Shown piece after piece: positions 1 through 64,000 of a stretch of DNA of 64,000 bases. The DNA is from an uncultured cyanobacterium (GTDB taxonomy: Bacteria > Cyanobacteriota > Cyanobacteriia > CAKZMO01), in assembly GCA_963719515.1 (NCBI GenBank), contig CAVRCJ010000001.1:160001-224000 (forward strand), given 5' to 3'. The first letter of the stretch is position 1, and each line of letters opens with the position of its first letter. The notes beneath the pieces are model-generated. The model saw only the letters and a list, made by a program, of their open reading frames with translations, did not search any database and was not told the DNA's origin. The position numbers were made by a program, and so were the translations under genes.

Positions 1-942
1 TAAACGCATTACCACAATCGCGCCGCCTGCCCCAATGGCTTCCGCCAGGGTGCTCACCAGCCGGTAAAGGGCGATCGCCCCCAGAAGTACGGCCGCCGGC
101 AGCACCGGCTCCAGCAGCGCCAGCGCCGTCGCCTCAAAGACACCGATGCCTCCGGGCGCTCCGGGGACCACCAGCCCCAGCATCCAGGCCAGGCTAAAGC
201 CACTCAGCAGCAGCGGGACATCCCCTAGGGCGACGGGGGTGAGGGCGCGCACCGCCACCAAGAAACCTGCCCCGCGCAGCAGCAGAAAGCCCAGCTCTCC
301 GAGCAAGGGCCGCAGAGGGTAGCGGGCGAGCAGGATGTCTTTGGCTGGGTCGTCTTGAGGCAGATTATCTTTAGAAGCCTCAAAAGCCCCCTCCTGACCC
401 GCCTTACCCTCTAGAGACTTTCCCTTTGACCGCGCTAGTCGCCCCAGCAGCGGGTTGAGCAGTCGGGGGTGCACCGCTCCTAGCCCCACCCCTAGCCCCA
501 GCCACTGTAGCCCCCCGAAAGGACTGCCCACCAGCCCCACCGTCAAGGCGGCGATCGCCATCAGCAGCGCCTCCAGCACTACGCTCACCACCGCAACCAT
601 GACCGCAATGTTGGCCGCCTTAGCGGCCATAACCCGCCCGTAAAAGTGCCAGACGTTTCCCGGCAGGTACTTGGCGATGTTAGTTCTCAGGTAAACCAGC
701 GTGCTCCAGCGGGCAGAGACGGGGTGCCCCAGCGATCGCAAAATCCAGCCCCACACCCAGCCTGTCCAGATATGGGCCAGTAGGGTCACCCCCAAGGCCA
801 GCAGTAAGCGCAGCCACCCCGCTGCATCTAGCCGCAGCGCAGCCACCTCTCGCCAGTGGTCTTTAGCGGCCTGGGCCAGGAAGAATAGCGTCCCCCCCAG
901 AATAAACCAGCGCAGCAGAGGCTTCAGGCGACGTATTAGCAC
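1..942 (-). CDS. Lysylphosphatidylglycerol synthase-like / UPF0104 membrane protein (runs off the window start)
   Basis: Manual translation from GTG at 942 gives MLIRRLKPLLRWFILGGTLFFLAQAAKDHW...YLRTNIAKYLPGNVWHFYGR...PGAPGGIGVFEA. Multiple hydrophobic segments. Absent from the ORF track because it has no stop in the window. Confidence 0.8.
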   Translation of the reverse strand, partial: MLIRRLKPLLRWFILGGTLFFLAQAAKDHWREVAALRLDAAGWLRLLLALGVTLLAHIWTGWVWGWILRSLGHPVSARWSTLVYLRTNIAKYLPGNVWHFYGRVMAAKAANIAVMVAVVSVVLEALLMAIAALTVGLVGSPFGGLQWLGLGVGLGAVHPRLLNPLLGRLARSKGKSLEGKAGQEGAFEASKDNLPQDDPAKDILLARYPLRPLLGELGFLLLRGAGFLVAVRALTPVALGDVPLLLSGFSLAWMLGLVVPGAPGGIGVFEATALALLEPVLPAAVLLGAIALYRLVSTLAEAIGAGGAIVVMRL

Positions 943-1685
943 TGAAAGGGGACTCCCTGGGGCCGATAGCTCTGCGTCACGCGGCCTGCCCCCCGCAGCT
1001 GCCGGTAGTAGGCCTGGCTGACGGCGTCTCCGGCGGCTGAGAGCAGATCGATGGCAATGCCGTTGCGCCCTCGCTTCCCCGAACTGTGGAGGTAGCGATC
1101 GCCCCCAAGGGAGAGGGCCACATGACTAATGCGCTCAGCGCCCTCGGCGCTAAAAAAGATCAGATCCCCCCGTTGGAGCGTCTCAATCGCGATCGCCTGG
1201 GTAAAGGCGCTCTGCTGGTAAGCATCGCGGGGGAGCCACACCCCCACCGAGGCAAACGCCGCCTGCATCAGGCCCGAGCAGTCGTAGTCGGGGCCGAGGG
1301 TGCCGCCCCATAGATAGGTATTGGGCCGGGCCAAAGCTGCCTTAGCAAAGCCGATGACCTGGGGGAGTCGCTCGCTAATCTGTTGGCGGGACGCGTGGAC
1401 GGTCTGATAGGGCTGGTTTGCGAGCTGCAGCTGGCGCTGGTCGGCGGCGGCAATCCAGCCGGGGTAGTCGTCTTCGCACAGCAGCACCTCAATCGCGCCT
1501 TGGGGGCTACCGGCACCGCCCCGCTCGCGTCCTTTGGGGGGGCGATCGCCTGGCGGTGATAAGATACGCAGTTGGCGGCCCTCTTGAGCTTGAGTCGCTA
1601 ACTCCGCTAACTCAGGCGAACTATAGAGATTTAGCGGGGTTCGACAGGTGTATTGAGGGTCTTCAGATGTCGTCGGAGATGCCAT
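936..1685 (-). CDS. NlpC/P60 (C40) peptidoglycan peptidase
   Basis: YLWGG-x-DCSGLMQ and LPRDAYQQ motifs, plus ISHVAL and YLHSS. Start placed at ATG 1685 (MASPTT) because the longer ORF overlaps the neighbouring gene. Confidence 0.88.
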   Translation of the reverse strand: MASPTTSEDPQYTCRTPLNLYSSPELAELATQAQEGRQLRILSPPGDRPPKGRERGGAGSPQGAIEVLLCEDDYPGWIAAADQRQLQLANQPYQTVHASRQQISERLPQVIGFAKAALARPNTYLWGGTLGPDYDCSGLMQAAFASVGVWLPRDAYQQSAFTQAIAIETLQRGDLIFFSAEGAERISHVALSLGGDRYLHSSGKRGRNGIAIDLLSAAGDAVSQAYYRQLRGAGRVTQSYRPQGVPFQC

Positions 1686-2618
1686 ATGCCATTTTTCCAT
1701 CGTGATGCGCCCCTTCAAGCACTGGGCGATCGCCTGCTCGACGCCGTTTGGGCCAAGTTCCCTAAGCTGGCAAAAAACCAGATGGCCCTTACCTGGATCA
1801 TCTACGATGACCCCGTTCCTGTAAATACCGGCGGGGCGCTCAACGCCGACGACTTTTGGACGATGGCCATCCGTGGGTTTTCCTATCGTGGGGTTGAGTG
1901 CCTTTACCCCGCTAGCGTGGTAAAGCTGTTTTACCTGGTGGCGGTTCACGAGTGGCTAGAGAACGGCATGATCGCCCTGACGCCAGAGCTAGAGCGAGCC
2001 GTTACCGACATGATTGTCGACTCTAGCAACGATGCCACTGGCCTTGTGGTCGATTGCTTGACGGGCACCACTAGCGGCCCAGAGATCCCCGCTGGCCCCT
2101 TCGAAACCTGGCGGCAGCAGCGCAACCTCGTCAACCGCTACTACCGCTCCCTCGGCTGGGAAGAGCTAGCCACCGTCAACGTCAATCAAAAAACCTGGTG
2201 TGATGGGCCTTACGGACGGGAGCAAGCTTTCCTCGGCCCTGCCTTAGGAAATCGCAACCTGCTGACCACCGACGCGACGGCGCGGCTGCTTCACAGCATT
2301 ATTGGTGGCGTCGCGGTAACGGCCCAGCGATCGCAGCAGATGATGGACCTAATGGCCCGCAGTCTTGACCCTGCAGCTTTAGCACAAAACCCTGAGAACC
2401 AGGTGACGGGGTTCTTAGGTGGGGGGCTGCCCCAAAGCGCCAGGGTTTGGTCCAAGGCCGGCTGGACCAGTCGCGTGCGCCACGACGCGGCCTACGTTGA
2501 GATACCCAATGCGCCACCGTTTTTGCTGGTGGTGTTCACGGAGGGACATAGTCAAAATGAGGAGCTGCTGCCGTTTGTGGCGAGCGAGGTCGTCAACCTG
2601 CTTGGAGCAGCAGACTAG
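1686..2618 (+). CDS. Class A beta-lactamase-like serine hydrolase (cyanobacterial PBP-A type)
   Basis: SxxK (SVVK), SxN (SSN) and KAG motifs. Start ATG 1686 (MPFFHRD). Confidence 0.85.
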   Translation: MPFFHRDAPLQALGDRLLDAVWAKFPKLAKNQMALTWIIYDDPVPVNTGGALNADDFWTMAIRGFSYRGVECLYPASVVKLFYLVAVHEWLENGMIALTPELERAVTDMIVDSSNDATGLVVDCLTGTTSGPEIPAGPFETWRQQRNLVNRYYRSLGWEELATVNVNQKTWCDGPYGREQAFLGPALGNRNLLTTDATARLLHSIIGGVAVTAQRSQQMMDLMARSLDPAALAQNPENQVTGFLGGGLPQSARVWSKAGWTSRVRHDAAYVEIPNAPPFLLVVFTEGHSQNEELLPFVASEVVNLLGAAD

Positions 2619-2755
2619 CCTCCAGTTTGCTGATGATGTCACACCGGGCCTCGCCCCTGCAAAATCTCTTGGGGGCTGCTTCGCTCGCTCGGAAGAATAT
2701 GATAAAGTCTCTTCGGAAGAGAGCCTGTAGTAGGCCGTTAATAGAGGAGCGATTG

Positions 2756-3073
2756 ATGGAAGACCGGCAGCTTTTGGCCCAAACGATGGCTTTTCTACTC
2801 TGCACTACGCCGGAGACAACGCTGGGCAAACTGCTTAACTTTTGCCTTGCCGCCAAGGTAGAGCCTGAAACCGCCAACAAAACGCCGCTCGACTTCGCGC
2901 AAGAGTTGATTGAGCACCCTGAAACCCTCTCGACCTGGATCACTGAGGTGATCGATAGTGACGACAGCTACAGCGTTGAGGAGATGGTCGCGCTCTCAGA
3001 GATGCACCTCAGTGATTCAGAAGTATTCATGCGTCGCCTGCTTGAAGAAACGAGCGCCGTCAAAATTACGTAG
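2756..3073 (+). CDS. Hypothetical protein
   Basis: GAGGAG RBS before ATG 2756. Acidic 105-aa product MEDRQLLAQT... Confidence 0.7.
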   Translation: MEDRQLLAQTMAFLLCTTPETTLGKLLNFCLAAKVEPETANKTPLDFAQELIEHPETLSTWITEVIDSDDSYSVEEMVALSEMHLSDSEVFMRRLLEETSAVKIT

Positions 3074-3075
3074 CG

Positions 3076-3266
3076 ATCGCCAGTGCTGCCACCCAGCTGA
3101 CGGCGCTGACCGAAAGCCTGCTAATGTTGCCCTGCACCGCTCAAGGCAAGCTGCAGCTGCACAACCTGCTTGATCTGGCCAAGCGGTTTATCAGGCGGGG
3201 GGCTTTGGCCTCGGGCTGGCGATCGCCCAAAATATTGCCCGTAATCGCGGCGAGCCTTTAGCCTGA
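3076..3266 (+). pseudogene. Heavily deleted sensor histidine kinase remnant
   Basis: One frame reads IASAATQLTALTESLLML (like the end of HisKA). Another reads QAGGFGLGLAIAQNIA (HATPase G2 box). No start codon, and the intervening domain is missing. Confidence 0.55.
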
Positions 3267-3387
3267 TAGCGCCCGCTATGCAGGAGGCGATCGCTTAGTT
3301 CGTAGCCTATACCTCCTGTTGATTCAAGCGCGGACTTTTCCCTCACAACGGAGAGAGGCCGTGCTTTGCGCTGTCCAGCAGGCTTAG

Positions 3388-3417
3388 AAAAAACCCCCTT
3401 ACCGTTTGGTAAGGGGG
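3388..3417 (-). terminator. Rho-independent terminator of chlP
   Basis: CCCCCTTACC-GTTT-GGTAAGGGGG 10-bp stem followed by a T6 run on the minus strand. Confidence 0.8.
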
Positions 3418-3474
3418 AGCGCATTCAGGGATGAAATCTAATTGGAGGCGTAATGGACCATTAACGGGTGCCCT

Positions 3475-4695
3475 CTAAGGTGCGATCGCATTACCGCGCA
3501 GTAAGCTGCCTACCGTCTTCGCGGTAATTTTGAGCTGCTTGAGCGGGTTCATAGGCACCACCGTCTTATAGAGGTAGCTGTCAAAAGTCGCCTTCTGCAC
3601 GTCGAGGTCGCTGCACATCTCTACAAAGGCCTCGCGGGTAGCGTCTGAGCGGTAGAACACCCGCTGCAGCACGTCGAGCACCAGGTAGGTCATACCGTAC
3701 TCTTTGTCCCACTTTTTGATGTAGGCCTTGAGGTCTGCCTCGCTGGGCATCCGCTGACCAGCGTCGGAGCGCTCCACGATCATCTCGGCGCACATGCGGG
3801 CCGACTTGGCGGCGAAGTAGATGCCCTCACCCGAGGACTTGGTCACCGTACCGGCGGCGTCTCCCACCAGCGCGACGCGGCCCACCACCCGGCGAGGGCG
3901 GGGATGCTCGGGAATGGGGTGCGCTTCTACCTTAATAATTTCGCCGCCCTCTAGCTTGCGGGCCGCCCGCTTGCGCAGACCCACCTGCAGCTGCTTGATG
4001 CTGGCCTGGTTGTTCCGCATGGTGCCAGTGCCGACAGCGACGTGGTCATACTTGGGGAACACCCAGCCGTAGAAGTCGGTAGAGACGTCATCGCCGACGT
4101 ACATTTCCGCTAGGTTTTCGTAGCGGGCCATCTTGTCTTCAGGCAGGCGGATGCGCTCTTGGAAGGCGATCGCGTAGTTATAGTCTCCGGCGTCGATGGC
4201 GCGGGCCACGCGGGAGTTAGCGCCATCTGCGCCGATGACCACATCGGCCTTGAGGGTGCGGATGGCCTCTTCGCCCTTGCCCTGGGAGTGATCGGTGTAG
4301 TGCAGGGTGTAAGGGCCGTCTGTGGTTTGGGGCAGCTCCAGCTTGTGAACGGTGCCGTTGATCAGCTTAGCGCCCGTACGAGCGGCGCGATCGCGCAGGA
4401 AGCCGTCTAGAACCTCGCGGCGACACATGCCGATGTACTCGCCCTCGTTGCGGATGCGGATGTCTGCCACCTGGTTGGAAGGCGAGATCATCTCCATCTT
4501 GGTGACGCGCCGGTCAATAATTTCTGGCGGCAGGTCGAACTCATCGACCATGCACAGCGGAATCGCACCGCCGCAGGGCTTAGCGTTGTCTAGCTTCCGC
4601 TCGAATAGATAGGTCTCGATACCTGCTTTGGCGAGGACTTCAGCAGCAGAGGAGCCTGCTGGCCCTGACCCGACGACAGCAACCCGTAGTACCAA
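3475..4695 (-). CDS. chlP: Geranylgeranyl reductase
   Basis: MVLRVAVVGSGPAG, AKPCGGAIPLCMV and SGEGIYFAAKS are ChlP signatures. Confidence 0.97.
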   Translation of the reverse strand: MVLRVAVVGSGPAGSSAAEVLAKAGIETYLFERKLDNAKPCGGAIPLCMVDEFDLPPEIIDRRVTKMEMISPSNQVADIRIRNEGEYIGMCRREVLDGFLRDRAARTGAKLINGTVHKLELPQTTDGPYTLHYTDHSQGKGEEAIRTLKADVVIGADGANSRVARAIDAGDYNYAIAFQERIRLPEDKMARYENLAEMYVGDDVSTDFYGWVFPKYDHVAVGTGTMRNNQASIKQLQVGLRKRAARKLEGGEIIKVEAHPIPEHPRPRRVVGRVALVGDAAGTVTKSSGEGIYFAAKSARMCAEMIVERSDAGQRMPSEADLKAYIKKWDKEYGMTYLVLDVLQRVFYRSDATREAFVEMCSDLDVQKATFDSYLYKTVVPMNPLKQLKITAKTVGSLLRGNAIAP

Positions 4696-4999
4696 CGCTT
4701 TTCTCCCAAATGCCTAGTGACTTACGGGATGAATCGTATCATAGACGTCTGATGGAGTATGGATTTGGGGCGCTAGATGTATCTGTAATGACATTATCTT
4801 TAACATAACGATACCTTTTGCGGGGCGGCTGCATCACGGCAAATTGGGCATTCCCGCACGTACGGGCGCAGCATGCTGTGCCCCCACCCCGTCCACACCG
4901 ATGGGCGATCGCCCCAATTTGAAACATTCCCTAAATAACTCACTCTCTGAGATGTTCAGCCGATAAAATTGTGATCACCGTTGCTTTGTACTAGCTAAC

Positions 5000-6163
5000 A
5001 TGCCCCTGAAACCGCTGCGCATCCACGAAATTCTTAAGGCAAAGCGCGAAGATTTTACGGTGTTTGATAAAAAAACGCTGGGTTACCTGCAGAAATATCG
5101 AGCAGCGTTGGGCGAAATGACGCAGCAGCCCTTGGAGTCGTTCAAGCCGCCAGAGGACCCTGAGGACTACGGGGCGCTGCCGCTGGGCTCTCTAGAGGAT
5201 AGCGACCACGGGGTGATGGCTGCCAACCTCACCTGGACCAGCCGCGCCCAGAGCCTAGACTGGGTACGCGATCGCCTCACGGGAATTCGCACCTTCGCGG
5301 TGGATGGCTCCCAGATTTATTCCGGTAAAGACCTGTCGATTCCGGTGGCCTTAGTACAAATCGGCTGGTTCGAGAACCCCCACCTGCCCAGCGGCGGCTA
5401 TGAAAAAGACATTGACCTAGACGTGATGACGCCGGGGGATCTGCAGGTGAGCAGCAGCGGCGAACCTGCCGACCGCAAGGTGAACTTTCGCCGCTTTGAA
5501 ATGGAAACCCAGCGGTTGATTCAATATATAGAGGAGCATGCCGATCGCCAAGACTGCCTCGTTTTCTTTGACGGGTCGCTGGTGGGCACCTTTGCCCGCA
5601 TGTTTGACCCTGACCTGCAAAAGGAATATGTGGACTGCTTTGTGGCGCTGCTGCAGGCCAGTCAATCTTGCCGGGTGCCGCTGGTGGGCTATGTCGACAC
5701 GACCTACGCCCGCGACATCACCGTGATGCTCCAGCATCAGTTCAATCTCCCCCCCTGCCGCTCTATCCATGACGCTCAGCTGCTACACAAATATATGAAC
5801 TGGGGCGATCGCACTGCGCTGATGCAGTGCCTGCGATCGGGCATTTTGCGGGACTACGGCGATCAAAGCGATCAGGTGGCGTTTACTTACCTGAAGACCA
5901 CCCGCGAGGGCTACCCGGCGCGGCTGGAAATCCCCCTGTGGGTGCATGAGGCGGGGCTAGTGAACCGGGTGGTGGATTGGGTCCGGGGTGAGGTGATTAT
6001 TGGCGGGGGTTATCCTTACGTTTTGGAGACGGCGGACCAGACGGCGGTGCTGCAGGCGGAGGACCGGCAGGCTTTCTTTCGCATCCTGCAGGAGTGGACG
6101 GAGCAGGAGCACCTGAATCTACGCTTTTCTCGGAAGATGGTGAGTAAGAGCCGGCGGCGGTAA
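5000..6163 (+). CDS. nurA: NurA-family nuclease
   Basis: FAVDGSQ, FFDGSL and GYPYVLETADQ motifs typical of NurA. Confidence 0.85.
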   Translation: MPLKPLRIHEILKAKREDFTVFDKKTLGYLQKYRAALGEMTQQPLESFKPPEDPEDYGALPLGSLEDSDHGVMAANLTWTSRAQSLDWVRDRLTGIRTFAVDGSQIYSGKDLSIPVALVQIGWFENPHLPSGGYEKDIDLDVMTPGDLQVSSSGEPADRKVNFRRFEMETQRLIQYIEEHADRQDCLVFFDGSLVGTFARMFDPDLQKEYVDCFVALLQASQSCRVPLVGYVDTTYARDITVMLQHQFNLPPCRSIHDAQLLHKYMNWGDRTALMQCLRSGILRDYGDQSDQVAFTYLKTTREGYPARLEIPLWVHEAGLVNRVVDWVRGEVIIGGGYPYVLETADQTAVLQAEDRQAFFRILQEWTEQEHLNLRFSRKMVSKSRRR

Positions 6164-8457
6164 TGTGTGTTAGCAATTTGCGGCGTCTCTAATGGCCTCG
6201 GCGATTTTAACGAGCGCGGCGTCTTGCTCGTGCTCCTCAAGGCTATTGAGGGGCTGCTGGGGGGGCTGAGCGGCTTGGTAGTTGGCAATTTCAGTATTGC
6301 TGTAGCCGCTGTGACGAATGGGTATCCAGATAATAGTGAGTCCCTCGCGCTTTGCAGCGTTTAGGAGCGGGGGAAGCTGGTTGTCGGCAATAAAGTCCGA
6401 TGCTAGGAAATCGGGACTAACCAAAAGGATGGCGACTTTTGCCGATGCAATCGCAGTTTCGGTTTCGCTGCGCCATTCAGCACCTGGCTGAATTTGGGTA
6501 TTATCCCATTCTGTAACCGTGCCTCTGCGCACCATAGGTCTGAGGAAGGTATGCAATTTTTCGAACCACACACTGTCTTGACGACTGTAGCTGATGAAGA
6601 CTTGACTACGATTGGGTCTTGAGATGGTTAGAGTGTCTGCCTTGTCTCTCTCTAGCTCGGACTGGAGTTCTGCCGCAGACGTGCCCATGACATCATCAAT
6701 GAGCGATCGCACATCCACCATTTCGTAGCTCTTGTCACACTCAACCTTGTACCGCTTATCCGATAAGCGCCGCTGCAGTTTATCAAGCTGATACACATGG
6801 GGATCTTGAGTACCGCTACAGATAAAGCAGTTGCAGGGTACGAGGGTTTCATACTGTAACCGTTCGTAAGAGCTGTGGATTTTATCGAACTCGTGGGTAA
6901 TTATAGCAAGCAGCTCCTTTTTGCGCTGTCCGGACACGCGGATGCGCATCTTGCGCTGGCTATAGTGCTCAATGACCTCGGAGCAAGCATCATCTTTGAC
7001 GAGAACGACGCCGCTCTTCCACACGAAACGCTGCTCCTTAATCCAGGGATTCATCTCAACGATAAACCTAGTAAGAAGACCTTTAGGCATAAATTCATAC
7101 TCGTAGCGCAAGATGAGATTATGTGTGTTGTCCCAATCGTATTCTGGCTGCTCAATCGAGAGCAAGTTGGGCGCAATGTATGTGCCGGAGCGAGTAGGGA
7201 TCTCGTAGCAAAGCTTGAATCGCATCATCAAATGCAGTAGCTCGTCGCGTACATCTTCATACTGATTATCGTTCCAGATTGCATCGAGCTGAGAGCGGAT
7301 AAAGCACCCTTGATTATTAAAGACTTCTCTATTGTATAAGACTTTATAGACAGCTGCTGTTCCCCATTCAGGTTTGAGGATAATGGTTTTTCTTAATAGT
7401 GGCTCATCTTGAAAGTGAAGATAAACTCCTAAGTCATGAAGATAATCGCTGAGCTGAAGTTGGTCGTCTCGCCGCTCAAAGCCGTTAGCCTCACAAATTC
7501 TGAAGTATTCGTCTATGGAAATATAGTTGCGATCGTCTGATTCAAGGGATCGCCGTACGTCTACCCACTTCTTAGGTAGGGGGTTTCCTACATGATGTAA
7601 CTGACCAGCCTGAGACTTAATACTCTTTAGGATATCTTTCAAGCCTCGATTGGTCGCTAAATTAGTTGGCAAGATACCTCTCAAGTTCAGAAATTCGCCT
7701 CGAAGAGCTCGTTCATTAACCTGACAAGTACGCTCCTGCTTTTCATTTTTAACAATCAAGACAGGGCTGCTGTCACTCAATAGTTCTACAATACTGAGCC
7801 AATAATGAAGATCGGTATTCTCTTGACGAGTATCAACTACGACGAGATAGAGCGATCGCTTAGTGAGAAAAAATTGATGGGTAGAGTGATAGATTTCCTG
7901 CCCGCCGAAGTCCCAAATGTTGAGCCTGAAAGTTGTGCCATCTGAAAGGAAAAAGCTCCAGTTAATCACGTCAATGCCATCAGTAGATGGCTCTTGAGGA
8001 TCCAACGCGTAGGTGTTGTTCTCAATTTTATTCGCAAGAGTTGTTTTACCTACCCCGCCTTCCCCGAGGATTAAAAGTTTGGCTTCATAAAGATAGTCTC
8101 GTCCCTGCTCCAACTGTTGGCGAAAATAGTCTATGATCGCCGCTGTGCCTTTGCAAACAATTTCAGGAGGTGGATCTACGAGAGTTTTATTGTAAACAAG
8201 ATTAAGTGATTTTAGCCCCTCGAGATGACCAATTTCAACTGGCAGACTTGCAAGCTTATTAAGGGTGAGGTCGAGCAGCCGTAGACTCTCAAGCTGACCA
8301 ATTTCCGGTGGTAGGCTTGTAAATTGACTGTTGCGCAGATCAAGCGATTCAAGTCTACTAAGTTGACCAATTTCGGCTGGCAGGTTAGTGAGTTGACTGT
8401 TGCAAAGATCGAGTGATTGAAGTTTGGTAAGGCAGCCAATCTCGGCTGGCAGCTTGG

Positions 8458-9773
8458 CTTAGTGGTGCAGAAATCTCATAGGAGGCTTAAGCGGACTCAT
8501 CATGAGAAGACGACCACCCTTGAGAACTCAATTTGGCAGTCTAAAGCGGCTCGCTTGCGCTTCGAGGCACAGGCTTTAGGTGGACTTTTGGGTGGTAGGG
8601 CAATCAGCGTTGGCAGTAGCACTCGCCTGTAGCAGCACCGTCCTATATTTCTCAGACCAAGCTGCAGAAAACTCAGTCCCCTATCGCCATGCCAGTCGAG
8701 CTTTGAGCGTTGACCGCTCTGAACAAGGATCATGCCAACAATTAGCGCAATCAGATAGGCCGTGTCCAACAGCATGAATAGACACGTCAGGGCTTGAGCA
8801 TCCCTTAGACCGGAGGCGAGGACATTGAAGGCCGCCGACTTGTAGTCTTTGAAGTGCGGCTCTATGCCGCCAAAGCGCTTGCCGTAGAGCGCGAAGGTTT
8901 GCAGGGAGGGGGGCGTGCTTGATAGAACCGCCCAGGGCTCGCTGGCGTTGGGAAGGTGGCCTGTGACGAGGTGCGCCTCAATGTCCTCTAAGACAGTGAC
9001 ATTGTGTAATAGATAAGCTTGCTGCTCTGGGGGGAATAGATATTGCACCGAACGAGTCGCTCCAGTAGCAAGGCGGACCTGCATGTCACACTTGACCCGA
9101 ACCGCCCACTGCCACTGGCACTCCTCGAGCCAGACCAGCAGTTCTCTGTGGGCAAAGCCTCGGTCAGCCAACAGCGTCACCCCGCAACCGGAGGGCACCA
9201 GCGCTTTGGCTGCCTCAAGAACGTGTTTGTAGTCCTTGAAGGCGACACTAGCACTCTTGTGCTCTAGCACCACCTGAGCCAAGGCAAACGAGCGCCCACC
9301 CCACACCAGACAGACTTCCACCAAACAGAACTGCTCCCACAGCATGCTGGTGTCTAAAGTTAGGGTAATCTCGCTGCCGTCAAATGCTTGCAGAGCATGG
9401 CGTAGGAGCGGTACGTAGAAGCGCTCAGCGCTGATGTGCTGGTTGTGAACCAAGTAGCTTAGGCGCTCCATGTGTGCTCTAGCCTCGCAGTTTCGATGGC
9501 TCAGGTAGGTGACCCATTTCCCCAGACAGGCGCTTTGAGATTGCAGGATAGCAGCGACTGCTTCTGCAACGCCTTGCAGGTGACGCTCGTCTTTTGGGTT
9601 GACCCATTGACGTAGTTGGTCCATCAGCTGACGATAAAGCAGGGGTGTTTCCATTGATTTAGCTTTGAGTTGGGGAACTTAAGCTTCTCATGGAACACCC
9701 CTACCGTTAACCCCTGTCCTAGGCTGAGACTTTATGTATACCAATACTTTCAGGACTTCCCTGCACCACTAAG
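8458..9773 (-). mobile_element. IS4-family insertion sequence, 1316 bp
   Basis: 13-bp terminal IR CTTAGTGGTGCAG (8458-8470 and 9761-9773). 10-bp TSD GGCAGCTTGG at 8448-8457 and 9774-9783. Confidence 0.93.
8500..9654 (-). CDS. IS4-family DDE transposase
   Basis: LTLDTS, LLADRGF and YGKRFGGIEPHFKDYK (YREK-like) motifs. ORF intact. Confidence 0.9.
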   Translation of the reverse strand: METPLLYRQLMDQLRQWVNPKDERHLQGVAEAVAAILQSQSACLGKWVTYLSHRNCEARAHMERLSYLVHNQHISAERFYVPLLRHALQAFDGSEITLTLDTSMLWEQFCLVEVCLVWGGRSFALAQVVLEHKSASVAFKDYKHVLEAAKALVPSGCGVTLLADRGFAHRELLVWLEECQWQWAVRVKCDMQVRLATGATRSVQYLFPPEQQAYLLHNVTVLEDIEAHLVTGHLPNASEPWAVLSSTPPSLQTFALYGKRFGGIEPHFKDYKSAAFNVLASGLRDAQALTCLFMLLDTAYLIALIVGMILVQSGQRSKLDWHGDRGLSFLQLGLRNIGRCCYRRVLLPTLIALPPKSPPKACASKRKRAALDCQIEFSRVVVFS

Positions 9774-10351
9774 GGCAGCTTGGTGAGATTATTGAAGCTC
9801 AAGTCAAGTGTCTTGAGATTAGTGAGGTTGCCAACTTCAGCTGGTAGACTGTTCAGTTGGTTGTAGCGCAGGTTAAGCCTCTGGAGATCAGCGAGTTTGC
9901 CAATTTCAGCTGGTAGATTGCGCAGCTGGTTGCCACGAAGATCGAGCGACTGAAGGTTAGTAAGCTGTCCAATTTCCGGCGGCAGATTGGTTAGCTGGTT
10001 ACCGCTAAGATCAAGTACCTGAAGACTTGTAAGCTGTCCGATTTCGGACGGCAACGTACTCAACCCACGGCGTCCAAGAGAAAGCTTCTTCACACTCGCC
10101 AAATTTGCTTCTCTAATTACATGAAGCAGTTCGTCATTTGTCATCTATCAATAGCCCACGCTACCTCAATACTCTAACGACTAAAATTAGCTGTGAGTAG
10201 CCCTATCCTTGTAGCTCTAAGAGAAAGGGGCGATCGCTGCTGTGGGATGGGCGCTAAGCCCTGGATAGCTCGCAGCAAGATCAACCCACCCCATCGGCCA
10301 AACTGGTAGGGGCTGACGGGGTAGGTAAAGCCGGGCTACGACTTCGATTCC

Positions 10352-13300
10352 CTACAGGTACTGCACCGCAGCACTTTCCAGCTCAACCGGAACATCACCC
10401 TGCACCACAGCAATCAAATCCGGCGTCTGCGCAGAGTTAAGATAAATCCCCGTCCCCGACAGGCCCCCCTCCGAAATCGACCCCAGGCTGTAGTCCTCTG
10501 CCGCACCCGCCAGCTTCAGCACATCGCCCGCATCAGCGTCAAAGTCCGTAATCAGCGCAAAGCTGTTTAGCCCCGACGTATCGGCCTTACCGTCGTTGTA
10601 GTAAGCCCCACGGCGATCGCCCAGCTGGAAGGTATCGGCACCCTCGCCGCCCGAGAGCACGTCTAGCTCCTCAAGCCCTCGGTTCTTGGTCAGCAGCGCC
10701 CCGCCAATGAGGCGATCGCGTCCTGCACCACCGCGCAGGACGTCGCTGCCGCTGTATCCCCAGATCGTATCGTCGCCGCCCTGAGCGTTGATGACGTCGT
10801 TGGAGCCGCCGCCGTAGCCCGCAACGCGGTTGCCTAAGTCGTTGAGGAAGGTGACGGTGTTGCGGTTAAAGACACGGCCTCGGGTGTCGTCTGAGTTGAA
10901 GACGTCGAGGCTGTCCGTCACGTTGAGCTGGCCGTCGAACAGGACGTTGCCTACGGTCTTGCCCTCGGGCTGCGGGATGTTGTCGATTTGGTCGGGCGCC
11001 ATGTTCTTGAGCAGGAGTCTGGTGTCAAAGCCCTCGAAACTCATCATGACGTCATCGCCTTGCTGCGTCATCTGCAGGTTGCGGGCCGAGAGGCCGTCAC
11101 CGCTGAACTGGATGGTATCCACTTCGTTGAGGGTAGCCTGCTCCGGTTTGATGCCCTGTCCTACGCCACCGAAGTCTGCGATCGCTAGGTCGTCGCCAGT
11201 CTCAACGGTGAACTGGTTCTGTCCGCCGCTGCCAGAGAGGTCGGCCTCGTCCATGACGGGGTCTGGAGATCCTGCATCTGGCGCTTCTGCGTCTGGCATT
11301 GGATCTGCAGAGTCGTCTACGGCAGGCTCCTCTGCAGCGGGGTCTTTCGCCATGTGCTCCTCATCGAGACTGTCTTCCTCGATAGGTTGCTCGTCTATGG
11401 GCTCATTGTCCATAGGCTCTTCTTCCATGGGTTGCTCCGCGACAGGTTCGTCGGCGGGAGCGTCTTCCTCCACAGACTCATCAATGTCCTCGTCTGGAAG
11501 CTCTTCATCGATGGGCTGCTCAGCGACGGGCTCCTCAGCAGGAATGTCTTCCTCAGCAGGTTCCTCTTCTAGAGGTTCCTCATCGGCAGGCTCTTCCTCG
11601 GCAACGGGTTCCTCGTCTGGAATCTCTTCCACAGGCTGCTCAGCAACGGGTTCCTCAGCGGGAATGTCTTCCTCGATGGGCTCCTCATCGGTGGGTTCTT
11701 CCTCAGCAGTAGGTTCCTCTTCGGGAATGTCTTCCTCAGCAGGCTCCTCGCCTACCGACTCGTCCATGGGGTCTTGCTCATCGACAGGCTCCTCAGAAGG
11801 AATGTCTTCCTCCAGAGGCTCCTCGTCTACCGGCTCTTCTTTAGCGGGCTGCTCAGCGACAGGCTCCTCTTCGGGGGGTTCCTCCTCAGTAGCGGGTTCT
11901 TCCTCCACAGGGGTTTCCTCTACAGGCTGCTCATCAACGGGTTCCTCTTCAGAAGGGGTAGCGGGATCTTCTACAGGGTCTGGGGTCGGCTCAGGCTCTG
12001 GTGATGGCTCTGGGAGCGGCTCACTGGAGCCTGTCGACTTGCCCGTGCCGCCGCCGAACCTGACATTATCGATGGCGACGAAGTTGCCCGACTCATTTGA
12101 GCCGTTTCCAACTTTGGCCGCATCCACCTGCACCATCAGATAGTCGTAGCCGTCGCCTAAGTCCACATCCCACTTAAAGGTCTTCCAGTCAAAGCTCTCG
12201 CCTCCCAGCGTTTGCTCCAGCAGCTTAGTGCTTTCCATCGGCAGCGCCCCCACCTCGCGAGGCCCCTGGTAGTCGTAGAGCTGGTTGCCAAACTCGCCGT
12301 CAACGCCCCACAGATTTACCGAAACTTCGTTCAGCTGCCAAGGCTTCAGCCCCCCTTCAGTGTTTTTGACGTTGAGGCTCAGGGTCTGTGTCCCCGTCAT
12401 GGTGCCCTGGTCGTAGATCGCCTGCCCGACACCCGAGCGATACTTCTCACCCGACAGCACCGCAACGCCGCCGTTGCCCATGTTGGCGTTCACGGTAGCC
12501 CCGTCGGTGGCAAACCAGCCCTTGTTGGCAAAGGCGCTATTGCCTTTATAGGCAGGGCTAAATACCTTAGTTTCGCTAAAGCCGCTGTTTTGGAAGGCGT
12601 TGCCGAAGGTCGCGGAGGCGACGGTGACGGACTGGGTGGTGGTAGCGGGTTTGCCCTGGGTGTCCCAGACGGTGAGGGTGACGTCGCGATCGCCCTCTCG
12701 CTCAAACGCCTTGCGCACCGTGCGGCCAAACTCGTCGATGGTGCCGTCGTTGTCAAAGTCCCAGCCGTAGGCCACGACGCCCTTGCCTGCTTTGTCCCTG
12801 AGATTTTCACCCTTGCTGTTTTCGCCCGCATCGGGGTCGTAGGATCCCCCCGCACTGAATTCCACGGCCAGGCCGCCCACCGCTTTAGCGTTGAACCGGG
12901 CGGTAGGTGCCCGGTTGCCTTCAACGTCCTTGAAGCTAACGTTCTTCACTTCAAAGAAGGCGGCTAGGTCCTCTTCCCCCCGCGAATTACCGTCGTCGTC
13001 TGGGCCCAGCGGGCGGGTGGGGGCAAAATTGACGCCGTTGTTGTCAAAGGTGCTGTTTTTAACTTCAGAGCCAGTAAACGCTGGGCCATTGTTGCCGGTG
13101 CCGTCCCGGGGCACCTTCATACCAATCTCGAAGTTCTTGATGGTCACCCCGTCAAGAGAGAGCCTGTTGGCGGCGTGGTTGTTGGTGATGCCGCTAGCGC
13201 CGTACTTGGTGCTGCGATCGCCATCGCCTAAAATCAGGCCATTCTTGAGCTGGACGTTGCCGTTGTAGGTGAAGTTGACCCCGGTATTCCGAATGTTCCA

Positions 13301-15016
13301 CAGCTGGAAGTTTTCGTAGGTGGAGGGGTAGTTGTGGGCGGGTTTGGTTAGCCCCTCAGAGTCGAAGTTATCCATGCTTACCAGGCTGTCCCGGTTGATG
13401 GTGCGCTTCCAGGAGCCAATGCCGCGCTCGGCGTTGTAGGCTGTGAACCCGTCGAAGTTGGTGGGGACGGTGCCGACGTCAATCACCGACTGGTCGTCGG
13501 TGTTCTTGGCGATATCTTTGAGGTAGTCGGGCAGGTTCTCAACTTTGACGAACTTTTTGTCGCGCACGCTGTCGCCGCCGTCCAAGCCGCCGTGGAAGGT
13601 GACGGCTTCCCCTGCGGTACTGATGGCGATATTGTCCTTGAAGTCCACCAGGCCAGCCCCCTGCACCCAGAAGCCCTCGCCGTTGAAGCCAAAGTCGAAG
13701 TTGAGGGGCCGCTCGTCCCTAAAGCCAAAACCTAGCCCGCCGTCGCCGTCCCCCGTGGTTTTAATGGTGAGGTTGTTGCGCCAAGCGCCAATCTCGTTGC
13801 CCGCCTCTTGCACGATGCCCGCCCCGGCCACGTCGAAGACCACGTTGTCTTCCACCAGCGCGTGGCTGTCGTGGTGAACGATGCCCCAGCCAGGACTGCC
13901 CACCACCGCGTTACCCTTGGCCACAGCCGGAGCGCCGCTGAGGTCGTCTGCCCCCGTACGGTGGAAGTGCAGCGCGTAGCGGCCCCGCACGTTGCCGCCG
14001 GTGCCGTCGCGCCCGTCTTTGTTGGTGCCGATGTCGTCCACCAGCTGGGTCTTGTCAGAGCGCCCCAAGTTGTAAAAGCCCGCGTTTTGCACCACCACGT
14101 CGGGGCTGTGCATAAACATCACGTGGCCCCGCTCTCCGGGCGGCAGGTCCGCTGCCTCCGTCTCGAAGCTGACGTTGCGGGTGGTGTTGGCCACATAGAG
14201 CTTCAGCTGGCCCTTCTCCGCCACGTCGGGGCGCGTGTGGTCATAGCGAAGGACGGTGTTGTCCCCTTCACCGACGTCGTTATTGGTGAACTTGACCCGA
14301 TTACCGCTGATCTCAGTAATCGTCAGCACCTCGTCCTGAAACTTGCTGTTGTCCTCATGGGAGCCGTTATAGTTCCTAGCGGTGCCGCCGAGCACCAGCT
14401 GGTCGCCCACTTGCCAGCCCGTCGGCGATTTTGAGAGCACTAGCTCGCTGTTCCCGGCCGCGACGTCGCTCTGCAGCGTCGTAAAGTCGGTCTTTTCAGC
14501 GCCGTAGATGTTGGTGGTGCCGTGGGAGATGACGCCGCGGCTAATCAAGGTGGGATCCCAGCTGCGATCGATCGCCCCGTCGGCGGTGATGATGATTTGC
14601 GTCGCTTTGTCGGCCTGGACAGGGTTGCCTTCGCTGCCGATGTTGAGGGTACCGGAGGGGGTGTTGACGAAGGTGTCGACAACAAGCTTGGTGTTGGCGT
14701 CGGAGGCAAAGGTGAGGGTGCCGTCTAGGCGCACCGTCTTGAGGCGGGCGTCGCTCTCCTGGCTGTAGGCAACGCTAATGCCGTCCGGAATCAGAACTTT
14801 TGCGCCATCGCCGGGGATTTTGCCGCCTTTCCAGGTGCTGGCGTCAAACCAGGAGCCGCTCTTGACGGCGACGTGGGACGCTTCGGATTCTGGCACTAGC
14901 TCCAGAAATTTCATGTGCTCGCCCTGTTTGATCGGGTCATCACCGTGAGGCATCGACATATCGGCAGCATTGTCCATAGCCATCGAGCCGTCTGTCATAG
15001 AAGGTTGGTCTTGCAT
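10352..15016 (-). CDS. Large secreted G8-domain / beta-helix / PKD protein with acidic linker and RTX-type C-terminus
   Basis: N-terminal G8-like segment (AVKSGSWFDASTW..GKIPGDGAKVLIP), GRYALHFH, beta-helix repeats, PKD-like YGWDFDNDG...VTLTVWD, EEP repeats, and GGxGxD nonapeptides near the C-terminus. Start placed at ATG 15016. Confidence 0.82.
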   Translation of the reverse strand: MQDQPSMTDGSMAMDNAADMSMPHGDDPIKQGEHMKFLELVPESEASHVAVKSGSWFDASTWKGGKIPGDGAKVLIPDGISVAYSQESDARLKTVRLDGTLTFASDANTKLVVDTFVNTPSGTLNIGSEGNPVQADKATQIIITADGAIDRSWDPTLISRGVISHGTTNIYGAEKTDFTTLQSDVAAGNSELVLSKSPTGWQVGDQLVLGGTARNYNGSHEDNSKFQDEVLTITEISGNRVKFTNNDVGEGDNTVLRYDHTRPDVAEKGQLKLYVANTTRNVSFETEAADLPPGERGHVMFMHSPDVVVQNAGFYNLGRSDKTQLVDDIGTNKDGRDGTGGNVRGRYALHFHRTGADDLSGAPAVAKGNAVVGSPGWGIVHHDSHALVEDNVVFDVAGAGIVQEAGNEIGAWRNNLTIKTTGDGDGGLGFGFRDERPLNFDFGFNGEGFWVQGAGLVDFKDNIAISTAGEAVTFHGGLDGGDSVRDKKFVKVENLPDYLKDIAKNTDDQSVIDVGTVPTNFDGFTAYNAERGIGSWKRTINRDSLVSMDNFDSEGLTKPAHNYPSTYENFQLWNIRNTGVNFTYNGNVQLKNGLILGDGDRSTKYGASGITNNHAANRLSLDGVTIKNFEIGMKVPRDGTGNNGPAFTGSEVKNSTFDNNGVNFAPTRPLGPDDDGNSRGEEDLAAFFEVKNVSFKDVEGNRAPTARFNAKAVGGLAVEFSAGGSYDPDAGENSKGENLRDKAGKGVVAYGWDFDNDGTIDEFGRTVRKAFEREGDRDVTLTVWDTQGKPATTTQSVTVASATFGNAFQNSGFSETKVFSPAYKGNSAFANKGWFATDGATVNANMGNGGVAVLSGEKYRSGVGQAIYDQGTMTGTQTLSLNVKNTEGGLKPWQLNEVSVNLWGVDGEFGNQLYDYQGPREVGALPMESTKLLEQTLGGESFDWKTFKWDVDLGDGYDYLMVQVDAAKVGNGSNESGNFVAIDNVRFGGGTGKSTGSSEPLPEPSPEPEPTPDPVEDPATPSEEEPVDEQPVEETPVEEEPATEEEPPEEEPVAEQPAKEEPVDEEPLEEDIPSEEPVDEQDPMDESVGEEPAEEDIPEEEPTAEEEPTDEEPIEEDIPAEEPVAEQPVEEIPDEEPVAEEEPADEEPLEEEPAEEDIPAEEPVAEQPIDEELPDEDIDESVEEDAPADEPVAEQPMEEEPMDNEPIDEQPIEEDSLDEEHMAKDPAAEEPAVDDSADPMPDAEAPDAGSPDPVMDEADLSGSGGQNQFTVETGDDLAIADFGGVGQGIKPEQATLNEVDTIQFSGDGLSARNLQMTQQGDDVMMSFEGFDTRLLLKNMAPDQIDNIPQPEGKTVGNVLFDGQLNVTDSLDVFNSDDTRGRVFNRNTVTFLNDLGNRVAGYGGGSNDVINAQGGDDTIWGYSGSDVLRGGAGRDRLIGGALLTKNRGLEELDVLSGGEGADTFQLGDRRGAYYNDGKADTSGLNSFALITDFDADAGDVLKLAGAAEDYSLGSISEGGLSGTGIYLNSAQTPDLIAVVQGDVPVELESAAVQYL
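11240..12030 (-). repeat. Degenerate Glu/Pro/Asp-rich tandem repeats (EEPxxEE, EEDIP, EQP) inside the G8 protein
   Basis: About 260 residues of repeated EEPVAEQP / EEDIPAEEP units in the translation. Confidence 0.85.
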
Positions 15017-15621
15017 AATCGAAAAACTCCATGAACGGTGATTTTTTGAATGCATTGTGGCGGATGCACCGTTGGAGTAGTGAGGCTGTTTTCTCACTGG
15101 GTGAGCTAGGCTTCGCCAGCGCCCATGATTAGAGCGCGGGCGTAATTATAAAGATGGGCGCAATCAGAACATGGGCTGCTCAATAACGTCTGCTAAAGCG
15201 GCTACAGAGGAAAAAATCCCTGTGAAATACGCGGCTTTGGGTCAAAAGCTCTGTCATGAGCGGTAGATCTGACGCTGCAAAAGCACAGCACGCAGTGCCT
15301 TTAAACTGGTCCTTAGTTCAAAGACGGCGCTAATTGAAGGCGGTAGATGGGTATCCCTCAGCGCGACCTAATTGCAAGATAGGTCAGTTTTTTTCAGAAA
15401 ATGGAGGCTGAGAATACGGAAATTGTCCTGATGTATTGAGGTAATTGCCCGCCCTATTAAACCATTAAATTTTTCACAAAAGACGTTGCTCCGAGCAATA
15501 GAGCCAACACGATAGTGTTAGAAACTTGTAAATTCTAATGTAGGTTTATAGACCGCGTTATTCGGGTGAAGTTCCAGTAAATTCTCGGTGGTTGTTTTGG
15601 CCCAATTTCAGCTAATCAGCG

Positions 15622-16692
15622 CTAGGATTGCTCTAATTCGTCGATTTTTGCCTGCATTTGCGCCATCTGCTCCTGCATTTGACGCAAAGTCTTTTGCAGT
15701 TCCGGCAGTCGGCGCTGCATAACCGCCGATCGCAGCCACTGGGGATGAGGCATAGGGGGATACCCGGACATCGTGACGCCTGGCTTCACGTCATTGATGG
15801 CCGCCGTGCGAGCCGTCAGCGTCGCACCATTGCCAATCGTGACCTGGTCCGTGACGCCCACCTGCCCCGCAAAAATGACGCGATCGCCTACCGTCACCCC
15901 ACCGGCAAGCCCGCCCTGTGCGGCCATGGCGCAGCCCCGCCCAACGAAGCAGCCGTGGGCGATATGCACTAGGTTGTCCAGCTTTGTGTCTTGGGCAATG
16001 CGGGTCTCCCCCACGGCGGGCCGGTCCACCGCCGAACTGCAGCCGAGCTCTACCCGGTCTTCCAGCACCACCACGCCCGACTGCTCCATTTTCACCCAGC
16101 CCTCGCGGGTGGGCACAAAGCCAAACCCTTCTGCCCCAACCACCGCCCCGCTGTGGATGACGCAGTCTGCGCCGATGCGGCTGCGCTCGTGAATGGTGCA
16201 GTTGGCGTGCAGGAGGGTGCGATCGCCGATGGTGACCTCTGGATAGATCACCGCGTTGGGGTGGATGCAGACGCCGTCGCCAATTTGAACCTGGGCCTCA
16301 ATGACGGCGTGGGCGCCTATGGAAACCGCTTCGCCCAAAGTCGCCGTGGGATGGATCACCGCCGTGGGGTGAATGCCCGGTGCGGGTTTGTAGGGCTGGT
16401 AGAAGAGGGCGATCGCCTGGGCAAAGGCGAGGCGGGGCTGGGGGACGCTGAGCCAGGGAATACCGCGATCGGTGGCCTGCTGCTGGAGGGCGTCGTTGAC
16501 GGGCAGAATCAGGCCACCGGCCTGGGTGGATTTTAGGTAGGCGGCGAACTTTCCCCCCTCGATGTAGCTGAGGGCGTCTGGGACCGCTTCTTTAATGGCG
16601 GCGACGTGGGTCAGTTCGGGGTCGTTGTTGGGGTGCAGGGTGAGGCTGCTGGCGGCGGGCTGGAGACGCTGGGCGATGTCGCTGAATTTCAC
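15622..16692 (-). CDS. lpxD: UDP-3-O-(3-hydroxymyristoyl)glucosamine N-acyltransferase
   Basis: Hexapeptide repeats, GAEGFGF and TKLDNLVHIAHG. Start GTG 16692. Confidence 0.95.
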   Translation of the reverse strand: MKFSDIAQRLQPAASSLTLHPNNDPELTHVAAIKEAVPDALSYIEGGKFAAYLKSTQAGGLILPVNDALQQQATDRGIPWLSVPQPRLAFAQAIALFYQPYKPAPGIHPTAVIHPTATLGEAVSIGAHAVIEAQVQIGDGVCIHPNAVIYPEVTIGDRTLLHANCTIHERSRIGADCVIHSGAVVGAEGFGFVPTREGWVKMEQSGVVVLEDRVELGCSSAVDRPAVGETRIAQDTKLDNLVHIAHGCFVGRGCAMAAQGGLAGGVTVGDRVIFAGQVGVTDQVTIGNGATLTARTAAINDVKPGVTMSGYPPMPHPQWLRSAVMQRRLPELQKTLRQMQEQMAQMQAKIDELEQS

Positions 16693-16800
16693 GGGATTCA
16701 ATCTACGATTTGCGGCCAATGGACGGGCTTGACCACATCGTAGGGGCAAATGGCCATTTGCCCCTACCGTGGGACGAGATGATCACAATCTATTGGGCAC

Positions 16801-18201
16801 TTACGACCCGACTTGACCATACGTTAAAAAGGCCACACATTCCACATGGGCCGTTTGGGGAAAGAAATCTATCGGCTGCACTCGCGTCACTCGGTACCCC
16901 CCGTCACACAGCCCCTTCAAGTCGCGGGCCAGGGTCGCCGGGTTGCAGCTCACGTAGACGATTCGGGGCGATCGCAGCCTCACCAACGCCTCCACCACCG
17001 CCGGAGCGCAGCCTCTGCGGGGCGGGTCGAGCACCACCACGTCAGCAGAGATTGTCGGGGGGGCATCGGGGCGCACCTGGTTGGGAAGCCACACCTCCAC
17101 CGTTTCAGGGTAGAAGCGGACGTTTTCGATATTGTTCAACGTCGCGTTGTAGCGGGCTTGGGCTACCGATTCAGCGTGAGATTCAACGCCGATCACCTCG
17201 CGGGAGCGCTGAGCCAGCGGCAGGGAGAGGGTGCCGACGCCGCAGTAGGCATCAACGATAGATTCATGACCTTTTAGAGCCAGCTCTTCCAAAATGACGG
17301 TCAGCATCGCCTCTGCTTGGACCGTGTTGATTTGAAAGAAAGTGGCGGAGCGGATGTGAAACTCTAGGTCCGCAAACCGCTCTGCGATATAGGGCTTACC
17401 CGCCAAGCCCCGAGTCATGTGGCCGAAGATGACGTTGGTGCGCCGCTCATTGATATTCAAGCAGACCCCCGCAAGGCCAAGGCGTTCTAGCCAGTCTTGG
17501 GCCTGCTCCTCCAAACCGGGCAACGCATCGACGTCGGTTTGGGAGATCAGCGTCAGCAGCTTTTCCCCCGTGCGCTGGCCCACCCGCAGCGATAGGTGGC
17601 GCAGCGCCCCGGTGCCGGAGGCTTCCTCATAAATTGACCAGCCCCGCGCCTGGATGTCCTGCTTGGCCTGCGCCAGTATGGGGTCTAAGCGATCGTCTTG
17701 GACAGGGCATTGGTTGAGGTTGATCAGCTTGTGGCTCCCTTTGCGGTAGTAGCCTGCCTGGACCTGGTTTGTGGCGGAGCGCCGCAGGGGGTAGGTGGAC
17801 TTGTTGCGGTAGCTCAGCGGAGCAGAGGGAATCACCGGATCTATGTCTACATCGGCGACACCGCCAATGCGCTGCAGGGCATCGGTGATGATGCGATGTT
17901 TTTGCGTCAGCTGTTCGCCGTAAGCCACAAACTGCCACTGACAGCCGCCGCATTTATCCGCCACGATGCAGGCAGCGGGGATGCGCTTTGGGGAGGGCTG
18001 CAGCATGGCCTGCAGTCTCCCTTGAGCAAAGGTGGGCTTGACGTGCAGCAGCCGCACCTTGATTCGATCTTGGGGGACGGTGTCGGGGACAAATACTACC
18101 CGATCGTTCCAGCGCCCCACCCCATCACCGCGATCGCTGAGGCTGTCGATGGTGAGTTCGATCAGGGAGCCCTGTCGCCAGTCGGTGTTAGTAGCGGTCA
18201 T
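16801..18201 (-). CDS. rlmD: 23S rRNA (uracil-1939-C5)-methyltransferase
   Basis: TRAM domain, CGGCQWQ, FFQINT, VLDPPRRG, YVSCNPATLARD and FFPQTAHVE. Confidence 0.95.
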   Translation of the reverse strand: MTATNTDWRQGSLIELTIDSLSDRGDGVGRWNDRVVFVPDTVPQDRIKVRLLHVKPTFAQGRLQAMLQPSPKRIPAACIVADKCGGCQWQFVAYGEQLTQKHRIITDALQRIGGVADVDIDPVIPSAPLSYRNKSTYPLRRSATNQVQAGYYRKGSHKLINLNQCPVQDDRLDPILAQAKQDIQARGWSIYEEASGTGALRHLSLRVGQRTGEKLLTLISQTDVDALPGLEEQAQDWLERLGLAGVCLNINERRTNVIFGHMTRGLAGKPYIAERFADLEFHIRSATFFQINTVQAEAMLTVILEELALKGHESIVDAYCGVGTLSLPLAQRSREVIGVESHAESVAQARYNATLNNIENVRFYPETVEVWLPNQVRPDAPPTISADVVVLDPPRRGCAPAVVEALVRLRSPRIVYVSCNPATLARDLKGLCDGGYRVTRVQPIDFFPQTAHVECVAFLTYGQVGS

Positions 18202-18567
18202 CGGTTATCTGGTAAAGGGGCAGAACGTAGGGTGCGTCAATGACGTAACCCAGGTATCGGGAATCCAAAAGGCCCAAACGGCAAGGCGCGCCAACAGCGC
18301 ACCCTGGCTTAGAGCAGGGCAAACACCACCCACCAACACTTTTAGGAGTCTCCAAACGACACCAGTTTGCCTAGTGTAAGACAGATCCAAAGTTTTAGGA
18401 GATCGCGCCCCTCACCCTTGCGGTACTAAGCAGCATCAACTCCAACAGAAGGTGATTACAATCACTCTACTGGGGGGCTGACAACCTGAACAAATCAGCG
18501 GGTTATATCTGAGACAAACCTCAACTCTTCTGTCTTTTTTCTACTCAGCCTTTTTGGGATAATTAAG

Positions 18568-18722
18568 TCATCGAGAGGAAAGCTCAAACTCCTCACCAAA
18601 ACACATCAACTAACTCCGGCGGTCTGATCGCTTCGAGCAGTAGTTTGAGCAAGGTTTAGGTAATAAGTAATCCCCCAGGCCTTGCGCTCTATGCCCTGGT
18701 CATTCAACAACTGGGGCATTGT
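18568..18722 (+). ncRNA. Candidate small RNA in the rlmD-mscL intergenic region
   Basis: GATAAT -10-like box at 18558, GCTCAAACT/AGTTTGAGC stem (18582-18650), and a terminator-like hairpin at 18691-18719. Confidence 0.3.
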
Positions 18723-19074
18723 GCTGATCTTTGTAATTTTTCTGAATCTATATCAATAAACTCAACCGGCACCTTGTAAAAGACCCTGTGCTGACTCAGC
18801 CATAGCGGGAAAGACCATACACAATACAAGACAAATTAATACAGTATAATGCATTAAAAATCGCTAAATACTGTACACCTGGCCGCAATCATGAAAACCT
18901 GACTTAACGCTGATATTCTTCTAAGCAGGCAGCTCGATACAGCAATTTTCGGCTGCGTGAGGTGCGGATTTGGGAGGGTGTAATGCGGGAGTGACGCTGC
19001 GCATTACACCGGCGTGAACAAGGCTGTACCTGAGTTTTAGAGGGACACTGCTTAATTTTGAGGAATCTAAAGAT

Positions 19075-19503
19075 ATGGCAAACAGACAAACTCGCAACCG
19101 CGCCATCAACTCTACAGGCGGCTTCATAAGAGACTTTAAGGAGTTTCTGATGCGCGGCAACGTGGTTGACCTGGCGGTTGCCGTCGTCATCGGTGCCGCT
19201 TTCGGAGCGGTAGTGACCTCGTTCATCGAAGACATCATCACGCCCATCATCCTCAACCCGGCCCTGCAGGCTGCAGGTGTCGAAGACATCGCCAACCTGT
19301 CTGCTGGCGGAATTAAGTACGGCCTGTTTCTAGCAGCCGTGCTCAACTTCGTCGTGATTGCATTTGTTCTCTTCGTTATTATTCGTATTTTTGAAAAACT
19401 GAAGCGGAAAGGCGAAGTCGAGGCGGCCGCAGAACCAACCATTGAGGAGAAGCTAGACGAAACGCTGACTCGGCTGACGGCGGTAATCGACCGCAAGCTG
19501 TAG
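19075..19503 (+). CDS. mscL: Large-conductance mechanosensitive channel
   Basis: FKEFLMRGNVVDLAVAVVIGAAFGAVVTS signature. Confidence 0.96.
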   Translation: MANRQTRNRAINSTGGFIRDFKEFLMRGNVVDLAVAVVIGAAFGAVVTSFIEDIITPIILNPALQAAGVEDIANLSAGGIKYGLFLAAVLNFVVIAFVLFVIIRIFEKLKRKGEVEAAAEPTIEEKLDETLTRLTAVIDRKL

Positions 19504-19546
19504 AACAAACAGCAGCGGTGTATCCTGGCTTTAACCCTCAATACTC

Positions 19547-20250
19547 GGGAGCATCCCAGTTTGGACATGAGTAGAAGTACTCAGAGAGCGATTTGAGGAT
19601 AGGGATGCCAAACTAGGGGTAACAGAGTCATGGAGAGATCGACATGGAGCACCTATCGCCCGAAGCACAAGCTCAACTGCAGGAGCACCTAGAAGCAGCA
19701 GCCAGCATCCTGTACGCCCACACCGAGGCGGAGAAGCTCAAGGACTTTGAGAGTATCGAATGGGAAGTGCGATCGCAAATATTGCAGCAGGTAGCCCCGC
19801 GTATTGGAGAGTTTTTTTCTCAGCAGGGGGACAATGCAGGGGCGGCAAACAGCGACAGCTGAATAGCTGCCTAGGCGAGGTGAGCGTGAGTCAGAAGCAA
19901 GGGAAGCGATTAGGGCTCAAAGCCAATCGCCAGCTCTCTCCTGCGCTAGAGAAGTGCTGCATGCGCCTGTGCGCCCAAGCGTCATTCCAGCAAGCTGAGC
20001 AGAACGTGGAAACGGTGATGGGCCTAAAGGCCAGCCACAGTAGCTTGCATCGTCCCAATTTTGGCTTGTCTTGGCGATGGCCATGACGGAGTGTGGAATA
20101 TAGCCAAAGCCTTCGGTGGTCAGCAGGTCATCGTCAAGCGACAGGTGCTTGATTGGTATCACTTGGTGGAAAATTTCTACAAGGTGGGTAGGTCACTCAA
20201 GCGCTTAGGCCGGGTCAAAACGCTTTCAGGGTTACTTGAGCAAGCAGCGC
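19547..20250 (+). mobile_element. ISKra4-family transposase remnant with internal deletions
   Basis: Putative left end GGGAGCATCCCAGTTTGG. ORF1 (19644-19862) overlaps ORF2 at a T7 slippery run (19812-19818). Fragments LSPALEKCC, CLGDGHDGVWNI and VLDWYHLVEN are present. The middle and 3' parts are missing, and no right IR was found. Confidence 0.75.
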
Positions 20251-20272
20251 CAAAATTTTGAGAGTTAATATT

Positions 20273-20845
20273 ATGAACAGAATGACCATGCTGTCCGGCA
20301 GTTTCGCCGGCGGGCTTGCTCTAGGGATATTAGCAATGACCTTATGGCAGCCTTCTCCTAAGTCTCCCTACGTAGGCCAAGCCAACAGCCCTATTCGAGG
20401 GATGAGCGCTCAGGAGATCGATGATTTGCTCGAGGGCCGGGGTGCTGGCTACGCCCGTACGGCAGAGCTGAACAGCTATCCGGGACCTCGTCATGTGCTA
20501 GATCTCAAAGCGGATCTAGATCTCTCTGCCAGCCAGGAGGGCGTCGCCTATGCCGTGTTTGAGGAGATGCAGCGCGATGCTCAGCGGATTGGAAAGATGA
20601 TTGTCGAGCAAGAAGGCGCGCTCAGCCGTGCATTCGCCACAGAGACTATAACTCCCGAGGCGCTTCTTCAGCAGACCCAGGAGTTAGCAGCGCTATATAG
20701 CGAGCTACGGGCTGCGCACCTTGAGGCCCACTTGGAGATTACGCCGCTTCTCTCTGCCGAACAAATTGAGCGCTACGATCGCATACGAGGCTATGGGTCT
20801 TCCACAGCAGAGACACCAGCGAGGCATTCACCTCATCAACATTAA
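20273..20845 (+). CDS. Exported Spy/CpxP-like helical protein
   Basis: N-terminal hydrophobic segment, SPY...AELNSYPGPRHVL, LSAEQ..YD.IRGY (LTxxQ-like) and a His-rich tail. Confidence 0.7.
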   Translation: MNRMTMLSGSFAGGLALGILAMTLWQPSPKSPYVGQANSPIRGMSAQEIDDLLEGRGAGYARTAELNSYPGPRHVLDLKADLDLSASQEGVAYAVFEEMQRDAQRIGKMIVEQEGALSRAFATETITPEALLQQTQELAALYSELRAAHLEAHLEITPLLSAEQIERYDRIRGYGSSTAETPARHSPHQH

Positions 20846-21075
20846 TTATTTGTGACGCAAAAATAAGCTTTCAAGGCCCACACGACCCAAATCCAGTGCT
20901 CTCTCTGAATTCCCAAATTAAGAAAGCATAGAACGCCAGCGATTTGTTGGAATAGGGGGAGGGGCGTAGGCGCGGTTGCTGCTTCAGTGCAGCGCCGTAT
21001 GGTCTTTTTGTCCTTTCTGCCATGAATCGCTGATGCGATCGCCTTTTCTCCCCTTGCCATCAACCCCCAAGGCGG

Positions 21076-21204
21076 TACACTCGTACGCTAGAAGCTACAA
21101 CTTGATGTAGCTCTGAAACATCCCAAAAGATTGGTCTAACGACCGCGATCGCTGTTGGAAGCGGCGATCGCGGCCTGACCCTTGGACAGAGTTGGCCTGT
21201 CTTT
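21076..21204 (+). promoter_or_regulatory. 5' part of a structured leader for the small ORF at 22044 (3' part at 21992-22043)
   Basis: TACACT -10-like box, hairpins at 21093-21112 and 21143-21173, and stems that pair across the intron insertion (21190-21197 with 21998-22005; 21121-21129 with 22005-22013). Confidence 0.5.
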
Positions 21205-21991
21205 GTCGGGTAAAGAGGTGACATCGCTGCCACCCCCTCCCCTCAGAACCGTGCTTGCGACTCTCACCGCACACGGCTCAAGCAGACCATAGCTAAAGGG
21301 GACAAGCGTGGATTTGTTGGTGGCAATAGAGATGAAGCAACTCTAGGTTATCGAAGGTGTTCTGACCACCACGCGCTTTAGGAATGCGGGGGTGGAGTTC
21401 GAGAGCCTCCCCATTGAATAGAGAGTCTCCGCACACAGAACACCGGCCGTTCTGCCGTTGCGCAGTGCGCTGACGGGTAGGTTTCAGCTGACTAGCTTTT
21501 AGCGACTAGACGAGAAGCCCCGCGCTCTACCCGTCTAGGGTGAGCGTCGGGATGAGAGTCGCGCTAGCCGAAGTGCGCCCGCAAAATGATGCACAGCGGA
21601 TAGTGCGCTCAGCGCTGAGGCTAGCAGTTGGTATGATAGAGATAGCAAGGTGATACACCCCGCAAAGAGTGTGACGGGCCCGTAGGCGAAAGCTGCAAGT
21701 CACCCGTTCCTCAGTTTGCAAATGTATCTGCGACACATAGTGCGTATCCTCCCTCGCGGAGATGAAAATTCAAAACTCTGCCGTGGGGCATCAGGCGGAG
21801 TATAAACCTATCTCAGGATATGTCTCGGCAATAGCTGGGAGTCACTGAGGAAGCCCGCGCTGTACAGCTTGCTGTCAGCGTCGGGAGGGTGTCACGGCTT
21901 GTCGCTGTTGCCAATAGGCCTTGAGCGCCGGGTCATCCATCGAGGCGGAGCCTTTGGCAATGGTGTGGCGTTCAATTGTGAACCAAGAGAA
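21205..21991 (-). mobile_element. 5'-truncated group II intron (C-terminal part of the IEP with HNH domain, domain V, domain VI)
   Basis: DV GAGCCGTGTGCGGTGAGAGTCGCAAGCACGGTTC (21246-21279). DVI ends in CCCGAC at 21205. The IEP fragment reads FSWFTIERHTIAKGSASMDDPALKAYWQQRQA|LKASQLKP...CSVCGDSLFNGE...NLELLHLYCHQQIH. Confidence 0.9.
21503..21895 (+). mobile_element. Non-autonomous IS200/IS605-family element, copy 1 (393 bp, omega-RNA-like right end)
   Basis: Related subterminal hairpins CCCGCGCT...AGCGTCGGG at both ends (21519-21551, 21854-21885). Ends in TCAC, preceded by TTTAG, no TSD. Its removal restores the intron IEP reading frame. Confidence 0.88.
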
Positions 21992-22043
21992 AGGGACGGC
22001 CAGCTTTTTGGGGCTTTTCTGCCCAATACATCAGAGAAAACCC

Positions 22044-22322
22044 ATGACATTTCTATATCCCGAGCGGCCTTCCAGCGAGGCCGCACCCACCGTGCTGACC
22101 ACTCCCCAGCCCGGCCCCAACGACGAATACATCCGCCACCTGCTGATCGGCTCCCCCGAAGCCATCCGCGAAACCATCCATCTGCTGCATCTGCGCGACT
22201 ACGTCGAACAGGGCCTGTGGAGCGGACCCATCGCCATTGGCGACGGCGGCGTCAAGATCACTCACCGAGAAGGGCAGGCCCTAGCCTACCTGATGCGGCG
22301 GCGGTCTTTAGATATCTCGTAG
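22044..22322 (+). CDS. Small cyanobacterial hypothetical protein (IRHLLIGSPEAIRETIHLLH motif)
   Basis: 92-aa ORF from ATG 22044 with coding-like codon usage. Confidence 0.75.
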   Translation: MTFLYPERPSSEAAPTVLTTPQPGPNDEYIRHLLIGSPEAIRETIHLLHLRDYVEQGLWSGPIAIGDGGVKITHREGQALAYLMRRRSLDIS

Positions 22323-22673
22323 CCCGCTCGCCGAGGCGATCGCTAGCGTAAATGTAGGTCGTTGGCCCAGTTTCGAGGCACTGTACCCCGCGACACCCCA
22401 CCTACCCGCCGTATAGACCGCGATCGCCTCAGCGCTCCTGAAGCCTTCTCTGACTCACAGCGCTAGGAGCCGGTAGACAAGCCCAGACAGCCCTCTTCAA
22501 AGCTACACAGTAGCCTCGCCAAATCAGCGGTAGGATAGGCATCTGAATTGAAAGCATCAAAAGCTTTTCGATTCAATTCGGTGAGCGATCGCAGCAGTCG
22601 GCCTTAGTTTTAAGCGTTTTGATACCTAGCATCACCCTAGCTCAGTCTTTTAGCTAATTTCCCAACGAGTTTA

Positions 22674-23555
22674 ATGTCCGAAAAGACCCCCTGCCCCCAA
22701 AACCCCTATAGAGCCCCCTTTAAAGTTCTCCAAAGCTGGCTTAAGCCTCTGCCACTGGGGCTAACGCTGACGCTCTCCCTGGTCGTTCAAATTATCCTGC
22801 CCTCTCCTGCCGCCGCTCAGTTCGACAGCCCCCCTCCCCAGCGCCCCTACAACCACTGCCCCCAAGACCTTCACGGTCAAATTCAGCGCATCATAGATCG
22901 GCCAACTTTCCAATCGGCACAGTGGGGCATCGTCGCCGAAACCCTATCCGGGCAAGTGCTCTTTCATCGCAACCGCGATCGCCTTTTCATCCCCGCGTCA
23001 AACATCAAGCTGCTCACCACCGCCGCCGCCCTACAGACTTGGGGAAGCGAAGACGACGCTCTGCAGACCTGGGTCGGCATCGTCAACCGCGAAAGCAACA
23101 ACAGCTCTGCAGACGCCCTGCTAGCTCGCCTCGGCGGCCCAGGACAGGTTCAGGCCGCACTATCAACTTTAGGCATTGACCCCCTCAGCTTTCGGCAGGT
23201 CGACGGCTCTGGGCTAAGCCGCTACAACGCCGCCCAGCCCAGCACCTTTGTCACCGTGCTCAAAGCCATGTGGAGCGCCCCAGGGGGCAGCATTTTCTAT
23301 GGATCGCTGCCCGTAGCAGGGCAAAGCGGCACTCTACGGCGGCGGTTTCGGGGCACCGAGCTGCAGGGGCGTTTGCGAGCCAAGACGGGGACGCTGCGCG
23401 GCGTCAGGGCGCTGTCAGGCTATCTGAGCCATCCTGACTACGGCCCCATTGTATTTAGCATCATGGTGAACCAGCCTGGGCAATCGGGAGACCAAATGCT
23501 GCAGGCTATAGACGGCGTGGTGCAGGAGCTATCGCGGCTGACGATCTGTGAGTAG
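22674..23555 (+). CDS. dacB: Compact D-Ala-D-Ala carboxypeptidase/endopeptidase (peptidase S13, PBP4-like)
   Basis: PASNIK, ESNN, DGSGLSR and AKTGTL motifs. Confidence 0.8.
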   Translation: MSEKTPCPQNPYRAPFKVLQSWLKPLPLGLTLTLSLVVQIILPSPAAAQFDSPPPQRPYNHCPQDLHGQIQRIIDRPTFQSAQWGIVAETLSGQVLFHRNRDRLFIPASNIKLLTTAAALQTWGSEDDALQTWVGIVNRESNNSSADALLARLGGPGQVQAALSTLGIDPLSFRQVDGSGLSRYNAAQPSTFVTVLKAMWSAPGGSIFYGSLPVAGQSGTLRRRFRGTELQGRLRAKTGTLRGVRALSGYLSHPDYGPIVFSIMVNQPGQSGDQMLQAIDGVVQELSRLTICE

Positions 23556-23565
23556 TGGGTGTGAT

Positions 23566-24582
23566 CTACTGCTGCGGCGCTTCCTCTAGCTCAAGCTCCA
23601 GCATGGGCTCCTCCAGCATGGGCTCCTCTGAGGCCGGTTCGCCCGTTGGTTCGTCTAACGCCGGACCGTCCACCGGCATCTCGTCTATAGGTAACTCAGG
23701 AGCAGTTTCACGGCGCACCCGAATTTTTTGCAGCGACTCACGCACCGCCGGCAGCGCCAGGAACGTCTCCGTCTGCGAGAGAAGCTGTGGGCCCCACAGG
23801 TTTTCCTCTAGAAATTCAAGGTCAGCGTAGCGGGGGTCGATGCTCAAAGCGGCGATCGCTTGCTCAACGGCTTCCTCTTCTTCCCCTTGTGCAAACCGAG
23901 CGACCGCGATCGCCATCTGAGGTTCAGCTTCCTCACGCTCGGTCAGCTTAACCGCGTCTTCCCAGCGGTCAATAGCCTTCTCAACGCGGCCCTGCTCATA
24001 GAGCACTAGCCCAATATTGTTGACGGCAGGCCAAAATTCAGACTCTAGGTCCACCGCCTCTTTGTAGCGATCGATGGCCTGATCGTATTGGTCGAGCTTA
24101 TAGTAGGCGTTCGCTAAATCAAACCAAGCCCCGGCCACCCCCGGACTGGTGTCAAGCCCCAATTCAATGTAGTCGACCGAGCGCTGATACTCTTCTAGCT
24201 GAAAGTAGACGGTGCCCAAATCGAACAGCGCCGCCGGGTCTTCCGGGTCGAGGGAGCGGGCCTTCTCTAAAGACACCACCGACGGCTGCAAGTCTCCCAA
24301 CTGTAGGTAAAGGCGGCCCAGCAGCAGCCAAACCTGGGGCGTATCGTTGGCCAGCTGAGAGGCGAGCTGGGCTCTCGGTAAGGCTAGCTCGAACTGCTGA
24401 ATTTGGGCAAGCTGGGAGGCTTCTTGCGCAAGCAAAAGGCCCTGTTGCTCCAGCTGCTCTGGCTCAATAGGGGGCGTGTGCGGAACAACCGCCTGAGCAT
24501 AGACGGCCTCTTGGACTGTCAGCAGCGTTGCCGCAGAGGTTAGTCCAGCGATGAGAGCAGGCAGAAGGTGGCGCAGAGTCAT
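23566..24582 (-). CDS. Exported tetratricopeptide repeat protein
   Basis: Signal-peptide-like N-terminus and several TPR units (AWFDLANAYYKLDQYDQAI; AVNNIGLVLYEQG). Confidence 0.85.
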   Translation of the reverse strand: MTLRHLLPALIAGLTSAATLLTVQEAVYAQAVVPHTPPIEPEQLEQQGLLLAQEASQLAQIQQFELALPRAQLASQLANDTPQVWLLLGRLYLQLGDLQPSVVSLEKARSLDPEDPAALFDLGTVYFQLEEYQRSVDYIELGLDTSPGVAGAWFDLANAYYKLDQYDQAIDRYKEAVDLESEFWPAVNNIGLVLYEQGRVEKAIDRWEDAVKLTEREEAEPQMAIAVARFAQGEEEEAVEQAIAALSIDPRYADLEFLEENLWGPQLLSQTETFLALPAVRESLQKIRVRRETAPELPIDEMPVDGPALDEPTGEPASEEPMLEEPMLELELEEAPQQ

Positions 24583-24629
24583 TTCAGGCGGTGGGGTAAA
24601 AGGTTGTCTTCGTAGCTTAGACGATTTGC

Positions 24630-25637
24630 CTAAGGGTCAGCATGTCCTGACTCGGGCTCGCGGCGCACAGGCTCTACCCGGGGCTCGCTGTCGCGACTGG
24701 CCAAGTTGGCCGCCGCGTTGCGCTGCAGCATCGGGAGCTTAATGCGACGTAAGGCAGAGGCCGGAAACCGGGCCTCGTACTCTTCGGGGGACAGGCGGGC
24801 CAGCTCGGCTAGCGTTGGAGCAATATTCGCGGGGTAGGGCTGAAAATCAGGAACGTCTGTGGGTTGGGCAAACCGCTGGTTCCAAGGACAGACATCTTGG
24901 CAAATGTCGCAGCCTGCAACCCAGCCAGAGAGGCGATCGCCAATTTCCTCGGGCAGCGTCTCGGCGCGGTTTTCGATAGTGTGGTAGGCGATGCAGCGGT
25001 TTGCGTCTACTACGAAGGGCGGGTCAATGGCCTGAGTTGGGCAAGCGTCAAGGCAGCGGGTGCAGGTGCCGCAGTGGGACGTGTGAGGGCGATCGGGGAC
25101 GAGGGGCAAGCTGGTGAGCAGCTCCCCTAAAAACACCCAAGAGCCATACTCGCGGGTGATTAAGTTACTGTTTTTAGCCACCCAGCCCAGGCCCGCCTGC
25201 TGGGCCCAATATTTATCCTGCACGGGGCCGGTATCGGCGTAGTGACGCACCTGAATTGGCTCGGGGCCATCCTGCGACACCAGCCAGGTCGCTAGGGCTT
25301 TGAGGCGGGTGGTCATGACGCGGTGGTAGTCGCGTCCCCAGCCGTAGCGGGAAATCTTGGCGTATTCGCTGCCCTCGGGCCGCTGGTGATCGGTGTAGTA
25401 GTTGAGGGCTACGCAGATGATGGAGCGTACCTCAGGCATAACGCGGCGGACGTCGCGGCGCTTGGGGCTGTTCATCCAGGCCATGTCGGCGTGGTACCCC
25501 TGTGCGAGCCAGCTTTCCAAAGCGGCGGCGTTGGCCGCCCCGCTCGCGGATGCGGCCTCTGGTGAGGTGATGCCGACCTTGTGAAACCCTAGGTCGAGCG
25601 CTTTTTGCTTGATTTGGTCGCCGTTGGGGATGGTCAC
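24630..25637 (-). CDS. queG: tRNA epoxyqueuosine reductase
   Basis: ISRYGWGRDYH, DTGP, CGTCTRCLDACPT and GCDICQDVCPWN. Confidence 0.95.
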   Translation of the reverse strand: MTIPNGDQIKQKALDLGFHKVGITSPEAASASGAANAAALESWLAQGYHADMAWMNSPKRRDVRRVMPEVRSIICVALNYYTDHQRPEGSEYAKISRYGWGRDYHRVMTTRLKALATWLVSQDGPEPIQVRHYADTGPVQDKYWAQQAGLGWVAKNSNLITREYGSWVFLGELLTSLPLVPDRPHTSHCGTCTRCLDACPTQAIDPPFVVDANRCIAYHTIENRAETLPEEIGDRLSGWVAGCDICQDVCPWNQRFAQPTDVPDFQPYPANIAPTLAELARLSPEEYEARFPASALRRIKLPMLQRNAAANLASRDSEPRVEPVRREPESGHADP

Positions 25638-25830
25638 GTCGATTCAGAAGATGAGCCAGCTGGGTCAGCCAGTCGAAATCAGGCAGTCGAAAGGGTAGAG
25701 AGGGGCTGGACTTTAGTTTAGCCCGGCGACGTCCCTAGCTCCCTCGGTCTGTAGATGACGGCAAGGCGATCGCCTCTGTAACCTTACAGACAAGCAGCCT
25801 TACAGACCAACCAGCAGTACAAGCGACGGC

Positions 25831-26265
25831 ATGGCCAACTCATTCCCCACTCCCCCAACAGAACAGGCTAGAACGTCCGCTATTCCGGACTTGGGCCATC
25901 CTACAGTGGTCTACTACTTTGAGACCATCAACGCCAGCGCCTATCGCCACACCGCCGCATTATTCACCTCCGACGGCGAAATGCGAGCGCCGTTTATAGC
26001 GCCTATTAAACAGCCGGACATTGCCGCTTACTTAGAAAAAGAAGCCAGCGGCATGACGCTCCACCCCCGCTACGCAGAAGAACTCACAGGTCAAACCTCC
26101 GACGACCCCCTGAGCGACTACGACGTTAAGGTGACAGGCTATGTCCAGACGCCTCTGTTTGGCGTCAACGTAGCCTGGCTCTTTGCCCTACGGCGCGAGG
26201 ACATTCTCGCCGTACGCATCAAGCTGCTCGCTTCTCCTCAAGAGCTGCTGAAGCTGCGCGGCTAG
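25831..26265 (+). CDS. Orange carotenoid protein C-terminal domain homolog (CTDH, NTF2 fold)
   Basis: YFETIN, LFTSDG, VKVTGYVQTPLFGVNVAW and KLLASPQELL resemble the OCP CTD. Confidence 0.8.
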   Translation: MANSFPTPPTEQARTSAIPDLGHPTVVYYFETINASAYRHTAALFTSDGEMRAPFIAPIKQPDIAAYLEKEASGMTLHPRYAEELTGQTSDDPLSDYDVKVTGYVQTPLFGVNVAWLFALRREDILAVRIKLLASPQELLKLRG

Positions 26266-26297
26266 GCTTTCCGGAGGCGCTTCATCAGCGCTGGGGG

Positions 26298-27380
26298 CTA
26301 ATCTGCTAGATCTGGAAACACCTCTCTAACCACGGGATGGACTAAGCGCCCTTCACGGACGTTGACCCCCATGGCAAATCCCACGTCGGTTTTCATTCCC
26401 TCTAGCCCCTGGTTTGCTAGGGCCGTCACAAAGGGCAGGGTGCTGTTGTTCAGCGCCTGGGTTGCGGTCCAGGGCACCGCTCCCGGCATGTTGGCCACGC
26501 CGTAGTGCAGCACCCCTGCCTCGACGTAGGTAGGGTCCGTATGAGAGGTGGGGCGGACGGTCTCGATACAGCCCCCCTGGTCCACCGCGACGTCAACAAT
26601 GACTGAACCGGGCTGCATCTGCTCCACCAGCTGGCGGGAGACGAGGGTGGGAGGTCGCCGACCGGGAACGAGCACCGCCCCAATCATTAGATCTGCTTCA
26701 GGCACGAGCGCCTCAATCTGTGGCGCGCTGCTGTACAGCAGCTCTACGCGGGAGCCAAAGAGCTCCTCAAGCTGGTTGAGTCGCTCCACGCTGATGTCCA
26801 CAATTTGCACCTGCGCGCCCAACCCCACCGCTATTTTGGCGGCTTCGGTGCCCACGACGCCCCCGCCAAGCACTAAAATCCGCCCAGGACGGACCCCAGG
26901 AACGCCCCCCAACAGAACGCCCCGCCCCCCTTGCTGGCGCTCTAAAAAGTGAGCCCCAAACTGCACTGAGAGCCGCCCAGCAATAATGCTCATGGGCGCT
27001 AACAGCGGTAGGGTTTGGTGGCGCTCAACGGTTTCGTAAGCGATCGCTGTAATGCCTGACTCTAGCAGCGTTTCAGTGAGTTTGCGGTTGGCGGCCAAAT
27101 GGAGGTAGGTGAACAAAACTTGCTTCGCCTGCAGATAGTCATACTCCCCAGGCAGCGGCTCTTTTACCTTAACCACGAGCTCTTTGTCCCAGGCCTGCTT
27201 CGTGCTTACAATGTGCGCTCCCGCTGTCCGATACGCCTCATCCGAAAACCCAGCCCCTTGGCCCGCTTCCGCCTCTACTGCAACAGAATGCCCTTGACCT
27301 GTCAAAACGCGTACGCTATTGGGGCTTAGCCCTACCCGAAACTCTTGATCCTTCGTTTCTTTCGGAATCCCAATATCCAT
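26298..27380 (-). CDS. ald: Alanine dehydrogenase
   Basis: MDIGIPKETKDQEFRV, FTYLHLAA, VAVDQGGC and ANMPGAVP. Confidence 0.96.
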   Translation of the reverse strand: MDIGIPKETKDQEFRVGLSPNSVRVLTGQGHSVAVEAEAGQGAGFSDEAYRTAGAHIVSTKQAWDKELVVKVKEPLPGEYDYLQAKQVLFTYLHLAANRKLTETLLESGITAIAYETVERHQTLPLLAPMSIIAGRLSVQFGAHFLERQQGGRGVLLGGVPGVRPGRILVLGGGVVGTEAAKIAVGLGAQVQIVDISVERLNQLEELFGSRVELLYSSAPQIEALVPEADLMIGAVLVPGRRPPTLVSRQLVEQMQPGSVIVDVAVDQGGCIETVRPTSHTDPTYVEAGVLHYGVANMPGAVPWTATQALNNSTLPFVTALANQGLEGMKTDVGFAMGVNVREGRLVHPVVREVFPDLAD

Positions 27381-27517
27381 AAGTAGATCTCTCTAACGTG
27401 AACTTTCACAGCTGTGGGGCCGCAAATAGGCTGCTGAGCCTGCTTTGTTGCCCAAATGAGTTTCCGTATACCATACTATTAAGCACTGTTAAGTTATCCC
27501 CGTCGAGGTCAATAGAA

Positions 27518-27715
27518 ATGACGTCTGATATCAATCCTGCCGCGACTGCCCCCACCGAGCCTTCCATTCAACCCAGCCTCTACGAACCGAAGTTTGGCTT
27601 CAATGATTACGCCGAGCGGCTCAACGGTCGGGCGGCGATGGTTGGTTTTGTAGCGACGCTGGCCATTGAATATTTTTCGGGTCAGGGGCTCTTGACCTGG
27701 CTAGGACTGCTTTAA
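27518..27715 (+). CDS. hli: High-light inducible protein (HLIP)
   Basis: FGFNDYAERLNGRAAMVGF (ExxNGRxAM chlorophyll-binding motif). Start ATG 27518. Confidence 0.92.
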   Translation: MTSDINPAATAPTEPSIQPSLYEPKFGFNDYAERLNGRAAMVGFVATLAIEYFSGQGLLTWLGLL

Positions 27716-27787
27716 GCCCGCATTTCTTTGGGCGGCTAGAACGCCGCTTGGGAAGCCCCGTCCCTATCACCCCATGGCGATACTGCA

Positions 27788-28366
27788 CTAGCGTGAAGAT
27801 GAAACGCGATACAGGGCCCCCTTGAGCCAGGCCGCATGGCATACTGCGATCGCCGTTGCCCAAGCGACCTGCTTGAGCAGCAGCTGACCCACCACGCCCC
27901 AGCCCATGCTGTGCCCACTCGCCAGCAGCGGAAACGCCAGCAAAATTAGCCCTTGGTACAGCACCACGCTACCCGCCAGCGCGATCGCTCCCCAGGTCCA
28001 ATGCCCTCGCCAGTCTCGCTGTAGGGCGGCGGGGCGGCGGCTAGAGAGGTTGACCGCAAACAGAGCCCCAACGCCCATTACAGCTCCCCAAGCGATCGCC
28101 GTCAGCTCTAGCGGATACCCCCGCAGGGTAAATCCCAGCCCTTGGCTAATGGCCCAGAGCGCCCCTACTAGCCCAAAGGCCCGACGGCGAGGCAGCGTCA
28201 TCCCCGAGACTGCCGCGAAAGCGGGTAGGGGGGCGTGGGCATATATCAGGCTACTGGCGACACCAATGGCTAGCAAAATCATTGGCCACAGACGGCTGTA
28301 GGCGATCGCCTGCCATCCTTTTACAAACAGCGGCGTCCTAACGGATGTATCTCGGCGTGTTGTCAT
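27788..28366 (-). CDS. Hypothetical integral membrane protein
   Basis: 192 aa with about five hydrophobic segments. Confidence 0.7.
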   Translation of the reverse strand: MTTRRDTSVRTPLFVKGWQAIAYSRLWPMILLAIGVASSLIYAHAPLPAFAAVSGMTLPRRRAFGLVGALWAISQGLGFTLRGYPLELTAIAWGAVMGVGALFAVNLSSRRPAALQRDWRGHWTWGAIALAGSVVLYQGLILLAFPLLASGHSMGWGVVGQLLLKQVAWATAIAVCHAAWLKGALYRVSSSR

Positions 28367-28575
28367 AGCAGCAGCCCTCCTTAGTCATATCCTAGTCAAT
28401 TGCCGTTGGGAGCGCATTTTTCATAGGGCATTCATTTTTGCGGTGCTGATGTCCTGTAAAGTTGCCTCTCGGGAAGAGATTGATCTAGATAACGCACCTA
28501 GGACAGGGGCAACGAGCAGAGGCTAGGGCGACAGAGGTTAGCGTTCCTCACTTACAACTTGGGAGACAAACACCG

Positions 28576-29379
28576 ATGAGATTAGCGGGCAAAGTTGCGC
28601 TGGTGACTGGCAGCAGTCAGGGCATTGGTCAGGCGATCGCCATTCGACTGGCGGAAGAGGGCGCGAAGGTGGTGATTAACTATCGCTCCCACCCAGAAGG
28701 GGCCGAAGATACCGTTAAACAAGTGCAGGAAGCGGGGGGAGACTGTCACCCTGCTGCGGGCTACTGCGACAGCGGTGACGGCTATGCCATCCAGGCTGAT
28801 ATGAGCTCAGTAGAAGAGGTGCGGCGGCTGGTGCAGGAGAGCGTCGATCACTACGGTCAGCTGGACATTTTGGTGAATAACGCAGGGGTGGAAAAGCACG
28901 CCCCGTTTTGGGAGGTGACCGAGAAAGACTACGACATGGTCCTCGACGTCAACCTCAAAGGGGCCTTCTTCGCCTCCCAGGCGATGGCCCAGCATCTGAT
29001 GGAAACGAAGCGATCGGGCACCATTATTAACATCAGCTCAGTTCATGAGGAGCTGCCTTTCCCCAACTTTGCGGCCTACTGCGCCAGCAAGGGCGGCATC
29101 AAAATGCTTACCCGCGATTTGGCGGTGGAGCTGGCCCCCTACGACATTCGGGTGAACAACGTCGCGCCAGGAGCGATCGAAACCCCCATCAACACCGATC
29201 TGCTCAATGACCCCGAAAAGCTCAACGCCCTGCTAAAAAACATCCCCCTCAACCGCTTAGGAAAGCCCAAGGATGTTTCTGGTTTAGTGGCCTTCTTGGC
29301 TTCAGAGGATGCAGCCTACATCACCGGCAGCACCTTCTTCACTGATGGCGGGCTAACCTGGAACTATCGGGAGCAGTAG
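28576..29379 (+). CDS. SDR oxidoreductase, glucose 1-dehydrogenase-like
   Basis: TGSSQGIG, NNAG, SSVHE and YCASKGG. Confidence 0.9.
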   Translation: MRLAGKVALVTGSSQGIGQAIAIRLAEEGAKVVINYRSHPEGAEDTVKQVQEAGGDCHPAAGYCDSGDGYAIQADMSSVEEVRRLVQESVDHYGQLDILVNNAGVEKHAPFWEVTEKDYDMVLDVNLKGAFFASQAMAQHLMETKRSGTIINISSVHEELPFPNFAAYCASKGGIKMLTRDLAVELAPYDIRVNNVAPGAIETPINTDLLNDPEKLNALLKNIPLNRLGKPKDVSGLVAFLASEDAAYITGSTFFTDGGLTWNYREQ

Positions 29380-29681
29380 CCCCAGGTTCATGGCGCTACC
29401 GCTAGCTGGGTCGCGCCGCCGCGAATTGAGACCTCGGAATTGCTGTAGTAGAGGCAGCAGTTCTCTTCGGCAATGGCAATAGTCTGCCACAGCTGTAAAA
29501 ACATCACCTCTAGCCCTGCGCAGCGTACGCGGAGCACTGCAAATCATTTCAGGTAGAATGAGTGGGGATTTCGCGCGCTGCGGAGTTTTGAGAGGTCTTA
29601 GGTCCGCTGGCCCCAGCGTTAGCGTCGCTGGCCAGACATCTCGCTAACGGTGCTTACAATCAATCATCCGAGGCTAACCCC

Positions 29682-29891
29682 ATGGAAGAATTTTGGAATA
29701 ATATTCTCCGCTACCCCCGCTACCTGGTCTCGTTTACGCTGGGCGTCCTGTACACCTACGTCAAACCTCTCATTCCGCTTCTCAAACGCCCCATCACGGC
29801 AGTGCCGCTGATCGGCTTTGCGGTAGCGTTTTTGGCTTTTATTTCTTTGACGCTGCAGGCCATGTTGGGGCTCAATGGTGCCTCACCCTAG
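29682..29891 (+). CDS. DUF751-family small membrane protein
   Basis: FWNNILRYPRYLVSFTLG, in the usual cyanobacterial position upstream of rbfA. Confidence 0.8.
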   Translation: MEEFWNNILRYPRYLVSFTLGVLYTYVKPLIPLLKRPITAVPLIGFAVAFLAFISLTLQAMLGLNGASP

Positions 29892-29947
29892 CCTAGCTTT
29901 TGCCGGCGTTCTGGGTTCGTTAGATAGTTTTTAAGAGGAGGGCCATC

Positions 29948-30415
29948 ATGGCCACCAATCGTCGAGTTGCGCGGGTTGCAGAATCGATCAGGCGCGAGGT
30001 CAGCCAGATGCTGTTCTCTGATATTAAAGATGATCGCGTAGGGGCAGGTATGGTGAGCGTGACGAATGTCAACGTCTCTGGCGACCTGCAGCACGCCAAG
30101 GTATTTGTCAGCATCTACGGCACCGACGAGGCCAAAGACCAAACCATGGAGGGGCTCAGAGCTGCGACGGGCTATGTTCGTAGAGAGCTAGGGCGGCGGA
30201 TTCGCCTGCGCCGCACCCCCGAGGTCTTGTTTGTTGAAGACCGAGGGCTGGAAGAGGGCACCCGCATTATTTCGTTGATTAACCAGCTCAGCCGCGATCG
30301 CAAGCCAGATAGTGAGCTAGACGGCGAGCTAGGAGAGGGCGAGCAAGATGCGGCCCAAGATGCGGCCCAAGATGCGGCGCTAGAGGTCGACAGCATTCCC
30401 ACCGCTGAGGACTAG
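29948..30415 (+). CDS. rbfA: Ribosome-binding factor A
   Basis: [22 protein letters not shown] and LRRTPE. Confidence 0.96.
30344..30379 (+). repeat. 3 x 12-bp tandem repeat (CAAGATGCGGCC, QDAA) in the rbfA tail
   Basis: Read directly from the sequence. Confidence 0.85.
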
Positions 30416-30420
30416 GGGAC

Positions 30421-31986
30421 GTGCTTTCAGACTGGCGATCGCTTCCTCTCTCTCAGCAGGTGGCCCAGCTGATCGTGGCCCGGGCCTCGGGCCACCTGTT
30501 TGACCACCAAATTGCCTACCCCCATTGGGAGCCGCCCCAAGCGGTGCTGCACCAGTGGGTGAACGAGCTCGGCATCGGCGGCGTGATTTTGTTGGGCGGG
30601 TCGGCTGCTGAGGTAGCCCAACGGTGCGCTCAGCTGCAGCGCTGGGCTCCGCTGCCCCTGCTGCTGGCGGCTGATATCGAGGAGGGGGTCGGGCAGCGAT
30701 TCGCCGGAGCCACCTGGTTTCCGCCGCCCATGGCCATCGGGGCGATCGCCCACAAGAGCCTTGAGCGGGCCAGAGGCTACGCCCGCGCGCTGGGGTCAGT
30801 AACGGCGCAGGAGGCGATGGCTCTAGGGCTCAACTGGGTGCTGGCTCCGGTGGTAGACGTCAACAACAACCTCGACAATCCGGTGATCAACGTGCGGGCC
30901 TTTGGCGATGACCCCGCCACCGCCGCTGCCCTAGCCGTCGCCTTTATTGAAGGCGCTCGTGCCCACCCCGTACTCACCACCGCCAAGCACTTCCCTGGCC
31001 ATGGCGACACCGACGTCGACTCCCACCTAAATCTGCCCACCATCCACCACGACCGCGATCGCCTAGAATCTATCGAGCTGCCTCCTTTCGAAGCGGCGAT
31101 CGCCGCTGGGGTCGACAGCATCATGAGCGCCCACCTCCTCGTTCCTGCGCTAGATCCACAGCGGCCCGCTACTCTCTCGCCCAAAATCTTGACCGGGATG
31201 CTGCGGCAGGACTTGGGCTTTGGCGGCATCATCGTGACCGATGCCCTGGTGATGGGGGCGATCGCCCAAAAATACGGCACGGGGGAAGCGTCGGTGATGG
31301 CCCTTGAGGCGGGGGCAGACGTGCTGATGATGCCCCTGGACCCGGTAGAGGCAGTAGAAGCGGTGTGCAGCGCGGTAGCCTCGGGGCGAATTGCGCCTGA
31401 GCGCATTCACCAGTCGCTGGAGCGGGTTTGGCGTAGCAAAGCGCAGGTTTGTGGCTCTCCTGTTAGCCCCACCTCTAGCCCAATATGGGAGCAGCTCTCT
31501 CAACCTGCCGCCGCCGTCACCGTCGCTCAGATTCTAGAGCAGTCTTTGGAGCGACAGGGCGAGCCGGCTCCCTCAGTGAAGGAGGGCCACAACGTGATTG
31601 TGATCGACGATTGCTTAGCCTGCGACTTCTTAGACCGGCAAGCCCCCGCCGTCACGCAGCCAGCGCAGCAGGGCTACAGCAGGCTACATATCGTAGATGC
31701 TCGCTGTCCCCCGCCGCAGATTCCCGGTGCTGCTCCGGTGCTGCTGCAGCTGTTTGTGCGAGGCAACCCGTTTCGCGGCAGCGCTAAACTCCTAGATGAG
31801 CGCTGGCAAGCCTTAGTCACGCCTTCTCAGCTGCAGGGAATTGCTGTTTATGGAAGTCCCTACAGCTGGCGGCGGGTGCGCAGTTCCCTGCCCAATACGC
31901 TGCCGGGTGTCTTTACCTACGGCCAGATGCCCGCGGCCCAGGCGATCGCTCTAGAGGGTTTGTTCGCTGGGCCTCAGTCTAGCTAG
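30421..31986 (+). CDS. nagZ: GH3 beta-N-acetylhexosaminidase
   Basis: ADIEEG, KHFPGHGDTDVDSH (NagZ motif) and IVTDALVM. Confidence 0.88.
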   Translation: MLSDWRSLPLSQQVAQLIVARASGHLFDHQIAYPHWEPPQAVLHQWVNELGIGGVILLGGSAAEVAQRCAQLQRWAPLPLLLAADIEEGVGQRFAGATWFPPPMAIGAIAHKSLERARGYARALGSVTAQEAMALGLNWVLAPVVDVNNNLDNPVINVRAFGDDPATAAALAVAFIEGARAHPVLTTAKHFPGHGDTDVDSHLNLPTIHHDRDRLESIELPPFEAAIAAGVDSIMSAHLLVPALDPQRPATLSPKILTGMLRQDLGFGGIIVTDALVMGAIAQKYGTGEASVMALEAGADVLMMPLDPVEAVEAVCSAVASGRIAPERIHQSLERVWRSKAQVCGSPVSPTSSPIWEQLSQPAAAVTVAQILEQSLERQGEPAPSVKEGHNVIVIDDCLACDFLDRQAPAVTQPAQQGYSRLHIVDARCPPPQIPGAAPVLLQLFVRGNPFRGSAKLLDERWQALVTPSQLQGIAVYGSPYSWRRVRSSLPNTLPGVFTYGQMPAAQAIALEGLFAGPQSS

Positions 31987-32026
31987 CCTCAATCGACAGA
32001 AAATTACTGCTATTGTCCTGGCTGGC

Positions 32027-32989
32027 CTACTGGGGGGAGCTAACCGCGTAGACGTGGTCCACCTCAGCCTTCTGGCCCGGAACTGCTGCGTAGCAAACCG
32101 TCTCCTTCACGTTGAACGCCTGATCGACCCAAACCTGTGCGACGCGGCTAATCTGCTGCCCCACTAGGGTCACTAGCGAAAAGTGCCGCCGCTGTTTGTC
32201 GCCATCGGTCACGATGCGAGGCACATAGGCTCCGTTGAGATAAATTGTCTCTTGGTCGGTGCGCAGGTGGTCTCGCAGTCGGTCTTCGCGGTGGCGCAGG
32301 TGGTGGTGCATATGGCCAAAAGCGACGAGGGGAACTGTCTTACCCTGCTCCTTGGCGTAGGCGATCGCCCGCTGCAGGTCAGGGTCGCCGTAGTCGCCAC
32401 CGCTGGGTTTCCAGTCGCGCCCGCAGGGGTCTTCGCGGCGATCGCCTAGCCCGGCGGGGCCGCAGTGGCCGATAAAAATAACCGTATTGTGGGTCGCTGC
32501 GTCTACGGCTGCCCGGATGCGCTCGTAGGACTCTTCAAAGTTGCTGACGTCAAACCACTGCTTGTAGAACTTGCGGTGCTTCCATTTCCTGCCGCCCCAG
32601 CTAAAGGGTCGCCCGCCGACCACGGTCAGCCCAAACTGAGGAAAATCGAGCTGACGATAGCCGACGTGGGCGTCGCCGAGTAAATCGAGCTGCTGAGTGA
32701 CTCGGTTTTCCTTATCCATATCGTAGGGGCAGCGCTTGCGTCCCCAGTCCGTGGCGTGGTACCAAGCGTCGTGGTTGCCCATGATAGCGGCTTTGGGCAG
32801 CGGCACTTGGGAAATCTGCCGCACGATGTCTACCGACTCGTTGCCGAAGTCGCCGAGAAAGAGCACCAGGTCAGCGCCCAGATGCTGTAGCGCAGCGCGA
32901 TCGCCGTCATCCCATAGGTCATGGACGTCGCCCACGACGGCGATAGTGATGGATGAATCTGTAGAGGACTGCGGATTGACCTGGCTCAT
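32027..32989 (-). CDS. Calcineurin-like metallophosphoesterase (TIGR04168/DevT-like)
   Basis: GDVH, GDFGNE, GNHD and FGHMHH motifs. Confidence 0.85.
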   Translation of the reverse strand: MSQVNPQSSTDSSITIAVVGDVHDLWDDGDRAALQHLGADLVLFLGDFGNESVDIVRQISQVPLPKAAIMGNHDAWYHATDWGRKRCPYDMDKENRVTQQLDLLGDAHVGYRQLDFPQFGLTVVGGRPFSWGGRKWKHRKFYKQWFDVSNFEESYERIRAAVDAATHNTVIFIGHCGPAGLGDRREDPCGRDWKPSGGDYGDPDLQRAIAYAKEQGKTVPLVAFGHMHHHLRHREDRLRDHLRTDQETIYLNGAYVPRIVTDGDKQRRHFSLVTLVGQQISRVAQVWVDQAFNVKETVCYAAVPGQKAEVDHVYAVSSPQ

Positions 32990-33566
32990 GGTGATCTAGA
33001 CGTTGCGCTGCCACTTCAGCATAGGTCAAGACTAGCTATATTGCCTGTTTCATTGGCCAGATGCGAGCAAGTTGAAAGTAAATTATAAAAACGGGCTTTC
33101 TAGATTTGGCAAATGGCCTGAGAAGTTTTGATCAAGTTCTCCTTAATTTGATAGATAGCGTGTTTTTACTATGCTGTCTCCCTCTCCCAAACCAAAGGCT
33201 TATTTGAAACTTTAGATTATTCGTCCTGTTACTAAAGCAACCACGCTGTTACCTAAGTCTACGGACTGGGAAAGTTATATTCAGAGCCGAAAAGCGCTTT
33301 GAGATTGATTTAGTCAACTTTGAGCTGTCATTAAACTCTTTTGAGGATCGTAGCTTTTATCATACGTATTTTCACTAAAGAGCGCACCGTGTAAATACAG
33401 CTTAAGCCCTAATTCTCGAAGTGCTGGTGGATCAAATCAGGTTTGAGTGACTTGGTTAGATTTCTAGCCATGGATTTATTTTGTCAAATTTTGGGGAAAT
33501 AATTCCCTTTTTGACTTCGCTTTTTTGTAATTCACATCTACTTCCTTTTAGGGGTTAGTTTTTCGT

Positions 33567-36500
33567 ATGCCTATTTTGACGCTTGGTGATGGAAGCACAC
33601 TAGATACTGATGCTCTTACTGCTAGCCTCGCTGCTCTCAGTGGCGAAATCGATATCTTAACGAATGATGTTAGTGGCGCAACGGCTTCCGTTACTACGCT
33701 TACTAATGATGTTTCTACGCTCACTGGTAACGTGGCGACCGCTGATGGAACGATCGCCACGCTGACGACCACTGTCGGTGGCGCAGTCACAACGGTTGAT
33801 GGCCTGCTGGCGGATATCGCTACTGCTGACGGGGCGATCGCTACGCTGACAGGCGATGCGACTGCGGCTGAGGGTACAGTTGCCGGCTTAACGACCACCG
33901 TCGATGGCGCGGTTACCACGGTTAATGGGCTACTGACTGAGCTGACTACCGTGGACGGGGCGGTCACCACCCTAACGAATGATGTGGCGGCGGCGGACGG
34001 TGCAGTAACTGGCCTGACGACTACTGTTAATGGTGCGGTTGCCACTGCAAACGGGCTGCTGACTGAGCTGACGACGATTGATGGCGCGATCGCTGCACTA
34101 TCTGACGATGTCACCGCTACTGACGGCGTGGTGACTACCCTGACGGCTACCGTCGATGGCGCGGTTGCCACGGTCAATGGTTTGCTGACTGAGTTGACGG
34201 CAATTGACGGCACGGTCACCGCGCTGACCGACGACGTAACCGCTGCCGACGGTGCAGTGGCCACTCTAACTACCACAATCGATGGCGTAGCAACCGCAGT
34301 CGATGGTCTATTAACCGACCTCACAGCGGCTGACAACGCTGTGACTGCACTAACGGCCAGCATTGGCACTGCAGTGACCGACGCGACGGCGGCGGTGGAT
34401 GGCCTGACCGCCAGCGTCAATACGGCGGCAGACGGTGCCACCACCACCATCGATACGTTGCTCGCCAATCTGCTCACGAGTGTTGATGGGGCCGTTGCCG
34501 GGGCCACCACGTCTGTTGACGGACTAGCGGCTGGCGTCGAAACTGCGATCGTCGATACGACGGCGGCGGTTGATGGCCTGACGACTAGCGTCGACACCGC
34601 AACGACGGGTGTCACCGCAACTATTGAGGACCTGCTCGCTAATCTAATCACCAGCGTTGATGGTGCCGTCACTGGTGCTACTACTTCTGTCGATGGGCTA
34701 GCGACTGGCATCGACACCGCTGTTACTGACGCCACGACTGCCGTTGATGGTCTGACGACTAGCGTCAACACTGCAGCAACTGGTGCCACCACAACTATTG
34801 AGGACCTGCTCGCCAATCTGCTCACCAGCGTCGATGGTGCTGTTGCCGGAGCTACCGCTTCTGTTGACGGCCTGACTGCCGGTGTCGACACTGCTGTTGC
34901 TGACGCCACGACTGCCGTTGGTGGCCTAACGACTGGCCTCGATACCGCCCTTACTGACGCCAATACCGCGATCGACACCGCCGTTGCCGATGCGACCGCC
35001 TCCGTCGATGGTCTGACTGTCGGTGTCGATACCGCTGTTACCGACGCTACGACTGCCGTTGATGGCCTAACCGCTGGAATTGACACTGCTGTTACCGACG
35101 CTACGACTGCCGTTGATGGCCTGACTGCTGGAATTGACACCGCTGTTACCGACGCCACGACTGCCGTTGATGGCCTAACTGCTGGAATTGACACTGCTGT
35201 TGCTGACGCTACGACTGCCGTTGATGGCCTGACTGCTGGTGTTGATACCGCTGTTGCTGACGCCACGAATGCCGTTGATGGCCTAACGACTGGCCTCGAT
35301 ACCGCCCTTGCTGACGCCAACACCACGATCGACACTGCCGTTGCCGATGCGACCGCCTCTGTCGATGGCCTGACTGCCGGTGTCGATACCGCTGTTACCG
35401 ACGCCACGACTGCCGTCAATGGCCTAGTTACCGACGCCACGACTGCTGTTGACGGCCTAACAACTGGTCTCGATACCGCCCTTGCTGACGCCAACACCAC
35501 GATCGACACTGCCGTTGCCGATGCGACCGCCTCTGTCGATGGCCTGACTGCCGGTGTCGATACCGCTGTTACCGACGCCACGACTGCCGTTGATGGCCTA
35601 ACCGCTGGAATTGACACTGCTGTTGCTGACGCTACGACTGCCGTTGATGGCCTAACAACTGGCCTCGATACCGCCCTTACTGATGCCAACACCGCGATCG
35701 ACGCTGCCGTTGCTGACGCAACCGCTTCTGTCGATGGGCTTGCGACTGGTGTCGACGCGGCTGTTGCCGACGCTACGACTGCTGTTGATGGCCTAACCAC
35801 TGGCCTCGATACCGCCCTTACTGACGCCAACACCGCGATCGACACTGCCGTTGCTGACGCTACGACTGCCGTTGCTGATCTGAGCACCAGCATTGACGAT
35901 GCGGTTACCGGCGCAACCGGCGCAGTTGATGGTCTCAACACTACTGTCACTGACGCAACCGGTGCTGTTGATGCGCTAAACACTAGCGTCACCGCCGCCG
36001 TCACTGGATCGGTCGAGGCCGTTGACGCTCTAAACGCTAGCGTTACTGCCGCAGCTACTGCCTCTACTGACGCTATCAACGGCCTCGACACTGCTGTTAC
36101 CGATGCGGTGGCAGGAGCAACCGGCGCAGTTGATGGGTTCAACACTGCTGTCACTGATGCAACGGGCGCAGTCAACGGTCTCGACACTGCTGTGACTGAC
36201 GCGGTTGCGGGTGCCACTGACGCAGTTAATGGCCTCGATACTGCCGTTACCGATGCCGTTGCCGGTGTCAATGATGCCGTCGCGGGTGCGACTGGTGCAG
36301 TTGATGGGCTGACAACCGGCATTAACGATGCGGCGACTAGTGCCACTGAAACCATTGATGAACTGCTCAACGGACTGCTCAACGGTGTTAACGGCGCGGT
36401 TGATGGTGCTACTGGTGCCGTCGATGGTCTTAATACCGCTGTAGCGGATGCCACTGGTGCCGTTGATGGTCTTGATACCGCTGTGACTGACGCGGTTGCC

Positions 36501-38231
36501 GGTGCAGCTGACGCAGTCAATGGCCTCGACACCGCCGTTACCGATGCCGTTGCGGGCGTCAACGATGCCGTCGCGGGTGCCACTGGCGCAGTCGATGGGC
36601 TCAACCGCCGTCCGTGGACTGGAACAGTAGACGGTCTCAACACTGCTGTAGCGGATGCCACTGACGCAGTTAATGGCCTCGACACTGCTGTGACCAACAC
36701 AGTTACTGGTGCCACTGGTGCCGTTGATGGCCTCAATACTGCTGTTGCAGATGCGCTTACAAATGCCACTGGTGCCGTTAACGGTCTCGATACCGCTGTG
36801 ACCGACGCGGTTGCGGGCGTCAATACTGCCGTTACTGATGCAACGACTGCAGTTGACGGTCTTGATACCGCTGTTACCGACGCAGTTACTGGAGCCACTG
36901 GCGCAGTCGATGGCCTCAACACCGCCGTTGTTGGTACCCTCACAAATGCAACTGGCGCAGTCGACGGTCTCAACACCGCTGTCGATGATGCAGTTACTGG
37001 AGCCACTGGCGCAGTGGATGGCCTCAACACCGCCGTTGTTGGTACCCTCACAAACGCGACTGGCGCAGTCGATGGTCTCAATACCGCTGTCAACGACACC
37101 GTTGCGGGTGCAAATAATGCGTTCAATGAGTTCCTGAACGAGATCACAGGTGCCGCAGACGTGGTGACGGCCGCGAATGCAGCAGCCAATAGTCTCCAAG
37201 CGACTGTCGCGAATGCAGCCAGCACGGTCGATGGCGTCATGGGTGCGGTTGACGGTCTCTCTGAGAGAGTCAGCGGAGTCAACGGTGAAGTCGATGCACT
37301 GTTTGGCAGCGCGGCTACTCAAATTGATAGCTTCCTATCTGAGTTCGAGTTTGCGGTCGACGATGCGATCGCCTCTATAGAATCTCTTTTAGAAGATGCA
37401 ACAGTAGCAGCGGCTGATGGAGGAACCGGCGGCGGAAGTGGCCAAGGTGGCCAAGGTGGCGACCCCATGATAGGGGACAGCCCTACCGACGGCGTACCGG
37501 ATCTAGCCTCAGAGCCCGACGCTGAAGCCCCCGTCACCGACTCGGATCCTCTAGAAACGCTTGAGTTCGGGCGTATGCCAACTAGAGCTAAATTCCTTGA
37601 TGGTGCTGATTTTGCCGACGCAGACAAGGTCGTTGGCAGCAGGGAGCAAGACGCTTTAGCCGGTGGAAACGAAAGTAACTTTTTCTCAGGTATCCGGGGT
37701 GACGACAAAATCTCCGGGGGCGACGGCAATGACCGGATTAAAGGAGGCATGGGTGACGATATCTTGAAGGGTGGTCGCGGTGAAGACCGACTCAACGGCG
37801 CTGAGGATAACGACATCGTTTCCGGTGGTGCAGGCGACGACTTCCTCGCCGGTAATGCTGGGGATGATGAGCTGATTGGCGGTGCGGGCAACGACTTCCT
37901 CGTCGGGGGTGTGGGCGCCGATACCCTAACGGGCGGTTCAGGCAGTGATGCGTTTATCTTTAGGCGGGTAGCTGATGGCGGTGACACCATCACTGACTTC
38001 CAGAGCAGGGACGTCATCAGCATTCGCGATATCTTCGACAGGCAAGCGTTTGCGGCTGATTCACTCCGCAGTCAGTTTGAGCAGTTCATTGAGGTTGAGC
38101 AGATTGGATCTGACACTCGTATCAGCATCGATGCGAACGGCAACGGCGCTGGAGCAAGATTCCAGACTCTGGCAACCTTGACTAATGTCTCAGCGGACTT
38201 GGTCACCTCTTTGAACTTTGTTGTCGACTAG
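33567..38231 (+). CDS. Giant Ala/Thr/Asp/Val-rich repeat protein with RTX repeats and a type I secretion C-terminal domain
   Basis: About 1270 aa of TAVTDATTAVDGL-type repeats, then GGxGxD nonapeptides, DTITDF and IDANGNG...LATL. No signal peptide. Confidence 0.85.
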   Translation: MPILTLGDGSTLDTDALTASLAALSGEIDILTNDVSGATASVTTLTNDVSTLTGNVATADGTIATLTTTVGGAVTTVDGLLADIATADGAIATLTGDATAAEGTVAGLTTTVDGAVTTVNGLLTELTTVDGAVTTLTNDVAAADGAVTGLTTTVNGAVATANGLLTELTTIDGAIAALSDDVTATDGVVTTLTATVDGAVATVNGLLTELTAIDGTVTALTDDVTAADGAVATLTTTIDGVATAVDGLLTDLTAADNAVTALTASIGTAVTDATAAVDGLTASVNTAADGATTTIDTLLANLLTSVDGAVAGATTSVDGLAAGVETAIVDTTAAVDGLTTSVDTATTGVTATIEDLLANLITSVDGAVTGATTSVDGLATGIDTAVTDATTAVDGLTTSVNTAATGATTTIEDLLANLLTSVDGAVAGATASVDGLTAGVDTAVADATTAVGGLTTGLDTALTDANTAIDTAVADATASVDGLTVGVDTAVTDATTAVDGLTAGIDTAVTDATTAVDGLTAGIDTAVTDATTAVDGLTAGIDTAVADATTAVDGLTAGVDTAVADATNAVDGLTTGLDTALADANTTIDTAVADATASVDGLTAGVDTAVTDATTAVNGLVTDATTAVDGLTTGLDTALADANTTIDTAVADATASVDGLTAGVDTAVTDATTAVDGLTAGIDTAVADATTAVDGLTTGLDTALTDANTAIDAAVADATASVDGLATGVDAAVADATTAVDGLTTGLDTALTDANTAIDTAVADATTAVADLSTSIDDAVTGATGAVDGLNTTVTDATGAVDALNTSVTAAVTGSVEAVDALNASVTAAATASTDAINGLDTAVTDAVAGATGAVDGFNTAVTDATGAVNGLDTAVTDAVAGATDAVNGLDTAVTDAVAGVNDAVAGATGAVDGLTTGINDAATSATETIDELLNGLLNGVNGAVDGATGAVDGLNTAVADATGAVDGLDTAVTDAVAGAADAVNGLDTAVTDAVAGVNDAVAGATGAVDGLNRRPWTGTVDGLNTAVADATDAVNGLDTAVTNTVTGATGAVDGLNTAVADALTNATGAVNGLDTAVTDAVAGVNTAVTDATTAVDGLDTAVTDAVTGATGAVDGLNTAVVGTLTNATGAVDGLNTAVDDAVTGATGAVDGLNTAVVGTLTNATGAVDGLNTAVNDTVAGANNAFNEFLNEITGAADVVTAANAAANSLQATVANAASTVDGVMGAVDGLSERVSGVNGEVDALFGSAATQIDSFLSEFEFAVDDAIASIESLLEDATVAAADGGTGGGSGQGGQGGDPMIGDSPTDGVPDLASEPDAEAPVTDSDPLETLEFGRMPTRAKFLDGADFADADKVVGSREQDALAGGNESNFFSGIRGDDKISGGDGNDRIKGGMGDDILKGGRGEDRLNGAEDNDIVSGGAGDDFLAGNAGDDELIGGAGNDFLVGGVGADTLTGGSGSDAFIFRRVADGGDTITDFQSRDVISIRDIFDRQAFAADSLRSQFEQFIEVEQIGSDTRISIDANGNGAGARFQTLATLTNVSADLVTSLNFVVD

Positions 38232-38234
38232 ATA

Positions 38235-38267
38235 TAGCAAATGTCCTAAGCACTAGGATATTTGCTA
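38235..38267. terminator. Stem-loop immediately after the RTX gene stop
   Basis: TAGCAAATGTCCTA / TAGGATATTTGCTA inverted repeat. Confidence 0.55.
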
Positions 38268-38353
38268 GCCGCATTGCCATGCGATGTAGAGGTTTAGGCC
38301 CACGACATTGTCTTAAGCGATGCGGCCAGAGCTATAAGAGCAGCGGTAATTGT

Positions 38354-38384
38354 GGGCGTCGGGGCTTTAACCCGACGCCCTTTT
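38354..38384 (+). terminator. Rho-independent terminator between the convergent RTX gene and tamB
   Basis: GGGCGTCGGG/CCCGACGCCC stem followed by TTTT. Confidence 0.75.
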
Positions 38385-38417
38385 GTTGCGGCGTAGAGAA
38401 AACTAAAGCAAAGAAAA

Positions 38418-41400
38418 CTAAAACCGCCGATTAAGCTCAATCACGACCCGGCTCTCGTCAGAAAAATTAGTCGAGCTGCGCAGCTGCAGTTCGTCGTTGA
38501 TGCGATAGCGCAGTCCCAACTGGGTCGGCTCTCGTACCGTGAGTAGCTGTAGTGCAGACACCGACAGATTGTCCGTAATGTTCACCCCTATCTCAGCTGC
38601 TAGGCCCAACGTCGGGTCAACATCATCTGAGCCGCGCTCCTCGCGATCGCCCTCTGTAATAACGGCTGGGAAGATACGGAAGTTGGTGATGCCCAAGCTG
38701 TTGCTCACCAAAGTTTGCAGACTAGTGAATAGCGCAGAACCCGCTAAGGCTAGAGCGCTACTGCTGTTGCTTGTCCCTTCGCCGACGCCCCCAAGCAAAG
38801 CCAAGATTTCGGCGTCGCTGCGGCCAGGACTGCTGCTGAGTTCAATATTGCTAAACAGCTGGCTAGCTGGCCCCTGCACCGTCGCCCGAATTTGCACCGT
38901 CTGCAGCTCTCCGAAGCGCTGACTGGGTAGCTCTCTGACCTCAAAGGCGGCAAAGGGATCTCTAGACCGGGTGACTGGGCGCGTCTGCTCCAGCACGGAG
39001 GTTTCTAGCTGTACGTCTAGAATAGGATCGGTGCTGCCAAGAAACCGAGCAATGTTGTCATAGCGGCGGATGAGATTGAACTGCGTGGTCAGCAGATTGA
39101 CCTGACCGCTGCGCAGGCGAATCGTCCCTTCAGGGCGCAGGTTTTGTAAATCGTTGAGCGGGCCGCTGACCCTAATATCTCCATCAGCGACAAAGTTAAG
39201 GATTGGGGCACGGGTAACCAGCAGGCGATCGCCCAATACCACCCGCAGCTCATCTAGCTCAGGGGCCTGAAAAATCCCAGAGGCCTCTTCCTCCGACGCC
39301 GAGGCAACCTCTAGCAAGCTGGCTTCGGGCAGCGAAATACGTCCGTCAGACAGAAAAATCTCGCCGCGAATCTTCGGCGCTAGGGCAGCGCCCCCGATTT
39401 GAATGCGTCCATTGGCGTCTCCGTTGTAGAGCCCTTTGAGATTGATGGCAAGGTCTTCTAGATCCACCTTGAGTGGAGCGACATCTTCATCGGCGCTGTC
39501 TGCGGTAGAGAGAGGAATTGACCCTTGAGCCAGCACGCGTCCGTCGCTAAACTCTCCCTGCAGCCCTTTAATCTCGATGCGATCGCTAATAAATTCGATA
39601 TCTCCCGTCACGCCGGTGAGAATGCCCGGCAGGACCGCTGCCGAGAATGCGGCGGCGTTAAAGCTAGCAAGCCCGCTGACTAAAGGCTGAAGTTCTAGCC
39701 CCTCGGGCGTTTGCTCTAGGGTGCCGCCGATATCTAGCGTGGCGCTTCCCCTGCCGCCCTCCCACTTAACCTGGTTGTTGAGTAGGTTAAGCAGGGCTAA
39801 TCCATCGTCTTCTAGCGCCACGCTAAGGCTGATGCTATTGTCCTTTGGTGGCACCGTCGCTTGGGGAAGCCGGTAGGGCAAGCTGCCCACGACCCGTAGG
39901 GGGCTGGTCTCATCAAGACTCATCTGACCAATGAGATTGAGGCGGGCATCGGTATAGCTAAATCGGGCGGCGGCGGACTGAAGGTCTTCGTTGTTCAAGG
40001 TGGCACTCGCCAACTCAATTTCTCCCCTCGCTTGAGGGTTCGTCAAGCTGCCGGAGATCGAAGCGGTGGCGTTGAGATTACCATCAATGTCGACTGGCAC
40101 GTCGAAAAAGTCTTGGAGAAAGGCCGCGGAGACGTTCTCGGCTCGCAGCTGACCCAGCGCTTCATCGCTGTTGCCCAGGGTGCCCGCGAAGTTGAGCTGC
40201 GTTTCCTCAGAGGCAAACCTCAGGGGCAGCAGCGTCAAAGCACCCTCGCTGATGTTGCCTTTAGCAATAAGCTGGTTAGAAGCGCTGTAGGGTCCCCAGC
40301 GCCAGTCCTTCCCGGCTAGGTCAAAATCTGCCGTTAGCTCTCGGTTTTGAAGGGCGAAATCGATGATGCCGGAGAAATCGCCGTCCAGCTGGGATAAGGG
40401 GGGCAGTCGGGCAGCGGTAGACGCTTCGGCCTGCTGCCGCCGGATCGCTTCGATTTCCGCGTAGCGCTGCAGGCGCTGCTGCAAAGAGAGATCGGCAGCC
40501 CCAAGGGTGAGCCTACCGATGGCCTCTGATGAGCCAAACTGTCGTGTGGACAGCCCCCGCGCGAAGTCCTCCAGGTCAAAAATCTGCAGCGCCAGCAGCA
40601 GATCCTGCACGTACCCTTCCTTAGCGACAATTTTTCCCTGGGCCGTTAGCTCCGGCTCGGTCGCGAGTTGACCACTGATGCCGTAGCGGCTTCGCCCAAC
40701 CAAAAGTGCTCCGTCCTGCAGGCGCACTACACCATCTGCCAGCTGAACTTGGCCGCGCACCTGCTGTCCGGCAATATAGCCTAGGCGAGGCGCATCAACG
40801 ACAACCTCACCCGCCGCCTTCACCTGGCGTAGCGCGGCCCGCCAGTCACTCCAAGACTGAGCCTGTAGCGATGGCCAATCCACCGTCAGATTGCCGCTCA
40901 AATCTCCCCCGAGCTGGCCGATGCGTCCGGCAGGCTTGAGGTTAAGGGCGGTGAGAGGAAACTGACGCACCTCTGTCACCAGGCGATCGCCTTCTCTTTG
41001 CCCCTCAATCTGCGTTTCCCCCTGCTGTGCCCTGAAGGATACCGGCTGCTGCGTCTCGTCTAGAGCGACGGCAATGGTGCCCTCGGAGCCGCTCAACGCT
41101 ACGCTGCTCCCGCTCGGAGAAAAGGTGATGGGTCCCGCCAGCGTCCCCAACTCGATGTCGTTGATGGCTAGATCGGCAAACTGAGTTTGCCCCGCGACCT
41201 CAAGGGCATCTAGCGATCCGGACACGCGCCCCTCAAAGCCAGCAATGCCTCGCAGCTGTAGCGCCTTGGAAAAGGGCGCGACTCGCGCTAAATTATATTC
41301 TTCTATACCGACGTCGAGGTCGAGACGCTGGAGCGACGGCTGCCAACCGCTAAAGGGAATATCGATTGTTCCTGCCACCCGCAGGTCTGGTGCGATCGCC

Positions 41401-43403
41401 TCTTCAACCGTGAGCTGCTGGCCCGACCAGCTAAACTGAGTTCGCAAAGGCTGCTCTAGCAGCGGCGCGTTGGAAAGCCGCAGTTCCCCGTCTGCCGTAA
41501 CGTCGCTGGGGGTGCGCGCCGATACTGGTCCCGCTAAGGTGACGATTCCGTTGACGATACTATTGTATGAGCCACTAGCAGGCTCCACCGCTCCAACCGC
41601 CTGACCAATTGGCGTTTGCCCCAGCTGCCCCAAGCGCTCCAAGGTGCCTTCCGGTAAAGGCAGCTGTGCCAGCGAGAGCTGCTCTCCTCGAGCGGTTGCC
41701 TGCCACTGCTGCTGCCGGAGATCTACCTCCCCCTCCAGCGAGACTTGGCCGCCTCCAATTTGGACTGTGGTATCGCGGGCGGCGATTTGGCTCCCCTGCC
41801 AGGTTACCTTCCCTTGGGCCGGGAACGTACCGTCCAAGGCCCGCCAGGAAGCCTGACCCGCGAGCTGACTAAACGGGCCGCCCACTTGGGCCGTGGCATC
41901 GACATCGCCTAAGGCTAGGGTTGCGGGCGCTTCAGGCCAGTAGCGCTGCAGCACTGTATCGCCGGGAATATCATCGGCTTGAAGCGCCAAATTCACCGTA
42001 GGCCGTGGGCTAAGCCGCAGCCGCCCGCTCCCAAACAGGGCCCCGCCTTCTCGGGGGAAAACCTCGATGGCGTTGAGGGCGATCGCCAAGTTAGCGGTCG
42101 TCACTGGGGTTTCAGTTGACCAGCGGGCGCGGGCAGTACCCAAATCCAGCTGATCGACCTCCAGGTTATTGGCCTGGACTGTTCCCGATAAAAGCGGCGC
42201 TTGGACGTCTCCAGTGACCTGAACAGCGGCGTCTAATAGACCGCCGAGGGCGACCGGCGGCTCGACTCCAGCCGCCGAAAGGAGCTGAGACAGATCGGCG
42301 GCGGTGGTTTCAGCCATCAAATTGTAGCCCTCACGCAGATGAACCGTTCCCGACAGCGTTACGGGGAGCCCCTCCACTTGGGCTGAGGCAGTTTCGACCC
42401 GCATCCGCTGCTCTTGAAACCGCAGACGCGCCCTCCCATCGGTCATCACTTGCTCAAAGGCGGCGACGCCAAAGGCAAGATTTTCTATTTGGGCGCTGCC
42501 GTTGAGGGACAAAGGCTCTTCAGATGGGTTGTCCCGCAGCCGAATTCGGAGGTTGCTGCTGAGCTGTCCGGCGGTAAGCTCTATCGGCAGCGCGACCGGC
42601 AGGAGTGGCAGCAGGGGCTCAAGATCTAAATTGCGAGTCTTGACCAGCAGGTTGGCGCGGCGATCGCGCTCTAAATCGGCCTCTCCTTCTAGAACAATAC
42701 TTGCCCCACTTCTCTCAAAGCTGGGGCTGCCCTCTAGCTCAAACTCAATGCGCTCTCCGCCCCTCAGCTTGCCCTGCCCGCCCGCCTGTAGGCTGATCCA
42801 GCGATCATCTGACTGGGAGAAAAGGGTGCCCTGCTCTAGCTGGGCCGCTGCGGCGACCTGCTCCTGCTCTAGTGCCTCTAGGGAGCCGGGGTAGGGAATC
42901 AGCACGAAGCGCCCCGATTTGACGCGGATGGTGTCTAGCTTAAATTCAATCCATCCTGGCTCCCGAATATCCACTTGGGTGGTTACCCAGCCCTCCGGCG
43001 TCTGATCTACGATGGCCTGGGGCTCTATTACCGTAATGGTGAGGTGGAGCGATCGCAGCAGCAGCGCCTCTAGAGGGTTAAAGCCCACCCGCACCGCAGC
43101 AGCGCTCACTTGGTCAAAGTCGGTGGCCGTGGGCGGTAGCTGGGTGGGTCCAAAGCGAATGCTGATGGGAGAGACGCCCTCTACTTCCCCCAACAGCAGC
43201 GGGCGGCCAATCAGGTCAGTAATGGCGGTTTCAATCCGGGGAGCAAGGTAGGCGTTGACCCAGCGCTGCAGAAGCCAGGTTCCTCCTCCGGCGGCGATCG
43301 CGACCACTGCTACGGCAACTCCAGTACGATACAGCCACCGCTGCCGCTGCCGCCGCACGGCTGATCCGCGATCGCGATTCGTCTCAGGACTTGGGGATGC
43401 CAT
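38418..43403 (-). CDS. tamB: Translocation and assembly module TamB (DUF490) protein
   Basis: N-terminal TM anchor, long beta-rich body, and C-terminal LRSGQVNL...DPILDV...LSSSPGRSDAEILALLGG. Confidence 0.88.
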   Translation of the reverse strand: MASPSPETNRDRGSAVRRQRQRWLYRTGVAVAVVAIAAGGGTWLLQRWVNAYLAPRIETAITDLIGRPLLLGEVEGVSPISIRFGPTQLPPTATDFDQVSAAAVRVGFNPLEALLLRSLHLTITVIEPQAIVDQTPEGWVTTQVDIREPGWIEFKLDTIRVKSGRFVLIPYPGSLEALEQEQVAAAAQLEQGTLFSQSDDRWISLQAGGQGKLRGGERIEFELEGSPSFERSGASIVLEGEADLERDRRANLLVKTRNLDLEPLLPLLPVALPIELTAGQLSSNLRIRLRDNPSEEPLSLNGSAQIENLAFGVAAFEQVMTDGRARLRFQEQRMRVETASAQVEGLPVTLSGTVHLREGYNLMAETTAADLSQLLSAAGVEPPVALGGLLDAAVQVTGDVQAPLLSGTVQANNLEVDQLDLGTARARWSTETPVTTANLAIALNAIEVFPREGGALFGSGRLRLSPRPTVNLALQADDIPGDTVLQRYWPEAPATLALGDVDATAQVGGPFSQLAGQASWRALDGTFPAQGKVTWQGSQIAARDTTVQIGGGQVSLEGEVDLRQQQWQATARGEQLSLAQLPLPEGTLERLGQLGQTPIGQAVGAVEPASGSYNSIVNGIVTLAGPVSARTPSDVTADGELRLSNAPLLEQPLRTQFSWSGQQLTVEEAIAPDLRVAGTIDIPFSGWQPSLQRLDLDVGIEEYNLARVAPFSKALQLRGIAGFEGRVSGSLDALEVAGQTQFADLAINDIELGTLAGPITFSPSGSSVALSGSEGTIAVALDETQQPVSFRAQQGETQIEGQREGDRLVTEVRQFPLTALNLKPAGRIGQLGGDLSGNLTVDWPSLQAQSWSDWRAALRQVKAAGEVVVDAPRLGYIAGQQVRGQVQLADGVVRLQDGALLVGRSRYGISGQLATEPELTAQGKIVAKEGYVQDLLLALQIFDLEDFARGLSTRQFGSSEAIGRLTLGAADLSLQQRLQRYAEIEAIRRQQAEASTAARLPPLSQLDGDFSGIIDFALQNRELTADFDLAGKDWRWGPYSASNQLIAKGNISEGALTLLPLRFASEETQLNFAGTLGNSDEALGQLRAENVSAAFLQDFFDVPVDIDGNLNATASISGSLTNPQARGEIELASATLNNEDLQSAAARFSYTDARLNLIGQMSLDETSPLRVVGSLPYRLPQATVPPKDNSISLSVALEDDGLALLNLLNNQVKWEGGRGSATLDIGGTLEQTPEGLELQPLVSGLASFNAAAFSAAVLPGILTGVTGDIEFISDRIEIKGLQGEFSDGRVLAQGSIPLSTADSADEDVAPLKVDLEDLAINLKGLYNGDANGRIQIGGAALAPKIRGEIFLSDGRISLPEASLLEVASASEEEASGIFQAPELDELRVVLGDRLLVTRAPILNFVADGDIRVSGPLNDLQNLRPEGTIRLRSGQVNLLTTQFNLIRRYDNIARFLGSTDPILDVQLETSVLEQTRPVTRSRDPFAAFEVRELPSQRFGELQTVQIRATVQGPASQLFSNIELSSSPGRSDAEILALLGGVGEGTSNSSSALALAGSALFTSLQTLVSNSLGITNFRIFPAVITEGDREERGSDDVDPTLGLAAEIGVNITDNLSVSALQLLTVREPTQLGLRYRINDELQLRSSTNFSDESRVVIELNRRF

Positions 43404-43563
43404 CTAGGAGTCGAGATTGGAGAGCAACGAGCCCATGCACGTCTTATCGTAGACGATGATTTGCTTCCCTGTGTTACTGAAATAGACGCAAACTCAACTG
43501 GGGCATCCCTAGGTCAGCAATACTGTTTTAGCGCGCTGATTGGGGCTGAAGACTCAACAAGGA

Positions 43564-44982
43564 CTACTGTCGGAGGCGATCGGTGATTTGGCGTAGGGTG
43601 CGATTAAAGTCAGGGTTTTCCTCCAGCTTCTTAGAAACTTTATCGCAGCTATACATCACGGTAGTGTGGTCTTTACCTCCAAACACTTCGCCGATTTTGG
43701 GCAGGCTGAGGTCGGTTCGCTGACGCATGAGATACATGCCAATTTGCCGGGCCGTGCTGATTTCGCGGCGGCGGGAGTTGCTTTTAATGTCCTCAATAGA
43801 CACATCTAGCGCTTCCGACACGCACATCAAGATCGCGTCGGGAGTCACCTCAATCTGCTCAGCGGGCGGATCAATGACGGCAGCGATATTCTCTACCGTC
43901 ATCGGTAGGCCAGAAATAGAGATATAGGCCACAGCGCGGATTAGCGCTCCCTCTAATTCCCGAATGTTTGAGGTGTAGCGCGTTGCAATATACTCAATCA
44001 CCTCGCGGGGAAGACGCATGTTGTCGTACTCCGCCTTCTTTTGCAAAATCGCCATGCGGGTTTCGAGGTCAGGAGACTGAATATCAGCGATTAGCCCCAT
44101 GGAAAACCGCGAGCACAGGCGCTCTTGGAGACGCGGAATCTGGTTGGGCGGACGATCGGAGGCCAGCACAACTTGCTTACCGGCCTCGTGGAGGGCATTA
44201 AAGGTATGGAAAAATTCTTCTTGGGTGTATTCTTTACCCTCAATAAACTGAATATCGTCGATCAGCAGCAGGTCTACCGCCCGGTACTGCTCCCGAAAAT
44301 TTTGCATGCTGTCCTTGCGGATGGCGGTAATCAGGTCGTTGGTAAATTTCTCAGAGGAGACGTAGGTAATGCGGGCGTTGCCCTCGATCTCGCTGCGATA
44401 GTGGCCCACCGCCTGCATGAGATGGGTTTTACCCAGCCCGACGCCGCCGCACAAAAACAGTGGATTGAACTCTCGTCCCGGCGACTCCGCCACGGCCAGC
44501 GCTGCCGCATGGGCCATACGGCTATTGGCCCCCACCACAAACCGAGAAAAAATGTAGCGCGGATTGAGACGGTTGGGCTGAGCCGTTGACTTTGGCGGGG
44601 GCGGCGCGGTGTCAGCCAGCTCGACGATCGACGATTCATCGGCGGGCAGGCCGTTGGGTTCCCCGTTGAAGCCGCCTCGAAGGCGATCGCCGGCCCCCTC
44701 TGCCTCTCCGGCTTCGTCGGCGTCGGGCCGCACAAACACCTGAATTTCAACGCGGCGACCCAGAATGTCGTGAACGACATCTTCGATAGCGTTCAGGTAG
44801 TATTTTTGTATCCAGCTCCGGGCAAAGGGATTGCGCGTCTGCAGCACGAGCGTATCGTCATCGAGCAGCTCGACCGTCGCGGTTTTGATCCAGGTCTCAA
44901 AGGTAGGTCGACTCAGCTGAAGTTGAAGCCTCTCAAGAACTTGATTCCAAAAGTTATCTGAAACGGTTTTGACGTTTGTCAT
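43564..44982 (-). CDS. dnaA: Chromosomal replication initiator
   Basis: [33 protein letters not shown] and [11 protein letters not shown]. Confidence 0.98.
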
Positions 44983-45212
44983 ACCAAACCCTGCTTACCG
45001 CGAGGACGCTGTTTTTGCTTTAGATGCTGTTTTAGATGGCGTGAAGGCCGCGCCGATAGGCCACGCTGATGGACCACGTTGTGGGATCATCGACGATGTT
45101 TAGTAAGATGCCCTGTGGCTCACAGAAGACTCATCGCGCGGCGGGAAAAGAGGCGTGAGGTTTGCTGTGAGTTAGCGCTATGGACTCTCTAGACTACTAG
45201 ATATACGGGGTA

Positions 45213-45221
45213 ATTTCCACA
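45213..45221 (+). promoter_or_regulatory. DnaA-box-like site upstream of dnaA
   Basis: ATTTCCACA is one mismatch from TTTTCCACA. It is flanked by CTAGATATA direct repeats. Confidence 0.3.
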
Positions 45222-45512
45222 GCTCTTCTAGATATAGCGAGAATATTTACTATATGTACTATTTAGACGGACAGCAGGCTTTCCTTTCCGCAGCTCACCG
45301 CACGGCGGCTGTGGTGAGTCGGCCTCTATCATGAGTGGGTATAGATGCGAATACAGATACAGAGTTACGAGTCGATCGGGGTAAGTCACACAAGCTCAGC
45401 GGATTCAACTGTCCCTCATTCTGCCATGGTCTGTGTTCTACCCGACACTGGGCGAAGCAGCGAGCGGCATCGGTTGCCGCGCTTTCGTAAGCAGCTTCGC
45501 CTTTAGATTCTC

Positions 45513-46367
45513 TTAATCTATGCGGCTGAGTTGCCAAAAGCGATCGCCGTCAGGTTGAGTTGTGCCCTGCAGCTGAGCTTGAGAGACCTCCCAGTTTCGC
45601 CAGGTCCAGGCTTCCCCTCGCTGGGCGATCGCTGCCTCTGAGACCCCAGTGAGCGCCGTCAGTTCGGCAGCAGTGATCAAGTAGCCCTGCTGGGCTAGCT
45701 CGTCTGCCGCCCTCAGCTTGGTGAGCGCTGCTTCAATGCTGAGAGCTGGGTCAAGATCTGGGCTAGAAGCGGTACTAGATTTGGGCGTCATGGATTTAGG
45801 CGGCGATTTAGGTAGGAGCTCAGCGGATGCGGGCGCGGCCTGGGGAGAGGTTGAGGCCGACAGCGCACCGGTCTGAACGAGCTTGGGCTGCTCTCCAGTG
45901 GCAAAGGCGCGGGCGATCGCATCACAGCGATCGTTACCGGCATTTCCTGAATGGCCGCGGACGTAGGTCCACTTCAACGGCGCAGCGAGCTGGGCGTTGA
46001 CCTGCTGGTGTACCCGGTCAAGCGCTTCCCACAGATCTTGGTTGAGCACCGGCTTTCCCCCTGCGGTTTTCCAGCCTTTTTTCTTCCAGCCGTGGATCCA
46101 TTTGGTGATGCCATTTTGGACGTACTGACTGTCGGTGTAGAGGGTGGTGGGCTCGCGCTGCTCTAGCGCCGCTAGTGCTTCTAGGGCAGCGATCGCCGCC
46201 TGGATTTCCATGCGGTTGTTGGTGGTGTTTGGGGCAGCCCCCCCCAGTTCATGACGGCGATCGTCGCTGAAATAGAGGACGGTTCCCCAGCCGCCAGGGC
46301 CAGGATTGCCTGAGCAAGCACCATCTGTGTAGATCGCTTCGACGCGGGTTGAATTTAACGTCGCCAT
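45513..46367 (-). CDS. rnhA: Ribonuclease HI with C-terminal extension
   Basis: [30 protein letters not shown] and [14 protein letters not shown]. Confidence 0.95.
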
Positions 46368-46449
46368 AGCCTTGATATCTTGATGCGGTTGAGTTTAATC
46401 TAGGTCCACTGGCCACCAGCACACTCAGACAAACCGTGGGGCTCACACA

Positions 46450-47007
46450 TTATGTCTCAAATCGCCGCATTAAATAAGCAACCCCAAACTCACCGTTAGG
46501 GTGGTCCTCGAGCGCTTGAGCGAGGTCAAACAGGCGGTGGGCTAAGTCCTCACCGAGCTTGTCGATGGTCGCCTGACGCTCTCGGTGCTGATACTGTAAG
46601 GCTTTGACCTGAGCTTGCCAAGCCTCTGAAAAAAAGCTGTCGATCGCGCCGTGGAGACTGGCGGCGGCTAGGGTATCCCACTCTCCGGCGTCGCACCAAA
46701 CCCCTTTGCAGTTCTTGCAGCGCTCAATGAAAAAGGGCTGGGGTTGGCCGATACGCACCCGGGCCAGGTAATGGCCACAGCCAGGGCAAAAAGTGGCTTG
46801 GTTGTCGTAAAGGGATGCTGGGGATGACGAGGGCAAAATTTTGGGTGCGGCCTCGCGGATGTCCGCCGGCTGCTCCTGACGCCACGCACCGTAGTCCTCA
46901 CCCGAAATCCAGCTGCCGCGACAGCTTGGACAGCTGTGGTGGGCGGGACCGTTGGGAAGGGCGCCGGCATCGACTAAGTCAACAGACTTCTCTTTGGGGC
47001 ACTGCAC
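46450..47007 (-). CDS. zf-TFIIB-like zinc-ribbon protein
   Basis: CPSCRGSW, CPGC and CKNCKGVWCDAGEW. Confidence 0.8.
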   Translation of the reverse strand: MQCPKEKSVDLVDAGALPNGPAHHSCPSCRGSWISGEDYGAWRQEQPADIREAAPKILPSSSPASLYDNQATFCPGCGHYLARVRIGQPQPFFIERCKNCKGVWCDAGEWDTLAAASLHGAIDSFFSEAWQAQVKALQYQHRERQATIDKLGEDLAHRLFDLAQALEDHPNGEFGVAYLMRRFET

Positions 47008-47112
47008 GCCAGTGATTATCCATAATGTGTCTTCTTCATTAAATCACGGTCAGATGAATCGCGGTTCGCGCAGGGTTTGATCTAGTCCTTCAGCCTACTG
47101 ATTTCCAACCGG

Positions 47113-47448
47113 TTACGTTGACCTTGCTATGGCTTCGGAATAGCCCTGCAGCGCTCGGAGGCGATCGCCTATGGTCTGCAGACGCTGGGCGCGGGTGGCG
47201 GGCTGGCGGGCCGATTTCAGGAACATGAGGTCGTTGCCCAGAAGCCTCAGCTGTTTGTGAAATTCGGTGACATAGGGCTGCTGAGCGGGTAGAAATTGTC
47301 CCCTGCCGAACGCCTGCTGGAGCTGTTGGTAAAGCGTCTCTAGCGTAGGCTCTGTGGCCAAACCGGCGGGGGATTCGGCAGACAGAACCTTCCTCTGCAG
47401 CTGCTTCAAGGTTGTCTGAAGGCGAGCGACATCCGAAAGCTCATCCAT
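47113..47448 (-). CDS. patD: PatD-family protein
   Basis: TEFHKQLRLLGNDLMFLKSARQPAT...RLRALQGY. Divergent from spoT. Confidence 0.75.
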   Translation of the reverse strand: MDELSDVARLQTTLKQLQRKVLSAESPAGLATEPTLETLYQQLQQAFGRGQFLPAQQPYVTEFHKQLRLLGNDLMFLKSARQPATRAQRLQTIGDRLRALQGYSEAIARST

Positions 47449-47939
47449 AATGCGTATACAAAGTCAATTAAAAAATAATTAAGAGCTCAAGGTTGTCCTG
47501 AATGAGCCCCTTAGCACTAGTATGACGAACCATAGCCACAGCCGCTGCACCGCCCCCTTGCAGGTCTAGACCTGCCGCAGCAGGCTCAGAGAGCTCTTGA
47601 CAATACCCGCTAAGATTAAAGAGATATTAAGCTACCGTTTTGCCGTTAGCCGTCTTACCGCTGATGACGCAGCCGGGAGCGCTATAGCCTCTTTTGCTTG
47701 ACTTACGGACTCTTTCAGCTTAGCCTACAGCTTTCTGCTTCGGGCCAGTTGCCGCTTTGCCGCTGAGCCTAGCTGATTCCAGCGCTGACGGTTTGCGGCG
47801 ATCGCTGACCTTTATAGAGATAGGGAAATATACCTATTGATTGCCAATCCGTATATCCATGCGGAGAAGTTTGCCCTAGAATCATCGCAATCAGGACCCT
47901 CTACCCCACGGGATTTGTACCCACCCGCTACCGAAAACC

Positions 47940-50177
47940 ATGAACGTCATACCTACCCCTGCCATCCCCGATGATATTCAGCTTCCCGCCTGGCTGCGGG
48001 ACTGCCTCGTGGCTCCTGTCATCGGCGATCGTCTCAGCAATGCTGACCTGGTACGAGACGCATTTGAGTTTGCCTACTCCCTGCACCAGGGGCAGTACCG
48101 AGCATCGGGAGAACCCTACATCCTGCATCCCATTGCCGTAGCGGACCTGCTGCAGGATCTGGGAGGAAGCGCCGTCATGATTGCGGCCGGTTTTTTGCAC
48201 GATGTCGTAGAAGATACAGAGGTCTCTCTAGAAGACATTGAGCAGCGCTTCGGGGTTGAGGTGAGAACCTTGGTCGAAGGGGTGACCAAGCTATCAAAGT
48301 TTAACTTTTCTAGTCGCCTCGAGAGCCAGGCCGAAAACTTTCGGCGCATGTTTTTGGCCATGGCCCAGGACATCCGCGTCATCGTGGTCAAGCTAGCGGA
48401 TCGGCTGCACAACATGCGCACCCTGGAGCATCTGGCGCCGCCCAAGCAGCAGCGTATTGCCCGTGAGACCCGAGAAATCTTTGCGCCGCTGGCCAACCGA
48501 TTGGGGATCGGCCGCTTTAAGTGGGAGCTAGAAGACCTATCGTTCAAGTATCTTGAGGTCGACGCCTACCAAGAAATCAAGCAGCTGGTTTCTGAAAAGC
48601 GCACTGACCGCGAGGCCAAGCTTGACCATTCGATTGAGCTTCTGCAGCATCGACTCGCCCAGCAGGGGATCAACTGCGTCGACGCCAGCGGTCGGCCCAA
48701 GCATCTCTACGGCATTTATCAAAAGATGCAGCGGCAGCAAAAAGAGTTTGAGCAGATTTATGATATCGCCGCGATTCGCATCATCGTCGACTCCAAGGAT
48801 GCCTGCTACCGGGCGCTGGCGGTGGTGCATGATGTCTATCGCCCGATTCCGGGTCGCTTTAAGGACTACATTGGTCTGCCAAAGCCCAACCGCTACCAGT
48901 CTCTACACACTGTAGTAATTGGTCCCAATGGAAGCCCTATTGAGGTACAGCTTCGCACCGAAGAAATGCACCATATCGCTGAGTATGGAATTGCAGCCCA
49001 CTGGAAGTATAAAGAAGGGGGACTGGGTTCCCGCGTCACCACAGACGACGAGAAATTCACCTGGCTGCGCCAGCTTTTAGAGTGGCAAAACGACCTCAGC
49101 GACGCGCAGGAGTATTTAGAGAGCGTCAAGGTCAACCTGTTTGAAGACGAAGTGTTTGTGTTTACGCCTCGTGGGGATGTTATCGCTCTCAACCGAGGCG
49201 CTACCCCGGTCGACTTTGCCTATCGGATTCACTCCGAGGTCGGCAATCACTGCAGCGGCGCTCGCATCAACGGCCGCATTTTTCCCTTAGATACGCCGCT
49301 GCAAAACGGCGATATCGTCGAGATTTTGACTCAAAAGAACGCTCACCCTAGCTTAGACTGGCTTAACTTTGTGGTCAGCCCCGGAGCTCGCAACCGCATT
49401 CGCCAGTGGTATAAGCGATCGCACCACGATGAGAACCTCGCGCGAGGCCACGGCATGCTAGAGCGGGAGCTAGGTAAGAATGGCTTTGAGGCGCTGCTGA
49501 AGTCGGAGCCCATGCAGCAAGTGGTAGGACGCTGTAATTATCACGCCGTCGAGGACTTACTCGCTGGGCTCGGCTACGGCGAGATTACCGTCAACCACGT
49601 GGTCAACCGACTGCGAGAAGAAATCAAAGCGCAGCAGCCTATGGCACCCGCCGCGGATCTCAAGGAAGAGCTCAACGAATTTGCCCTCTCCTTGCCGCCG
49701 GCGGCCAAGCCCAGTACCGAGCCCATCCGCGGCATCGAAGGCCTGCTCCACAACATTGCGGGCTGCTGCAGTCCCCTACCAGGAGAACCGATTATCGGTG
49801 TGGTTACTTTAGGGGCTCACGGCATCTCGGTCCACCAGCAGGGCTGCTCCAACGTGGACGGCATTCCGGGCGATCGCCTGATTCCGGTGAGCTGGAACAG
49901 CGACGATGGTCAGGGACGCCCCCACACCTACCCCGTCCATATTCAAGTCGCGGTCCTAGATCGAGTCGGCGTACTCAAGGACGTCCTGTCGCGGCTTAGC
50001 GACCACAAGATTAATGTCAGCAGCGCCCAGGTCAAAACCGATCCCCACCACCAGCGCCCGGCCCTCATTGACCTGGAAATTGAAATTTCTGACCGCCAGC
50101 AGCTTGAGCGTATCCTGTGCCATATTCGCAAGATGAGCGATGTGCTGAATCTTCGCCGGTTTGCTCAGTCTGCCTGA
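47940..50177 (+). CDS. spoT: Bifunctional (p)ppGpp synthetase/hydrolase (RSH)
   Basis: LHDVVEDT (HD), RFKDYI, YQSLHT, TGS and ACT domains. Confidence 0.96.
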   Translation: MNVIPTPAIPDDIQLPAWLRDCLVAPVIGDRLSNADLVRDAFEFAYSLHQGQYRASGEPYILHPIAVADLLQDLGGSAVMIAAGFLHDVVEDTEVSLEDIEQRFGVEVRTLVEGVTKLSKFNFSSRLESQAENFRRMFLAMAQDIRVIVVKLADRLHNMRTLEHLAPPKQQRIARETREIFAPLANRLGIGRFKWELEDLSFKYLEVDAYQEIKQLVSEKRTDREAKLDHSIELLQHRLAQQGINCVDASGRPKHLYGIYQKMQRQQKEFEQIYDIAAIRIIVDSKDACYRALAVVHDVYRPIPGRFKDYIGLPKPNRYQSLHTVVIGPNGSPIEVQLRTEEMHHIAEYGIAAHWKYKEGGLGSRVTTDDEKFTWLRQLLEWQNDLSDAQEYLESVKVNLFEDEVFVFTPRGDVIALNRGATPVDFAYRIHSEVGNHCSGARINGRIFPLDTPLQNGDIVEILTQKNAHPSLDWLNFVVSPGARNRIRQWYKRSHHDENLARGHGMLERELGKNGFEALLKSEPMQQVVGRCNYHAVEDLLAGLGYGEITVNHVVNRLREEIKAQQPMAPAADLKEELNEFALSLPPAAKPSTEPIRGIEGLLHNIAGCCSPLPGEPIIGVVTLGAHGISVHQQGCSNVDGIPGDRLIPVSWNSDDGQGRPHTYPVHIQVAVLDRVGVLKDVLSRLSDHKINVSSAQVKTDPHHQRPALIDLEIEISDRQQLERILCHIRKMSDVLNLRRFAQSA

Positions 50178-50239
50178 AGTGATTGCAATGAAGGCCACTG
50201 GCTGAAGGCCAGTTAGGCAAAAGATATAGGCGAAGGACG

Positions 50240-50983
50240 TCAAAGGTTTGACTCAAGCCACGCAGTAATCTGAGCGGCATTGTCCAACCGTTCGGCTAGC
50301 CGCGTCGTGGGGGGTGGCCATGTCTTAATCAGCGTTGGCGTTGCCGTAATCTGATGGGCCGCCATCTGGTCGGGGTGCTTATGGATATCAATCACTTTGA
50401 GGCTGTAGGGCCGACTCGACTGCTCTAAAGCCTGGTGGACGTGGGTAAGCGTGGTTTCCGTCTCGTCGGTCTGCCCGGCAACAAATAGAGTCAACACGCA
50501 CCCCAGTGATTCATCCTCGCTTGCAGAGAGCTGCGGCGCGGCAAAGGCCTGCATGACCAAATCGTGAGATTGCCAAAGCTGGGGAAATCGCTGCCGATAT
50601 TTGACCAGCAGTTGAGGATCGCAGAGATCTGGCGTAACCGGAATCCCTTTCCAGTCGGCCACATCAATGCCAAACACCGCATACAGGAGCGACCGATGAC
50701 GCATCACCAGGGGACGCGCCTCCGCCACCGTCAAAATTTGAGAGGTCTTTGGATCCTGCCAGCGGTCTACCGTTGCGGTGTAGCAGGGCACTAGGAAATA
50801 GGGCGGTTCAGGCAAGTTGAGGCGGTCTTGAAGCGCCGTACAGAGGTGCAGATGCCAGCGGCTCTGCTTGTGGACGTCGATGCAATAGGCTAAATCGCCT
50901 CCTGGCGTGAATAGAGCGATCCCTTTAAACAGAGGCGGCATGCTCTCTATAGGGTTGACCACTGGATTACCACTAGACGACAC
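50240..50983 (-). CDS. KaiB-domain-containing protein
   Basis: C-terminal LTLFVAG...YSLKVIDIHKHPD...ATPTLIK resembles KaiB. N-terminus KGIALFTPGGD. Confidence 0.75.
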   Translation of the reverse strand: MSSSGNPVVNPIESMPPLFKGIALFTPGGDLAYCIDVHKQSRWHLHLCTALQDRLNLPEPPYFLVPCYTATVDRWQDPKTSQILTVAEARPLVMRHRSLLYAVFGIDVADWKGIPVTPDLCDPQLLVKYRQRFPQLWQSHDLVMQAFAAPQLSASEDESLGCVLTLFVAGQTDETETTLTHVHQALEQSSRPYSLKVIDIHKHPDQMAAHQITATPTLIKTWPPPTTRLAERLDNAAQITAWLESNL

Positions 50984-51013
50984 AAAGCCCGAACAACGGT
51001 ACCGAAGCTGCTC

Positions 51014-52321
51014 CTAAACCCGGCCCCGAAGAATTTGTGCCATTTCGTTTGCCTTGGGCGACATCTCTAGGGCCGTCTCCTCAGTAATTCGGCCCGCTTC
51101 GTAGAGCTGGTAAAGAGACTGATTCATGGTGCACATGCCGTCAAAGGTGCAGCGGGGAATCAGCGCTTCTACCGCATCTAGGTCGCCCTTCGAGAGATAG
51201 TCCCTGACGGCGTCGGTGTTGATCATGATGTCGTGAAAGGCTGCCCGCTTGCCGTCGGTAGTGCGGCATAGTCCCTGGGAGATGACCGCTACTAAAGACT
51301 CAGCGAGGGATACGCGCACGGGGGCCTGCTCTTCCGGTTCGTACATGTTGAGCACCCGCTCAACGGTCTTAACCGCGCTGTTGGTATGCAGGGTTCCCAT
51401 CACTAGGTGTCCCGTTTGCGCTGCTTTGAGAGCCGTATCGATGGTCTCTCGGTCCCGTAGCTCTCCCAAAAGGATAATGTCGGGGTCTTCCCGCAGCGAA
51501 GCCCGTAGCGCCTGCTCAAACTTGAGGGTGTGAATGCCCACTTCCCGCTGTTTAATTAAGGAGCGCTGACTCGTATGAACGAACTCGATGGGGTCTTCGA
51601 TTGTGATGATGTTTTTGGGCATCTCACGGTTGATGTAGTGGATCATCGCCGCTAGGGTAGTGGACTTGCCTGACCCGGTTGGCCCCGTAATTAACACCAG
51701 CCCCTTTTGATAGTGACAGATATCCTTAAATACCGACGGCATGCTGAGCTCGTCCAAAGTCATGATGCGCTTGGGCACCAGACGCATCACCATGGCAGGT
51801 CCATGCAGCGTATGAAAAAGGTTGATTCTCACCCGAGCAAAGTCGTAGTCGGCAGCGCCGTCATAGTCTAGATGTTCTCTAAACTGCTCAATCACCAAAT
51901 CGGGTAATACTTCGCTCAGCCAGCCGAAAAAGGTCTCGTCATCGGTGATGGGATGATTGGTGCGCGTAATCTCCCCGCGATCGCGATAGCGAGGCACTTC
52001 TCCGACGCCCACGTGAACATCTGAAAACCCTTTGCTGAAAGCCTCTTGCACAATCTCCGCCAAAGAAGGCATCCCAGGCGATCGCCTGCGCCTCCGCTCA
52101 TCCAAACTTGCTGGCGGCTGCCCCATAGGTGGCGGTGCGGGGATGCCCCCTGCGGGCATAGCTTCCGTAGGCGCAGGGCCGACGGTTCTGTTGCCATGAG
52201 GGCCAGAGGCTTGGGTCCCGGTCCTAGAAGCTGCCTCTCCACTGGGCGACGTGGTGCGGCGCGGTGGCGGCGGTGGCATGTGGGATTGGGGCGGGGTGGG
52301 GGGGCGTTGTGAGTCAGTCAT
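51014..52321 (-). CDS. pilT: Type IV pilus retraction ATPase (PilT2-type, Pro-rich N-terminus)
   Basis: GPTGSGKSTT, TIEDPIE, SLREDPD and GHLVMGTLH. Confidence 0.92.
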   Translation of the reverse strand: MTDSQRPPTPPQSHMPPPPPRRTTSPSGEAASRTGTQASGPHGNRTVGPAPTEAMPAGGIPAPPPMGQPPASLDERRRRRSPGMPSLAEIVQEAFSKGFSDVHVGVGEVPRYRDRGEITRTNHPITDDETFFGWLSEVLPDLVIEQFREHLDYDGAADYDFARVRINLFHTLHGPAMVMRLVPKRIMTLDELSMPSVFKDICHYQKGLVLITGPTGSGKSTTLAAMIHYINREMPKNIITIEDPIEFVHTSQRSLIKQREVGIHTLKFEQALRASLREDPDIILLGELRDRETIDTALKAAQTGHLVMGTLHTNSAVKTVERVLNMYEPEEQAPVRVSLAESLVAVISQGLCRTTDGKRAAFHDIMINTDAVRDYLSKGDLDAVEALIPRCTFDGMCTMNQSLYQLYEAGRITEETALEMSPKANEMAQILRGRV

Positions 52322-52409
52322 AGCTCAAATCCACGTCAATGTCGGAGTGCAGTCTGGTTACAGATTACCCCCGCTGTTTATGTTTCGCTGCAGTTGCGCA
52401 CGAGAATTC

Positions 52410-52801
52410 GTGACATCCTCCCGACGCTGACAGCAAGCTGTACAGCGCGGGCTTCCTCAGTGACTCCCAGCTATTGCCGGGACATATCCTGAGATAGGTT
52501 TATACTCCGCCTGATGCCCCACGGCAGAGTTTTGAATTTTCATCTCCGCGAGGGAGGATACGCACTATGTGTCGCAGATACATTTGCAAACTGAGGAACG
52601 GGTGACTTGCAGCTTTCGCCTACGGGCCCGTCACACTCTTTGCGGGGTGTATCACCTTGCTATCTCTATCATACCAACTGCTAGCCTCAGCGCTGAGCGC
52701 ACTATCGGCTGTGCATCATTTTGCGGGCGCACTTCGGCTAGCGCGACTCTCATCCCGACGCTCACCCTGACGGGTAGAGCGCGGGGCTTCCCGTCTAGTC
52801 G
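52410..52801 (-). mobile_element. Non-autonomous IS200/IS605-family element, copy 2 (392 bp)
   Basis: Reverse complement of 21503-21895 with 4 substitutions and a 1-bp indel by eye. Also preceded by TTTAG (CTAAA at 52802-52806). Confidence 0.9.
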
Positions 52802-53201
52802 CTAAATTGAACCTCGTCTCAGCCGGGAGAGGGCTTTGATTTTCGGCGTAAACCGAGGTACTTTGCGCCACAAAGTGTAGTGAAGTAGACGGCATCGCTA
52901 CAGCGTCATGCGTAACGTCGGTAGATGACGCGTTTGTCAGTAATGCGTCCCTTGACGCCTGCTGAAGCTCGATACCCCTGACTAAGTATAGTAACGTCTT
53001 TCGGTAGTCCCTGAAGCAGGCCTATCTGCCAGGCAAACGAGCCGCAGCGACTAGCCACAGCTCACACCGGCGAGGGAGGTCATGGGTGAGTCGGGCAGTT
53101 AACAAAGCGTCGTAAGACGGCTTCTCAATTTACACTAGAGTATAGAGAGCCGCTACGATCTGATACTAACCAACACTAAAGATTTAGAAAGGTAAAGTTC
53201 T

Positions 53202-55106
53202 ATGCACCTGAGTGAATTGACCCATCCAAATCAGCTCCATGGGTTGTCGATTCATCAACTTAATCAAGTGGCCCGCCAGATTCGTGAGAAGCACCTGGAG
53301 ACGGTTGCCGCTAGTGGAGGGCATCTAGGGCCGGGGTTGGGCGTCGTCGAACTGACGCTAGCCCTCTACCAAACCCTTGACCTCGATCGCGACAAGGTCA
53401 TCTGGGACGTCGGCCACCAAGCATACCCCCATAAAATGATTACGGGGCGCTACCACAAGTTCCATACCCTACGTCAAAAAGACGGCATCGCGGGCTACCT
53501 CAAACGCTGTGAAAGCCGGTTCGACCACTTCGGAGCGGGCCATGCCTCCACCAGCATCTCGGCGGGTCTCGGCATGGCGCTTGCGCGCGACGCCCAAGGC
53601 GAGAACTTTAAAGTGGCGGCGGTCATCGGAGATGGGGCGCTGACGGGCGGTATGGCGCTGGAGGCGATCAATCACGCGGGCCACCTGCCCAATACCAAGC
53701 TGCTGGTGGTGCTCAACGACAACGAGATGTCAATTTCGCCCAACGTCGGGGCAATCCCTCGCTACCTCAACAAAATGCGCCTCAGCCCGCCCGTACAGTT
53801 TTTGGCGGACAATTTTGAAGAGCAGGTGAGACAGCTCCCCTTCATGGGGGACACCCTTCCTCCAGAGCTCACCCGCCTCAAGGAAGGCATGAAGCGACTC
53901 GCCATTCCCAAAGTAGGAGCGGTCTTCGAGGAGATGGGCTTTACCTACATGGGCCCTGTGGACGGCCACAATATTGAGGAGCTGATCAGCACCTTCAACC
54001 AGGCCCACAGTCACCAGGGCCCTGTGCTGGTGCATGTGGCAACGACCAAAGGCAAAGGCTATGCGATCGCCGAAAACGACCAGGTGGGCTATCACGCCCA
54101 GTCGCCGTTTGACCTCGCTACAGGCAAGGCCGCTCCAGCCAGCAAGCCCAAGCCTCCCGGCTACTCTAAAGTGTTTGTCCACACGCTGGTTACCCTAGCG
54201 GAAAACAATCCCAAGATTGTTGGGATCACGGCAGCGATGGCGACGGGCACTGGGCTAGTGAAGCTTCAGGCCAAGCTACCAAACCAATACATCGACGTGG
54301 GCATCGCTGAGCAGCACGCGGTCACGCTATCGGCGGGGCTAGCCTGCGAGGGGATGCGCCCGGTGGTGGCCATCTACTCTACCTTCCTGCAGCGAGCCTA
54401 CGACCAAATCATTCACGACGTCTGTATTCAAAACCTGCCGGTGTTCTTCTGCCTTGACCGGGCGGGTATTGTGGGCGCTGATGGCCCCACCCACCAAGGT
54501 CTATACGATATTGCCTCCCTGCGCTGCATCCCCAACATCGTGGTGATGGCCCCCAAAGACGAGGCCGAGCTGCAGCGCATGGTGGTTACCGGAATAAACC
54601 ACACCAGCGGCCCCATCGCCATGCGCTATCCCCGAGGTAACGGCTACGGGGTGCCGCTGATGGAAGAGGGCTGGGAGCCGATTCCTGTGGGCAAGGCGGA
54701 AATTCTGCGTCAGGGTGATGACGTCCTGCTGCTGGGCTATGGCGCTATGGTCTACCCAGCCATGCAGACGGCGGAGATCTTGAGCGAGCACGGCATAGAG
54801 GCTACAGTGGTCAATGCTCGCTTTGTCAAGCCCCTGGACACCGAGCTGATTTTGCCGCTAGCGGAGAAGATTGGCCATGTCGTCACCCTAGAAGAGGGCT
54901 GCGTGACCGGCGGCTTTGGCTCGGCGGTGGCGGAAGCGCTGCTGGACGAAGATCTTCTTGTCCGCGTGACGCGCATTGGCGTTCCCGACCAGCTTGTAGA
55001 CCACGCCAAAGCTGACGAGGCCAAGGCTGAAATCGGTTTGATGCCGTCCCAAATGGCAGAGCGTATCCTTAAGGCAAGGAAATCATCAGCGGTCTCGGTC
55101 GTTTAG
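53202..55106 (+). CDS. dxs: 1-deoxy-D-xylulose-5-phosphate synthase
   Basis: [33 protein letters not shown] and DGPTHQG. Confidence 0.98.
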
Positions 55107-55225
55107 AGTTAGGCGGGTAGGTCGGTCTGCGAGCCAGTTTGCCCAGCCCGGCTGAGCTACCCGCGCCTGTCTGCCTTGGGAGGCAAGACTGTCTTTAAAT
55201 TGAGATTAGGTAGGGTGAGGCGATC

Positions 55226-55513
55226 ATGCCAGCTTTCACATCTAGAGTGTCCGTCCACGTGCTGGTTTCTGGGGTCGTTCAGGGCGTAGGGTACCGCATG
55301 TCGGCGCGGGATGCCGCGCTCCACCACGGACTCGCAGGCTGGGTGAAAAACTTACCCGATGGCCGGGTCGAGGCGGCCTTTGAGGGAGGCTCAGAGGCGG
55401 TGGAAGCAATGATTCGCTGGTGCCGTCAAGGGCCTCCGGCTGCTGCGGTCGATGAGGTCGCGGTGGAATACCAGGAATTAGAGGGCGCGCAAACGTTCGA
55501 GATTCGGCGATAA
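55226..55513 (+). CDS. acyP: Acylphosphatase
   Basis: [10 protein letters not shown] and [12 protein letters not shown]. Confidence 0.93.
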
Positions 55514-55555
55514 TCATCTCACCCGCTGTTGATGACGTAGGCATGGAGTGAAGCG

Positions 55556-55741
55556 ATGTTAGGTTTAGGTTGGCCCGAAGTGGTCGTAGTCTTGGTTGTG
55601 GCTTTGCTCATCTTTGGTCCTAAAAAGATCCCGGAGATTGGCGGAGCGTTTGGCAAAACGCTCAAGGGATTTAAAGATGAGATCAGCGGTAGTCCTGACG
55701 AAGACTTGATTGATGGATATGACGACGACGATGACGCTTAG
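55556..55741 (+). CDS. tatA: Twin-arginine translocase subunit
   Basis: LGWPE...LLIFGPKKIPEIG...GFK. Confidence 0.92.
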   Translation: MLGLGWPEVVVVLVVALLIFGPKKIPEIGGAFGKTLKGFKDEISGSPDEDLIDGYDDDDDA

Positions 55742-55862
55742 CGCCTGATATGGCGTCTGGAGGATCAAACCGCGGGGTGAGCGCGCCCAACACAGATCCG
55801 TGACCCAAACGCAACAGGCGTTGAGTATTGAAGCGCGGTCCGGAGCCCACGAGGCGATCGCC

Positions 55863-56426
55863 CTAAGGCTGCTGGATTGGCCAGGTTCCTGCCACAGACC
55901 AGCCGTCGCCATTATCTTGATAGAGCTTCATATCCCATCCAGCCCTTGCTGTCCAGTTAATCTTCTCCCCCAAAGACTGCAGCGCTTTATGCTGAGCCTC
56001 ATCTGCTGGGAACGCCAGGTGGAGATAAAGCGCCTCTTCCGGACAGATTTGCGTTTGAGTAGGCTGCAGGCGCTCCATGAGTGTGGCAATCACCTTGTGG
56101 ACCCAAGCAGAGGATAGCTCTAGCTGGTGGTGGCGAATTGAGTAGTGGGAATCGACGACTTCAACCACGGCGTCATTCTGTTTTGGGGCCCCCATAATAG
56201 CGGCATCAAGATGCGCAATGTAGTCGTCGGCAGAGACCGCCCCCCGAAAATTCTTTACGAGCGAGCAGTAAGGCGGCTCAGCGGGCTGTCCCACAATCTC
56301 AGACAGCTCGCCCTGGTACTGGGTAAGCTCCTCCGCCAGGTCTCCCGTCGCGTATAGCCGAATTGAGAACTGAGCCATCTGGCCTCCTGGGGTTATAGCG
56401 AGTTGGGGGGTTGTGGAAGGGGTCAT
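55863..56426 (-). CDS. Hypothetical protein, possibly a degenerate 2H-phosphoesterase fold
   Basis: ATGA overlap with the chlD stop. PPYCSL and ALYLHLAF sit where HxT/S motifs would be expected. Confidence 0.6.
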
Positions 56427-58486
56427 GCAGGCGAGAGCGCATCCCTAATGGCTCCCTGAGTCATGGCCGCGATCGCCTGGTCGGTCGCCTTAGGGAGGTG
56501 ATAGTATTTTCCTCCGGCTTGCTGAGCCAGCTCTTTGGCAAACCCCGTGGAGACGAACTTGCGCTCGGTGTCGACAATCAAAAACTGAAAGCCCGTCCCT
56601 CGAATCTTACCCGCAATATCCAGCAGTTCAGCTTTGATATCGGGTTTTTCGTCGTCAGGGGTAAGCTCCCCCAACGATAGCGCTAGCGGGACGTTGCCTC
56701 GCCCGTCGGTAATTGCCACAATCAGCACCTGCCCGATGTCGCCAGATTTCTGGGCATTTACCCCAACCCTGACCGCCTGGGTGAGACCGTGGGCCAAAGG
56801 AGACCCTCCCCCACAGGCCATGCGCTCCAGCCTACGGCTAGCCGCAGAGATAGAGCGGGTGGGGGGCAGCAAGACCTCGGCCTGCTTACCCCGAAAAGGA
56901 ATCAGGGCCACCTGGTCGCGGTTTTGATAGGCTTCGGTGAGCAGCCGCAGCACGGCCCCTTTGGCGGCCTGCATGCGGTTGAGGGCCATAGAGCCGGAAG
57001 CATCTACCACAAACACCACCAGGGCTCCCGACTTACGGGCCAGCTGCTTGGTGCGGATGTCGCCCTGCTCAACAAAGACCCGGCGGCTGGGCTGGCGATC
57101 TTGGTTCTGGCGATCGCCTTTTTCGCGGCGGGCCTTTTGGTAGGGGGCCGCGGCTCTGAGGGTGGCGTCCACAGCGATGCGGCGCACCTGGCCCCGAGGC
57201 AAAATAGGGCGAATGTAGCGTCCCCGGTCTTCGGAAAAGATCAGGTTGCGGGATCCGGATTTACCCTGGCGCTGGGCGGTTTGGGCGAAGTAGAGCACCG
57301 AGGGGTCAAGGATGACCCCTTCTGGGTCGAAGATAAACTCTTCGGGGATGTCGGGGACGGAGTCCTGGTCCTGCTCTTCCTGGTCTTGGTCCTGGTCCGG
57401 GTCTTGCTCTTGCTCTTGCGAATCTTCGGTATCGGGCTCTGGCGGCGGGGGCGGGGGCGGCTCATTGGGAGGTTGCTCCACCTGGATGGCCCGGGGCACA
57501 ATCACCAGCTCCACCGCCTTGCGCAAATCTTCAGCGTTGATGCCGGTACGTCCGTCGAGCGCCGCATGGGCTTTAGCCACTCTCACCGCAAACAGCTCGG
57601 CCCGGTGGCCTTGCACCCCCGCCCTCAGCGCTTCGTTGACCAAGTAGGCCACCTGATCGCGGGTAATGACGACGTCGCTGAGCCACTCCCGCGCCAAAAT
57701 AATTTGGGTCTTAATGCCGTCAATATCTTCGGCGTACTGCTCTAGAAACGCCTGGGGAGATTCGGCGTAGCCCGTGGCCTGCTGCACTGCCTCTACGCGC
57801 TCATCTAGGCCCAGCACCTGGTCTGCGGAGAGGGCGATCGCAATGCGGTCGACCACATGGGGGCGCAGCTCGCCCTCGTCAGGATTGTAGGTGGCCACTA
57901 GGATGGGACGGCAGGGGTGCCAAGCGCTGATGCCTTCCCGCTCAATTTGGTTGCGGCCCTCGGTGACGGTGGCCAGCAGCAGGTTAGAAATCTGGTCGTC
58001 TAGCAGGTTGAGGTCGTCAATGTACATCACTCCTCGGTGAGCCTCCGCCAGCAGTCCGGGCTGCAGTACGGTAGCGCCCTGCTTCATGGACTGAGCGACA
58101 TCGACGGCCCCTAGCAAGCGGTCTTCGGTGACCCCGAGAGGTACTTGGATAAAGGGGCAGGGAATGACGGCTGTTTCTGAGGCCGCCTCTGGATTTGCCT
58201 CTGGGCTTATCTGCGGGCTTGTCTCCAGATTTATCTTTGGCGCTGTTTCAGACGATGGCTCTTGCTCATCCGGCGCGGCATTGTAGTACGAGCCTTTTAC
58301 CACCTCAATCGGGGGCAGCAGAGCATGCAGCGCCCGCGCCATCACGGACTTTGCCGTTCCCCGCCGTCCGGAAATGACCACCCCTCCAAGCTCGGGGTCG
58401 ATGGCCACCAGCAGCAGCGCCAGCTTGATGGCTTCTTGACCGACAACGGCGGTGAGGGGAAACGCAACGGGAGCAGTCGAAACCAT
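56423..58486 (-). CDS. chlD: Magnesium chelatase subunit D
   Basis: [12 protein letters not shown] domain, poly-Pro/acidic linker and vWA DASGSM. Confidence 0.96.
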
Positions 58487-58656
58487 GTATCAAGCAGGAT
58501 AATCTAGCTTTCTAACGATATCAATATTTAACGTCCTGTAGCGGCAGGCGATCGCTATGATCACGGAATATGGCAATGCTACATTGACCAGATAAGCCAA
58601 AGCGTATAGATGTTAAAGAATGTAGCAGGGCATTTACCTCACAGCTGCGATCGCCT

Positions 58657-59148
58657 ATGTCCCCCCGTTTTGCCACCACCACAGATTGGGAGCAGGCCAA
58701 CCTGCTAATGCAGCCCACCTTTATCCGCGTCATCGACAACCTGCGCAAGCAGCTAGAGCGATCGCCCTGGAAGGGAACATACCGGGACGTGGCGGCTTGG
58801 CCAGACGGCACTTCGGCAGCAGAGCGCGAGCAGGTGCTGCAGCTGCAGGAGGCTCTCAAGTCGGCCCAGGCGGAGGAGGTAGCCCGCATTCAGGCGACGC
58901 TAGACCAGCTGCCCCAGCCCTATCCCGGCTATGAGCTTTGCCTAGCTCATGGGGAGCGTGAGGTGACGGTGGAGCTGTGGGAGCTGTGCTATCGCATTTG
59001 TTTTGTGAATTATGAGGAGAGCCCTGAGGCGATTGTGGATGCGCGCCTAATTGACGAGCAGGGAGAGGTGGATTGGCACCGGCTCGACGCCAAGACAAAG
59101 ACCTTAATTGGCGAGGTTTTCGCCAGGCTACCCCAACCCTCTACATAA
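58657..59148 (+). CDS. Conserved cyanobacterial hypothetical protein
   Basis: LLMQPTFIRVIDNLRKQLE...LWELCYRICF. Coding-like composition. Confidence 0.75.
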   Translation: MSPRFATTTDWEQANLLMQPTFIRVIDNLRKQLERSPWKGTYRDVAAWPDGTSAAEREQVLQLQEALKSAQAEEVARIQATLDQLPQPYPGYELCLAHGEREVTVELWELCYRICFVNYEESPEAIVDARLIDEQGEVDWHRLDAKTKTLIGEVFARLPQPST

Positions 59149-59422
59149 TTTTTGGCACCTTGAAGAAGGCTTCGTCTCGCTCGGGGGCACCTTCCAGCAT
59201 AGTCTCACGCTCTAGAGTCGGCTCCTTCACGTCAGCGCGGGTGACGTTGCTCACGTCAATCGCCCGCGTAGTGGGGGGTACGTCAGCGGCCTCTAGCTCG
59301 TCGAGCTGCTGCACGTAGTTCAAGATGTCTCCAAGCTGGGCGGTAAACTGCACTTCTTCTGCTTCGGTGAGGGCGAGTCGCGCGAGGTAGGCGACTTTTT
59401 TCACTTGCTCTCGGTCTAGCAT
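59141..59422 (-). CDS. gatC: Asp/Glu-tRNA amidotransferase subunit C
   Basis: VKKVAYLARL...FFKVPKI. Confidence 0.94.
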   Translation of the reverse strand: MLDREQVKKVAYLARLALTEAEEVQFTAQLGDILNYVQQLDELEAADVPPTTRAIDVSNVTRADVKEPTLERETMLEGAPERDEAFFKVPKIM

Positions 59423-59494
59423 GGTCGAGTTATGGGTTGGTAACGGTTTTCAGTCGATTGGGGAGCCGATTTTGGAGTCGGACGTCTTGGAAGA

Positions 59495-59528
59495 CCCCCT
59501 CTAGCTCCCCCTTGCTAAGGGGGAGAAC
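59495..59528. repeat. Cyanobacterial short dispersed palindromic repeat
   Basis: CCCCCTCTAG-CTCCCCCTT-GCT-AAGGGGGAG hairpin. Confidence 0.6.
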
Positions 59529-59586
59529 TTCGGCATTGATGAATCAAGGTACGAATTCACAGCATTAAGTAAGCCCGAAGGCAGGC

Positions 59587-59615
59587 GTGGGGACATGGCA
59601 GTGCCATGTCCGTAC
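59587..59615. repeat. REP-like palindrome
   Basis: GTGG-GGACATGGCA-G-TGCCATGTCC-GTAC, resembling GTAG...CTAC-type REPs. Confidence 0.6.
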
Positions 59616-59657
59616 AAGGCGCATACCCCAAATCAGCAACGCTAGAATTTCTTCGAG

Positions 59658-60179
59658 TTAGAAAAACACGTCCATCTTAGAGCGTCCGGTGGTCTTTAAC
59701 CAGTTTTGAGCTTCGATGTAGTTGTTGGGGGCAAGGCGAATGGCCTGCTGCCAGTGATCGGCGGCCTGCTTTAAGTGCTGCTCGGCCTCTTCTTCTAGCC
59801 CTTCCTCTTTGGCCCGCTCCCCTAAGTAATGGTGGATGACGGCAATATTGTTCAGGGCCTGGGGCATCCGGGGGTTGAGGTCGATGGCTTCTTGGTAAAG
59901 CCCAAGCGCTCTGCCGTGCTCGCCGTTGCTGCCGTGGATCAGCCCCATATTGTAGAGAATGTAGCTGCGATCGTAGGAGTCTTCTTCGAGCTTAAGAGCC
60001 TCTTCGTAGTTGTCTAGGGCTTCAGCGTATTCGCCGTCGGCCTGGGCCGACATGCCGTCGCGATAATAGACGAAGGCCTCTTTAGCCTTTTGCTTGGCGG
60101 GCATGACTTTGAGGATGATGTCCGCCATTACGGTGAAGGACTTGTCGATGAAGTTGTCGTTTCGCTGCGTTCTAGGCAT
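59658..60179 (-). CDS. ycf3: Photosystem I assembly protein Ycf3
   Basis: [15 protein letters not shown] and [13 protein letters not shown]. Confidence 0.98.
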
Positions 60180-60348
60180 GATGGGTGGGGCTGCGCCTTG
60201 GATTCACACCCCCGATTTTATCGCCTGCGATCGCTGCTGGGGAGAATATGCGGGAATTGTATCAACTTGCAACTGTTGCCAAGGTTCGCCCGAGACAGGG
60301 TGTCGCCTGCCGGGGGAAATGTGCTAGTTTTAGTGAACGCTATGCCTT

Positions 60349-60419
<71 letters not shown>

Positions 60420-60595
60420 TTAAACAAAGACTCAAGCCGCCTACGGTCGGAAACTGTCGGTGCTCTGCCCAGACAACGCCCAACGAGGCGGGCTCCACCG
60501 GTTGCCCGATGAAGCCCATGCTCTATTCTGAGTAGATGTTCGTAGAGAGATATTCGTAGAGCGGTTCCGCAAGAAGAAAACCGAGAGCATTCACC

Positions 60596-61033
60596 CTATT
60601 CGCCACCGCCTACGCTGATGGGCGTTCCCAAAACCTGAGCATTTTGAAGGTCTAGGTTTTCCATAGAGGCCCCGGAGACATCGGCGTGGTAGATCCGCGC
60701 CTCAGTGAAGTCAACGCCATCTAAATTTGCATTCGTCAGGACGGAATTTGTGAGTAGCGCAGACGTCAGGTCCGCGTCTTGCAGATTGGCCCCGGCCAAA
60801 TCGGCCCCTTCTAAATTCGCTCCAACAAGAGTCGCACCGCTTAAATCGGCGTTACGGAGGTCAGCACCGATTAAGTGCGCCTCCCTCAGGTCCGCGCCGC
60901 TCAAGTCGCAGCTTGCGCAGGCTCCCGTCATTAACAGCTGCTGAAGGTGCTGTGGGTCTTCAGCGCGGGCAGATGTTGCCGCCAAGGTGCTCGCTATCAC
61001 GCCGGTCGTTAGGGCAATCAATAGGTTTCGCAT
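60596..61033 (-). CDS. Exported pentapeptide repeat protein
   Basis: Signal peptide, CxxCDL and A(D/N)Lxx repeats. Confidence 0.9.
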   Translation of the reverse strand: MRNLLIALTTGVIASTLAATSARAEDPQHLQQLLMTGACASCDLSGADLREAHLIGADLRNADLSGATLVGANLEGADLAGANLQDADLTSALLTNSVLTNANLDGVDFTEARIYHADVSGASMENLDLQNAQVLGTPISVGGGE

Positions 61034-61428
61034 CTTAAAAATATCTCCTCGTCAAATTATTTAGCCATCTATGGCATGTCGCGCCCTTTTGTCTTGTCGT
61101 AGCTTGTGAAGCCCGTAGTCCCTAGATGAATTTCTAGGTCCGCAAGAGTCCTGAGCCACCCGGCGAAAGGCGTAGAGGATGCCGGTAAGACAGCGCTTGA
61201 AGTCGATCAAGAAACGCTGGCGCTAGTCGCCAAAAAGGGGTAAGGCAGCTTATTCTTTTATTTGCTATTGCCTTTTGCTACACCATTAGTATAGGATGTA
61301 GGGCTGCGATCGCCTTCCTTCTTCCGAATGATTTCCGAGCTAGGGATTGCTAAGCTTAAGGCTGATGCCTCTACGTCGGTACCATTTACCATAGAAGACG
61401 CTCCGTTCTTTATTTCTGTTGGGCTTCT

Positions 61429-62796
61429 ATGGCACTCGACTACGATTTTCTGGTGATTGGCGGCGGCTCTGGCGGTTTGGCCGCCTCGAAGCAAGCGGCC
61501 TCCTACGGAAAGCGCACGGCAATCGTTGAGCAGACGGCCTATGGTGGAACCTGCGCCAACCGAGGCTGCATTCCTAAAAAGCTGATTGTCTATGCGGCTG
61601 ACATTGCGCTAGAGATGCAGAGCGCCGCTGCCTTTGGCTGGCAGCAGACTAGCCTTTCCCTACAGTGGCCCAAGCTGACCGAGGCGATTCAGGTCCATGT
61701 CGACCAGATTGGCCAGTCTATTGCGTCTTCCCTTGAAGAGAAGGGGATAGACACTATCCGGGGGCAGGCCCACTTCGCGGATCCCCACACCGTTATCGTT
61801 GAGGGAGACGAGGGAAGGCGAGAAATTACCGCCGAGACCATTGTCATCGCTGTAGGGGGTCGCCCTAACCGGCTCGACATTCCCGGAGCCGACCATGCAC
61901 TGGTTTCAAGCGATATGTTTACCCTCCCCGAGCGACCCCAGCGGCTCGCGGTTATGGGGGGAGGCTACATCGGCGTTGAGTTTGCCAGCATGCTGGCGGC
62001 CTTTGGCACGCAGGTAACGCTACTCGACCCCAGCGGCCTCATTTTGAGCGGCTTTGACCAAACCCTACAGCAGTCTTTGCAAACGGCGCTCTGCGATCGC
62101 GGTATTACTATTCTGGGGGAGACCACGGCCAAATCTATTGAGAAGACCAGCAGTGGCCTGATGCTGAGTCTCAAAAGCGAGCTGGACGGACGCCCCGGCC
62201 AGCTTGAGGTAGACCAGGTGCTAATGGCGGTGGGTCGCCACCCCTACCTCAAGCCCCTGAACCTAGAAAAGGCCAACGTCGAGACGAAGGAGGGGGCGAT
62301 CGCCGTCGATGACTACAGCCAGACCTCCCAAGACAATATCTACGCCGTGGGTGACTGCACCAATCGTCTGCCCCTCACCCCAGTGGCGATCGCGGAAGGC
62401 GAAGCGGTGGCTCGCACCTGCTATGGCGGTGAGCCGGTACAGGTGGATTATCAGTGGGTTCCTTCCGCCGTGTTTGCCCGCCCCGAGCTGGCTGCGGTAG
62501 GGCTGACGGAGGCTGAGGCAAAGAAAAAGTTTGGCGACTCGGGAATTGAAGTTGTCCTCACCCGGTTTCAGCCGCTGAAGCAGCAGTTCTCGGGAGAGGG
62601 TGCCCCCGCCGTGATCAAGCTCGTGACCGATAGCGTGACGCAGCGAGTGCTGGGGCTACATATGCTCGGTGAGCATGCCGCTGAAGTCGTACAGGCCGCC
62701 GCGATCGCCATCAAGCAAGGCGTCACCGCCGAGCAGCTCAGCCAAACTATTGGCATACATCCCTCCACTGGGGAGGAGTTGCTAGATTTGGTCTAA
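61429..62796 (+). CDS. gor: Glutathione-disulfide reductase-like flavoprotein
   Basis: GGGSGG, GGTCANRGCIPKK and IHPSTGEE. Confidence 0.85.
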   Translation: MALDYDFLVIGGGSGGLAASKQAASYGKRTAIVEQTAYGGTCANRGCIPKKLIVYAADIALEMQSAAAFGWQQTSLSLQWPKLTEAIQVHVDQIGQSIASSLEEKGIDTIRGQAHFADPHTVIVEGDEGRREITAETIVIAVGGRPNRLDIPGADHALVSSDMFTLPERPQRLAVMGGGYIGVEFASMLAAFGTQVTLLDPSGLILSGFDQTLQQSLQTALCDRGITILGETTAKSIEKTSSGLMLSLKSELDGRPGQLEVDQVLMAVGRHPYLKPLNLEKANVETKEGAIAVDDYSQTSQDNIYAVGDCTNRLPLTPVAIAEGEAVARTCYGGEPVQVDYQWVPSAVFARPELAAVGLTEAEAKKKFGDSGIEVVLTRFQPLKQQFSGEGAPAVIKLVTDSVTQRVLGLHMLGEHAAEVVQAAAIAIKQGVTAEQLSQTIGIHPSTGEELLDLV

Positions 62797-62840
62797 CCGG
62801 TATTTTAAGAATAGTTAGTTTTCACAAGAGGAGTTATTGT

Positions 62841-63035
62841 ATGGCAATGACATTTGACGTTCCGTCTATCACCTGTCAGGGCTGCGCCGACACGATCACC
62901 GAAGTGCTCAAAACGGCTGACTCTGAGGCTAAGGTGACTGTAGACGTTGAGAAGAAAACCGTCAGCATTGAGTCTGAAATGGCGGAGGCCTCAGCGCGGC
63001 AGGCGATCGTGTCGGCGGGTCACGACGTGAAATAG
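62841..63035 (+). CDS. Heavy-metal-associated chaperone (CopZ/Atx1-like)
   Basis: 64 aa with the ITCQGC motif and a GAGGAG RBS. Confidence 0.9.
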   Translation: MAMTFDVPSITCQGCADTITEVLKTADSEAKVTVDVEKKTVSIESEMAEASARQAIVSAGHDVK

Positions 63036-63080
63036 CTGTTGATCTCGATAGAGTAGACCGAGGCTGGGCCCAGCCTCGGT

Positions 63081-64000
63081 CTACAGGACGTCCTCAGCAT
63101 CAGGCTCAGCCTCAGGGCGGCTTTGCCCCAAGCCCACCGGCCCAGACGCTAGCGACGTCAGCGCTTCCCGCTGATTGATCAAATAAATGCTGACTAGCGT
63201 AATTAAAACCCCTGCCCACTGGATTCCGCTGAGGCGCTCCCTTAAAAACAGGTTGCCGAACGCCAGGGCAAAGATAGGCGTGAGGAACGTCAGCGAAGTA
63301 AAGCTGGTGAGGTCGCGGCTAGAGGCAAAGTAGAAAAACAAACCGTAAGCTGCAGCGCTACCCAAGATAGAGGCGTAGCTGAGGGCCAGCCAGTCAGAGC
63401 CAGTGAGCTGCTGCCAAGGGGCTGCCTCACTCCACAGAGAGAGCCCCGCAATCACCACGCCCCCCAAAACCATGTGCCAGCCCGTAGCCATCACCGGGTC
63501 GCAGTGGCGGCAAACGTAGCGTACCATCACCGTCCCTACCGCCATAGACAGCGCCGCCATGAGCATCAGCCACTCGCCGCTGCCCAACAGTTTCTCAAAC
63601 AGCGGCCCCGCCGCCTCGCTCAAATGGCTCAGGGATAAATGACTTGAGGGGAAGGCCTGCAGTACAGCGCCGTCTAGATGGCGAAGGGCCTCTAATCCAG
63701 ACTCAAACCAGGCGTCAGGAAGCCCCAGCAGGCTAATTCCCAACACGCCCAACACAAGCCCCGCAGCCCCTACAACCCCAATCAGCTCTCCAAATAAAAA
63801 TCGGGCCATCAGCGCCACGGCGATGGGCTGGGAGTCAATCATCACCGAGCCCAGTCCGGCTCCCGTACGCACCAGGCCCAGCGCCAAAAAGCCCTGAAAC
63901 AAAGCCCCGTCCACCAGCGCAAACAGCATTACCCACAGCCAGGCTCGCCAACCCGTCACCGCCGGGCGGCCCATGAGCCAGGCGACCAGCAGCACGAGCA
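63081..64000 (-). CDS. DMT/EamA-family transporter (start lies beyond the window)
   Basis: Multiple TM segments, GAGLGSVMIDSQP and LTFLTPIFALAFG. Confidence 0.88.
   Translation of the reverse strand, partial: LVLLVAWLMGRPAVTGWRAWLWVMLFALVDGALFQGFLALGLVRTGAGLGSVMIDSQPIAVALMARFLFGELIGVVGAAGLVLGVLGISLLGLPDAWFESGLEALRHLDGAVLQAFPSSHLSLSHLSEAAGPLFEKLLGSGEWLMLMAALSMAVGTVMVRYVCRHCDPVMATGWHMVLGGVVIAGLSLWSEAAPWQQLTGSDWLALSYASILGSAAAYGLFFYFASSRDLTSFTSLTFLTPIFALAFGNLFLRERLSGIQWAGVLITLVSIYLINQREALTSLASGPVGLGQSRPEAEPDAEDVL

Follow-up and report, generated by a model that had tools for sequence, protein, structure and literature searches.

The window, a stretch of 64,000 nucleotides (G000:C1:160001-224000), derives from a cyanobacterial genome (G000; 5.28 Mb, 21 contigs, 57% G+C) and contains two copies of a short mobile element of the IS200/IS605 type. 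We consider it likely that this mini-element is a protein-less PATE, moved in trans by a resident TnpA, and that a predicted -10 box of its own gives rise to an omega-RNA guided by the host DNA at its right flank.

Copies, target motif and empty sites

The two copies and their target motifs are located as follows.

21498-21502, + strand: target motif of copy 1, outside the element (TTTAG; predicted TAM)
21503-21895, + strand: mini-element copy 1, a protein-less IS200/IS605 derivative (PATE), 393 bp; precisely absent from contig G004:C569 and from contigs of runs X1 and X6
52410-52801, - strand: mini-element copy 2, 392 bp; flank homology in G002/G003 stops at the right-end edge
52802-52806, - strand: target motif of copy 2 (TTTAG)

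Copies 1 and 2 differ by four substitutions (21513, 21598, 21825 and 21889) and by one single-base indel at 21536. Both are preceded by TTTAG, start with CGACTAG and end with GTCAC, and they lie between unrelated flanks, at which their similarity ceases, with no target duplication. An earlier note on this DNA had described the pair in the same terms, and its coordinates, sequence differences, termini and lack of a target duplication were all recovered, but its count of two copies proved too low. BLASTN against the whole genome returned 53 full-length copies with 96.7-100% identity. TTAG directly precedes all 53 (as TTTAG in 47, CTTAG in 3 and GTTAG in 3), and every copy terminates in GTCAC. 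Among the 53 copies, 35 different triplets occur at the start of the right flank, and there is thus no target duplication (0/53). Since TTAG accounts for 0.23% of the position-strands in the genome, and TTTAG for 34% of the TTAG sites, both the motif itself and the preference for T at -5 are far above chance. By analogy with the biology of ISDra2 and IS608, we infer that TTTAG is the TAM of TnpB.

An exact empty site of copy 1 was found in a congeneric genome (contig G004:C569), where base 289 corresponds to window position 21502 and base 290 to position 21896. The sequence reads ...CTTTTAG|GGCTTGTCG... and is 99% identical to the window on both sides of the joint. The same 393-bp skip is present in one contig each of the metagenome runs X1 and X6, which belong to two studies, and the empty joint was not seen in runs X2 or X5. 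When copy 1 is excised in silico, a 114-codon frame opens on the minus strand with QA|LK across the joint; its downstream part is an HNH domain (PF01844, E 4e-11). The restored host frame had been proposed in the earlier note, and it agrees with the natural empty sites on the boundaries of the element. For copy 2 a clean empty joint was not found in G002/G003; homology ends there at the right-end edge, and the intergenic DNA next to it has diverged too far for such a joint.

Empty sites show the presence or absence of an element between strains and no more, and it is their precision that supports mobility of the mini-element. The element has recently multiplied. Diverged mini-elements, likewise with TTTAG upstream, occur in G002 (94% identity) and in G004 (86%, cut by a contig end), and of 17 genomes of the order, three, all belonging to one genus, contain the central part of the element.

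Ends shared with TnpA- and TnpB-bearing siblings

The following features of the ends were assigned in copy 1.

21503-21571, + strand: left end, common to the tnpB and the tnpA+tnpB siblings (BLASTN; mini-element positions 3-69, 91-95% identity to parent left ends)
21519-21551, + strand: left subterminal imperfect hairpin with one unpaired T near its foot (DNA fold -16.9 kcal/mol, z -2.8)
21854-21885, + strand: right subterminal imperfect hairpin with an unpaired T (DNA fold), ending 10 nt before the element end
21892-21895, + strand: right-end cleavage motif TCAC, a transposon-encoded motif (53/53 copies)

Searches with these ends retrieved 19 left-end/right-end pairs that delimit larger elements in the same genome, namely 15 of 1,481-1,482 bp, 3 of 1,777-1,798 bp and 1 of 1,610 bp; some further sibling ends are cut at contig edges. 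The first ~69 nt of the mini-element are 91-95% identical, and its last ~85 nt 84-87% identical, to the sibling ends. Parents with the same ends thus comprise ~15 elements of 1,483 bp with tnpB and three of ~1.8 kb with tnpA+tnpB; the latter have a Y1_Tnp ORF, and their identity with the mini-element is 91-95% at the left end and ~86% at the right end. Together with a TnpB relic inside the mini-element (see below), the same-ended siblings uphold its classification as a tnpA/tnpB-deleted IS200/IS605 derivative.

The 1,483-bp siblings (~15) encode a TnpB of 398 amino acids with the Pfam domains OrfB_IS605, Cas12f1-like TNB and HTH_OrfB. It matches the ISDra2 TnpB structures 8exa and 8h1j (E 5e-44), the residues of the RuvC D, E, D motifs align with a TnpB-like chain, and tblastn against the genome gave 18 full-length TnpB HSPs at 95% identity or more. 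In the ~1.8-kb siblings a divergent 159-aa Y1 transposase, TnpA, is added (Y1_Tnp, E 8e-41, full profile), in which the HVH and SYF motifs are visible. Three full-length TnpA copies with 98-100% identity were found in the genome by tblastn; in the tnpA-bearing copy L002 the tnpB gene is frameshifted. The 1,483-bp sibling has, in the place of tnpA, a 60-aa ORF divergent from tnpB. The start of this ORF looks ribbon-helix-helix-like, and its sole Pfam match is weak and below threshold (DUF6290, E 0.003).

The left hairpin begins 16 nt past the cleavage point, and the left and right hairpins have a common foot, CCCGCGCT/AGCG(T)CGGG (+ strand, copy 1), in line with the related bulged hairpins that had been noticed at both ends. 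TGTCAC closes all 53 copies as well as all 21 TnpB-bearing relatives examined, whose right ends read ...GGAG(G/T)ATGTCAC or a near variant. Immediately 5' of the hairpin foot stand the four bases AAGC at the left end and GAAG at the right end; these could conceivably act as DNA 'guides' for TTAG and TCAC, respectively, in the manner of IS608. The left end also carries, on the reverse strand, a 9-aa relic of TnpA/Arc-like C-terminal codons (RDSHPDAHP, blastx).

A tnpB relic, a guide-scaffold-like region and a candidate promoter

Between its ends, the mini-element consists of a central segment and a decayed piece of tnpB that runs into the right end.

21572-21680, + strand: central segment with candidate promoter (mini-element positions ~70-178; parents without homolog)
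21629-21637, + strand: predicted extended -10 box TGGTATGAT (TGnTAnnnT; predicted transcript start ~21644)
21681-21848, + strand: decayed tnpB 3' end with an in-frame stop, its tail being the 28-aa ORF at 21762-21848 (blastx)
21764-21895, + strand: omega-RNA-scaffold-like region of copy 1 (model R1, 105.7 bits, E 3.3e-31, model positions 1-125 of 125)
52410-52541, - strand: omega-RNA-scaffold-like region of copy 2 (model R1, 109 bits, E 3e-32)

In a blastx search of a two-protein database, mini-element positions 179-343 (21681-21845) matched TnpB amino acids 346-398 with 42% identity over 55 amino acids (E 9.5e-7). At the nucleotide level, positions ~255-393 (~21757-21895) are 71-79% identical to the tnpB 3' end and right end of the TnpB-bearing elements. 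As judged from these alignments, the 3' ~215 nt of the mini-element descend from the tnpB 3' end plus right end, and the 28-aa ORF is by its sequence a relic of the TnpB C-terminus (AVGHQ...SG.VSA.AGSH). The element has no transposase gene of its own: its longest ORFs are of 69-77 aa (minus strand) and 37 aa, and blastx detected TnpA and TnpB relics only. The 28-aa ORF had been taken for the only one, which was incorrect in view of the GTG-start frame of 69-77 aa on the minus strand. This frame was in turn rejected as a gene: besides its GTG start, it leaves the element through the left end and is broken by a frameshift in G002.

The last ~120 nt were examined in a structure alignment of 10 sequences (the 2 mini-elements and 8 TnpB-bearing elements), which gave a five-helix consensus. 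Over its 32 pairs, 97.2% are paired and 9 pairs are changed on both sides, as compared with 32-52% paired in slid controls, and none of 500 shuffles attained any of the five structure measures. Of the 9 covarying pairs, three belong to the right-end hairpin, which is also read by TnpA as DNA, and covariation in this hairpin can be explained by the DNA substrate of TnpA alone; the other 6 lie upstream. In copy 1 the scaffold-like region comprises a hairpin at 21775-21801, a long-range helix (21812-21817/21845-21850) around a hairpin at 21823-21840, and the right-end hairpin. The two hairpin regions described earlier (21775-21801 and ~21812-21849) correspond to helices of this region, and the difference between the copies that exchanges a U-G pair for C-G within a stem is the T/C at 21825.

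A covariance model, R1, was built from 9 TnpB-bearing 3' ends with the mini-elements excluded. Scored against this omega-RNA-region model, the right ends of both window copies matched from end to end (105.7 and 109 bits), and no non-standard pairs were flagged. The genome-wide hits of R1 comprise 21 ends of the parent type and 53 of the mini type, besides 31 weaker ones that belong to other families. Thus, as far as the sequence alignments reach, the mini-element keeps the helices conserved in its TnpB-bearing relatives, and its guide-scaffold region is structurally intact. A scan of 21300-22100 against Rfam 15 (E up to 10) gave no relevant family, with a chance miRNA match outside the element only. 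No convincing partner for the guide-adjacent bases, as in an ISDra2-like pseudoknot, was found by eye; every relative has the same terminal bases, so that there is no covariation to read there.

The mini-element scaffold shares ~79% identity with the scaffold of the resident TnpB elements, from which it also differs by a 6-nt insertion, and any fit with the resident TnpB is therefore presumed. The insertion is part of helix 1, which reads ACUCUGCC/GGCGGAGU in the mini-element vs AGGGCC/GGCUCU in the relatives and exhibits compensatory changes. Since the 6 nt are in frame with the old tnpB, the helix-preserving changes may predate tnpB loss and need not show RNA selection in the mini-element. 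No exact match to a TnpB-bearing element with this helix-1 variant was found in metagenome contigs (0 matches). A looser 18-nt helix-1 pattern hit at least 120 metagenome stretches, of which 0 of 80 checked passed R1, and these were dismissed as chance matches.

For the central ~100 nt no relative was detected in the parents: BLASTN against parents and relatives found nothing, and local alignment with the interior of the parents scored 22-23, with shuffle means of 17.7-20.4 and with 37 and 57 of 300 shuffles scoring as high. Among 17 genomes of the order, this segment has no match beyond the genus. It contains the extended -10 box, which is TGCTATACT in G002 and TGGTATAAT in G004. As TGnTAnnnT recurs in three species that differ by 6-14% overall, the extended -10 pattern survives divergence. 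The -35 element is absent, the corresponding position reading TCAGCG, and for this reason a sigma-70 consensus scan reports no box on the + strand. The extended -10 proposed in the earlier note thus holds as regards its position (21629-21637, + strand) and its retention in three species, but it is not reported by the simple sigma-70 scan. In the 5' half, a three-sequence alignment has one compensatory pair (A-U to G-C) just past the predicted start, which we regard as a hint only. Of the 15 sequencing runs listed as containing the sequence, none is an RNA run.

As a separate observation, the consensus scan gave promoter-like and terminator-like sites on the minus strand, and one such site lies within the shuffle range.

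Could all this be an ordinary non-autonomous IS200/IS605 mini-element that does nothing at the RNA level, a recent deletion derivative in which the tnpB 3' remnant and its helices persist solely on account of the element's youth and of TnpA's requirement for the right end? The 97-100% identity of the copies, a promoter consisting of a -10 box without a -35, the absent Rfam match and an in-frame helix-1 insertion that may date from a coding tnpB are all compatible with such an origin. On the other hand, the reading frame has decayed (an in-frame stop; 42% identity), yet all pairs outside the TnpA hairpin are standard. Moreover, ~130 nt beyond the ~45 nt that IS608 TnpA requires at the right end (as given in PMC3201880) are retained in G000 and G002, the last 118 nt of the G002 element are identical at 112 of 118 positions, and the -10 box is retained in three species. 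We regard this explanation as rather unlikely. As the 53 copies are 97-100% identical, selection within the genome is not measurable.

Proposed mode of action and relation to known systems

The interpretation offered in the earlier note was borne out in each of its suggested checks that sequence data allowed. In the favoured reading, i.e. a protein-less element that supplies its own guide RNA, the TnpA of the three full-length siblings would move the mini-element as single-stranded DNA by 'peel and paste'. Transcription that starts at ~21644 and passes through the right end into flanking DNA would produce a precursor of ~250 nt, comparable with the 231-nt scaffold of ISDra2, and this RNA may be loaded onto TnpB from the ~18 intact tnpB copies. 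After excision, TnpB would cut the empty site (TTTAG plus guide match), and repair from the sister chromosome would restore the mini-element, as in the homing/retention model of Meers et al. 2023. The ISDra2 omega-RNA is described as a 116-nt scaffold plus 16-nt guide that are needed, derived from a 231-nt scaffold precursor (PMC10097598). The guides of the window copies were predicted accordingly from position.

21896-21911, + strand: predicted 16-nt guide of copy 1, in the host flank (analogy with the ISDra2 16-nt guide)
52394-52409, - strand: predicted guide of copy 2 (from position)

The predicted guide of copy 1 would match the empty site TTTAG+GGCTTGTCGCTGTTGC present in G004. Elsewhere in the genome, a TTAG-flanked near-match exists for 2 of the 53 guides, each with 1 mismatch within the first 12 nt and diverging after that. 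Self-targeting by the guides was considered on account of these two near-matches, which were judged to be due to chance.

That the RNA is made and does not guide cutting, serving as a TnpB decoy or acting on neighbouring host genes as a small RNA or through an outward promoter, seems to us very improbable. In its favour, the scaffold is ~21% off the resident one with helix 1 extended, mini-elements constitute 53 of the 74 strong scaffold-bearing family ends and would hence dominate the RNA pool, and transcription would read into host DNA, and against it, there is no specific sign of such a role, the flanks have no common downstream context, near-matches exist for only the two mismatched guides just mentioned, and stand-alone omega-RNAs elsewhere did guide cleavage (PMC10691335).

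Returning to an element that provides a guide RNA for its own retention, a further and rather doubtful step would be to view it as a hyper-parasite of its own family, which has lost tnpB together with the gene for the Arc-like repressor and the divergent promoter under Arc control, and in which a private -10 box drives the guide RNA. If this were true, 53 of 74 guide-bearing ends would escape the repressor and divert the TnpB pool to their own retention; on that account the mini-elements would outnumber the TnpB-bearing (~21) and TnpA-bearing (3) siblings. Escape of the mini-element from Arc control is speculation. Arc represses tnpB promoters in other IS605 elements, as stated in the preprint of Moon et al. 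2026 (10.64898/2026.09.24.754181), and the 60-aa ribbon-helix-helix-like ORF divergent from tnpB in the 1,483-bp sibling has the arrangement of the Arc-tnpB elements described there. Unlike these, the mini-element has neither the 60-aa ORF nor the divergent promoter region. The same preprint contains 0 mentions each of 'PATE', 'non-autonomous' and 'cyanobacteri'.

The terminal architecture is that of IS608 and ISDra2: insertion occurs 3' of a short motif and leaves no duplication, the imperfect hairpins bear an extra-helical T, and the guide scaffold, of ~116-130 nt, extends over both the 3' end of tnpB and the right end (PMC3201880, PMC10097598). For IS608, right-end cleavage is reported 10 nt from the hairpin foot, the left linker is 19 nt, and RE45 constructs indicate that ~45 nt are needed (PMC3201880). 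The mini-element has the same 10-nt distance at its right end, whereas its left linker is 16 nt. Furthermore, it lacks tnpA and tnpB, and its motifs are TTAG/TCAC as compared with TTAC/TCAA in IS608 and TTGAT in ISDra2.

The closest described counterparts are the PATE-like protein-less IS200/IS605 elements of Geobacillus stearothermophilus, for which use of TnpA and TnpB in trans was proposed (Meers et al. 2023, PMC10055086). As in those elements, there is no protein gene, the ends are those of TnpB/TnpA siblings in the same genome, and the guide-RNA region is retained. In contrast to the Geobacillus elements as described there, the host is cyanobacterial, the target is TTAG/TTTAG and the end motif TCAC, the 53 copies exceed the TnpB-bearing (~18-21) and TnpA-bearing (3) siblings, and the interior of the parent is replaced by ~100 nt that are unrelated to it and include a candidate -10 box. 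Stand-alone mobilised omega-RNAs that work in trans are also known (Altae-Tran et al. 2021, as summarised in PMC10691335). They resemble the mini-element in being mobilised guide-RNA loci without effector or transposase, with an effector elsewhere in the genome that, for the mini-element, is presumed to be compatible; their function in trans was shown experimentally, while that of the mini-element is predicted.

Since protein-less elements and stand-alone omega-RNAs have already been described, the mini-element is a clean new example and no new principle, and the current picture of IS200/IS605 systems is unchanged. What distinguishes it is its host, a cyanobacterium, together with its TTAG/TCAC motifs, a ratio of 53 : ~21 : 3 between guide-only, TnpB-bearing and TnpA-bearing elements, and the exchange of the parent interior, including the Arc-like gene and divergent promoter region, for a short segment with a -10 box. 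The modular life style of IS200/IS605 can be followed in a single genome, with 3 autonomous, ~15-21 TnpB-only and 53 guide-only elements, along with an empty site in a sister strain. A predicted TAM (TTTAG), a predicted scaffold of ~130 nt and 53 natural guides are obtained for a cyanobacterial TnpB, which may be useful for nuclease testing or for study of the competition between guide-only elements and their parents. The nearest relatives of this TnpB in public genomes are cyanobacterial and include Phormidesmis.

Insertion site of copy 1

The ORF broken by copy 1 of the protein-less mini-element has an HNH endonuclease domain (PF01844, E 4e-11) as its C-terminal part, and the DNA immediately upstream has more than 25 diverged paralogs, found genome-wide in the source genome (G000). 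This suggests that the site may lie in a decayed, multi-copy gene of retroelement type. The neighbourhood, with Peptidase_S13 and TPR-repeat genes, is an ordinary context.

Window 21296-21502 + 21896-22030, minus strand: ORF broken by copy 1
Window 22674-23555, plus strand: Peptidase_S13 (D-Ala-D-Ala carboxypeptidase) fragment-like ORF, neighbour of copy 1
Window 23566-24582, minus strand: TPR-repeat protein gene, neighbour of copy 1

A small ORF in the tnpB sibling

A 60-aa ORF is also present in the 1,483-bp sibling, which has the same ends and encodes TnpB. The start of this ORF looks ribbon-helix-helix-like, and its sole Pfam match, DUF6290, is weak (E 0.003). The codons of its final residues, like those of TnpA, run into the left-end hairpin. 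A TGCTATCAT box lies 13 nt upstream of the tnpB ATG.

L001 (the G000 stretch carrying this sibling) 1532-1714 = G000:C1:63431-63613, plus strand: 60-aa ORF, divergent from tnpB

Related ends and paired copies

The covariance model of the scaffold gave 31 weaker matches in G000, all from other repeated IS200/IS605 or mini-element families. These have in common a ...GGGAGTATGTCAC terminus and the hairpin of the right end, so TnpA ends of one type seem to be shared by several families in G000.

Examples of weaker matches, G000:
C11:35092-35166
C10:332407-332545
C11:132596-132712

L014 is a contig from public data that bears the label of a Rubricoccaceae MAG. Its TnpB element encodes a protein 99% identical to the G000 copies and has the same right end, which points to either mis-binning or a very recent transfer.

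In G000, mini-element copies occur twice as a pair in the same orientation, the two members no more than 1.4-2 kb apart; local hopping or a composite structure could account for this.

G000:C10:299673-300064 + 301662-302053, same orientation: pair 1
G000:C6:167508-167899 + 168886-169277, same orientation: pair 2
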